This document shows positions 1 to 64,000 of a DNA stretch of 64,000 bases, piece by piece. The stretch spans positions 8,990,001 through 9,054,000 of the forward strand of contig NC_043008.1 of the NCBI RefSeq assembly GCF_006345805.1, in the 5' to 3' direction. Below the pieces are notes generated by a model. The model made no database searches. It saw only the letters and a list, made by a program, of their open reading frames with translations, and was not told where the DNA came from. The position numbers and the translations under genes were made by a program. How positions within the stretch are numbered: the first letter of the stretch is position 1; the number at the start of each line of letters is the position of its first letter. The DNA comes from Octopus sinensis. Taxonomy: Eukaryota.

Positions 1-3000
1 ACATCACAGCAAGGAAAGGTAACATCACAGCAAGGAAAGGTAACATCACAGCAAGAAAAGGTAACATCACAGCAAGAAAAGGTAACATCACAGCAAGAAA
101 AGGTAACATCACAGCAAGAAAAGGTAACATCACAGCAAGAAAAGGTAACATCACAGCAAGAAAAGGTAACATCACAGCAAGAAAAGGTAACATCACAGCA
201 AGGAAAGGTAACATCACAGCAAGGAAAGGTAACATCACAGCAAGAAAGGTAACATCACAGCAAGAAAGGTAACATCACAGCAAGAAAAGGTAACATCACA
301 GCAAGAAAAGGTAACATCACAGCAAGGAAAGGTAACATCACAGCAAGAAAAGGTAACATCACAGCAAGAAAAGGTAACATCACAGCAAGAAAAGGTAACA
401 TCACAGCAAGAAAAGGTAACATCACAGCAAGGAAAGGTAACATCACAGCAAGAAAAGGTAACATCACAGCAAGGAAAGGTAACATCACAGCAAGGAAAGG
501 TAACATCACAGCAAGAAAAGGTAACATCACAGCAAGGAAAGGTAACATCACAGCAAGGAAAGGTAACATCACAGCAAGAAAAGGTAACATCACAGCAAGG
601 AAGGAAAGGTAACATCACAGCAAGAAAAGGTAACATCACAGCAAGAAAAGGTAACATCACAGCAAGGAAAGGTAACATCACAGCAAGAAAAGGTAACATC
701 ACAGCAAGGAAAGGTAACATCACAGCAAGAAAAGGTAACATCACAGCAAGAAAAGGTAACATCACAGCAAGGAAAGGTAACATCACAGCAAGAAAAGGTA
801 ACATCACAGCAAGAAAAGGTAACATCACAGCAAGAAAAGGTAACATCACAGCAAGAAAAGGTAACATCACAGCAAGAAAAGGTAACATCACAGCAAGGAA
901 AGGTAACATCACAGCAAGAAAAGGTAACATCACAGCAAGGAAAGGTAACATCACAGCAAGAAAAGGTAACATCACAGCAAGGAAAGGTAACATACAGCAA
1001 GGAAGGAAAGGTAACATCAGCAAGAAAGGTAACATCACAGCAAGGAAAGGTAACATCACAGCAAGAAGAAAAGGTAACATCACAGCAAGAAAGGTAACAT
1101 CACAGCAAGAAAAGGTAACATCACAGCAAGAAAAGGTAACATCACAGCAAGAAAAGGTAACATCACAGCAAGAAAAGGTAACATCACAGCAAGGAAAGGA
1201 AGCATCACAGCAAGAAAGGTAACAATCACAGCAAGAAAGGTAACATCACAGCAAGAAGGTAACATCACAGCAAGAAAAGGAAACATCACAGCAAAAAAGG
1301 TAACATCACAGCAGAAAAGGTAACATCACAGCAAGAAAGGTAACATCACAGCAGAAAAGGTAACATCACAGCAAGAAAAGGTAACATCACAGCAAGAAAA
1401 GGTAACATCACAGCAAGGAAGGTAACATCACAGCAAGAAAAGGTAACATCACAGCAAGGAAAGGTAACATCACAGCAAGAAAAGGAAACATCACAGCAAG
1501 AAAAGGTAACATCACAGCAAGAAAAGGTAACATCACAGCAAGAAAAGGTAACATCACAGCAAGAAAAGGTAACATCACAGCAAGAAAAGGAAACATCACA
1601 GCAAGAAAAGGTAACATCACAGCAAGAAAAGGTAACATCACAGCAAGAAAAGGTAACATCACAGCAAGAAAAGGTAACATCACAGCAAGAAAAGGAAGCA
1701 TCACAGCAAGAAAAGGTAACATCACAGCAAGAAAAGGTAACATCACAGCAAGAAAAGGTAACATCACAGCAAGGAAAGGTAACATCACAGCAAGAAAAGG
1801 TAACATCACAGCAAGGAAAGGTAACATCACAGCAAGGAAGGTAACATCACAGCAAGCAAGAAAAGGAAAACATCACAGCAAGAAAAGGTAACATCACAGC
1901 AAGAAGGTAACATCACAGCAAGAAAAGGTAACATCACAGCAAGGAAAGGTAACATCACAGCAAGAAAAGGTAACATCACAGCAAGAAAAGGTAACATCAC
2001 AGCAAGGAAAGGTAACATCACAGCAAGAAAAGGAAACATCACAGCAAGAAAAGGTAACATCACAGCAAGAAAAGGTAACATCACAGCAAGGAAAGGTAAC
2101 ATCACAGCAAGAAAAGGTAACATCACAGCAAGGAAAGGTAACATCACAGCAAGAAAAGGTAACATCACAGCAAGAAAAGGTAACATCACAGCAAGAAAAG
2201 GTAACATCACAGCAAGAAAAGGTAACATCACAGCAAGAAAAGGTAACATCACAGCAAGAAAAGGTAACATCACAGCAAGAAAAGGTAACATCACACAGCA
2301 AGAAAGGTAACATCACAGCAAGGAAAGGTAACATCACAGCAAGGAAGGTAACATCACAGCAAGAAAGGTAACATCACACAGCAAGGAAAGGTAACATCAC
2401 AGCAAGAAAAGGTAACATCACAGCAAGAAAAGGTAACATCACAGCAAGGAAAGGTAACATCACAGCAAGAAAAGGTAACATCACAGCAAGAAAAGGTAAC
2501 ATCACAGCAAGAAAAGGTAACATCACAGCAAGAAAAGGTAACATCACAGCAAGGAAGGTAACATCACAGCAAGAAAAGGTAACATCACAGCAAGGAAAGG
2601 TAACATCACAGCAAGGAAGGTAACATCACAGCAAGAAAGGTAACATCACAGCAAGGAAAGGTAACATCACAGCAAGGAAAGGTAACATCACAGCAAGAAA
2701 AGGTAACATCACAGCAAGGAAAGGTAACATCACAGCAAGAAAGGTAACATCACAGCAAGAAAAGGTAACATCACAGCAAGGAAAGGTAACATCACAGCAA
2801 GAAAAGGTAACATCACAGCAAGGAAAGGTAACATCACAGCAAGAAAAGGTAACATCACAGCAAGAAAAGGTAACATCACAGCAAGGAAAGGTAACATCAC
2901 AGCAAGAAAGGTAACATCACAGCAAGAAAAGGTAACATCACAGCAAGAAAAGTAACATCACAGCAGAAAAGGTAACATCACAGCAAGGAAAGGTAACATC

Positions 3001-3555
3001 ACAGCAAGGAAAGGTAACATCACAGCAAGAAAAGGTAACATCACAGCAAGGAAAGGTAACATCACAGCAAGAAAAGGTAACATCACAGCAAGGAAAGGTA
3101 ACATCACAGCAAGGAAAGGTAACATCACAGCAAGAAAAGGTAACATCACAGCAAGGAAAGGTAACATCACAGCAAGAAAAGGTAACATCACAGCAAGAAA
3201 AGGTAACATCACAGCAAGAAAAGGTAACATCACAGCAAGAAAAGGTAACATCACAGCAAGAAAAGGTAACATCACAGCAAGAAAAGGTAACATCACAGCA
3301 AGGAAAGGAAGCATCACAGCAAGGAAAGGTAACATCACAGCAAGGAAAGGTAACATCACAGCAAGGAAAGGTAACATCACAGCAAGAAAAGGAAACATCA
3401 CAGCAAGAAAAGGTAACATCACAGCAAGGAAAGGTAACATCACAGCAAGAAAAGGTAACATCACAGCAAGAAAAGGAAGCATCACAGCAAGGAAAGGTAA
3501 CATCACAGCAAGGAAAGGTAACATCACAGCAAGAAAAGGAAGCATCACAGCAAGG
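1..3555. repeat. 21-bp minisatellite/VNTR, consensus GGTAACATCACAGCAAG(A/G)AAA, roughly 170 units, runs off the window start
   Basis: Directly visible tandem array. Main variants are AAGAAAAGG vs AAGGAAAGG; minor variants are GGAAAC and GGAAGC. Scattered small indels occur mostly between ~990 and ~2960. Confidence 0.98.
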
Positions 3556-3864
3556 GGTCAGGATTTCTCTATAAATAAGATCCATTGCATCCACTCACAA
3601 TGGCTTCCGAGTACGAATCTTGCCATCTGTGCTGTAATGTGTTCACGCAAAAACTGTTAAATTTCAAATATAGACTTATGCGTACAGCTCAGTAGGATTT
3701 TACGGTGTCAAACCTATTTTTGAGTGTGTCTTGAAAAACACTTAGTACTTTGCTGACTTCCCCAAGATATGTAATCTTGAAAAAATATGGAGACTGAGAG
3801 CTTACGACTTGATGAGATTCAATTATCTTATTAGTAACACTTGTTTCCTTTCTATTTTCCTTAG

Positions 3865-3992
3865 CTGAAAGCATACAGTGTAAAACATTCCTGGTGTCAC
3901 TATTGTGATCACGTGGTAATTCCGGCTAAAATTCGACAATTACATCAGTACAAGAAGACTGATGAGTGTTTTGTTAGGTGGCAGGCTGTACG
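3865..3992 (+). CDS. Candidate internal coding exon, unknown protein (LKAYSVKHSWCHYCDHVVIPAKIRQLHQYKKTDECFVRWQAVR)
   Basis: Strong polypyrimidine acceptor ttgtttcctttctattttccttag ending 3864. Only the phase-0 frame is open. Donor-like CG|GTAATC at 3992/3993. No family recognised. Confidence 0.35.
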
Positions 3993-5004
3993 GTAATCAA
4001 AATTTCGTTTGAGCATAGCTTAGAGAAAGATGAGCTTCGCCAAACATATACGTTTCAAGTAGAGAATATAAAGAACATTTATTCCAGTTCTGCTTCTCTA
4101 ACACAATTGGTTATGGGATTTATATTGCCACCAGTTGTCTCTTTTCCGTCGTGAATTATTATCCTTCATTCACATGTAATATTATTATCTACCGACAATG
4201 CAACCGAGGAATAAGCAATTGAAGTATTTTAAGCGAAAGTGTCTAACGTAAAATATCCCCCCATGACGAACACCATAAAATTTCTTCCATTAATATTATG
4301 AAAATATAATAAAATTAACTTCTGTAGTTTCTATGCTTTTTTTTATGTTTTAGAATAACGCCTAGTCTCCATCGTTGGCTTGAAATTCACATATACGTAT
4401 TAAAAGAGTTCAGTTTTCTTTGCAATCAAACAACTTTACTTTCCCAAATAGATTTTCTCACTGGAAATTAAACTTATCTCCTATTATCAGCAACAATGAT
4501 ATCCGTAAACATTTATATTAGGCTTATTTGTGAAAGTCAGATTTCGAAAGCTTTTCCTCTCCGGCGAAATTATTTGTAGATTATCCGACAAACCATTTTA
4601 GATTCTGTGGCAGCCTAATGTCGTAATTAGACACTAAATGAGAGTTTTATCGTCAAAGGTTATAGTTTGAATAGACCCGGTTGTTTTGGCTGTGGGGCAT
4701 CATTGATTAAAATCGTTATCTGGCGCCAAATTACCTGACTGCGTATATTAGTGACGTTAACTCAACCGCTGTGTAAAGTGAAATTAAAACTAAGTTTGAG
4801 AGTAATAGAATTCTATTTAAGCATAGATATCAATTAAACATTCTGAGAAACAGCTGACACAATTAGCAGAGGGCAATAAATGATGGTTGAAAGAGTAAGA
4901 GAGGAAAATCCGAGAGAAAAATCAATATGGCTTCCCGGTGGAATACTTAGTGTTCTTGTATTACTCTGTGTTTTATTTCTATATTTACCTCTGTATTTAT
5001 ATAG

Positions 5005-5129
5005 GCCTTTTTCGTTCTTTCTCTGCACTTAAAGCACAGGTCTTTCTCAAAAGACCACGATATACGTATCTTGTTGCTTCCTTATTAGATGAAGAAGTGG
5101 AACGAAATAAGCAGAACCAATCAAAATAA
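5005..5129 (+). CDS. Possible terminal exon (GLFRSFSALKAQVFLKRPRYTYLVASLLDEEVERNKQNQSK*)
   Basis: Pyrimidine-rich acceptors at 5004, 5034 and 5039; open frame to TAA 5127-5129; AATAAA nearby. This frame does not join in phase with the 3865-3992 exon. Confidence 0.2.
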
Positions 5130-6677
5130 AAAAGGAACACCAGCTTTTTTCAAGATATAACTACAATAAAAGAAATTTTGAAAAACATAGAAAAGGAAAA
5201 CTCTTATAAAAACAACGGACATCTTTTGATTTTATTGACCTGCTCAACAAAGTATATTCTGCTCGTCTAGCATGACTAAATGCCATGAATACAGTTATAG
5301 GAAATCGTCAAGGGTGTTATTGGAATACTAAATATAAATATGCTAATCTCTCATGTATGGAATCTTTCTTTATATGAGCTTTAAATGTAGAAAAATAAAA
5401 TGAACAGTGGAGATAACTCCAATAATTAAAATTTTGGAAAATATATTAACTGTAGAATAATGTTTAAGTCATCTAGTACAAGAAACGTTATAGTTCGTCT
5501 TATGAGACTATTTCACCGTAGTTCATAAAAATAAGGGACAACAATATACTAAAAATGCAGGGCATGCTGTGTCACTAATAAGGAATACGAAATAGGTGAA
5601 TACGGTAGGTTTCCTTTGTGTGTAATGTAGTGAGTTAAAAGCTTCGGTTAACTGTGATTTTCTATGCAATTAGTAGAGAAAAACTCCCCAATAGTATTTC
5701 TTAAAATCATTAATCACTAGAGATAGCACCAATAACATCAATTAATTTAAATGTTTGTAACATCTCACTATTGTTCACAAATTAATATAAACTAAGAGCA
5801 ATAAATCTATCGTTTGAACTCAAATACTGCCGTGTCAGGATTGACTTTACCTTTTATCACAGAGAGCTCGATAAAAACAGTAGCGGCATTATACGAAAGT
5901 CGTTTAGCTAGACTTTGGTTATTCTCATTTAAACATTGATTTTCGAGTGATCAAAAGAAATTTATATATTTATAGTTCTTAATTTATTTAGTTCCGTATA
6001 GGCGGTAGGTGTGTTAAGCGTAGTAAGTTTTAAATGCGGAATGAAGCGTTGATAAGATTAAAAGTTTTAAATTTTAGTCGAAAACATATCAGAAAAATTG
6101 AAAATAAACGCAAAATTTAATGGGAAGTGTTGAGTTCTGCTTGAAAGTTTTCTGTAATTTTAATTTATGCTCAGTTTCAGAATGGCAATAATTTCTTTTA
6201 CAAGACTCAAACAGGAAATATTTTATAAATATTAGTAATTTTAGTAAAGCGAAGTGCATCAATCTGGAATCGAAACCATGCCACAAATCTCAGTAGCTTC
6301 ACACTTACTTGATACTCACCAACAAATATCTTCGATTTATGAGAAGTTCAAATGGGGAGAAGTTCAAAAGAAAATACCTTGATTTTACTTTCATCTGTTT
6401 GAAGTTTCTTTTATTATCATTTTAAATAAAATTGTATGACCTCCGCTCATACACACACATACACACACACTGATGCATACACTTCGGTAACCCTGAGAAG
6501 GAGTTATAGATGTGAGTGGCGAACTGTATAGAATTTTAAAGAATCACGCATCCCATCCAAGTCGCTAACATCTGTAACAACTCCATCACTTAGACATTAA
6601 TGGAGGTTTCTTTAAATTGGGTCACTGTTAAGTTTTGTTGATATTCGATAAAATCAATTCATTTCGTGGTGTTTATT

Positions 6678-6900
6678 TTAGTTGGTTGGCATCCTTTCTG
6701 TCTCGGGAGACAATGGAGTTGCGCATAAAGTAGTCTAGACCGGCTTTTATATTTCATGTCCTGATAGATTTCCTGCTGTGGCTGTGTAGTCCTATCCTGG
6801 ACAAACACTCCCTCTGGCAGGTACCGCAAATGTAGCGAAGACTGTTCCTGGCTGGTTGTAATGCCATAGTCTCTTGTTTACGTCTCTTCCTTTCTTTCTA
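6678..6900 (-). mobile_element. 3' end of RTE-clade LINE (C-terminal C2H2 finger plus short 3' tail)
   Basis: Minus strand translates RYICGTCQRECLSRIGLHSHSRK, the Cx2C...SRIGLxSH motif typical of RTE ORF C-termini, followed by CATTGTCTCCCGAGACAGAAAGGATGCCAAC. Confidence 0.75.
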
Positions 6901-7198
6901 TTTCGCCTCTCTCTCTCTCTCTCTCTCTGTCACTCCTTTGTATTCCCTCTTTATGTTTATTTTAACATCAGGAGTAATTATAAAAGTTGAACCAAGAAGA
7001 ATTTGGAATTTGAATCTAAAAAGTAGGTTTATTTCGTTTACGGTCTTACAATCACACAAAACTATAATTTAGAGAGATTGAGAGTCTGAACGGTATACCC
7101 TTCCATAATTTTTGTTTATTTATTGAAATTTTAGAATGGAGATTCACTAACAATTCACCGACTGTTATTAGGCATTCTGCTAAAAAATTTTTATAATA

Positions 7199-7383
7199 GA
7201 CGCAGGTACGGTTGTGTGGTAAGAAGTTTGCCTTCCAACCACATGGTTCTCGGTTCTGTCCCACTGCGTGGCACCTTGGGCAAATGTCTTCTGCTACAGC
7301 TCGGGCCGACCGAAGCCTTATGAGTGGATCTGGTGGACGGAAATTACAAGAAACCTGTTGTTTAAATGTGTGTGTGTATATGT

Positions 7384-7431
<48 letters not shown>

Positions 7432-7510
7432 ACACACATACACACATATGTATATATATATATTATATATATATATATTATATATATATATATAACACAC
7501 ACATACACAC

Positions 7511-7553
<43 letters not shown>

Positions 7554-7568
7554 CACACACATACATAC

Positions 7569-7623
<55 letters not shown>

Positions 7624-7945
7624 TATGCCTGTGTCTTTGTGTCTAGATTTGTCCCTCCATACAGCTTGACAACCGATGCTGGTGTGTTTACGTCTCCGTA
7701 ATTTAGCAGTTCGGCAAAACTGACCGATGGAATAAGGACCAGTTTTTAAAAAAAATAATAAATACTGGAGTCGATACATTCCACTAAAAATTCTTCAAGG
7801 TGTTGCCCCAGCATGGCCTCAGTCTAATGACCGAAACAAGGAAAAAGAAGAATGGTAAAATATAAAAAAAATATAAAAATATTCTTCAAGGCGGTGCTCC
7901 AACATGGCCGCAGTCAAATAACTGAAACAAGTAAAAGAATAAAAT
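7199..7945 (+). mobile_element. tRNA-derived SINE family A with expanded internal (TA/CA)n and duplicated tail
   Basis: tRNA-like head (TGTGTGGTAAG...GGTTCTGTCCC), body matching copies at 20629, 52127, 53517 and 63161, and tail CATGGCCGCAGTC...GAAACAAG present twice. Confidence 0.9.
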
Positions 7946-8872
7946 AATAAATAAAAGAAACTTGGACTGGAAAAAAATGACGAAGTAAGAATTGAAATAA
8001 AAGGTGCGTAAGACCTTCAGGTAAAACAAAATAAATCCACTGTTGAAGAATTGAACTCAAAATGTGGGATATTGCTTCTTCAATTCTGACACTGTTTACC
8101 ATTCTCGGTTGCAGATACAATAATAGAACTAACAGCTTTGCAAGCAAATGACGGTTGCGTTGGGACTTGTTTAGTCATAAAAAGAAAACAAATACAAGGA
8201 CTGCTTGTATTCTTGGTTGTTCTATTTGCTTTTTGGTATATTGAAGAACACCAGGAGAATGACAACTGGTCTTTCTAATTTTTTAGCGACTCAGGTAGAG
8301 GATGCAGGTTAGAAATTAAATTACCTTTACTCGATTAAATTTGCACGTCTTGAAGTGCTGGCTGTTTCTTTCGTTTTCATTTGCGTACTTGGAAATCATT
8401 TAACTGTCGATTATTCAAGGATTAAATTTAGCAGCTTTTCATGACTGCAGGAATTTTCACGTGAATTTGCTTAAAAAAATAATTAGAGAATTAAGGTGAA
8501 CAGCGTTGATCTTTCAGCTAAAATCGATTATCAGCAAGTTAAGTTCCGTAGAGAGGTCTAAAATAAAGGGAGACAACTGACATTCAGAAGGAGAAACAGA
8601 TTTCTAGAAAATCAGCAGAAAACTTTTGGTTTTGTTGTTAGATTTCAATTTGGAACTTATTTCTTTATTTAATGGTTTCGTATGATATTAACTTGCTGTC
8701 GTTTCATGAGCTACTTAGAGCATTAAGAAACCCCCGCTACCAACACATTTAGTCCCACGCGTTTGTGCCTTCTTGTTTACACACGTATACAAGTACATGC
8801 ATATAACTGTATGAACACACTCACAGACACACATATACAGACACACACACACATATATATATATATACATAC

Positions 8873-8938
<66 letters not shown>

Positions 8939-10161
8939 AGTATTTCTTAGCATTTAATTTTCAAATTACATTGTTTACAAATGTATTGCGATTAATAAAT
9001 ATGTTTGGTGTATAGCTGTCTGCTTGTGTCTGTATAACACATTCCTACATACACCACGTATACATGTGTGTGTGTGTGTGTGTGTGGAGGGAGGGCTGAG
9101 TCGATGTCTGTGTTGGTGAGGTACTTATCGGGGATAGAGTCAATGGTTGCTGGTAAGTAATAGAAATCAAAGTGAGTAGAGAAAGCCAATTAAAGGAATA
9201 AGAATGCTGTCATAAAAATGTGCTTCTCTGATCAATATTTTGAATTCAATAAGAAAAAACATCATATGATTTTTTTTCGGTAACCTAAGACACCAACTTT
9301 TCTTTTTTCTTGTTCAATAGATGATGATTTATCAGCATTTTTATGCGAGGAATTCTAAGAGCCATCGCCATTATTTCTTATCTTAACAAGATTAGAACTT
9401 TGAATTGGTTTTACGCGCTTAGCAGTAAAAACCAACGGTGGAGTGATTTTGAAAAGGAATACTATTTTTCTTTTCTTTTCCTTTTTTTAATTTATTTATA
9501 TCATGTTATTGTCATTATTATTATTATGATCATTATTATCATTATTATTATTATTATTATTATTATATTATTATTATTATTATTATTACTTCACTTTCTT
9601 TAAAATTCTAATCAAAATAGAATTAATTCAATGCTATATAGATGAAGTATATTAAAATTACTTTTTAGATTTGCTTCATTGTATTCTTGTTATTGTCTCT
9701 CCTTTCTATGCAACTTGTCAATATTTCCTTCTTTTCATTTTTCCGTACTCTGAGGAAAATGAAAAAAAAAATAAAGCAAACATTTTTTCTTTACGTCTTC
9801 CATAAATTCAGGAAATATTTGAATTATTTCTCAGAATTACAACTGCTCAAAAACCTGAATTATAATCGCTTTCATAACTATATATAATGAGACACGTAGA
9901 GTTAATAAAATTCCGCAAAACGAAATACAAAACTTTCGTAAAACGGATAAATCACGCTAGTTGATTCATTTCTGGATTCCCTGTTTATGGTATTCAAGCT
10001 AAAATTCATCTCAATTAGTTGTGAGTAATAGATATTTTTGTTAGAAAGACAGATTTTACGTAATTGGATATTAAGTATTAAGACAGGTAAAAATTGTATA
10101 CCGATTACAGGACTGAGGCTAAGATACTTGGCCAAGACGAGGTTTTAATGTAGACACCTAT

Positions 10162-10579
10162 TTCTCTGCAACCCACAAGGGGCTAAACACAGAGGGAACG
10201 AACAAGGACAGACAAACGGATTAAGTCGATTATATCGACCCCAGTGCGTAACTGGTACTTATTTAATCAACCTCGAAAGGATGAAAGGCAAAGTCGACCT
10301 CGGCGGAATTTGAACTCAGAACGTAGCGGCAGACGAAATACCTATTTCTATTTCTTTACTACCCACAAGGGGCTAAACACAGAGAGGACAAACAAGGACA
10401 GACAAACGGATTAAGTCGATTACATCGACCCCAGTGCGTAACTGGCACTTATTTAATCGACCCTGAAAGGATGAAAGGCAAAGTCGACCTCGGCGGAATT
10501 TGAACTCAGAACGTAGCGACAGACGAAATACCGCTAAGCATTTCGCTCGGCGTGTTTACGTTTCTGCCAGCTCACCGCC
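10162..10579 (-). mobile_element. Tandem (dimeric) SINE family B with Nin/Deu-like central domain and ~20-bp TSD
   Basis: Two head-to-tail copies of CGAAAGGATGAAAGGCAAAGTCGACCTCGGCGGAATTTGAACTCAGAACG, flanked by TTTTAATGTAGA(C/T)ACCTATT at 10143 and 10580. Confidence 0.9.
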
Positions 10580-12136
10580 TTTTAATGTAGATACCTATTG
10601 GGTGTCTATTCCGTCGTCTGTTACATTCATAAATGAACAAGAGCTTGGATATTCCCGAACTTGAATATATATAATTTATAAGTGTCCGTATTATGCGGAC
10701 CTTATTTCTATGTTATAAAGCAAGTCACAAGAACACGTGAGAAATGTATTAAAGCCATTCAGTAACAGTAGAGCTGCTGTCTTTTTTAGTATTTATTCTA
10801 CATTTTTATTTTCAGTACACCTTTGCATGACTGTAAGCTTCATTATTCAATATGATTTCTATATACTTCCTCATGTTATTTTCTATTCTGTAGCGCCAGA
10901 TACGTCAGCGAATCCCGTCAATAGCGGAGGTGTCCCTGATATAGCATTTCAAGTTGTGTTAGTATACTCTAGAAAGCTTACGCTCTACAGCTTGTAGTAG
11001 CGTGCTAATATGTATTTACAATATCTATTCACAATCAAAATGGTATGTGCCATTGAAATCCCAGTGTCTCAGCCCTATCTCAAAATGCTGCAAGCTATGA
11101 TACTATCAACCTAACACAATATGGGGATTTTAGCCATGCGATCCATTTTTATTGCAGCATCAGTCTGTCTGTTTCATGGAAGGGCGGACCTCTGGCTTTT
11201 TGTAATGACTCAGGAATTTTACTGCCTAATGTATGAAATACATAAATTATTTAATAATTTTTATGAAAAGTAGAGAATTATCTCATTGTTCTTCATGTTA
11301 TTCTGTAATCATAATATAAACTTGTTATGTAAGTGTGTAGGAACCACGGAATAGCCTCGACAACCTACAACAGTTAGAGAACTCACCAAAATAATGTCAA
11401 CAAATAAATTACAAGTATATATTTTTAATTTGTGAAAATTATTTACTGGTGCATATTTTTAATTCGGAGAAAATTATTTTGAAACTATGAACATTGTCTT
11501 TGTAATTTGTTATTGATACAAATTAGGTATTTTATCAAAGTGCCAAATGAAAGTTAAAATAAGTAGGGTATGGAATAGCTTAATTCCAGCAGAGATTCTT
11601 GTATCACAAATGGAAAATTACAGGTTTTGTGTGACGAAAAATGCCTGGGTTGATATCTTTAGCAGAGTGAATGCTGTAATCGAAATTATGCAGATCGCCC
11701 CCTCGTGAAACTCTGACTGTTGCAATTTTATTAAGAAATAGAGTATAACTAATTATCTAATTATCATTAAGTAAATATCAAGGAGGGCAGAATCAGATAA
11801 AGAAGTAGCAAGTGAATTATATGACAGAGAGTGAGACAGACAGACAGACAGTTAGACAGAGAGACAAACAGACAGACAGAAAGACAGATAGACAGACACA
11901 GACACACACACACATACAGAGAAGATTTTGGCATTGTTGTTAACTAAATATATTTCAAAGAATAAATGAAGTGCTCAGAAAAATACTTTTAGATCTGAAA
12001 TAGACAAAAATGTGTTTTAATTAGGTTAATGTGTTTTTGTTTATTCTTTAATTTATTACGAAACAATCATTAAACCTACAACAGGTGAAAAACACCTTGC
12101 TCAATGCTTATATCGAAAATATAGGTGCAATCTTCC

Positions 12137-12186
<50 letters not shown>

Positions 12187-12770
12187 TCTTATTTATATTA
12201 ATGAAATAATTTTGTAACTTTACTCGTCGCTGAAATTCAGCTTTCCTAGGTTCCCAGCAATTTCAGCATCGTTCTACCTGGTGCTTCATTGTTTTTATTA
12301 TAACAGCACTCAGAGAAAGACGGTCTTCTTTTCGTTTCCAACATTATAGGTTTCCTCAACGATGAATTAACCAAAATGCAGCTAATATATTGCGTTTGAT
12401 TTTTTTTTAAAACCTCTTGAAATCTAAAATGTCTCATGAAATATTTTATGTAATTAATAAGTTCTAATATTACATATCACAGCTACTAAATTCAACCTCA
12501 TCAAAATACTAAGCTTCTATTTTTAACCAATGAGAAATAAATTATTTCAAACAAATGTGCAGTTTAGCATATATCTATACATATACATAGATAGATACAT
12601 ATGCACATACACTCACTCACTCTCTCTCTCTCTCACAGACGCGCACACACACGAATGCACTCACGTGTGTACGCATATATTATATATATATATATATTGA
12701 CACACATATATATACATATAATATAAACATATACGCTCATATATACATACATATAATATAGACATATACG

Positions 12771-12817
<47 letters not shown>

Positions 12818-14383
12818 CATATATATATATAATACATATATATGTACACATACAAATGCATATGTGTGAATGTATGTACGAATATATAAAGTATGTACAC
12901 AGGTACACATAAATATTCAATTAATGAGTTATGATCATGCAATGAAATTTGCTACAAAATGAAACCTAACTTCAAACCATTGACGATTCACTGTAATTGA
13001 AACACAGCATATGTCATCATTTATCATTGACATCAGTACGTTGAAGTTTACTGCATGCTTTTAAAATACTGAGATCGAAAATATTCTGCTTTAACTTATA
13101 GTTATAATGGAATTCATTTGACATTTCAGTCGCTCGTGTGCACTGAATACAACACAAATAGCTTGGCTTTTATGGTATCATTTCTATGAATGGTTTATAA
13201 TGAGTACCGAGAGATCAACGCTGCTTGTTCTACAACACATATTCGCATTCATTGCAATGCTTTATCATCGTAACAATTCCCCCCTCACCGTTCACATTTA
13301 AACATACTCGCGCTTTCGTAATATTCTCCGTATCTATAGATGTTGATGCATTTAAAATTGCATTCATCTGATTATTTCTGAAAGTGAATATCAACGTTGT
13401 ATCTCAAAAGAAATTATGATCTTGTATATTCAATAATGCTCCTAGACCTGTACCTTTGTATCACAGTTAATTCATCTCTCTATATTATACTTCACCCCAG
13501 GAGTTATTGTGGTTAGTAACGCACGATAATAACAATCGGGAAAATACTTTTGAAAATAGTCGCAAAAATAGGAGAGTCATGATTTCTCCCCAAATATTAC
13601 CTATCTTGTCATCATTTTAAGCAAACATAAATAAATTTTATGAATGCAGAAAACATATCATAGAATGGCCGTGTAGCAGAGATACATATATCTACACATA
13701 CACACGTATATTGCCAGTAATTTAAATCAGATCAATTTGCTGTTAAGTAGACGATGTGACATCAGTCACTGTCAGAATGTATGGTTTGCATAGACAAAGA
13801 AAGAAACGATGTGGAAACAGTCGACTGAGCCACGATTTCAAAACCTTCTACAATCTAATTGTTTATCGCCTTAAGGTTCATTTTAAATAATTTTGTTCTC
13901 TGACCTGCATTGATTAATAATCCCTCTGGCAGACCAGAAAGGAAACTGTTAGTGATATTTTATTTATCACACGTTGTTAGCAGTGAGAGTAATTGTCTTT
14001 TTGCATATGGTAAGCAACGCTATTCCACTGACAATTTTCCGTAATCTAAAGTCCGTTTACCAAACTTTATTTGCCTTTTTTTTTTTTTTCATTATTTTTC
14101 CTTTCTTTAATTCTTACACTGAAGTTGTTAAAAATGCATATAATTAAGGGTTAATTTGCCAAAATACGAGGTCTTCACACAGTTGAGTAATCCTAATCTG
14201 ATTTTGTTAAACACCGTTAGAATCCCCTTATTTGGGATTTTATTTTATTTAATGTTAGCTAACTGTGGCTTTAAAAATGAATAATCTTTGTTTGAAGGAT
14301 TTCACTGGGAATACATTTCAAGTGTTTATATTTACCCAGCTAGCTCCCAGAATATGTTTTGCTGTTGCTGTTGTTGTTAAGTT

Positions 14384-14470
14384 TGTTGTCAGTATGCTGT
14401 TTTACAATCAGGTTATGTAGGGTTCAATAGTAGTTAGAGCAGTCAGCCTGATTGCTGGGCAGCAACAGTA
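14384..14470 (+). ncRNA. Candidate pre-miRNA-like hairpin in unique sequence
   Basis: CAATCAGGTT/AGCCTGATTG stem extended by TGCTGTTT/GGGCAGCA (G-U pairs) and an outer TGTTGT/ACAGTA helix, with a ~20-nt loop. Matches no conserved miRNA I recall. Confidence 0.35.
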
Positions 14471-15771
14471 GCCGCAGGGATCTCATTTGTTATTAAAGGC
14501 ATTCATGAACTAACAAAATACATCCATGTGGCATTATTTGAAAAGTGCTTACATTTTCAAACATTAAATTACAGTCTTTTTCTTCCTTCATTTTTTTTTT
14601 CTTTTTGGTGTGGGGAGGAATTATAATCGACTGCACTTGTGTAGTCCATAAATATTGGTTGTTGGCTAAATGGCTATGTTTTACCGTAAAATAATACTTT
14701 TGTATGAATTTCATCTCAGTATAAATTCATTCTTTTCATTTAGCCAGAAGAGGGATCTTCTTTCGCCATTTAATAGCAATTAACGACCATTATTTAGTTC
14801 ATAAATCCACGAAAAATGCTTTCTATATTTACGATTTCTTTTATAGCTACAACAATGGTTTTCTTTAGATTTCTTTTCCTTTCGATTCTTCTTCGGTAAT
14901 GCTGATATTGTCGTTTCCAACATCAGCATTAAATTCATTTTAAATTCATGTTTGACCCAACTATCAAATTTATTTTAAATAAAACTTTTCTTCACAGAAA
15001 GTGATCAGAAGAATAGGCAAGGGATCTTTCTCTGTTTTACTGCACATTTTAAAGTTTTAAAATTAAGTGAAAATTTGGAGTATTGATGTAATTTTTCACG
15101 CTGAATCTCAGGGTCTAATTCACTTGTTCCAGAAAATTTTTTAAAAACAAGTTATAGATGTTTAAAGTTTCATCATTTTTACCCAGTCAAAAAGTAGGAT
15201 CTGGATGCTGTCCCTTTCTCCGTGACTGCAATCGTAAGACGACAAAACAATAATACCAACATCGCGACGATAGTACGTGTTTTAAGCATTTAATAAGCGA
15301 AACATTTTTTTAAATGTAGACAACACATATTTTGTAGTTCTAATGCGAGAAAAAAAAAGAGTAAACAACAGATTTATATCCATGTTTTCTACAGAAATGT
15401 GACATTAGGGAGATATTCGGTTGCATCTTGGGGCTCTATGTGTCGCTTTTGTTTATTAGGAATTTTATAGCAATTTCTTGCACTTGAATTGAAAACATTG
15501 GAAGTGTGATGTAGCGATCGCCAGTCCAAGAAAGGCTGCACTTCGTGTGAACATTTGTTTCATTTTCAAGCCTTCGAGAAACATACCCACAGTTTTTTTT
15601 CTTTTGTTTTTGAGTGTTTCGGATCGAAGTCTTTTTCAGATATGTTAGTCCAGCTGTTTTGGCGTTGTATCATCGGTCGACAAAAAGACAGTAGGTCCTA
15701 AGGAGTTTACTACCAATTTGTACGACGTTTGTTTCGTTTTTCATGCACCAAGTTTACACAGTATTGCTGCT

Positions 15772-16094
15772 TGTTTGTTTGTTTGTTGAGCGAAGCGGTC
15801 TTCGTCCCAGAGTGGGAGAAGCCCGAAACGTGGTCCTTTGCTATTCGTAAAACCCGCAGAAGAGAAAGCAGGTCTAGCCCCGACACTGAGAGCATCGACG
15901 GATGGATGAATGTACATCCACTCTCAGCGGTTGCGTAGGAAGTCGGGGATAAGAAACAGGAAGAAAGAGTAAGAAAAAGTTGGGGGCAAAAGAGTACAAC
16001 AGGGGTCGCCACCACCCACTGCCGGAGCCTCGTGGAGCTTTAGGTGTTTTCGCTGAATAAACACACACAACGCCCGGTCTGGGAATCGAAACCG
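15772..16094 (-). mobile_element. 5'-truncated SINE family C with (AAAC)n tail and 15-bp TSD
   Basis: TSD CACAGTATTGCTGCT at 15757-15771 and 16095-16109. Shares sequence with 49080-49240 (B box GGTTTCGATTCCC). Confidence 0.85.
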
Positions 16095-16793
16095 CACAGT
16101 ATTGCTGCTGTTTAGCAGGTGTAAAAATACATGACATATGAAGGCTGTCTACACTAATCTCAGACCTCTACCTCCTTCCTCTATTCTTAGATAGAGCTTA
16201 GCAATTTCTAGTTAACATCAGGATTTGCAGGTCTAAATGTCTATGGAGTAGGTTTCATCTACAAACCAGCCAAGAAACCTAAATATTGGTATCAGCACTG
16301 ATACTGCAAACACATTGTGGAATGTTGTCTTATTATAAAAGGAGAGCTCCGCATGATATATTTTTTCTAAGTCTCTTATAACATTCTCGGGTCACTATCT
16401 TTATTCACTACAACTCCGTATGATATACAGTAATCACTCGCCATATCGCAGTTAACCTATCGCTCCCTCAGTGCATCGCAGATTTTTCTGGCAATCGTGA
16501 ACTCCTCCGTGTATCGGGGGTTTCTGCGGTCGATAGGTATTTATATTTTTTCAGATTTTAATTATTTCTGTGGTAAAACAAGCAGTTTCACGCCTAAAAA
16601 TTAATAAATTAATGAATAAAAATATAGTATAGCACTGCACTGTATAAGACATTAATTAAAATATATTAAAAGAAAATACGTAGTGTATTGAAGATGAGTA
16701 AACAAAGAACTGCACGTGCTGTATGGAAAACGAAACTCGGGAGCCGAGTGTGTGGTGGTGTTTTGAATTTATAATAAAATAAATATATACAAA

Positions 16794-17046
16794 CTAGCTT
16801 AAGGTGACCCGCTCTACGCAAGGGTGAGTGTGTGGTTGTTACTTTCTGTTGCTTCTTTTCTGTTTCTTATCGCCACATTCTCCCTCTTTGTTTCTCTCTC
16901 CCTTCTCTCTTACTCTTCCTTTCTCTCGGTTGGTCAGGCAGGGCTGTGATAAAACGCATCTCAGCCGTGATTATCTCTCCTTCTTTTCAGACATACTCTC
17001 AGAATACATTATCCAGTATGTTCTTTCGCGTTCCGGTATAATATAG
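16794..17046 (-). mobile_element. Possible non-autonomous Helitron
   Basis: Terminal CTAG at 16794-16797 with subterminal ACCC...GGGT hairpin. The other end reads CTATATTATA on the minus strand, an imperfect 5' TC end. Confidence 0.4.
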
Positions 17047-19387
17047 TTTGAGCAACATTTGACTGCTATTTCAGATTGGTCAGGTCATCCTGGAGAGCTC
17101 CCTTTTATTTTAGCATCTTGCTAAAAACATTGCCTCTGTACAAGTTATATGTATGAGGAGTGGGGTAGGAAAGGGGAAATTAAAATCTCTGCAAATATTA
17201 ATGGATTATTGAAACTATGACGAAATATTAAGCTTGGAGCAATGTAACCATGGAGACGTCAACCAGAAATTGCAAGATTATGGAGTAATTGAAACGAAAT
17301 TGTTCTATTAAGTTTGAACTTGTGTCCCTAAATTAATTAATTGCGGATACTGCCACTAATTTACGGTGTACCCTCAACAATCATTTAAACAGGGAGTAAT
17401 ATGAAATGGTTTGCCTCGGCCCTTCTCCCCTCTTTTAGTGCCTATCACAAGTCTTTCCATTCACAATTCTTTGTCAAAATCACTTTGAACCATTTTCAGC
17501 CAGGTCGTTTACAATATCCCTTTGTGTATTTTGTATTCTTATGACAAGAGACGAATAATTAGTTTGGTAACATTGAGTGATCCCGTTAATTCACTTGACC
17601 ATGGTACCACTACGGCAGCTGTTTTACATTGAATCAAAAAATGTTTTGCATTCAGAAGCAGGGTCCGTCGAATTCGATCATTGCTTAGACACTTGATCCG
17701 TGATATTTCGGTGATTCACAGAAAGCATCCCATTTGTAAACTTTTCCAATATAATCAAATCACTCTGTGAGAAGTTATGATTTTGCACCACGCGATAACA
17801 ATGAAAAGCTATACAGATGATCGATAAATGCAGATTTTAATGTGTAATGAGACTTTCTGTTGTTTCAAAATCGAGCAATTAAGCAGAGTAGACCCTACTG
17901 TGTCAATCCTGTGTTTGATGTCTAATGATACCTGATTCTTTTAATAACATTTAAAATCAGTTGAAATCAACTCAGAAGAAATTAAAATATAAGCTTATTG
18001 ATGTTATTTGTATTTATTTGCATCAAGATTAGTTAATTCGCCTCCTGTTGACTACTACTTATCTCTTCAATATTTCAATAATGAAACGGAGTGTAAGGAA
18101 GCATGCATCATGCGAATCATGTAAATATTCCCCGATCCAAAGCTGTAAACGTACTTTGGAGTACTTAAATGCTATTTCAAGCTATTTAAGTGATACATGC
18201 AATAATACAAATTTTCACAGATTGGCAATGTAATTGCTTTAATATTATGGATGGGTTTTATTTCTAGTTAATATCGATCATTTGTTCTGTGCAATAATTC
18301 ATACGTCAATATTATACCTTTGAATTTATGGATATGTGTAGTGCCTATGCATTCATAACTTTGTAATGACAGTAATTATAATTTTATTGCCTGTGAACAA
18401 TAAATGGTTGAATAACTGTTTGTACCGAATGTATGGCGAAAATTAATGATCATCTCAACATGGCGGTTCTCGGAATAACGAGAGGGCGTCTTTCCTTTTG
18501 TTCGATATGCTAAAAAGTACCACCAAAATTTCCCTCAAAGCATTCTGTGTCGTCTTCATGTAGGATGCATTGGATAAGGTTGACGTCGTCAACTCAATCT
18601 GAATGAAAAACAGTGTAGATACAGTTGAAATGCGTTTATTTGTTGGTCTTCTTAATAAAACTAACGACTTTGAGCTAAACTGAAAACAACAACAATCACA
18701 TGATGGTTCAAAATGCTAGAAGCAGTAGCTAAGTTTCACTTAAATCACATTGTAATTTCTTTAAATTTTTTGGAAAAGGATATATTCGGTAATGTAGACC
18801 TAGAGACATTATGTCTGGAAAACAATATGTCTGGAAAACAATAAATGAGATGGTCACTCCTGAAGAACCATTGAACATAGACCCATTCAGTTAGTGACTT
18901 TGAGCTCACAAACAAGCAATAAAAATAACAATAATAATTACGCTGTCTTTATTAACACTGGACATTTGTCGGTTGTCGATGGAAAATGATACTAAATATA
19001 TTATCTACTATTGTCAAACAATATTAACCACTTTCCAGAGGTAGATAATTTCATGTGTGTGCATCGCAGTGAAGCCTATAAATTCTCGCATCTTTGGAGA
19101 AGTAGGGGAATCTACAATCTCCGACTCTTATTATTGGAACTATTACTACAAATCATTTTTCTGGTAATATTACACATTTTCCCTCGAGACTTGGCAGAGA
19201 AAAGTGTTGAAATGGTTCCGTTGCAAAAGATAATAGACAAATTCCACTTATGAAATGAGTTTCCATAACAATTTCATGTCAAGTGCACCAGTAAATATTT
19301 CATGTTTACGATGACGCTTATGTAGAGCAATCAAATCTTTTCTACTTGTGCACACAAACTTATACATACATATATATACATACATAC

Positions 19388-19425
<38 letters not shown>

Positions 19426-19459
19426 ATACACGCACATGTGTGTGGTGTATTCTTTTATT

Positions 19460-19665
19460 TTCTCCCCTGTTTTAATCTTTGGACTGTTGCCATGTCTCGG
19501 CACTACCTTGGAAGGTTTAGCCGAAAAGAATCAAAACTAATTTATACTTCCAGCTGACACTTATTCTGTCCATCACATTTTGCCGAATTGCTAAGTTTCG
19601 AGCACGTTAACCAACCAACACAGTCAGCAATCAGTTGGTGGTATGGAATACAAAAACACAAACAC
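19460..19665 (-). mobile_element. Degenerate SINE family A 3' half
   Basis: TTTGCCGAATTGCTAAGTT and other blocks are diverged reverse complements of the family A body. Confidence 0.6.
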
Positions 19666-19749
19666 AGATACGTACATGTTTGCGTCTGTGTATGAATGTG
19701 TGAGTGTGTGTATCGCATGTATTAGTCATATATCTACTCATATATTTCA

Positions 19750-20139
19750 CTAGCAGTATCGCCCGGCGTTGCTCGGGTTTGTTTCGACCCTTTAGAATTG
19801 GAAGTTTTGGAAAAGTAAACAGTTTGTATTATGTAGCTTGTTATTCTATTTAAGTGAACATTTTTCTGGTTGAAATACACCGAAAAATGGCGACACAGCA
19901 GTCAAAAAATCGTAAAAAAATAGGGATTTTTCATAGAAAAAAAGCACCTTTTTGATGTAAATAATTTTTGGTGTTAACATGGTCCGATTTGAATTTTTTC
20001 TTCTACGGAAGGAAGAGCAAGCCTTCTTCTATCATACTTTCAATTTTGGTCTCGCTGCAGGGTCTCGGAGGAGATAATGTTAGTTGAAGGCTACCGAACC
20101 TGCCATATACAGACAACTTCAGCTTTATATATAGAGAGA
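19750..20139 (-). mobile_element. Non-autonomous Helitron
   Basis: Minus strand starts TC(TCTCTATATATAAAG) and ends CCCGAGCAACGCCGGG-CGATACTG-CTAG. Inserted between A and T with no TSD. Confidence 0.85.
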
Positions 20140-20628
20140 TTTGTGAAATTATATGTGTACGCGGAGGTGTGTGAATGTAATGTATTTGATTTATACGTCA
20201 CAAATCACTCCACAATTGTTGATTGTTAAAATGAAAACGGTTCTAAATTTGTTCGAGTTTTGTTTAAAATTAGTGGTAAAAATGTCCGTTCGGTATTGTT
20301 TGCGTTATACTGTTCAGCCGTTCACTTCTTTGTGTATCATCCAACGTGTTATGACTGTATTTACAGCTTAAATGTTTAACATATGTGCATGTTTCTAGAG
20401 TTTGTCGTATTTAATTCAGCTATTTCCTATGTCTGTATGTGAATATGTTGTTAAACGTGAAACACTTTCTTCCTACGTGCAGACCCATGCGTTACTGTGT
20501 AGGCTATAAATATGATCGTTAAATATGTTTATAAACATATATAAACACATATACAAGACTGGAGAGGAAGAAAAACGGTTGGTCATTGCTCTAAACAATT
20601 ATTTCTAATGAACTTTTGACAAAGCAGG

Positions 20629-21048
20629 AGGTGCAGGAGTGGCTGTGTGGTAAGTAGCTTGCTTACCAGCCACATGGTTCCGGGTTCAGTCCCACTGCGT
20701 GGCACCTTGTGCAAGTGTCTTCTACTATAGCCTCGGGTCGACCAAAGCCTTGTGAGTGGATTTGGTAGATGGAAACTGAAAGAAGCCCGTCGTATATATG
20801 TATATATATATATATATATATGTATACGTGTATGTTTGTGTGTCTGTGTTTGTCCCCCTAGCATTGCTTGACAACCGATGCTGGTGTGTTTACGTCGCCG
20901 TCACTTAGCGGTTCGGCAAAAGAGACCGATAGAATAAATATGAGGCTTACAAAGAATAAGTCATGGGGTCGATTTGCTCGACTAAAGGCGGTGCTCCAGC
21001 ATGGCCACAGTAAAATGACTGAAACAAGTAAAAGAGAAAGAGAGTAAA
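20629..21048 (+). mobile_element. Full-length tRNA-derived SINE family A
   Basis: A box TGGCTGTGTGG, B box GGTTCAGTCCC, body with internal (TA/TG)n, tail GAAACAAGTAAAAGAG. Confidence 0.92.
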
Positions 21049-21699
21049 GCAATATACGCTTTCTCCTATCAAATACTGTCTACAAATTCTTTCTGTATAT
21101 TTGCTTATAAACAGTCATGATTTCTGATGAACTTATAAACAATTATGAAATTATTTTACTGCCTGTTTTCAACACTTTTATGTAAATGTTTAGACACGAA
21201 GCCTCTCTTAACATTTTCTCATCATTGTCAAAGATTCTATTTCTTATCATTTTCTTATCATTGTCAAAGACTCTATCGCTGTATTTTAATACATCTATGT
21301 TAACAAATTTTTAACACCACAGAGGCTACACAAAGCCTTGCACTTTACTGTTGAAAATCTTTTTCAAACAAAATGAAACCGGTCAAGTCAATAAACATCT
21401 TTAAAAGACCTCAGCATTTTCAAATCCTCTTCCCAATATATATGCGTGTGTGTTTGTGTGTGTGTGTGTGTTGCCGTTTATCCTAGACTAGAATACACAT
21501 ACATGTATTTTATTACCTTTAATATATACATAATATATAATATATACATTACCATAATATATACACTTACATGTATTGTATTACCTTTAATATATACATT
21601 TGCACATACACATGACACACGCAAACCCATAAGTATTAACTATATCTACCTATACATATTTTTTTCTTCTTCATGGGATATAAGCTATCAAATTACCTC

Positions 21700-22010
21700 A
21701 TCAGCGTATTCAAAATGTGCTCGAGCGTTTATGTTGTATACGAGGTGCACTGTAGTAAATATGGGACATCCTACATTAAGACTACCATCAGAAAATTATT
21801 GCACGTTCACATCAAGGAACAAATGTGCAAAGACAGTTCAATAAAAAAAAAAACACCTACAAAAGTGTCAGCAGGATTTCTTAGTATCCATCAGAGGCAC
21901 TGAACGCAATAGAGGCAATCTCAGAATCATGGAGGCCATCCTTATTAACAAACTGAGACCAGCTATAAACAACAGAAAAACGCTATGTGAAGCAGACTGG
22001 TTACAATAAC
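21700..22010 (+). mobile_element. Degenerate Penelope-like element GIY-YIG endonuclease fragment
   Basis: Translates SVYVVYEVHCSKYGTSYIKTTIRKLLHVHIKE (VVY..C...YIG.T.R.L..R.KEH-like) and, after a frameshift, RNRGNLRIMEAILINKLRPAINNR, a typical PLE endonuclease C-terminus. Confidence 0.75.
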
Positions 22011-22132
22011 AACACAAGTATGGATATGTGCCGTGTTATTTTTTTAACCCCGCCAAAGAGGTTATGTTTTGCCGGAGTTGGTTTGAGATTTTCAGCGTGC
22101 GTGTATATGGGTGGAATTAACCGCTTGTTATA

Positions 22133-22336
22133 TATTTAAATATATAACAAAATTATTTAAAAAATATAATTAATATAACACTACGATCGTTTCATGGCTG
22201 TTAATTTCTTTAAATTTTCGAGTTACAGTCATTCATCAGGTGGTTTAAATATTTAACTTGGCGAGGTTTAATCATGAAACGATCGTAGCGTTATATTAAT
22301 TATATTTTTTTTATAATTTTGTTATATATTTAAATA
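22133..22336. repeat. Inverted repeat (~65-bp arms), PLE pseudo-LTR inversion
   Basis: TATTTAAATATATAACAAAATTAT...CTACGATCGTTTCATG is mirrored by CATGAAACGATCGTAG...ATAATTTTGTTATATATTTAAATA. Confidence 0.85.
22177..22246 (-). ncRNA. Type I minimal hammerhead ribozyme (PLE-associated)
   Basis: Minus strand: CAC-CUGAUGA-[AUGACUGU...ACAGCCAU stem II]-GAAA-CGAUCG-UA-GUG. Intact core, palindromic stem III ACGAUCGU, GUA cleavage triplet. Confidence 0.75.
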
Positions 22337-22592
22337 ATATAAATTAAATAATCTTATGTATTGGCTTAAGTTTTTCATTGTATGATTTGCCTAATAGTGA
22401 TTTTTATCTCTAATTTAATATAATATATATATATATATTTATATATAAATACTTTAGCTCTTTTTTCCAGCACTGAATGTGTTCTAACAACCTCTGTCGT
22501 CTTCAATGACACTTATAGTTCTTTTTTTTGTGTGGGAGGGGGTAAATTGCTAAACAGTTGCTTAAATTATATATATATGTGTGTGTGTGTGT

Positions 22593-22630
<38 letters not shown>

Positions 22631-23832
22631 GCGTGTGTATGTACGTATCATCGTTCACATTTTAATATATGCAAAAGTATATGAAGGTCCGGGTATGTGC
22701 GTTCGCAGATGTGAGTGGTGTCTGCGTATGTCGAAAAAGTAAACCGCTTACGTTTTTTGTTTTTAATTCCGATATAAGTTTGAGATTTCATTTTCGGATT
22801 TTCTCTCTTCTAAAATTGACACGTGTCACGTGAATAATTTATAATGAATACCTAATGGTAATACATCTCTTCTTGACATTTTGCTGTCTGGGAAAGTAGA
22901 ATACGATAGTACAATGCACAGCGTAGAAATAATATTTATGCATGTGCCACAGGGTCGTATTACTGCTGTACTGAGAGAGCTAACGGTGTCATTAATAATA
23001 AGTAGATCAAGCGACTCCACAGAAAGCAATCTGAACGTTTAACAATCGCCACATAATCTCACAAACACACATATATGAAACACTTCTGCATAAATCACAC
23101 ACATGAGTATACGTCTGCTGAAAGGGTGCTGTGTATAAGTAATTATTTATTTCAAGCAATAGTACGAGAAATAGATTCTGATACGTGACCTTTCGTGATT
23201 AATCAGCTCAAATTACTAAAGTGAGTGAGAAAGAAACAATGGAATATTTTGACATACAGACTCTTCAAGAAGGCAATAGAGTGAAACAGACGCTCGCGCG
23301 AACACACACACACGCACGCACACCGCGCACGTACGTACACACACATAAACGCATAGATACGTACACATACGTATTCAAATATCTGTGTGTTGGTGTATCT
23401 GAAACAGAATTGTTAAGGTGCGAATAAAGCGTCTTGGCATTTAAATGTCGTGTGGCGTCCTGAGGAAACATTTCTATAAAGTAACCAGCGCAGTGTTCCA
23501 ACACCAGAAGCAGCATATGGAGGAAACATATAGACAAAGCTTTTAACGGTAAAGTGAGGTGCAACAGACCTTTGTTTAATCGAAGCACGCTTCACTGGGA
23601 ATTTTAACCAATCATGAACAAGCGGAGTAAGCTCAATACACAGCCATGGATATAATGTTTCTCTGAATAGTGATCGAGATTGTTTATTATTCTGCTATGC
23701 AATATCACGTCAAGGATAGTGTAATCAAAATAACTTCACAACTCAGAATAAACGACAGTAAGGTCCAATCTATAGTTATTTTATTTCATCTGAGCTCCTA
23801 CAAATGAAACTGTCTACCTATTTGTAGATCTA

Positions 23833-24391
23833 TTAGGTTGTATGGAAAGTCCCTGCCGATTTTTAAAGGAAAGACAAAGGTCAATAAATACTTGCCATTA
23901 CATTTTTAATCAACCAAATGTGAACCATTTTGCTGCACAATGCGTCTCCATCTTTCCTTTAACTTGAAAATACCCTCTTCCCTGAATTGAGGTGGTTTCA
24001 TGGTAAAGAATTCATCAAGGTATCTTTTTACGTCATCCAAGGAATTGAAATTTTTACAATTAAGTCTATTCTGCAGAGGTCTGAATAAGTGGAAATCCGA
24101 AGGAGCAACAACTGGTGAATATGGAGGGTGGTGTAACGCATCCCAGCCGAGCTGCAGCAATTTTTGTCCGGCTCCCAAAGCATCAAGTGACAAAAATGAA
24201 TTTCTTATGTTCCATTTTAAAGGGTTACAGAATTAACACAGGTTATAGGAACATAAACCTTCTTCCACGAAAAGATAGCTTAAATAGTGCTCTAAATGGT
24301 GGTGTAGTCAAATCCTATTTTATCGACTCAACCATGATCTAAAATAAGTCGAAAGGTAAGCTACTATAAATCGGCACGAACTTTCCGGACA
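23833..24391 (-). mobile_element. Internally deleted mariner DNA transposon
   Basis: ORF 23906-24193 carries HPPYSPVVAPSDFHLF (YSPDLAPSD motif) and RWRRIVQQNG. Imperfect TIRs TTAGGTTGTATGGAAAGTCCCTGCCGATTT / AAATCGGCACGAACTTTCCGGACA, TA at 23831. Confidence 0.92.
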
Positions 24392-24399
24392 GTCAGTCC

Positions 24400-24610
24400 C
24401 TTATCGTAGTTCTCAGGGAGGTTCAGTGTGACACAGAATGTGACGAGACTGACCCCTTTGAATTACAAGCACTACTCGTTTTTGTCAACAAAGTGGACGG
24501 GAGCAAGTAAAATAGTGTTTCACAAGGATACAACGCGTTGCCGGAATCGAACTCACACTTTACAATCGTGGGCCGACAACCCCTAACCACTAAGCCACAC
24601 GCCTTCACCA
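24400..24610 (-). mobile_element. tRNA-derived SINE family D (degenerate)
   Basis: Minus strand GGCGTGTGGCTTAGTGGTTAGGG...GAGTTCGATTCC (A and B boxes) followed by a GTTGTATCCTTG core-like segment. Confidence 0.7.
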
Positions 24611-24985
24611 TATCTCTGTATCGAAATATTTATATGTCTATCTACGAATCTAGCGACCTACACCTACATCGTCTGTTATGACGGTTAAACATTAAAACAA
24701 AATAACAATTAAACTGATATCTTTTTTTATCTTTTTTCTGTCACATAATTCTTATACGTTGGATGGTGTGTAAGATCCTAACACTCAGCGTAATATCGCT
24801 TTCTCAAAACATTGACTAATCTCTCACAATCTCTTATAAAACTCTGACATATATATGATGGGATTTCATTATATATTTTTTTTACCTGATTTACTACTTA
24901 ATATGACTCCCTCACAAAGCTACACCACATTAAACTGCTAAGACGCTATACTTGCACAAGATCTATCAATATATATCTGTGTGAA

Positions 24986-25200
24986 GGCGGCGAGCTGGCA
25001 GAATCGTTAGCACGCCGGGAAAAATGCTTAGTAGTATTTCGTCTGCTTTTACGTTCTGAGTTCAAATTCCGCCGAGGTCGACTTTGCCTTTCATCCTTTC
25101 GGGGTCGGTAAATTGAGTAGCAGTTGCCTACTGCGGTCGATAAAATCGACAGGCCCACTCCCCAAAGATTTCGAGCCTTGTGCCTAGAGTAGAAAATAAT
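24986..25200 (+). mobile_element. SINE family B (Nin/Deu-like domain)
   Basis: GGCGGCGAGCTGGCAGAATCG...GAGTTCAAATTCCGCCGAGGTCGACTTTGCCTTTCATCCTTTCGGGGTCG. Confidence 0.9.
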
Positions 25201-25256
25201 ATATATCTGTGTGTAATCGTGCGTGTGAGTGTGTGCGTGTGTGTGTGTGTGTGTAC

Positions 25257-25384
25257 ATCTACCAAATCCACTCACAAGGCTTATATATTCCGAAGCTAGT
25301 AGAAAACATTTGGTCAAGATGCCACGCAGTGGGACTGAACCCCGAAACACGTGGTTGGAAAGCAATCTTCTTACCACCCAGCCA
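25257..25384 (-). mobile_element. SINE family A 5' half
   Basis: Reverse complement of the family A head (CCACGCAGTGGGACTGAACCC...CTTACCAC). Confidence 0.8.
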
Positions 25385-25849
25385 TTTGTGAGCTTATAAA
25401 TGCATATATGTACATATAAGTGTGTGTGCATACCTACCTACCTACCTTGCTTCCTTCCTTCCCCCCTTCCTTCCTACCTACCCACAACATCCCGAACAGT
25501 CTCCATCTGAGATTCTTTAAATGACTACAATTATCCACTCGGTTGTGTGCATCTGAATGGACACATGTAGAAAGAAATACTGCACCAACATCCACGCTCA
25601 TGCACACACATGCACACAAATGCCTAAGCACTAAAAGGACATGACCACACAGAACAGAAATGCAAACGCTTACACCTATACATGATCACGCACCAACTCA
25701 ACTGCATATTTGCAAACCCGGTGAAATCTCTTCTCCCGAAAATTCTTGTTAAAGACTTGTTCGAATTCCATTAAGAAGCACTTAAATAAATCAATAAATA
25801 AATTAAGGAACTTAAATAAATCTCAAACACAGTTGGTCGATCGGACCCA

Positions 25850-26040
25850 CAAATTTTGGCACAAGGCCAGCAAGCTTGCGAGATTACTTCAATTCCTGTT
25901 CTCAGTTCTTATTTTTTCGACCCCGAAAGGATAAAAGGTAAAGTGGACCTCGGTAAAATTTGAACTCAGAACGTGAAGATGCACGCAATACTGCGAAGCA
26001 TTTTGCCCGGCGTGTTAACGATTCTGCCAGTTCGAGGCCA
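25850..26040 (-). mobile_element. SINE family B, degenerate
   Basis: CGACCCCGAAAGGATAAAAGGTAAAGTGGACCTCGG...GAACTCAGAACG...CGATTCTGCCAG. Confidence 0.8.
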
Positions 26041-26153
26041 TACAATAGAGCGAAAATATGAAGTGGGCTTAACAGAAATCAATAAATTCAGATAATACGA
26101 GAAGCGCCTCTCTCAAATAAAGCCAGTTTGTACGTTAAAGGAAGACGTACATA

Positions 26154-26548
26154 TCTTTATATATAAAAGTGAAGTTGTGTGTCTGTCTCCTACGATTTAG
26201 ATTCCTAACTACTCCCACAATTTGCGGTGCAGTTTAACCAAAACCGGGTATCTTATAGTCGTGATTCATATGGAGCCCGTCTGGGTATTAGTGCGCGTCT
26301 ACGATGAGTCTACGATTTTTAAAAAATATTTAACATCATTTTTTCCATTTTAATGCATATTTTTTAAATATAAGGGAAGTAACTCTCTAAAAATGTCTAC
26401 GATGAGTCAACGATTTTTAAAAAAATTACCATCATTTTTTTTCCATTTTTAATGCATTTTTTTTGCTACTTTTTGGCTATAACTCTCTAAAAATGCTTAT
26501 ATTGTTATTTCCCTTACAAACCCGAGCAACGCCGGGCGATACTGCTAG
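26154..26548 (+). mobile_element. Non-autonomous Helitron
   Basis: A|TCTTTATATATAAAAG start, ends CCCGAGCAACGCCGGG-CGATACTG-CTAG|T. Its 3' end is identical to that of the 19750-20139 element. Confidence 0.88.
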
Positions 26549-27072
26549 TAATTTATATATATTTCCTGCAGTTTCAAATTTATGTTAAGAAAATAAGCGC
26601 GATACCATTGCCATCTAGTGAAACAACGTTGTTATTGAAAGGGAGATGAGTTTATAGACGTAAGAGAAGCAGCCAAAATTTTCGATAAATTTGATATATA
26701 CGTTCCGTGTGAAATAACTCGCTGAAGTTATCTCTGAGATATCTCTGGAATTAACGCCTATGCATAAGATAAATACGAAATTATAACACCTGTTAGAGAA
26801 CGTGTAGGGATACCAGTAACGAAGGAACACAACCAAGAAATCATCTTTTGTTACAATGGAATATTTTCCCCGTCCGTTGCACGTCACATACGATTGAGAC
26901 TAACGAGTAATGTAAACAAAACTTATGATTTTCCAAAATTATTCTACGACCAAATTATTAAAATGATAATTTTGGCGCCATGCAGGCTCCTAATTAATCG
27001 ATAATTATTCTAAACGTGAAACAATATAAAGCATAATTATGTAGAAAGTTGATTAATGCATATTCGATAATG

Positions 27073-27122
<50 letters not shown>

Positions 27123-27248
27123 ATATATAATATATATATATACATATATACACTATATACACATATATATATACATGCTCACACACACATACACACACAC
27201 ACATATATATATATATAACACATGCTCACACACACATACACACACACA

Positions 27249-27279
<31 letters not shown>

Positions 27280-27453
27280 CATGCGACGAAAATAGCAGAA
27301 ACACTGGTACCCATTCACATAATTTGTATATTTAGAGTACGTTTATGAATGGATCAATAAAGTGTGTGTATATGGTTATATTTATATACATACATATATA
27401 GGCGCACTTACATATATTCATACATACATGCACGCACGCACACACACACACAC

Positions 27454-27501
<48 letters not shown>

Positions 27502-27694
27502 AAGAGCAATAAAGATTCAAGTTAATTTAAAAGAATTTACTTGAATATGGTACCTAACTTAGATGCACCAAAAAAAACTATACTGATTTAACAATACAGT
27601 AATGTGGGGTGATATAAGCGAGAAAGAAGCAACAAGAATTATATATATAGCAATAATAATTCTCTAAACGAGATATAGACAGTAACTGCTCCAT

Positions 27695-27821
27695 CACATA
27701 AGGGACATTAGCCATTTGAATGTGGCTAGGGACAGGGCAGGACGGTGGGGGTGTTACTGATGCATTTAGCCCCAGGCGATCATCAACGTCACCAGATAGG
27801 GTCTCCCTCGCTATATTATGG

Positions 27822-27853
<32 letters not shown>

Positions 27854-28088
27854 ATATATATATATTATACCACATAAGGGACATTAGCCATTTGAATGTG
27901 GCTAGGGACAGGGCAGGGCGGTGGGGGTGTTACTGATGCATTTAGCCCCAGGCGATCATCAACGTCATCAGATAGGCTGACTGCTATTTCTAGCAATATA
28001 TGTGCTTGTAGCACGCACAATCACAATTAGTGATGGCTAAACTTTGCCTAGGCGGTTTATATTGCGTGCAGTTACCCACATTAATATT

Positions 28089-28142
<54 letters not shown>

Positions 28143-28635
28143 TGTGTGTGTGTCTGTGTGTGTGTGTGTGTATGTGTGTGTGTGTGCGTGCGTGTGTGTC
28201 AATGTTTATGTATAGTATTAAATGTATATTTGTCTATACCGTGATGGTGTCAGCCTATCTGGTGACGTTGATGATCGCCTGGGGCTAAATGCATCAGTAA
28301 CACCCCCACCGCCCTGCCCTGTCCCTAGCCACATTCAAATGGCTAATGTCCCTTATGTGGTATATATATATATATATACACATATATATATAGCGAGGGA
28401 GACACTTCCCATAAGAATGAAACTGGGCATTTCAGTGTTCTAGCTTCGCTTCGTTCGTAAGGCTGTTGTCTACCCTATCAGTATGGATAAATGTGTGTTT
28501 TTTCGCATCTATAAGTGGTTTAGCTGCTACTTCTAGCAATATATGTGCTTGTAGCATGCACAATCACAATTAGTGATGGCTAAATTTTGCCTAGGCGGTT
28601 TGTATTGCGTGCAGTTGCCCACATTGATATTATAC

Positions 28636-28703
<68 letters not shown>

Positions 28704-29623
28704 AATGTGTATGTATAGTATTAAATATATATTTGTCTATATATATATGCGGAGAATTCACAAAGAAACAAAAGGCGAAGACAGGTTGTTTACACAACAA
28801 AAAAGATGTATTAGTATAACGCTCGGGAATGGGAAAAGTCTTTAACGTTTCGAGCCTACGCTCTTCCAGAGATAGGCACAGAGAAAGAAACAAGGAGGAG
28901 AACAAGACGAGAACATAAAAAATGTGTAGTGGCTAGCGATCTATCATGGCGAAGGCCGGACTGAAGGGTTACACAGGAGAGCTAGGGGGAAGAGAGCTGT
29001 GTGCATTTATTATGCAGGAATTATGCATACGCAGACACACATATACGTGTGTGTATGTGTACGCTTGGGTGTTTGTGCCTTTTACGTGAGTGTGTGCGTG
29101 TGTGTGTGTGTATGTGTGTGTGTGTGCGTGCGTGTGTGTCAATGTTTATGTATAGTATTAAATGTATATTTGTCTATACCGTGATGGTGTCAGCCTATCT
29201 GGTGACGTTGATGATCGCCTGGGGCTAAATGCATCAGTAACACCCCCACCGCCCTGCCCTGTCCCTAGCCACATTCAAATGGCTAATGTCCCTTATGTGG
29301 TATATATTATATATATATATAATATATATATATATATATACACATATATATATAGCGAGGGAGACACTTCCCATAAGAATGAAAACTGGGCATTTCAGTG
29401 TTCTAGCTTCGCTTCGTTCGTAAGGCTGTTGTCTACCTATCAGTATGGATATAAATGTGTGTTTTTCGCATCTATAAGTGGTTTAGCTGCTACTTCTAGC
29501 AATATATGTGCTTGTAGCATGCACAATCACAATAGTGATGGCTAAATTTTGCCTAGGCGGTTTGTATTGCGTGCAGTTGCCCACATTGATATTATACTCT
29601 ATGTGTGGTGTGTGTGTGGTGTG

Positions 29624-29654
<31 letters not shown>

Positions 29655-30075
29655 TGTGTGTGTGTCAATGTGTATGTATAGTATTAAATATATATTTGTC
29701 TATATATATATGCGGAGAATTCACAAAGAAACAAAAGGCGAAGACAGGTTGTTTACACAACAAAAAAGATGTATTAGTATAACGCTCGGGAATGGGAAAA
29801 GTCTTTAACGTTTCGAGCCTACGCTCTTCCAGAGATAGGCACAGAGAAAGAAACAAGGAGAGAACATAAAAAATGTGTAGTGGCTAGCGATCTATCATGG
29901 CGAAGGCCGGACTGAAGGGTTACACAGGAGAGCTAGGGGGAAGAGAGCTGTGTGCATTTATTTATGCAGGAATTATGCATACGCAGACACACATATACGT
30001 GTGTGTATGTGTACGCTTGGGTGTTTGTGCCTTTTACGTGAGTGTGTGCGTGTGTGTGTGTGTGCGTGTGTGTGT
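27695..30075. repeat. Complex local duplication: ~105-bp module x4 (two direct, two inverted), ~105-bp second module x3, and ~950-bp tandem duplication
   Basis: Module CACATAAGGGACATTAGCC...CAGATAGG at 27695 and 27871 (+) and 28249 and ~29190 (-). 28100-29090 is repeated at 29090-30075. Confidence 0.92.
28740..28990 (-). mobile_element. Short PLE-like/retrozyme-like repeat with degenerate hammerhead (also at ~29710-29945 and ~47065-47240)
   Basis: Minus strand CTGGAAGAGCGTAGGCTCGAAACGTTAAAG; stem II GAGC/GCTC and GAAACGTT are retained but the CUGAUGA box is damaged. Confidence 0.6.
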
Positions 30076-31443
30076 GGATATGTCGGTAGGCAAGTGACCT
30101 TATAGTTAGGGTGTCGGACTAATGATCAAAACATGAGTTCTATTTCCGGACAGGGAAAAACACTTAATTCCACATTCCCATCTTCTTTATTGAAAATCAG
30201 AACCAGTCAAATAGTTTTCAGTTTGAATGGGAACTTTTTCTCGCTCTGATTTTCCAACGGAGAAAAAAAAAGAGTGGGATCTTCTGCCAGACAGTTTTAT
30301 AGTTTGCTGTTCACTCCTCAGAGAACATATATCCGACGACTTTCAATCAAGATCATAGAATATTCTTTTAACTTACAAAGCAACCATAAATTAGGCCAGT
30401 ACTGAAATGAACAGCTTAATTTACATTTTGTTCTTTTCAAAGTTCCTCGTCTGTTAAACATGATATAACTTACGTGCATCATAGCGTGAACAAGAATATC
30501 TGAAATGAACTGAAAACTGTGAGGGGTTTCGGGATGTGTGAAACACATACGTAAATACATTCTTTCGGTGCTAATCTGATTTGTGGTTCGCTTATTTTAT
30601 AGCTGAGTATTCTATTCCGTTGATTGATGATAGAAGCCGGGTACGTCGTCGCCAAGGAAAACCCAACAAAGCGTTATTCAATCCGTTAGAAACACCGCTA
30701 TTTTCGCATATCAAAGACATCGAGAAAATGTGGTGGCATTCCTAATTCACTCGGAGTTAAACGCCTTGTAATGTAGGAAATTCGATCAGTATTTCTTTTC
30801 GACTCTGCGTTGTGACATGCACATATGTGTGTGTGCGCGCGCTTTTATGTACGTGAGTGTGTGTGTGTGTTTGTGTTTGTGTCTGTGCGCGTGTATGTGT
30901 ATGAGTATGTCTCACACCCAGCGTTGGCTTGCTTACTTCCTAATAAATCAGAACAAGAGCCAGATATTAAAAAGTGTACAGTGCACAAGCATGGTCGCAG
31001 TCTAATGATTGAAACAAGTAGAAGATATATAGAAGTATATGTATATATAAATATAGATAGTTATGTCGATAGATAGATATGCATATATATATGTATATAT
31101 ATATACATATATATTTATCTATATATAAATATATAAATGCATGTATATGTTTAGTGGACCAAAAGTCACGCACCTGCATTAAAAATGATTTAATATATAT
31201 TGCATATTTCAAAAACAATGCTTCAGATTTAATTATAAATGACGAATATTTCGGTACGTGACTTTTGGCCCACCCTGCATGCACGTGTGTGTATGTGTAT
31301 GTGTATGTATATGCATGTATGTATGTATGTATGTATGTATGTATGTATGTATGTATGTATGTATGTATGTATGTATGTATGTATGTATGTATGTATGTAT
31401 ATATATATATATTATATTATATATATATTATATATATATATAT

Positions 31444-31475
<32 letters not shown>

Positions 31476-31989
31476 CATATATATATACGCTCGTCCGTTT
31501 AGACGTATGTCTTTGTGTTTATAGGAGCGTGTATGTGAGTGTGTGTATAAAAGACTATATTGCGAATGACTGTAGTCGGAGAGTTTGCGATACGAATTCG
31601 ATTCCTCTCCAGCTTTTACGATTCACTTACGTCATTAATGTTCTCGAGAACGGCATGAACATTACAAAATTTATTGAGCATATCTTCGTCGATCAATAGC
31701 ATTGATAGTTTATTGACGGATTCCTTTATTAACTTTATTGCTCTTTTACGTCGTTGCGCAATATAATATACATATATTCTCTCTACATAATATCTATAGA
31801 TAGGTATGAAGATAAATGGATCGATAGATTGAGTGGTAAGTAAATCGATGGAAAGGTAGATAGCAGGATGGTTACAAGATAGGGAGATAGACTGAGACGG
31901 AGACAGAGAGAGAGAATGCGAGACAAACATAGATACAGAGAGGTTTTAAAATAGGCAGACACACCTACAGGGGTGTAAAAATAGACAGA

Positions 31990-32558
<569 letters not shown>

Positions 32559-32852
32559 TCAGGTATGTTGGTAGCCATTTATCTAATCGACTATCTTATT
32601 TATGACTGCCAGGCCAAACCAGAGTTCACTGTTCTGTGTCGTTATTCTATTACTTCCTTTTAAAATGTATCTGTTCTGTCCTGTCTCCTCTTACAAAATT
32701 TTCCGTATCATTAACCTCTACATTTTCACTTCTCTATATTTTTCCCGCATTTTTTTCTTTTTTTACTTTCACTTTCACTTTCCCTTCTCTTTCCTTTCGC
32801 TCTCTTTCACAAGAGCAACCACTACTGATACTACTACTACTACTACTACTAC

Positions 32853-32889
<37 letters not shown>

Positions 32890-33565
32890 CTTGTTCGTTC
32901 TTAGGATTGCATTGTCAAATAGCCTTCTTTTCCATCTAATGCCCACAAGAAGCATCAACGGAAAAACAATAAAAGAACTAAAGAACGTTTTTCACTTGCC
33001 ACACATCAATGTAGCTAATAAATTTCCCTTGGCGAACACCCTGTCAACGAACACGATCTACATGTTGTAAGACAACAAGAAAATGTAGATGGATGACCAT
33101 AGCATGTGCCATCAATAAATATTAATTATTCAAATTGTTATCTCAGTGCCGCGAATGTCAGAACAACCTTAAAATGACAACTTCACAAACCCTCAATGCT
33201 TAACAGCCTCTCTAAAATATACAAAGGTTTATGGACCTTATCTTTTCATGTACTTCAACGTAATATTTACAATCGTGAGCAGGCTATTGCAGCTTAAAGT
33301 ATACGGGTTCGTTTATATTTGAATCGCTTCATTTAAAGTCTTTGTTATGGAGGAATTCAGTCCTTTTAAACAGAAAGCTCAGTCGTGACAGCGGTGTACA
33401 ATTGTCTGTTGGTTAAAGAGCTGTTTATATGTACATCATACGACGAGACCTAATCGTCATTATAACTCTTACACACTCACAAACGCACACAGACACAAAC
33501 ACTCATACACACTCACTCACACATATATGTATCTCTCTCTCTCTATATATATATATATATGTATA

Positions 33566-33606
<41 letters not shown>

Positions 33607-33607
<1 letters not shown>

Positions 33608-33815
33608 GGTGAGCTGGCAGAAACGTTTGTACGCCGGGGGAAATGCGTAGCAGTATTTCGTCTGCCGTTACGTTCTGAGTTCAAATTCCGCCATGGTCGA
33701 CTTTGCCCATCATCCTTTCGGGGTCGATTAAATAAGTACCAGTTACGCACTGGGGTCGATGTAATCGACTTAATCCGTTTGACTGTCTTTGTTTGTCCCC
33801 TTGTGCGTAGGAAAG
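33607..33815 (+). mobile_element. SINE family B
   Basis: GGTGAGCTGGCAGAAACG...GTCGACTTTGCCCATCATCCTTTCGGGGTCGATTAAATAAGTACCAG. Confidence 0.9.
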
Positions 33816-33853
33816 ATATATATATATATATGTGTGTGTGTGTGGTGTGTGTA

Positions 33854-33887
<34 letters not shown>

Positions 33888-34876
33888 CATGTATGTATGT
33901 GTGCGTGTGGGGAGAGAAAGAGATTATAATATTCATGATTTGTTGTTTCGATACGTTTACTGATCATTTAAATAGGAAATATGAAAAACAGGGGTTCGCA
34001 AGGGTTCGCAGAACAATGTATAAATTAGCTCGCCATATTTAATTTGGTCCCTGTACGCTCTGAGTTAAAACAAATATCAAACGCTTCCTGTGTTTGCATC
34101 AATAAACTACAGTACTTTCTTTTTAATGTTTGGCCTTTTGCCACTGAAAAGAATTCATTCATATGGTTACTGTCAGGTCCCCATAGTCGTATTTAGCATG
34201 ACGGACACTACGCTTAAACCGATATAGTGTACGGTAGAAAGGAAGAGCGGTAAATGAGATTATGTAACACTGACGCTTTTTGAAAGACTCTCGTGTAGCC
34301 AAATCAACAAACTGGCTAGAAAGCAACTAATGATGAGAAACTTACTGGTCAGTGTGACCCAGCTGCTATAGAACAGCTGGGTATACCTCCAACGCAAAAT
34401 TCTGACAGCAAGAATATAATTATGTAAGCACCCTGTTAAGTATACTATTGAAATTCTTATAATTAAAAGGAATTCAGTTTAGCGGAGATTATTTAAGTAT
34501 AAACTAAACATTCAAAAAGGTTGATTTGTGAATAGAAAATGTTGCTTCCGCAGGATTTCCGGCTAACCTCAGGCTGCATGAGTTATTTTCTTTATGAATA
34601 CTACATTTAATTCGTTGTTGTTGTTGTTGTTGATGATGATGATGATGATGTTTGTGGTGGTAGTGTTGTTGCTGTTGTTATTGGTTTGATTCAGTGTATT
34701 ACAACCATATATGCATGGCATGGTGACTTCATACAAGCTAAACAGCGATTGAACTTGCAGGTGGAGCACAGTTAGAATTTTCTTCAAGTTGTGTAGTAGC
34801 CTGTCCCGCTTAAAATAACCATAAACCAGGATTGTTTAAAGATGATGAACAAAATACCCATATATATATATATATA

Positions 34877-35149
34877 TCCGGAGATGAATTGTTCAGACCC
34901 AACGAATCCCTCTCAGCACGTGGCTATGATGCACCACCACTACTCCTGTTCGTGATTAGAGATGCACATATCGTGACATGGTCAACTGGTAAAGTCAAAC
35001 AACTGACAAGCAAATCTGTGGTATTGAGCAGAATATTTGCTGTAGCCCATCTTTTATACCAAGAAAAAACAATGTACATGATAACACTTCCAATCAGTTA
35101 AGATGAGAAGCCATGAGAGCCCTGTCTGGTACTGCATCAGGGCATTTTA

Positions 35150-35206
<57 letters not shown>

Positions 35207-35260
35207 ATCATATTATTATTATTATTATTATTGTGTATTATTAGTTATTATTATCTTATT

Positions 35261-35301
<41 letters not shown>

Positions 35302-35336
35302 CATTAATCATATTATTATTATTAATTATTATTATA

Positions 35337-35373
<37 letters not shown>

Positions 35374-35425
35374 TAATTATTTATATATTATATAATTATT
35401 ATTATTATTATTATTATTATTATTG
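34877..35425 (+). mobile_element. Probable non-LTR retrotransposon 3' UTR ending in a long (ATT)n tail
   Basis: Non-microsatellite segment ending ...GGTACTGCATCAGGGC immediately followed by ~280 bp of (ATT)n. The assignment is inferred from structure. Confidence 0.45.
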
Positions 35426-35725
35426 TGTAATGCGGCGTGCTGCCAGATCGTTAGCATACCGAACATAATGCTTCGAGGCATTTCGTCTGTCTTTACCTTC
35501 TGTGAGTGACAGAAAACACAGCGAACGGAATTCAGTCCGAATTACATCTACAACTCTGGACAGAATATGACATTTTTGCCTTTTTGGTTTTGTTACCTTT
35601 CGAGAATCAATTGTAGAATGTCAAAAAGTTTATGACACCAAATATATAAATCTATGTGTGAGGGGGTGGGAGATAGAGAGAGAGAAAGAAAGAAAGAAAG
35701 AAATAGAGAGAATGTGTGTACTTAC

Positions 35726-35790
<65 letters not shown>

Positions 35791-35852
35791 CGTACGTACA
35801 TATATACATGCATACATACATACATACATACATACATACATACATACATACA

Positions 35853-35883
<31 letters not shown>

Positions 35884-36630
35884 GGACAAATTTCTTTATT
35901 CAGATGTTTTAGTTTAAACAGGCTATGTTATTTGTGAGCATTTATTTTGTGATCATGAATCAATCCACTTTATTAATATTGAACAATCTTCAATATTTCC
36001 CCCTTCATCAGCTGTATTACCTGTCATTTTCTGCGTTCAATCAACATACCTTTCAGGCAGATGAGAGGATGTGTAATGAAATAAAGGATTGAAACCGATT
36101 GTGAAAATATTAGAATATTGCTTAAGGTTAACCTGTTTCTTTATTCTAAAACAATAATCTAATCACTTTAAGATGATGGGGACATAAGCCAGCATATCTC
36201 TGAAACATTCCGGGTCTTGGTGTCACGAGAGTTTTCTTGATTGTTAAATTACCACGAGTAATGGTAAATTTGTCAGAAGATCACATAACCACTGGGATGT
36301 TAGGGTTAGTGCTAAGACGAATTAGAGGGCCGGGTTATCTGTAATGATGCATACAAGGGGATTGATAATTTATAGTTGAAATGGAAGCAGATAAAAATAA
36401 AGGGACAGGAAAATTCCTCCGACCAAGAAGAAAAGATACAGAGAAAATGAAGAGGATAACTGAATGTGAGGCAAAATAAGAAGCACTTAGAAATGCACTT
36501 TGATACAAAATGCATAACAAACTGCGATGTATTGGTTTTTATATGGACACAAAGCATGTTGGTAAATGTTTAAATAAATTTCATCTGAATACAGAAGTAA
36601 GAACAATAGTTTAGCTCAGTATATTATAGG

Positions 36631-36735
36631 GCACATTCTGTTGTGTCTGGGGAGAGTCATTTTCTTTTTCGGTGAGTGTGTTAAATAATAAGGCACAAAA
36701 AGAAAATGACTCTCCCCAGACACAACAGAATATGC
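36631..36735. repeat. Near-perfect inverted repeat: 35-bp perfect arms, 27-nt loop
   Basis: ATTCTGTTGTGTCTGGGGAGAGTCATTTTCTTTTT (36635-36669) is the exact reverse complement of 36697-36731. Confidence 0.95.
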
Positions 36736-36864
36736 TTCAACACACGAACTCATATAAAGAATCTTGCGAACCAAATCCAAAAACGAAATTATAGGGCACG
36801 TTTCATCATAAAAAGATGGACGAAAGATAAAAAGAACAAAATAAAGTCATAAACTTGGTAAATA

Positions 36865-37305
36865 GAATCCTTTCTGTTATAGGTACAAAGCCTGTAATTT
36901 ATGGGTAAGGGCCAGTCGATTATATTGTCCCCAATGCTCAACTGGAACTTAATTTATCGACCCCGAAAGGATGAAAGGCAAAATCGACCTCGGCGGAATT
37001 TTAACCCAGGACGGACGAAATGCTGATAACTAAACGTTTTGTCCGGTGTGCTAACGGTTCTTATTTCTTTATTGCCCACAAGGGGCTAAACACAGAGGGG
37101 ACAAACAAGGACAGATAAAGGGATTAAGTCGATTACGTCGACCCCAGTGCGTAACTGGTACTTAATTTATCGAACCCGAAAGGATGAAAGGCTAAGTCGA
37201 CCTCGTAAACGACTTCGGCGGAATTTGAACTCAGAACGTAAAGACGAAGGAAATGGTGCTAAGCATTTTGTCCCTCGTGCTAACGATTCTGCCAGGTCAA
37301 CGCCT
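36865..37305 (-). mobile_element. Two adjacent SINE family B copies
   Basis: CCCGAAAGGATGAAAGGC...CGGCGGAATTT at ~36960 and ~37175. Confidence 0.88.
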
Positions 37306-37776
37306 TGAAACTCTGTAAAAGAGTGACAAACTAAATACTTTGAAATATAAACATTTCTCAATCAAGCGCCATTTCTGCTACTCTACTGCTCCTAAAACTA
37401 TTACTAATACTAATATAATTTCTATTAAAGCCACAATACCAGAACTTTGGTGGTACAGAACAGTTGATTATAGCAAGCCTAGTATAATGATTCCGGAAGG
37501 ATGAAGGATGAATATTTCTTCAGCAGGATTTTAACTCAGAAAGTAAAACGGTTGAAAGAAATATCACCGTAAGACAATATCCGGCACTCTTCTTCTCACC
37601 AAAGTTTTTTTATAATTTCAGCTCAAGGCCAGGAATTTACTTTTGCCATGTCTGTGTAGTTGTGATCCATGTGTCTAGTGTAACCTTATCAGACGGGGTA
37701 GTCATAGTGGTTATATAGGGCTTCGTATATTTTACCCCAGTGTCACATTGATGGCATGGGCTGCTCTCTCACTCAA

Positions 37777-37811
<35 letters not shown>

Positions 37812-37846
37812 ACAACAGCAGCAGCAACAGCCGTTCAAGAATTTGG

Positions 37847-37921
37847 ACCTGGAGATCTCCATTTCCAGTGACTTCGAGGGCCACCTCCCGGTGGTGCCAG
37901 GTGTCAACGAAGAGCCCTCGA
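37847..37921 (+). ncRNA. Candidate HDV-like self-cleaving ribozyme (minimal, lacking P4), probably the 5' end of a non-LTR retroelement
   Basis: P1 ACCTGGA/GCCAGGT (6 of 7 pairs), P2 TCGAGGGC/GCCCTCGA (8 bp), P3 ACC/GGT with L3 TCCCGGT, and J4/2 C-GAA, in the exact nested double-pseudoknot order. Confidence 0.6.
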
Positions 37922-38077
37922 CTACAACAAGACAACCAAAGTTTTTTCTTTTTCCAAGGTCTGGGGTCTCCCGCCCCTAAGCCCTAGACCATCTCCTAAT
38001 CACCCTTACCCGTCTTGTTGCTTAACAACAACAACAGCAGCAGCAGCAGTAGCAGCAGTAGCAGTAGCAGTAGCAGC

Positions 38078-38142
<65 letters not shown>

Positions 38143-39105
38143 CGAAAACTAAGATGAAACTAATAATAATGATAAACGTAATTTGCATCAAATAGCTGTA
38201 GGCACACTTTTTTGTTTTCTACTGGCAGTAATTCTCGTTAACTCATGAAAACAGATCTGTATAGATTATAATATATTGATAAGAGCTTATAAAACTGAAA
38301 TATATCTCCAAATGAGACCTACCCTCCTGATAAAGACCAGATTTTTCCTCTGAACATAAAAATAATTTTTTATGGAAAATCCTTGAATTAAAATTTCTTG
38401 AATGAATTAAACATTGTTTCTTTAAGAGTTGCCAACAATTACTGTTAGTTCTTTGGCTTATTTTGTTTTAATCTCTTTTGTTTCTCGAAATAAGAGGAAA
38501 TTTCATTTCATTAAAAAAAATGTTTTTGTGTCAGTCGTTCAATGCACCGCCATTTAACTGAATTATCCGAATTCATGTCGTTAACATTTTTTAATTTTTT
38601 TTTATTTTTTAGTTATTTCTAATTTACAGAATTATGCTTGTCAAAAAAACTCTTTTTCCTACTCGTCAAACTTTTGTCAGCAGATCAAAGCACATTTCAG
38701 TTGATAAGGCAATGTTGTTGAGTTCGAATAAGATCAAAACATGTCGGTAGCTGTCATCTGGACTACAAACAAACACTTATTTACGAATGAAAATTCAGTC
38801 TTATGTGAAAACGATTCTGGATTTCTTTGAATCTGTCTTTCTTTTTCTTTGAGAGTCGCAAACATTTTATCATTTCTCCAAATAACAGGAAAATCTTAAC
38901 TAAATAACAATGTTTGCGCACGTATTTCGATACATCGCTAATTGCCCCCAATAACACCAAATACGAGACGAACCCATAGGAATAAATAGAATAAAACCAC
39001 ACCTCACAACAAATCCGAGTTACCATTGAAGGGAATCTTACAAAGAAGGTCGCAAAGATCAGCGGGTGAATAATAATAATAATAATAACAATGGCAGCAG
39101 CATCA

Positions 39106-39414
39106 ACTCTTTTACTCTTTTACTTGTTTCAGTCATTTGACTGCGGCCATGCTGGAGCACCGCCAATAATAATGATAATCCTTTCTACTAGAAGCACAAG
39201 GCCTAAATTTCTTTTTCTTTTTTTTTTGGTGGGTGGGGTGGGCACTATATTCAGTTACATCGACTCCAGTGTTTCGCTGATACTTAATTTATCGACCCCG
39301 AAAGGATGAAATGCAAAGTGGACTTCAGCAGAGTTTGAACTCAGAGTGTGCAGGAGGACGAAATGCCGCTAAGCACTATGCCTGGCATCCTAACGATCCT
39401 GCCAGCTCGCTGTC

Positions 39415-39415
<1 letters not shown>
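39106..39415 (-). mobile_element. SINE family A tail fragment plus SINE family B copy
   Basis: TACTTGTTTCAGTCATTTGACTGCGGCCATGCTGGAGCACCGCC, then TTATCGACCCCGAAAGGATGAAA...CCTGCCAGCTCGC. Confidence 0.82.
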
Positions 39416-39479
<64 letters not shown>

Positions 39480-39512
39480 AATAATAACAATAATAATAAC
39501 AATAATAATAAC

Positions 39513-39575
<63 letters not shown>

Positions 39576-39696
39576 TAATAATAACAATAATAATAACAAT
39601 AATAATAATAATAATAATAATAAATAATAATAATAATATAATAATAATAATAATAATAATATAATAATAATAACAATAATAATAACAATAATAATA

Positions 39697-39751
<55 letters not shown>
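39416..39751. repeat. (AAT)n/(GAT)n microsatellite
   Basis: Directly visible. Confidence 0.97.
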
Positions 39752-39753
<2 letters not shown>

Positions 39754-40586
39754 CCAGAGGTTAGCAGCCGGTGTTAGGGCAACAAATGAATTGAAATATA
39801 TCCATTTAGAAAAATTTGATGACCAAACAGTGTATTTCGACTGGAACACCTGACCTTTTTATTTTTCCCTGCCATTATCTAAATTACAAATGCTTTACCA
39901 GTGCAAAACTTTGGCAAAGTCCAGGAACTATTCCGTTGTGAAATTGATTCAGGAGATATCAACGCCATTACACTGACATCAACAAAATTACCAATAATAC
40001 AAACGCTTCCAGTGACACCCACATCCCGAATCAGCCAACAAGAACCGATCAGCTAAGTGGAATACTTTTACACTTTGTATATGTATTGGCGTATGTATGA
40101 ACACAAATATATATGCTTTTCTATATATATGTTTGTGTGTGAGTGAGTTTGAGAGCGTGTATAAGGATGCATTGTACGTAAAGGGGGAAAGCCGCGACTT
40201 ACTGTAGACCAAAATAGAATACGTCGATAAATAGATTTACTGATAGATATATAGATTGATTGACTGACATATATTATGTGCGTGTGTGTGTGAGTGTGTG
40301 TGTATGTGTGTTGGCATGTATGTGTGTGCCTGCACACGTGTGAATATTTGTCTTTGTGTGTGTTTACATAAATACATATAAGCATTTGTCTTTTAAACTT
40401 CGTTGCACGTTTATATGCATGCAGATAGATAGATATATAGATAGATAGATAAACAGATACATACATACATACATGCATACATGCAGGCATTCATACATAT
40501 ATACACACGCGCATACATACATGTATATGTGTGTGTGCGTATGTGTGTGCATGAACGTACGTGTGTGCATACATAAATATAGAGAT

Positions 40587-40619
<33 letters not shown>

Positions 40620-40620
40620 A

Positions 40621-40662
<42 letters not shown>

Positions 40663-40719
40663 TATTATATTATAAATATATATATATACATGCATACACA
40701 CACACGCATATATATATAT

Positions 40720-40829
<110 letters not shown>

Positions 40830-42194
40830 GTATATATAATATATATATAAAGCACTATAAGTGACCAGGCAAACTCGAACTCTTTACAAGTAAATCATGT
40901 TCATAGTTTGTGTGTGTGAAATATAAATGAAAGATCATAAGTGAGTCTCTTGTGACAAGTGACCATTTTTAATATAGTGAGATAGGCACAATTACGGTGA
41001 TGGGCTGCGTTAACGCCCTCTCTCTCTCTTGTTAACACCTTTACCTTCTCTAACCATACGCCGCACTTTACACTCTCCCTTTAACCACGTTTATCCTTTT
41101 CATCTCCTCAGCCTCTTTACACGGTTCGTTCGCCTCACTAGTTCGCTTTCGCACAATATTTTTCATCTCTTTAAGTAGCACAATATAGAAGGCTTTCTAT
41201 CAAAAACAAAAACATATATAATACAAATACCTACAGACATATTATTTGAATATGAAATAAGTCAAAGCACTGGGATTACGTTTTAATACTTCAATTCCCT
41301 GTATAATATCGACAAATTAACCTTATTATATATAGTTTCTTTTAGTTTTACTTTACTTTTCCCCTCTTCAATCATGACTGGTAAAAAAAAAAAGAAGAAC
41401 AGAAGTAAAGATTATAATATAGGAAACAAAACATTATTTAAAAGTGACCAATAGATAAAAATATCGAATCATTAATTAATATTGTTAGCTTTTATCTAGA
41501 AACAAGTCTCCATATTATTAACAGACAGAGGAAATGGAACGCTACGTTTCTCTTGCCTTTCCCATGAGCCTCTCTGATGTAAATGACGTGAATTTTTATC
41601 AACAGGCTTCTATAACTTGGTGGCAGTCTTCACTGAGTCCTGCTCCAAATTTTCTAATTAAATTGCAAATGAACGTTATTAATACTCTTATTTAATAATA
41701 CTGTTTAATTTATTATTCATCGCTTTAGGAATACATCACGAGTTTTCTTTCTTCTAAAATAAGGTGTATCTTGGAAATCATTCAAGATTTACAAATGATA
41801 TGCGAGGTTGTCCTAACAATAATTACAGATTTAGCGTTACGATTTAGTAGAAAGTATTACCGTTTATCTTTATAAGAAATCTGTCAATATCTATAGAAAC
41901 GGTTGAATATTATTGGTTATTATCAATTACAATTACAGCTACCTACAATGATTAGACTATTGTCGTGTCGTTTGTGTATTTGAAATTAATGTCAGAATTA
42001 TGTGCTATGTGATAACCTATCGGCCAAACTTTCGTGGTTTTTGCTCATTGTTATTTGTATGAGAATCACAGAGACTTTTCTTGGAGAGCTGAAATCGAGA
42101 TGCCGAACATATTTCTCCTTGGCTTAATCGTGAGAATCGCTACAATGCCTTTTCTCGACCTGTAAAGACATTAGCTTACGAACAAAACTTAAAT

Positions 42195-43600
42195 TGCTAC
42201 ATTATTTACATTATTTATATTTGACGGATACTTGTCCCCATCTTGTTTGTTGTTAACACATCGTTTCGGCTGATATACCCTCCAGCCGTCATCAGGTATC
42301 TTGAGGAAATTTCGAACCTGCGTCCTCATTCCTCAGGTATTTTTTGATGTTATTATTGAGTGAGAGAGCAGTGCATGCCATCAAAGTGACACTGGGGTAA
42401 AATATACGAAGTAAAATATACGAACCCGTCTGATAAGGGTACACTACGCACATACATCACAACCGTATGCGCGCGACATGGTGATCTCATATCAAGATAA
42501 ACAGCACATGACTTTGCAGGTGAGGCCCAGTTAGAATTTTCTTCTGGTCGAGTAACCCATCCCGCTCAAAAGGTCAAATATTTCCTATCCTTCCTTAATA
42601 CCGGTTCCCATATGCTATTCATATCTGCACTCGGTCTGTTGTATCCTAGCTTATCTGCTGCTTCTTTTAGTTTTCGTATTTTTCAATGGTGTTCTCTGTC
42701 TATTATTTTAACTTCATCCCACAGGGGGAGGTGGTTTCCATTTTTCCATACATAATCAGCTATACCCGATTTATCAATATTTCCTCGTGTCACAGCTTTG
42801 CGATGTTCGTCTACCCTTATTTTGAGGGGGAAGTATGTTTCGCCTTTGTATAACCTACCACAGCTGCATAGGATGGAATACACGCAGGTTTTGGTCATAT
42901 TCTCTTCTATTGGTGGTTTTACTCGAAGGAGATATTTGCGAAGTGTTGTATTACTTTTGAATACTGTCCTGATGTCATATGGGTCGCATATCTTTTGTAT
43001 CTTTTCGGAGAGGCTTTTCACATAGGCTAGACAGACTGTGGACAGTTTATGGGTTTCATCCTCTCTTTTCTTCATATTTTATATAAGTTTTATATAAGTT
43101 TATAAGTTTATAAAAGATTTGACATCCGCACCGGAGATGCCAGTATAGGATGAGGATTAGAGCTAAGAGAAGTTGTAATAACTAAAGTCACTGAGGACAA
43201 TAACTCATTAGTGCAAGTGGAGTATTACCGAGTTATTGGTTGTTCGATGAGTTCGGAGAGTAATAGAAGCAGAGATAGGGGAGCGAGATAGGGGTGCGAG
43301 CAGAGAGATTCAAAGCCAGCAAGACTGGATATTTTTGTTTGTGGTACCCAGGTGAAATAGTTAATGAGAAGTAGAGTAGATTCTACATATTCGCAGATAT
43401 CACAGAAGTTTCAACAGCAGATATTAACTTGAGAAAGGGTTAAAAATGCATAACTCTGAGTGGAATAAGATGCGCAATTTGCGTGTTAGTTAGGGGCGAT
43501 GTGCGAGGTCTAAGCTGGAAGGGGGTTCACAAATGTTAAAGAAAGGAAGAATTGATCAGCAAGTTTAGTTCTGGTTTTGGGCATCTTGAGGAACTGTAAA
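42195..43600 (-). mobile_element. Penelope-like element remnant: GIY-YIG endonuclease plus pseudo-LTR, interrupted by another repeat at ~42358-42575
   Basis: ORF 42683-43075: VCLAYVKSLSEKIQKIC...CVYSILCSCGRLYKGET...LKIRVDEHRK...SGIADYVW...WDEVKIIDRE, a typical PLE linker plus GIY-YIG. A hammerhead motif lies downstream. The upstream boundary is approximate. Confidence 0.85.
42255..42300 (-). ncRNA. Hammerhead ribozyme motif in PLE pseudo-LTR (stem III mutated)
   Basis: Minus strand AUAC-CUGAUGA-C-GGCUG(GAGGGUAUAU)CAGCC-GAAA-CGAU-GUGU. U16.1 appears substituted. Confidence 0.65.
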
Positions 43601-44721
43601 ATTTAATTAATTCCGTATTTAAGAATATAACAAGCTTTTGCATTAAATGAAATTTGGATTGAAAATAGACAAAGACATTTCGTTTCCAATTAGAAATTTA
43701 ATTACTTCTGAACACGTAATCTCTTATTCCAGTAACAATAAAATGAATTAAGTCACTTAATACAGAGTTTTTAATAAATTTATTTCGCTCGTGTATCACA
43801 AAACCTAGATTGTTATATGAGGAACCCGAGTGTGATTGACTCTTTCATAACTATTTTTCCTGGTACCATTTAATTGAATTGTTATTATTGAAAATCGCTT
43901 TCAAGGACTTTATCAATCATATTGACCTTAGTACAAATTCAACTGAGTATTTGGTTTATTGTCACTATTTAACAAAGGACTAGTTGACATAACAAAATTG
44001 TTTATACCGTTGTAATGATAACTACACACTTTCTTCTCGTTAAATATTTAATTGTTAACAAATTTCTGTCTGTTAAATTCTACCACGACATTGTTGTCTT
44101 ATAAATTAGCATAAATGTTTCCGAAATCTCGAAATCTCGATCAAGAGCGTATAAATAGTCACTTAACTCACGTTTAATTGTCTTCAGTGAGTATTATAAC
44201 ACTTCTAGGGATAAGCTGCGATCTTTCACAGGTTGAATTCTCGGGAGTGTTTGTATTTAATGCGCCAGTGGGAGTAAACTTGCTTACCTAGAAATGAAAG
44301 AAGGGAAATAGACTACAAAACGAGACCAATGAAGGTATAGCCAAGTGGACAAAGTGCAGGTAAATGTAGGTGTCTTGGTCATCGAAACAAACAATTATTG
44401 ATTATTGATCGTGATATAAAAACCTTCAGCCAGTTCCACTATTGAGTACCACTCAAGTATATTTCCTATGGAAACCTATTGTTATATTCTTAATATGTAT
44501 ATATCGGTTATCGTGTGTGAAACTTTTAGCAATCAGACATTCTTCCTTATCAGACAACCGCTCCAAGCGCCTGCTTTGAATATTCTTTTGCCATTTAAAT
44601 CTTTTCTAATCGGATAATCTCCTTCTACGCGTGGAAGTAAATATGCGAATTTTCCTTGCTTGCGTGTCATGGTATACGACATTATGTATGAGTGTGTGTC
44701 TGTGTATGTGTGTGTGTGTGT

Positions 44722-44755
<34 letters not shown>

Positions 44756-45329
44756 CTAACAGTATGTGTGTGGGGGGTTATGTGCGTGTGAGAGAAAGAG
44801 AAAGAAACAGTTTACGAATTAATGTTTTTTTCATATGAATAGTGTCTACATCAAAACCAGCTTCTCTGTGTATTTGTTTTATTTTTATAGAATCTGTTAC
44901 ATGTGTGTATACGTCTGTTTCTGTGTTAAACATATGATAAATGTATATGCGTATTAGTGTGTGTGTATGTGTGTGCGTGTATGTGTGTGTGTGTCAGTGT
45001 GTGTACGTATGTATTTATAAATGTATTTTACATACATCGGCACAAAACATACCCGTACATTCATAGATATTCGTACATGTGTATCTATGTATGCGTGCGT
45101 GTTCCTATACGTCTATGTCTGTCTGTAGCTATATATGTACGTGTGTGTGTGTGTGTGTGCGTGTGTGTGTGCGTGTGTGTGTGTTCAGTTCTAAAAGCTA
45201 TTCTAAAAGATGATAGCTCAGATGCCAATATTAACACAAGACGGTATTGATACAAAAGACACCACCATCATTATGTTAGTATTGCAATTCCTATTTGTAA
45301 TGTCCCGCTTGTTGCAATAAGGAAATTAT

Positions 45330-46114
45330 TATTCCAAGCAGACTTGTTCGGCTTTTCACCGCAGCTTTTCCCAGCTTTTCGTGGCAGAAAGAAATGGATC
45401 AGAGAAGCGGCTGACTTCAGTGCTTCCTTTGTCCGTCTGCTATATTCCCAGCAAAGAATGCGCAGTCTTGAACGTGGCGCTAATCGCTTGGTTTAAATGG
45501 TTCGCCCTAAAAGCAGCAGTGATATTTTCACTTCTGTGAGCTGTGAAGTGACAGCGCTGTTTGGATTAACTTGAACAAAAGAATGCTATCGATAATTTCC
45601 GTTCATAACTCTGATGAATACAGAGTTTCTAATTTTTGCCAAGGTACTAAAAAAGAATTTGGTGTTTACCACCGATGGAGTGGTTTGAAAAGTACAGGGC
45701 TGTGTAATCCTGAGTGAGCTATCAACAATGTCCACTTCAAATGATATGCAACCGGATGCTTTCTATATAGTTGACCACTATTACCTTGTAACTGACCTCT
45801 CGGCAGCTTGTTTGATCTTGCTTTTAGAGTCTAGTTTTTGAACGTTATCTGTCCATGGTCAAAGTACATGACAACCAATAAGAAATGTTTCGAGTTACGC
45901 GCTTGGTCTGCTAGGGGCGTCTTGTCTCAACTTCTCTGTATTTACTGACTATGAAGACAAAACAAAGGAAATTAGAGAAATTAAAATTCTTTACATGTCA
46001 ATATATGTAGACAATGCCACCACAATAGTGTCATACACTACGAAAGTTGAGGCGGTTCGCAGAAGTCTAAGAAATAGAAGGAAAAAGAAAGAAAATTAAC
46101 ATGGACAGGTGAGT
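45330..46114 (+). other. Candidate promoter/first exon ending in ATG GAC AG|GTGAGT
   Basis: Repeat-free, relatively GC/CpG-richer block with several short uORFs. Consensus donor CAG|GTGAGT at 46106-46114 directly after ATG 46101 (A at -3, G at +4). Confidence 0.35.
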
Positions 46115-47299
46115 GACCTTTTAGGTCAACACCCTGAGAGACAAATCCATTTGGCTAGAGTTTCCATTCTGCTATGTTGCTTCGGTTCTGATTCGGTCTG
46201 GAGTGAGTGAATTCTTCCTTATTCATTCTGCGACAAACATGGATACGTGAAATTGCGTGACTTGGGGTCAGTTTGGAAACAAGATCACACGCTCAACAAT
46301 CTCAGATCAGTCCATATGTATATGGTGGCTCACAATGAAATCAGTGACTCTGAAACACACACACACTCGCGCTCATTTTCGACATCTTGAGATATTCTCA
46401 TTTCGTGATCTGGTAAAGGGGTTACTGTCAGATCCCGACAGACCTCAAGCTACAGGCAATCTTCTTGACTCCGGACGGTGAACTAATGGTCCTGGACGTG
46501 AGCGTCAGTGAAGGTAGTGTTTTTAGACTAGTAGCCATTTATGCTCGACTGGAGTTAAAAGGCCCATTCATTCCGGCTAATTCTTTTGGTTTTTTAACCA
46601 CAAATTTCAAGATTCAATGCAATTGACCATATACTTCTTGCTAGACTAAACGCTATATTTGTTTTTGTTGTATTTTGGGATACCATAATGTGAGAGTAAA
46701 TATGTTTAATCTGTTTAATCTGTCAGTCTGTTGTGGATGTCGGTTTCGATGTTTCAGTCTTATGTGGAGTGGCCGAAAAATTTTGCACAGCCACTTTTGG
46801 TGGTCGTCTCGCATCTTACCCTCTTATTCAGAACCCTTAGTAGAAAATATAATGATTAGGTATGGAAATGACTCCAACAGAGTCACTGTTTCATCTCTAA
46901 AAAACGTAATGCGAAACATCCATTTATCAGTTGGCAATTAGTAGAAATTTACAATAGTTTAAATTGACCGAAGACTTTTGCACGGTGCTGTATGTGTTTG
47001 TATGTGTGTGTGTGTGTGTGTATGTGTGTGTGTGTGTGTCTGTGTGTGTGTGTGTGTAGTTGGAATTCGTAAAAAAAAAGACAAAATACGAAGATGGGTG
47101 TGTAAACAACGAACAGATGTATTATTTAACGCTCGGGAAGTGAGAGAGTCTTTTACGTTTCGAGCCTACGTTCTTCCACAGAGGTGGTCAGATAGGGGAG
47201 CTAGGAATAAGGGAGATAAAAAAAGTAGTGGTGATCCCAAAATGTAGGTGCGCGTGTGTGCATGTGTAAGTGTGTGGATGATGGTGTGGGTTTTGTTTT

Positions 47300-47490
47300 A
47301 CTTGTTTCAATTTGATCGCAGCCATGCTGGAGCACCGCCTGTAGTCGAACAAATCGACCCCAGGACTTATTCTTTGTAAGCCAAGTACTTAATTTATCGA
47401 TCTCTTTTTTCCGAATCGCTTAGTTACGGGGATATAAACGCACCAAGATCGGTTGTCAAGCGATGGTGGGAGACAAACACCGACACACCA
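47300..47490 (-). mobile_element. SINE family A 3' half
   Basis: CCATGCTGGAGCACCGCC...CGACCCCAGGACTTATTCTTTGTAAG...GGTTGTCAAGCGATG. Confidence 0.85.
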
Positions 47491-48169
47491 ATACATACAC
47501 ATGCACACACAGACACACACCCCACACCCATATATATATATGATATAAATTGGACATGGGCAATCGTTGTATTCTTTTTGTCTTGAGGTTCACAGCCAAA
47601 CGGCTGGGTGGATTCGCGTGAAAAATGGCACACATGTAGAGACGGGTGCATACATTGGAATGCAGTTCGTGTTTTTTCCTATCCCTCATAGTTACCGAGA
47701 AAATTAATTAACACTTTTTCCTAATGGAATTCCCCTGTTTGTTCTGCCATTAAAACAATCACTTGCTCACACGGCCGGCATATACCATTTCGATAGCAAC
47801 AAGGGAGTACACGATGCCAGTCAGCCAAAAACTTTTGCTATGCTGTCTCTCTTCTTTCACTTCTTTGTGGGGTTAATAATCTTAATCTTTAGTTACAGTC
47901 TCTTATTCAAACTACATAATAGGCAGAATTGTCGGATTAAGACAGTAGGGTATTTCAAGAGAGATTTGGCTGCTATTTCTACCAGGTCTAGCTACCATGC
48001 AGAGGTCTGAACTTAATTTTCATTCACATATTTGCATTTCAAAAATTTAACATAATCTTTTCCATAAATCAACTATCGTAAAAATTTTATACGATGACCT
48101 CACATTCTCTATGTATGTGTGTTTACCTTAAAAGAAGTCAATCATCACCACACACACCTTCACTCACTC

Positions 48170-48258
48170 ACTCTATCTCTGTCTCACCTTCTTTCTCTAC
48201 AACATACACGTGCAAGCACTCACACACACACACACACACACGCACACACACACACACA

Positions 48259-48294
<36 letters not shown>

Positions 48295-48765
48295 CATTTC
48301 ATAAATCTTCTTTCAATTTCTGCTCTCTGCAAATAAAATTTTTACGGATATAACTGCTTGCATAAATAGGGATTAATGTATAATTTCTTTCTATGTTCAT
48401 AATTAAATCAATGTTTTAATGACTAGACAGAGGTCCAATAGAATAGCTCTAAAGAACAGACTACGTACAAATACATCAATCATCACGGCACACACCCTCA
48501 TTCACACTATCTCTCTTTCTCACCGTCTTTCCTTCTCACATACACACGCGCAAGCACGCACGCACACACACATACACGCACACATCTCCATTTCATATAT
48601 CTTCTTTCAATTTGTAGTCTGCAAATAAAATTTTTACAGATACAACTGCTTACAAAAATAGGGATCAATGTATAATTTCTTTCTATGTCCATAATTAAAT
48701 CAATGTTTTAATGAGTAGACAGAGGTCCAATAGAATATCTCTAAGAAACAGACTACGTACAAATT
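48170..48765. repeat. Diverged ~290-bp tandem duplication
   Basis: TCTGCAAATAAAATTTTTAC...CAGAGGTCCAATAGAATA...CAGACTACGTACAAAT occurs twice. Confidence 0.88.
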
Positions 48766-48932
48766 CGTTCTTCACAACTCCTGAAGCGCTTTTCTGACAA
48801 GGGGGTGGAGTCAGAAAATGTTCATACAGCTGGAGGCTCCAATAGAAACAGGGACCCGAAATGATAAGGTTGAGAAACGCTGTTATAGATTATGCCTAAC
48901 CGAAAACGATCACAGCCACATCATCCGAATAG

Positions 48933-48960
48933 ACCCGGTGAAACCGGGTTTAGCTGCTAG
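48933..48960 (+). mobile_element. Helitron-type 3' terminus
   Basis: ACCCGGT-GAA-ACCGGGT hairpin, short spacer, CTAG|T. The 5' end was not located. Confidence 0.55.
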
Positions 48961-48964
48961 TATA

Positions 48965-49024
<60 letters not shown>

Positions 49025-49027
49025 TTT

Positions 49028-49240
49028 GTACTTGTTTCAGTCATTTTGACTGCGGCCATGCTGGAGCACCGCCTTTTAGAGTGGTGAAAGAGTACAGCAG
49101 GGATCACCACCTCCTGCCGGAGCCTCGTGGAGCTTTTTAGGTATTTTTCGCTCAATAAACACACACAACGCCCGGTCTGGGAATCGAAACCGCGATCCTC
49201 CGACCGCAAGTCCGCTGCCCTAACCACTAGGCCATTGCAC
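49028..49240 (-). mobile_element. SINE family C head joined to a family A tail
   Basis: Minus strand GTGCAATGGCCTAGTGGTTAGGG...GGTTTCGATTCCC, followed by the family A tail. Confidence 0.8.
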
Positions 49241-49432
49241 AAACTATACAACGAGGTCTCAGCATTCTTCTTTCAACGATAAACCTTAATATAAGACTTC
49301 ACATATTTGTAATTATATGTGTTTAGCTACATACTCATGTGTCGCTATATACATACAAACATAGACACAACATATGTACATAGTTAAATATACATGCATA
49401 CATACATGTATATATATATATACATATATATA

Positions 49433-49585
49433 TCACGGGCTTCTTTCAGTTACCGTCTTCCACAAGGCTCTGGTCGGCTTGAAGCTACAGTAGAAGACAC
49501 TTGCCCTGAGTGCCACGCAGTGGGGATGAACCCGGAACCATGTGGTTGGGAAGCAAACATCTTACCACATAGATACTCTTGCGCC
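49433..49585 (-). mobile_element. SINE family A 5' half
   Basis: AGTAGAAGACACTTGCCC...GCCACGCAGTGGGGATGAACCCGGAACCATGTGG. Confidence 0.82.
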
Positions 49586-49671
49586 TATATAAATATATAT
49601 AGATATATATATGTATATGTATATATATCCATCTATTCATATATGAGTATATGTTTGTGTGCATCCATACA

Positions 49672-49720
<49 letters not shown>

Positions 49721-49765
49721 GCATGTATGTATTTATGTATGTATGTATGTATGTATGTATGTATG

Positions 49766-49797
<32 letters not shown>

Positions 49798-50126
49798 GGG
49801 AATTCTTTTTCTCACACTACTGCGTTCGCCAGAGAAGACTTGTAAGTTTCCATAAATATCAAGATGCCTTTACGTAAACTTGGTTTTCAGAAAATAGTCA
49901 TTTGCCGGATGATCTCCGTAACATGAAACTTGAGCGGCCAGAAAAACAATTCAGCTTAGATATACAATAAACTATGGAAGGACTCAGCATTCTTCTTTCA
50001 ACGATAAACCTTAATATAAGACTTCACATATTTGTAATTATATGTATTTACCTACATACTTATGTGTCGCTATATACATACAAACATAGACACAACATAT
50101 GTACATAGTTAAATATACATACATAT

Positions 50127-50189
<63 letters not shown>

Positions 50190-50191
<2 letters not shown>

Positions 50192-50395
50192 GACCGCGTG
50201 TGTATCGTTGGCGATTTTTTCCTCCGTCTTCTCTGCCTTGGATCTTTCCTTTTCCTATTTTTCTGACGAAGAATTCCGCTCGAAACGTTAAATCCTCCTT
50301 CTTTCTTTCCTTTCTTAAGCGTCCAATAACACTATACTTGTTCCACGTCCTCGCGTTGTTGTGTTCTCTCTTTGTGTTTCATGTTTGGATTAACT
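50190..50395 (+). mobile_element. Short PLE pseudo-LTR/retrozyme-like repeat with minimal hammerhead at ~50258-50293
   Basis: TTT-CTGACGA-A-GAAT(TCC)GCTC-GAAA-CG-TT-AAA; flanked by microsatellites. Confidence 0.65.
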
Positions 50396-50412
50396 ATATA
50401 TCTATCTATCTA

Positions 50413-50531
<119 letters not shown>

Positions 50532-51007
50532 AACAAGAACGAAAATGCTTCTTTCTTAAAATTGGATACATTATAATTTTCCTTTTACATGTTTCGGTTT
50601 TTGAAAAACCTTAACAAAAATATGTACTAAAATGGAATATATAAAGAGAAAAGAACTATTCAAAAAATTAAATTAAAATTAAGATTAACATTCATAGTTT
50701 ACTTTCCTTTTTCCTGCAAGAACACGTGATAGCCTTTGGTTCTGTTAACATAAGTTCAACTGACTGTGACTGCAAATTACTATCTGTCTTTGTAAATTGA
50801 ATAGTGTGGTCAAGACTTGTTTTCTGAGGAGTGGCTCTAGCCGTCGAATAACTAGCAGCAGTAATAATAATAGTCGCCATGGTGAAGTTGTTCCCCCTGT
50901 ATACATGTGTGTGCGTGTGTGTGTATTTATAAACCGCCCTTATCTAACTTTAATATATATATATATATATGTATATACATACATATATACATGTATATAT
51001 ATATTTG

Positions 51008-51163
51008 CTGGTGTGTTTACGTCCCCGTAACTTAGCGATTCGGAAAAAGAGACCGATAATATAAGTACTAGGCTTACAAAAAATAAGCTCTGGGGTCGAT
51101 TTGCTCGACTAAAGATGGAGGTCCAGCATGGCTGCAGTCAAACGACTGAAACAAGTAAGAGAA
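51008..51163 (+). mobile_element. SINE family A 3' half
   Basis: CTGGTGTGTTTACGTCCCCGTAACTTAGCG...GACTGAAACAAGTAAG. Confidence 0.85.
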
Positions 51164-51165
51164 TA

Positions 51166-51196
<31 letters not shown>

Positions 51197-51201
51197 ATGT
51201 A

Positions 51202-51233
<32 letters not shown>

Positions 51234-52126
51234 ATATATACTCACATGGATATCTAAATACGTACATGAGGCATACATAATACATGTATATATAATAGAT
51301 ACAGAAATATACATTAGCTTCAAGCTGAAATTGTATTTTTCGATCTGTCATGTTTATTGATGATCTTCATTGCTTCAAGCGACAGATGTTTCAAGAAAGC
51401 ATCGGCTTAGTAGAAGTATGAAGCTTCAACCTGCAGCAAACTTACAAATACATTGTAATGAGGATAACCTTTTTCTTGTTTATAGATTCGAATTTTTTAA
51501 AAATATACACATAATATATGTTTCTGCATGCGGGCGTGTGTTTATGTTAAGAATCTAATTTCACGGTTTAACACATTTCATATCTTGGTCCTATTAAAGC
51601 TGCCAATACCGACATCTAAATATTTGTCAACGTGCCTTTTTATCGGACAGAATCTTTGATACGATCAATAACTAAATCGGGGGATGCAAATAAGTTACTC
51701 CAGTGGGAAGAAAAACCGAGTCACGGAAATCCAGTTGTCGAAATTTTTAAAAGAAAATGTAATATATTCAAGACATCCAATTCTAAATGTTCTTTCTTGC
51801 ACCACAATAACAACAGTTTTGAAAACGATTAATTTTGGTAAAATTGTTCCATCGTCAGCTAGAATAAACTGGGTATGTTTACGAATACTTTCGGATTTAT
51901 CATTCAGTCTCTTACAAAATGTATGAGAACTAACGCTTTAATGTTAGCGTGGCCTGGAATGTCGTTACCAAGATATGAGAACGGGGAGTGTTTCATTTTT
52001 TTTTTTTTCAATATAACAAAATAATAGGTCCAGTATCCAGGGATCACAGCGGTACTCTCTCCCTTATAGTATACGTGGATAGCAGTGTGGATGGAAGGGA
52101 TAGATTTATTAATTACAATTTCAATA

Positions 52127-52528
52127 GGCGCAGGAGTGGCTGTGTGGTAAGTAGCTTGCTAACCAACCACATGGTTCCGGGTTCAGTCCCACTGCGTGGA
52201 ATCTTGGGCAAGTGTCTTCTGCTATAGCCCCGGGCCGACCAATGCCTTGTGAGTGGATTTGGTAGACGGAAACTGAAAGAGGCCTGTCGTATATATGTGT
52301 ATATATATATATGTGTGTGTGTGTTTGTGTGTCCCCCTAGCATCGCTTGACAACCGATGCTGGTGTGTTTACGTCCCCGTCACTTAGCGGTTCGGCAAAA
52401 GAGACCGATAGAGTAAGTACTGGGCTTACAAAGAATAAGTCCCGGGGTCGATCTGCTCGACTAAAGGCGGTGCTCCAGCATGGCCGCAGTCAAATGACTG
52501 AAACAAGTAAAAAAACTTAAAGAGAGAG
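52127..52528 (+). mobile_element. Full-length young SINE family A
   Basis: GGCGCAGGAGTGGCTGTGTGGTAAG head through GACTGAAACAAGTAAAA tail. Confidence 0.92.
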
Positions 52529-53516
52529 GTACGTGTTGGATATTTGATGTTGTGATCATAATGTAAATTACTTTTTATGTAAGAATTGTCTGTGGCGAGA
52601 TGGCTGAAAGAAGTGGTTCGAGTCTACCTTGTAATTTGGAGAGGGTTGTATGTGTGGGTTTGTGATATCAAGTGTGAACGTACCAATTTCTTTTAAGACA
52701 GGTTGAGGAGGGTGATGCGTCTGCAGTGAGCTATTTGGGATTTTGTTGGATTTTATAACGCTGAGAAGTTTTTTTCAATTTCCAGATCTTGGGGATTCAA
52801 TTGTTGGCACGAGTAATTGTGTATGTTGAGGGCAGTGGTTCCTTCAAGACCAAAATCTTTAAGGATTTTGTCAGGTACTGAAAACTTAGACTTTTTCATT
52901 TCACTATGGAGTTTTTTGTGTATAATACATGAATGGTATCGATCCATTACTAAATAAAAACAGTCAGTATTTTGATTGTACTGGTCATAGCAAGAGAAAT
53001 ATTTGTATACTAGGAGAAGCCAGTCATGCCAATGTATAGTGGTCACTCGCACAAACAAATCATTTAAAAGACGTTACCTATAACACGCCACGGCTTAGAA
53101 AACATTTCTAGAATTAAAAATGTAAAATTCATCGCTCATTTAGAACTTCTGTTTGCAACAACCACTTGTCACACAATACCTGCTGCATTTCTATAACCGT
53201 AACAACACAGTCACATGCTAATGAGTAGACACACTCTCACATATCAATAAACAAAATACTTGTTGAAGAGGTGGTTGTGATGGGCCCTAGTGACGTAGCA
53301 AATATTTACTGCAATGCTTACATTTTCCAGTTCTTAGATGTGTGTTTACTGAAGAGGATAAGACGTTTTTTTTTTTTTTTTTCAATATAACAAAATAATA
53401 GGTCCAGTATCCAATGGACTTCTCTTTGCAGGGATCACAGCGGTACTCTCTCCTTATAGTATACGTGGATAGCAGTGTGGATGGAAGGGATAGATTTATT
53501 AATTACAATTTCAATA

Positions 53517-53689
53517 GGCGCAGGAGTGGCTGTGTGGTAAGTAGCTTGCTAACCAACCACATGGTTCCGGGTTCAGTCCCACTGCGTGGAATCTTGGGCA
53601 AGTGTCTTCTGCTATAGCCCCGGACCGACCAATGCCTTGTGAGTGGATTTGGTAGACGGAAACTGAAAGAGGCCTGTCGTATATATGTG

Positions 53690-53726
<37 letters not shown>

Positions 53727-53929
53727 TTGTGTGTCCCCCTAGCATCGCTTGACAACCGATGCTGGTGTGTTTACGTCCCCGTCACTTAGCGGTTCGGCAA
53801 AAGAGACCGATAGAGTAAGTACTGGGCTTACAAAGAATAAGTCCCGGGGTCGATCTGCTCGACTAAAGGCGGTGCTCCAGCATGGCCGCAGTCAAATGAC
53901 TGAAACAAGTAAAAAAACTTAAAGAGAGA
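53517..53929 (+). mobile_element. Full-length SINE family A (duplicate of 52127-52528)
   Basis: Same sequence, inside the second duplication unit. Confidence 0.92.
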
Positions 53930-56900
53930 GGTACGTGTTGGATATTTGATGTTGTGATCATAATGTAAATTACTTTTTATGTAAGAATTGTCTGTGGCGA
54001 GATGGCTGAAAGAAGTGGTTCGAGTCTACCTTGTAATTTGGAGAGGGTTGTATGTGTGGGTTTGTGATATCAAGTGTGAACGTACCAATTTCTTTTAAAG
54101 ACAGGTTGAGGAGGGTGATGCGTCTGCAGTGAGCTATTTGGGATTTTGTTGGATTTTATAACGCTGAGAAGTTTTTTTCAATTTCCAGATCTTGGGGATT
54201 CAATTGTTGGCACGAGTAATTGTGTATGTTGAGGGCAGTGGTTCCTTCAAGACCAAAATCTTTAAGGATTTTGTCAGGTACTGAAAACTTAGACTTTTTC
54301 ATTTCACTATGGAGTTTTTTGTGTATAATACATGAATGGTATCGATCCATTACTAAATAAAAACAGTCAGTATTTTGATTGTACTGGTCATAGCAAGAGA
54401 AATATTTGTATACTAGGAGAAGCCAGTCATGCCAATGTATAGTGGTCACTCGCACAAACAAATCATTTAAAAGACGTTACCTATAACACGCCACGGCTTA
54501 GAAAACATTTCTAGAATTAAAAATGTAAAATTCATCGCTCATTTAGAACTTCTGTTTGCAACAACCACTTGTCACACAATACCTGCTGCATTTCTATAAC
54601 CGTAACAACACAGTCACATGCTAATGAGTAGACACACTCTCACATATCAATAAACAAAATACTTGTTGAAGAGGTGGTTGTGATGGGCCCTAGTGACGTA
54701 GCAAATATTTACTGCAATGCTTACATTTTCCAGTTCTTAGATGTGTGTTTACTGAAGAGGATAAGACGTTTTTTTTTTCTTTTTCTGGTGGCTTATTGGT
54801 GATCGAATTTAATGATGATTATAATCTTTTCCAACACTTGTGGATCCTTTATGACAGCTCAACTCAATTCTTGATCTTCAAACTGGATGTGTCGAGTTAT
54901 ATTACATTAGGAAGATCGAGTAAAAAATAATTTCCTGCTACTTTCAGATCTTCACCGATTTATTAAAAGAATTTACATAAAATTTATCATTCGGGATTAA
55001 TCGTATCTTTTTATTCATATTTGAATTTATTCAGTATTTTCATTTAATCTTTAAAGTTTTCAAACTAACAAAGATCAAATATCTAATTAAAAGATTAAAG
55101 ATATTTAATATAAGATAATATAATGATATTATTTTATTGTCATTTGCACTAGCTTGGCACATACTTTGAAATTTGCTTCATGCAGAACAAAAGTTAAATA
55201 TAGAAGATAAAACTGATAACACATCTAACATAGATGAAAGAGAGGACGAAAGCTTACGCTATATATTCTGAGTACATACAACTGTTTTCATTTATCTGAT
55301 CGTTTATGCGCTCATACAAAATTCTCATATAACCGGAGTAGTAAATGTTTTTAAAATGAGATATCCTTGACGTTATATCCGATGATCTCAATCCTAAACG
55401 CAAAAGATTAAATATTATATCTGAATGATAGTTCGAGTCCCCAGTGATGATATTTAAAGCTAAAAAGCTATAATATGTATAATATGTATAATATATAATA
55501 TGTAGGAGTTGGGGATAACGGAGCACAATTTTCCTAGCAACGAGCACAGGTTTGTTGAGATATTATACAGATCTAAACTGATTTACTTCGTGATTATTAA
55601 TTCAATTCTACAATTCTTTTCATTGAAATTCAAACCGCTTAGTTGTTCTTGAATGGAGCAGCAAATAACAGCTAAATTTGATCGAGTCTATCAAATAAGA
55701 CAGATAAGATAATGAGGTATAGCATTTGATTAGCTGTTGTCGTCGTATTCATGTTTTTCCGATTGCAGAGTAGGTTGTTCTAATATTTAGGAAGGGAAAA
55801 AATGTCTGAGTCAGTGAAAAAACAGCCTGAAACCTTCTCTCATTTCTTTCTTCTTATTCCAACTGCAGTCAGAATAGATGCAGTTGATCTTATTACTTCA
55901 ATAATTGATGTTATTCAGCTCAGTTCTATTTCCCTAAACTTCCAGTTAATTACATTCTGTCTTTAAACGTTACCTCTTTCTTTACCTGCATAATAGATCT
56001 TAAGAGTACATTATTCAATGTTATTCAACGCTTCATTGCTTTTTATGATAGATTCTTTGTAGAACTGTGTTCCTTCCCTAGTCACTAACTTGATTGAATT
56101 ATCTGTAAACATTTAAGAGTGCATTATACAATATACTGTCCCCTTGTTTGAGGCAACGGTGTGTGTCAGTTGGAGGAGATTTGGCTACTATTTCTGGTAT
56201 GTAACGCTGCTCGCAGCACTAATGTTAAAAATATTTAATAAAGGGTTTTAAAATGTGAAAGTTCTCTCGAAAATTCCTGTAAGTGCAAGCAATAAAACCA
56301 CCTTTCGTCTGAACCATTGACATAACATATTCTGTTGACATAACATATTGATGTAGTTTGGAATTTTACAGTAAATCTCAATTTTTATGCTTCTATATAT
56401 TTAAACAGAATTGATATGTAAAAGATGTTAACACTCCCTAAAAATCAGATTGCATTTGTAATGGCTTACCACTATTCTATTTTACACGCTAATGGATGTT
56501 CTAATTGAAATGTTCCACATGGATTTCTTATTTTGTAAAGTTTATCTCTGATCTATATCATTCTGTATTATTCTTTTATATTTAAAATTATTCAATATAA
56601 TTTTATTTCATTTTTTTTTTAATGTTCTGATCTTAATTTACAGATTTCCCACCAATGAAGAGCTGACATTCGAGCCCGAATCATGACACTTTCGTTGAAA
56701 TTTAGGCATCAACGAGGTAGTTATGAATGTACGTATATATTATATCTATGTAAGCCTCGGCAAGCGTAGAGATATAAGTGCATGCCATTACGTGTGTTAA
56801 TACGTATGGTCATGTGAGTACATGACCGTAGATGTTTCTGTATACATAAGCATATGTTTTGTACACACTAAAAGTTAAATTTCTGGAATATCTTTCCGAT

Positions 56901-57849
56901 ATTTTCGTTTACATTGATTCGTATCCATTCTGTTTCCTTTTAATTCGTTTCCTTTCTGTTTCATAAATTCTAACCCCTCAAAAACTAGCTGAATAGTGAG
57001 CGTGAATCAGTTAAATACGTATTCATGTTCCCTTCAAAATCTCAAGTATACATTTAAAGCTGTAGTCTGTGTACATTATCTAAATATTACGCTGTAGATC
57101 GCCATAGATGCTTTCTTAACATCTACTGGACAACTGATTTCTATTACTGCACCCACTTTCTTTCCACTAGCTTATATTATCATCACTACTTTACTGCGCA
57201 TACATTTTACAAAGATTTTGCCTAGAACAACCCGCCAGCATTCTTTCACATTATAAGTTAACTGTTTATATTTTGAATTTCAGAATATCTTTCTTAGAAT
57301 TGCATCATAAAGTGTTTTGGCCACCACATTATGTCTCCTAGTCAGACAATACAGTTCTTATGATGTGGATCATTTCTTCACTATTAATTCCACAGAAGCT
57401 TCACCATTTTCTCAACTAAGTGTTTTATCTGCATTTCTATCGAGTGTATAAAGCTACTTTGTTGTTATTTCCTCTTTCTCTGGATTGTAAAACATATCCT
57501 TCAAAGTGAAACGTAATAAAATGGCAGAAAACAAAAACCATACAAAATACTTAAGTGAATATGGTTACAAAATGGTTAATCAACACACATTCCGCTCGTA
57601 ATAATGAAAGAAATCATTAACGTTAATTCTTACTCTTGTCAAAGGCAAATGAGAAAACAACGAAATCAAAATTGACTAAAATGTCACTGAGGATATTTCG
57701 TGAGGAGTAAATCTATCTTTTGTAAAAGCATCGACAACTTTAGACATAGTTCCGTATTCTTATCTGTGTAATTAAACGACCTCAGTGAAGCCTGATCTTA
57801 AAAGTATTTACCAGATTTTAGAATGGCAGAAATTATACGTTCTAATGAG

Positions 57850-58900
57850 AAGAAAATACATTCTAGTACACTTACCTATTTACTTATAATACCGTCACCT
57901 TGAGACTTTCTGACAATATTGCTAGGCATGACTTTTCGTTGATAATTATAAAGAGTTTCGTCTGAGGTTTTCATGCAGTTCCGCAGTGCAGCTTCCCTGG
58001 GTGTCTAAGCAATGTCATCAACATCAACCAGAATATACTAACTTTCAAGATACTCTCTATCCCAGCTAGATACTTCTTCAATGGACGTATTGTGAAACTT
58101 GGTAGATACTGTCGATTGAATACGATACATTTAAAGATTAGGAAAATTGATAAACCTCTGCTTCTGTGTTTCCGTTTTCAGTCTAAAGAATATTTTCTGA
58201 CGATGCCGTGTGTCTGCAGGCTTTTATCAGCAATAGTCTGGATCTTCTATACTTGTACAATACTGACGTGTAAGCCACGGAATACTGAACGCCAAGTGAT
58301 CCAACGACTGTATTTTCTAGTCCATACGCTTGTGTGTCTCAATATTATATTAATATGATCTGTCTTGCAGCTGTAACTTTAGTACCGAGACGGTTTTCTC
58401 TTAAAGTGTTTCATTTCGAATACGTTTGAAGTTTTTATACTCTGCACTCATCTTGCTCTTGACACACTATTGCGGCTGCTACTGTGGCCACTAATAGCTA
58501 TATGTAGACGCGACGGTTTGTTCACAATCAGAACCGTAAGTAGGCGGCTGTTTTTCTATTTACGGGAATACGTTCTTTGCTTATTGCTTCTACAGTCATG
58601 TCTCTACTGTTCTGATAGTTGAGAATCAAATTATTATTAGTAATCCTCTTCTTGCCTTCAACAAATGATGCTTGCTAGTGTAATTGTTTTGCTGTGAAAT
58701 AATTCAGTTCTGAGTGTTTTAGTCTCAATATATTTTCATTCTAGTCTTATAGCCAGCAGAGAAACACAAGTCGTTATTTAGTTCATAAGTTCAAAGAAAA
58801 TCTACTGAATAATTCCAATTCTGCTCGTCGTATTTATAAAGATTTTACTTTCTTTTTTCCGATGTTGTTGATGTTGTCTTCGTGCCCAACCATGTTGTTT
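57850..58900 (-). mobile_element. Possible highly degraded LINE reverse-transcriptase remnant
   Basis: Minus-strand fragments resemble NYRGI (NYQNSRDMT) and YADDI (VDVDDIA) in the expected order, with many stops. Confidence 0.3.
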
Positions 58901-59654
58901 GTATTAATTCTCTGCATAGTGAATACAGGCTTAGAACAAATTCAAGATATAACAATCTTGAGTAAAAGGTGAGCGTAACCGGAAGAATAAACACTAATTT
59001 CGCAAGTCCGGCAGATTAGCTGTCTCATGTACACTAGGAATGGCGATTATCGAAAATTCAATGAATCTTCTCTATGTATGCACGCTCCTATGTATGAAAG
59101 CATGTATCTACATAATCATGTATGCATATGTGTGTGTGTGTACGTATACGTGTACACATGCATATATGTATATTGTGTGTAGGTGTTCATGTATGTATAT
59201 CACAGTTTCTCTGTTCTTCTTTAATGGGACAAATAAAGATTTTCCATCTTCTCGGTTCTGGTTATTTAATTTGACCAGAATCCCTGTTTAGAATCTGATC
59301 GACGGTAGGTTCCATTGTTTGTCTTGACACTGTCATGTCGCCAATTCCAAACTAAAAACATTGTTCCAAGCATTGAATGGGAGTTCCGCAGGCCGTTGTG
59401 CATAAAACTAATTCCAGTACAAATATCGCTTTATACAATTTTCTTATAAATTACTTATCGGAAAGATAGTCTTTCCAGAAACTAAGTTACATACTGAATT
59501 TTTATTGGTATTTCGTTTACTAATTCACGTTTCGTAGTTCTAGAAAAACGGCGGCTGAAAGAGGCATCTGTCTTAACATTGTCGAAGTAGCAAACGAATT
59601 AGAATACTGAATTCTTTTACAAAATTTACCATGTGTATTTTCAAAATAAACCAT

Positions 59655-60805
59655 GGACGAGAGTGGGCTGATAAGTTCATAGGCTGACTATAAATGAGTA
59701 ATACTAGAGCTGTGAAATCCTGCATGCATTAATTTCAATTCTTCTTGTTCATAACTGCATTGCTTTTTGGGGGTTTTTTGCAGGTAAATTGATAACTGAC
59801 TGTTCAAAGAAGACTCAAAAGTAATTAGTAATGACTTATCTTGAAAATGGACAAAATCTGGCATGGTGGTGTTATCAAATGCCTGCAGGAAAAGTGTATA
59901 GTCCACAAGTCCTCAAGTCCTCAAGTCCTCAAGTCTAGTCCTCATGGTTGTTACACAGAGGGATGACTCCCCAGCTCTATAAACAGTGCAAAAGTGTGAT
60001 GGGGGAGGACTGAATTTAAGAGAATAAGTAGAGTCTTGAAGATTACCAAAGGTTTGAACGTCCTGCAACGGCCACCACCATTGATCGTGTTCACCACATG
60101 GTTATGGATCATAACTTACGGTTCCGATTGTGAACAAACCGTCGCGTCTACATATAGCTATTAGTGGCCACAGTAGCAGGCACAATAGTGCGGCAAGAGC
60201 AAGATGAGTGCAGAGTATAAAAACTTCAAACGTATTCGAAATGAAACCTTGAGAATACTCTGTACAAAGAACTTAGGATGAAGAAGGTTTCTGCACGGTG
60301 GTTGCCACATCTGACACCTGATCAAAAGCGCACCAGCTTGATCACATCACGTTAATATCTGATATTGTTTGAGGCAGATCTAGCTGGTTTCCTTGAGCGT
60401 TTCTTTAATCCATGATGAGAATTGGGTTTATCATTTTGGGCCAGAGGAAAGAGACAACGCATTCAGTGAAAACACTCCTCCTCACCTACTACAAATAATG
60501 CAAAGACCCTTTCATCTGCAAGGGATGTGACGGCCTCAGTGTTTTTTTTCTTTTTGATATAAAAGGCATTGTGTTTTTTGGCCATATACAAAAGTGTCAC
60601 ACCATCATGGAAGAGTATTAAGCCAACTTGCTGAAGCAATTACGAAAGGTTGTCAAGACCAAACACCTATAAAAACTGATGAAAGGGGGTTTGTTTCATG
60701 AAGACAATGCTCCAGCATACAATTACTTCGCTTCAGTTGCTGCTGTGCGTGATTGAGGCTTTGAACTAGTCGCTCACCCACTTTATTCTCTTGTTTTGGC
60801 CTTTT
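59655..60805 (+). mobile_element. Degenerate mariner transposon (pseudo-transposase) with a 134-bp foreign insert
   Basis: Frameshifted motifs MDKIWH.., IDRVHHMVMD, MKKVSARWLPHL (WVPHEL-like), HDENWVYHF, FHEDNAPA and HPLYSLVLA (HPPYSPDLA-like). Confidence 0.88.
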
Positions 60806-61099
60806 ATATACGTGAGTTTACTGTACTTGAAGGTATGTTACGTTTAAGGCAGAGATCACCAATTTGGTTACCCCACTGAGTGGCCAAAACCCAGGCTACG
60901 CCAACGAATTAGAAGTCTGAGATATAGACAAATAAATTCGAATACTACACCACGCTCCGCCGCTTCTTAAACCGAACAAATTGCAGTTGGGAGGTGTTTA
61001 TCACGAGTGAGCGAAACTATTTTGAAGGAGAGAAATCTGATTAAGTTCTACGTAAATCAATAACCATTTCTTTTTTAAATCTTGTTTCTCTTTGGACAG

Positions 61100-61274
61100 A
61101 ACTCGTATAAAATTGATTGCAAACGTGCAAGTTTTAAACTTCATGGCTGCAGTGGTTATATTTGCCCTGAAAGTACGACAAAAACCCAATTATTCATTTG
61201 TACACTTTCAACCAGGAGCAAATGCAATGCACTAAAGTACACACCACAAAGCTCGACTGAAGAGGGAGTCAGAG
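61100..61274 (+). other. Candidate spliced exon (coding status unclear)
   Basis: Strong acceptor ttcttttttaaatcttgtttctctttggacag ending 61099 and donor GAG|GTAAAT. The phase-0 frame is open (5 Cys); the phase-2 frame stops at 61233. Confidence 0.35.
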
Positions 61275-63160
61275 GTAAATGACATATCTATTTTAAACGC
61301 AATTTTCACAAAAGTAAAAAAAAAGAGAAGATCAGTACCCGATCAGATACAGCTCAGTGCTAATATCTACAAACAGAAGACTTAAATCACGCACAAAAAT
61401 ATATACTTAACTGGTAAGATATAAATATAACAGTAAAAATTCAAATTCCGGTAGCAATGTCAACACAAATTACATTTACACAGGTCAGTATAAACACCAA
61501 CCTCATTTTGTCTAAAAGAGGAGACACAGAAGATTTTAGAAACTCCAATAATGTATTTGGAATCTTCACTTTCCAAACTGAGAAGATCTCGCAAGAATGT
61601 ATGAAAAAGTAAGACAATATAAAAAATATAAAGCTACAAAATTGTCTTTTTTTTTCAGTACCCGTTTTCAAAAACCTATTCTGCATACATATAGATGTAA
61701 GGTGTGTTTGTCTGTGTGTATATAAGGACAGATGTATGTACACAAAGCATACACACATACATACACATATGTATATGAGGTCTGTAGAAAAACCAAATTC
61801 TCAAAAAAAGCGTTTATTGTTTTACTCACGATTTAATTTTAATTCGATATGTCTATTCCAGAATAGTCACAGCTGCCAATATTTCTTCCACTTTTAGAAC
61901 GCTTCTTAACGTTTTTATTGCTAGGGTCGCGTTTTATAACGAATTTTTTTTTGGCCAGTTTTACTGTCTGATAAACACAAAGTTTTAGTGTAAAGTCTAA
62001 ATTTGAGGATAAAAAAATTTGCAGGATTTAAATACAGAGTAGACCGAAAAAGGTACCTGATTAACTATGACACAGCGTCAGCAGACAACAGAAAATTTGC
62101 GGCAACACAACCATCTTCAATGGTTTTGGTTAAAATCATATGATGCGAATTGTTATAGCTGCTTACTTATTCGAAAACTAAATTTACCTGAAGTCAGGCG
62201 TCGATTTTCCCTTATTTTCGCTGTCTGATTGTCATTGTAGTTTTGGAAATTTATCTAGATTAATTTCATTTCCTATGGGCATCCTTCTCAATTTGAAACG
62301 CTAGAAATACTCAAGACATTGAGCACTCTTCTACCAAATGTACATCCCCTCAAATATCTCTAGATCTATAAAGTAACTGATGTGATGTATGATGAAACTG
62401 AACGTCACAGCACTGCCCCCGGGGGCATGCTGCGTCGGTTGAATGCCTTTCCATTATAAAAGCTCGTTTTTATTTATTTATCTATTTAATTAATTAATTA
62501 TTTATTTATTTAATTATTTATTTGTCTATTTATTGACAGACCTTGTGAATTACTTTTTCCAGCCGTAACTGAAATAAACACACATCATTTCATCTAAGAG
62601 ATGTTAGTTGGAAAGCTTTAAAATGTTGTTTGACTTAGTAACATAACTGTTCAAAAAACAAAAAAACTACAAACAACTCATATGTATGTAATGAAAGTAT
62701 ACAATTATTAAAAGAAAATTGGTAAAACAAGATACATTTAGCTGCGCCTTCTCTTCGCAAAATCGAGGCGAAACGTTGGAGAAATGGTAACAACCTCTGC
62801 TGCGTCTCATAATAAGGTTACAGTGAAATATTAAGTCAGGTGTAAGAGACAGACATGAATGACATCTCTTCAACAGATATGATGACGAGTGATGGCTGGG
62901 CTAGCTCACTACTTTCATTCGTCTTCTTATCCTTTTCATTGATCAGATCTGATAATATCTTGAAGAAACCTATTTGTCACAGCTAAAGAAAGACATGAAC
63001 AGGTCTGTTCTCAAATGTGGATCACACATTGGTCGATATCACTGGTTCTCAACTGGGGTCCATGTGACCTTTGAGGGTTTATATAAAATGTTATTGCTAT
63101 AGATTATGTGCAATAAATTGGTTATGCTTCTACAGTGCACAAAATATTTTAACAATTTTT

Positions 63161-63531
63161 TGAGTGGCTGTGTGGTAAGTAGCTTGCTTACCAACCACAT
63201 GGTTCCGAGTTCAGTCCCACTGCGTGGGACCTTAAGCAAATGTCTTCTACTGTAGCCTCGGGCCGACCAGAGCTTTGTGAGTGGATTTAGTAGACGGAAA
63301 CTGGTGTGTGTATGTATGTTTGTGTGTCTGTGTTTGTCCACCCAACATCGCTTGACAACCGATTGTGGTGTGTTTACGTGGCCGTTACTTAGCCGTTCGG
63401 TAAAAGAGACCGATAGCATAAGTACTAGGCTTACAAAAAATAAGTCCTGGGGTCGATTTGCTCGACTAAAGGCGATGCTCCAGCATGGCCATAGTCAAAT
63501 GACTGAAACAAATAAAAGAGTAAAAAGAGTA
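63161..63531 (+). mobile_element. SINE family A
   Basis: GAGTGGCTGTGTGGTAAG head through GACTGAAACAAATAAAAGAGTAAAAAGAG tail. Confidence 0.9.
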
Positions 63532-64000
63532 ATTCCTAACAGTATTTAATTCTAAAAATATAACACTGTGCAAGAACTTTTTTTTCTTCTTTGGTCAGTA
63601 AGTATTATTTCCTATTTGCTTCTATCAAGAAACCAAAGAAAATCACGAATATACCCTACAAACTTTCCTTTTGTGACTTGGACCGCAAGTCACATTTCAG
63701 ACAGATTCAGCGCTAAGCTGCGGAAGCAGAAATATTGTTATAGCAAATATTCTGCCGAATACCATAGATTTGCTTGTGAGTTGCGTGACTTTAACCACTT
63801 GAGCATATCCCTTAATGACTGACAATATATGTATCCCTGATCATAAGCAGGAGGAATGAGGGAGTATCATGGCCATGTGTTGAGAGGGATTATTTGGGGT
63901 TGAAATAAATGTAACGGAAGCAAAGTTTTATGAAAATATTAGCAAACAAGGAATAACAGTTGCAACCCAAGGACAAAAGTTGTTTTACAAAATGTAATAG

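What the first reader, a model, noticed from the sequence alone, without database searches (positions are those of the whole stretch)
37847..37921. Minimal HDV-like ribozyme fold lacking P4, stranded between microsatellites
Seen: P1 5' ACCTGGA (37847-53); P2 5' TCGAGGGC (37874-81); P3 ACC / L3 TCCCGGT / GGT (37883-95); P1 3' GCCAGGT (37896-902); GTCAA; putative catalytic C37908 followed by GAA; P2 3' GCCCTCGA (37914-21). Established: this is the element order of the HDV/CPEB3/R2-type nested double pseudoknot, and ACC-UCC...U-GGU closely resembles P3/L3 of retrotransposon HDV-like ribozymes, which cut the 5' ends of R2- and RTE-type elements. Inference: this is a P4-less ribozyme heading a cephalopod retroelement or short non-autonomous repeat, with a second 9-bp hairpin downstream (GGTCTGGGG/CCCTAGACC). 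This copy has an A-G mismatch in P1 and a 1-bp P1.1, so it may be partly decayed.
Basis: partly seen in the sequence, partly recalled or inferred. Interest (0 to 1): 0.75.

Follow-up and report, generated by a model that had tools for sequence, protein, structure and literature searches.

The report
Self-cutting RNA with split first stem
This stretch is one worn copy of a 200-base jumping repeat present more than a thousand times in this animal genome; its front end is predicted to fold as a hepatitis-delta-type self-cutting RNA that likely cuts the element free, and its first stem is predicted to be split by two inserted hairpins, a layout that the usual ribozyme searches would miss.

Summary
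The HDV-like core is real and beyond chance (P2, P3/L3, one-pair P1.1, C37908-GAA, no P4). The stretch heads a ~196-bp non-coding retroposon (37830-38023, AAC tail, ~14-bp target-site duplications; at least 1,124 copies). Copies start at G37830: 96 of 100 loci picked by core or tail. In the family majority, the P1 3' strand has seven Watson-Crick partners only as 37830-32 plus 37869-72. Two abutting hairpins lie between, forming a four-way junction inside P1. This fold is the constrained minimum-energy structure (pair probabilities 0.96 or more) and arose in 1 of 50,000 shuffles. P4-less and retroposon-heading HDV ribozymes are known; I found no P1 split by a junction in ten literature searches. 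Not shown: cleavage, covariation (copies too alike) and the partner LINE (not found). The window copy has five decay changes and is probably weak or dead.

The parts
37830..38023 (+). Body of a ~196-bp non-coding retroposon copy
   Evidence: 40 of 40 scored matches at 93-100% over the full length, 910 first-look candidates; boundaries
37830..37832 (+). P1a 5' strand; G37830 is the element's first base and the predicted G1 (cut 5' of it)
   Evidence: pairs with 37900-02; G-C in 77 and G-U in 11 of 90 copies at the first pair; 16 of 28 informative duplications end exactly before it
37833..37848 (+). Hairpin A inserted in the P1 5' strand (6 bp, 37833-38/37843-48)
   Evidence: MFE of window copy; pair probabilities 0.71-1.0; the two commonest non-CpG variants turn its U-G into C-G or U-A
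37849..37868 (+). Hairpin B inserted in the P1 5' strand (8 bp, 37849-56/37861-68), abutting hairpin A and P1b
37869..37872 (+). P1b 5' strand, pairing with 37896-99; four Watson-Crick pairs in the family, one A-C mismatch in this copy
   Evidence: 73, 73, 85 and 80 of 90 copies Watson-Crick at the four pairs; probabilities 0.96-0.99 in copy L050, 0.00 in the window copy
37873..37873 (+). J1/2 linker, 1 nt (2 nt if the terminal U-A pair of P2 frays)
   Evidence: sequence; inference
37874..37882 (+). P2 5' strand (8 bp plus C37882-G37912)
   Evidence: 77-85 of 90 copies Watson-Crick at each pair
37883..37895 (+). P3 (3 bp) and 7-nt L3 with U37886, C37888 and G37891
   Evidence: family L3 has A at 37890 (67 of 90 share one loop), the window copy G
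37896..37902 (+). P1 3' strand, continuous across the junction
   Evidence: three of the window copy's five changes fall here
37903..37907 (+). G37903 (single P1.1 pair with C37888) and a 4-nt linker in place of P4
   Evidence: C-G in 84 of 90 copies
37908..37911 (+). J4/2 with the predicted catalytic C37908
   Evidence: C in 86 of 90 copies, 38 of 42 among tail-picked copies; role inferred from HDV-family position
37912..37921 (+). P2 3' strand with bulged A37913
37925..38020 (+). 3' domain: outer stem 37925-33/38012-20 enclosing a T-rich tract (37942-53) and the hairpin 37958-67/37981-90; likely the part recognised by a partner reverse transcriptase
   Evidence: MFE of window copy and three other copies; function inferred
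38024..38035 (+). (AAC)n tail
   Evidence: seen in the copies printed
37811..37829 (+). Candidate target-site duplication, matching 38030-48 with one mismatch; low complexity, so uncertain
   Evidence: sequence; family median 14 bp

Best explanation
The stretch is the head of a short non-coding retroposon whose copies begin at G37830, and the source element's RNA likely cuts itself there with a P4-less HDV-like ribozyme whose P1 is predicted to be split 3+4 by two hairpins forming a four-way junction. Inferred cycle: a source copy is transcribed inside a host polymerase II transcript; P1a (37830-32/37900-02) stacks on P1b (37869-72/37896-99) to give a 7-bp P1, with hairpins A and B stacked on each other beside it; C37908 catalyses the cut 5' of G37830; the freed ~200-nt RNA is bound at its 3' domain by an unidentified LINE protein and reverse-transcribed from a nick where the AAC tail anneals to CAA/CAG-like target DNA, leaving ~14-bp duplications. 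Shown: the family, its ends, tail, duplications and the complementarities. Predicted: the fold. Inferred: cleavage, stacking, partner. The window copy is a decayed insertion.
For: Sharp 5' end at G37830: BLAST alignments start within the first 3 nt in 29/30, 19/20, 29/30 and 19/20 loci picked by core or tail (a few loci are shared between sets). Contigs of four public runs show loose ends at the same base (107, 98, 8 and 19 contigs). Duplications end at offset 0 in 16 of 28 informative cases, at -1 or -2 in 5, at +2 to +6 in 7, none near +17 (89 of 117 copies uninformative). Shuffles of the 44-nt leader: 293 of 50,000 give a Watson-Crick split partner starting at base 1, 1 of 50,000 with two abutting hairpins as well; 0 of 200,000 mononucleotide shuffles. 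No tRNA head (0 genes in 5 loci) and a run of 5 or more T in 112 of 117 copies argue against polymerase III. Active precedents: one-pair P1.1 in L1TcRz (PMC3185411, passages); P4-less theta ribozymes (bioRxiv 2023.06.13.544163); non-autonomous ribozyme-headed SIDEs (PMC3414825, abstract).
Against: No cleavage data and no raw RNA reads. No covariation inside the family: cells changed on both sides number 1 (P1a, paired), 2 (P1b, 1 paired), 4 (hairpin A, 0 paired), 3 (hairpin B, 0 paired); copies are only 4.8% from the majority. The shuffle test was framed after seeing the fold, and with G-U allowed a split partner is common (7,125 of 50,000). J1/2 is 1 nt; a 1-nt spacer gave little activity in Agam-2-1, which has a 12-bp P2 (PMC4908430). 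A non-pseudoknotted fold of -32.8 kcal/mol that pairs the catalytic C is the unconstrained MFE. P4-less silkmoth R2 RNA cleaved only about 1% in vitro (PMC3774820). No Rfam HDV or CPEB3 match. Partner LINE not found.
Confidence: 0.6

Rival explanations
1. Same ribozyme and same cut at G37830, but only the 3-bp P1a matters; the two hairpins and 37869-73 are an ordinary structured J1/2, and the four extra pairs are optional.
For: A 4-nt P1 R2 ribozyme (jewel wasp Nv) cleaves up to 32%, and a quarter of R2 P1 stems have mismatches at the top (PMC3774820). Leaving 37869-73 unpaired gives a 5-nt linker and removes the 1-nt J1/2 problem. In the window copy only P1a is predicted to form.
Against: The four pairs are all Watson-Crick in the family majority, meet hairpin B with no spare base, and add about 5 to 7 kcal/mol in the model.
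Confidence: 0.17
2. The head is a ribozyme relic or an internal polymerase II promoter (like Pr77); the 5' end is set by transcription start and the RNA does not cleave in this family.
For: Pr77 is both promoter and ribozyme, with the same start (PMC3185411); several SIDER ribozyme folds were inactive (PMC4035085, passages); a strong competing fold exists.
Against: All helices and C37908 are intact in the majority state of a family that spread to thousands of sites; a relic would be expected to have lost pairs before spreading (inference).
Confidence: 0.2
3. One reading: contiguous P1 from 37847-53, cut 5' of 37847.
For: 6 of 7 pairs in the window copy.
Against: 3 Watson-Crick pairs in the family majority; pair probability 0.00; matched by chance in 42% of shuffles; no copy set or duplication ends there.
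Confidence: 0.03

Closest known systems
L1TcRz/Pr77 of L1Tc and non-autonomous NARTc (PMC3185411, passages and sections 5 and 12 seen; PMC4035085, passages seen)
   Same: HDV-like fold at the exact 5' end of a short non-coding retroposon; 3-bp P3; single-pair P1.1; the primers printed in the paper show the same spacing from the J4/2 C to the P2 3' strand.
   Different: L1TcRz has a contiguous P1 and a P4, and its partner LINE is known; here P1 is split by two hairpins, P4 is absent, the tail is (AAC)n and the partner is unknown.
R2 SIDEs and R2/R1 hybrid SIDEs (PMC3414825, abstract seen); silkmoth P4-less R2 ribozymes (PMC3774820, passages seen)
   Same: Ribozyme head joined to a LINE-type 3' end; the hybrids show that head and tail can come from different LINEs; P4 can be absent in an animal retrotransposon.
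   Different: These are rDNA-specific; extra sequence sits in J1/2 (23 to over 700 nt), and the passages seen describe P1 as one 6-7-bp stem.
Minimal HDV-like and theta ribozymes (bioRxiv 10.1101/2023.06.13.544163, first part and passages seen; Riccitelli 2014 not read)
   Same: No P4; active with Mg2+; inactivated by C to U at the first J4/2 position.
   Different: Found in gut phages next to tRNAs, about 56 nt, short J1/2, contiguous P1.
drz-Agam-2-1 with the J1/2 domain P1.2 (PMC4908430, parts 1-2 of 4 and passages seen)
   Same: A peripheral structured domain between the cleavage site and P2 that could speed folding.
   Different: P1.2 lies after a complete P1; here the domain lies within the P1 5' strand, between pairs 3 and 4.

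Membership tests
HDV-like ribozyme | Strand order of the nested double pseudoknot with P2 and 3-bp P3 | tested here: met
   77-87 of 90 copies Watson-Crick at each P2 and P3 pair; 0 of 100 shuffled windows
HDV-like ribozyme | Contiguous 6-7-bp P1 starting at the cleavage site | tested here: not met
   From the element's first base only 3 contiguous pairs; 7 pairs only as 3+4 around a 36-nt insert
HDV-like ribozyme | L3 with U, C and G at the core positions and a 1-2-bp P1.1 | tested here: met
   U37886, C37888, G37891; C37888-G37903 in 84 of 90. Position numbering by analogy is recalled; the base before the G is A in this family, which I could not check against mutagenesis data
HDV-like ribozyme | Catalytic C opening J4/2 with A two bases on | tested here: met
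   C37908 in 86 of 90; 38 of 42 in copies picked by the tail, so not forced by the search pattern
HDV-like ribozyme | J1/2 long enough to join P1 and P2 | tested here: inconclusive
   1 nt, or 2 if the end pair of P2 frays; 1 nt was poor in Agam-2-1
HDV-like ribozyme | Covariation of the helices | tested here: inconclusive
   0-4 double-changed cells per helix among 90 copies; no diverged relative found
HDV-like ribozyme | Mg2+-dependent self-cleavage 5' of G1, lost on C to U | not testable with these tools
   needs a bench assay
Rfam HDV and CPEB3 ribozyme families | Score against the covariance models | tested here: not met
   no such family at E up to 10 for the window copy or L050; none of the 28 RF00622 loci matches the repeat
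Bipartite non-autonomous LINE derivative (SIDE, NARTc, mini-Vingi type) | Short, non-coding, precise 5' end, simple-repeat tail, target-site duplications | tested here: met
Bipartite non-autonomous LINE derivative (SIDE, NARTc, mini-Vingi type) | Ends homologous to an autonomous LINE | tested here: inconclusive
   none of 50 tail-picked or 51 core-picked copies runs into LINE sequence; no match to the LINE loci sampled; only the top 150 candidates are scored per search
tRNA-derived polymerase III SINE | tRNA-like head and no internal T-run terminator | tested here: not met
   ARAGORN 0 genes in 5 loci (it can miss decayed heads); T-run of 5 or more in 112 of 117

The most novel reading that the evidence does not exclude
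A natural, active HDV-like ribozyme whose P1 helix is assembled from two separate 5' segments through a perfect four-way junction, with the inserted two-hairpin domain replacing both P4 and the J1/2 domain as the stabiliser; such ribozymes are invisible to descriptors that demand a contiguous P1 and may head other retroelements now thought to lack one.
Probability: 0.45. Interest if true: 0.72.

Novelty: new variant of a known kind. Interest (0 to 1): 0.55.

Why it matters
In the papers I could see, extra structure in HDV-like ribozymes sits in J1/2 or P4, and P1 is one stem that fixes the cut site. A working ribozyme with a four-way junction inside P1 would widen the fold's known tolerance, show that structure-based screens have a blind spot, and offer a new place to graft aptamers or tags. 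It is cheap to test: a 92-nt RNA, with natural intact copies in hand. The rest (a P4-less HDV fold heading a mini-retroposon) is a further example of a known kind.

Tried and rejected
Rfam scans of the region and of L050: only miRNA-type and chance hits; seven LINE loci gave no match at gathering score. Partner LINE hunt, all negative: RT family (20 loci extended), RTE endonuclease query (20 loci), 2A-bearing LINE query, PF14529 (20 loci), Dong-like endonuclease fragment, CPEB3 model, a decayed 56-aa endonuclease fragment in G000 (itself plus 2 weak hits) and in the protein collection (none). Clade labels for these LINEs are recalled from protein and tail features, not from a call. A variant 3' continuation seen in run contigs had 0 matches in G000. 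Twelve copies picked for changed P1 3' strands showed, by eye, no pattern of compensating change at the 5' end. Sequencing runs: no RNA holder listed and only contigs available; two layings showed mostly CpG-type changes and no shared divergent loose end. A contiguous-P1 descriptor over LINE loci missed the RTE heads and hit one coding-region look-alike family and a few AT-rich stretches, so descriptor hits alone are weak. A degenerate search of G000 for diverged relatives of the core was not run, so their existence stays open. Ruminski 2011 and one review were not held.

Full report
Observation. The core alone (P2 of 8 Watson-Crick pairs, 3-bp P3, 7-nt L3, G after the P1 3' strand, C-N-A, P2') occurs once in the window and in 0 of 100 locally shuffled windows. 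Rfam gives no HDV-type match at E up to 10.

The repeat. A search of G000 (2.72 Gb) with 37830-38025 gave 910 candidates; all 40 scored match at 93-100% over nearly the whole length. A core pattern has 784 exact matches and a tail pattern 1,124, both with reversed controls of 0. Six of the first 30 tail loci also match the core pattern, which points to about 3,900 copies with wide error. Copies end in (AAC)n. Alignments start within the first 3 nt of the element in 29 of the first 30 core loci, 19 of 20 further core loci (hand-picked, 12 of them for variant P1 strands), 29 of the first 30 tail loci and 19 of 20 further tail loci. Three tail loci are split by another repeat but keep the same start. 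Of 117 copies examined for target-site duplications, 62 were low-complexity, 23 had none, 4 were short; of the 28 left, 16 end exactly before G37830, 5 one or two bases earlier, 7 run 2-6 bases in, none reaches 37847; median 14 bp. Contigs from four public runs have loose ends at the same base. The flanking microsatellites are thus target plus tail (69 of 120 upstream flanks are period-3). There is no tRNA head and a T-run of 5 or more in 112 of 117 copies, which by established knowledge would stop polymerase III.

Which P1. The window copy differs from copy L050, which carries the majority letters, at five sites: 37869, 37890, 37897, 37899, 37902. The majority P1 3' strand (GUCGGGC) is instead exactly complementary to the element's first three bases (GCC, 37830-32) followed by 37869-72 (CGAC). 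The 36 nt between fold into two hairpins of 6 and 8 bp that abut P1a, each other and P1b with no unpaired base: a perfect four-way junction. Forty-eight of 90 copies keep all seven pairs (G-U allowed), 29 with Watson-Crick only; the 42 tail-picked copies give 23 and 13. Dinucleotide shuffles of the 44-nt leader give a Watson-Crick split partner from base 1 in 293 of 50,000 and with two abutting hairpins in 1 of 50,000; with G-U allowed the partner alone is common (7,125 of 50,000), and the test is post hoc. The key independent point is that this P1 puts G1 on the element's first base, as in L1Tc and Drosophila R2 (PMC3185411; PMC3774820). In the window copy P1b carries an A-C mismatch and is predicted not to form (0.00), while P1a does (0.83-0.89); P1 mismatches are linked to lost activity in R2, so this copy is probably weak or dead. 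Only 13 of 90 copies keep every pair of the model and the C, as expected of neutral decay after insertion.

What is missing. Copies are 4.8% from the majority and changes are mostly C to T and G to A. Double changes are too few to test covariation, and most do not restore a pair in the two hairpins (0 of 4, 0 of 3). The two commonest non-CpG variants (19 and 12 of 90) both turn the U-G of hairpin A into a Watson-Crick pair, which is weak support. The window copy itself has a C-G to U-A change in P1b, but both sides are CpG sites and the pair is not enriched in unbiased copies. J1/2 is one base; Webb et al. saw little activity with a 1-nt spacer in a ribozyme with a 12-bp P2 (PMC4908430). An unknotted fold of -32.8 kcal/mol competes. 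No raw RNA reads were available. No partner LINE was found among four RTE-like, three CR1/L2-like and one Dong-like family, or 2A-bearing LINEs; these labels are recalled, and each search scores only its best 150 candidates.

Mechanism. Most likely (0.6): release of a unit-length RNA from host transcripts by self-cleavage at G37830 with the split P1, then target-primed reverse transcription by a LINE protein that reads the 3' domain and AAC tail. Cleavage at G37830 by either fold is therefore about 0.77.

Comparison with what is known. Ribozyme-headed non-autonomous retroposons are known (NARTc, PMC3185411, passages and two sections; SIDEs, PMC3414825, abstract; Kojima 2018, PMC5786205, passages, lists RTE, Ingi, Vingi and R2 as sources of bipartite elements). 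P4-less HDV folds are known in phages (theta ribozymes) and in silkmoth R2. Earlier notes of this scan describe P4-less heads on mini-Vingi repeats in other genomes; they are unchecked leads, and none of three look-ups found this sequence or a split P1. Ten paper searches, of which 47, 79 and 82 asked for a junction or insert in P1, found no description of it; for PMC6765202, PMC4758252, PMC13708176 and PMC4035085 I saw passages, for PMC9901934 only the listing. The library lacks most subscription papers; Ruminski 2011, Webb 2009 and Riccitelli 2014 were not read, figures and supplements were not seen, and Repbase and Dfam could not be searched, so a drawn example or a named repeat family may exist.

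Verdict. Works like an HDV-type 5'-end ribozyme of a retroposon; fails the contiguous-P1 feature of the family as usually defined; new variant of a known kind, untested at the bench. Interest 0.55.

Noticed in passing
L315-L342 around 1500-1590 (G000 loci): Two old, decayed repeat families start with CPEB3-like ribozyme heads with a contiguous P1: 28 hits at E up to 10, 2 over the Rfam cut-off. L319 and L320 share 424 bp at 67%, and L319 continues into what reads as a broken endonuclease frame (Vingi-like by recall). Unrelated in sequence to the finding's repeat.
   Followed up: partly
L146:1516-1640 and related loci among L161-L184: An RTE-like LINE family whose full-length copies mostly start at a 7-bp contiguous P1 with a G-U first pair, an HDV-like head read by eye; not scored by Rfam.
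   Followed up: partly
L200, L205, L210 5' ends (RTE-like family): The 5' end forms a 7-bp stem closing two hairpins, followed by further hairpins; not HDV-like by my descriptor, possibly another ribozyme class.
   Followed up: no
L154, L159, L211-L240: LINEs with an N-terminal 2A-like motif occur only on small unplaced contigs (none of the 150 listed matches on C1-C30), which may be DNA of a second organism in the assembly. L159:5340-5270 (minus strand) has an HDV-like strand order without an obvious catalytic C.
   Followed up: partly
window 36634-36732: A near-perfect 99-bp palindrome that scores against many miRNA models below their cut-offs and recurs in a few other loci; probably a small inverted-repeat transposon.
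   Followed up: no
window 37925-37933 with 38012-38020: The bases just after the ribozyme pair with the bases just before the tail (9-10 bp in four copies folded), closing the whole 3' half into one domain across the T-rich tract.
   Followed up: partly
window 36850-37300 and 39250-39400: Copies of another very abundant short repeat family flank the element; the same family interrupts copies L035/L092 and L085.
   Followed up: no
window 233-3600: A long tandem array with a unit of about 21 bp.
   Followed up: no
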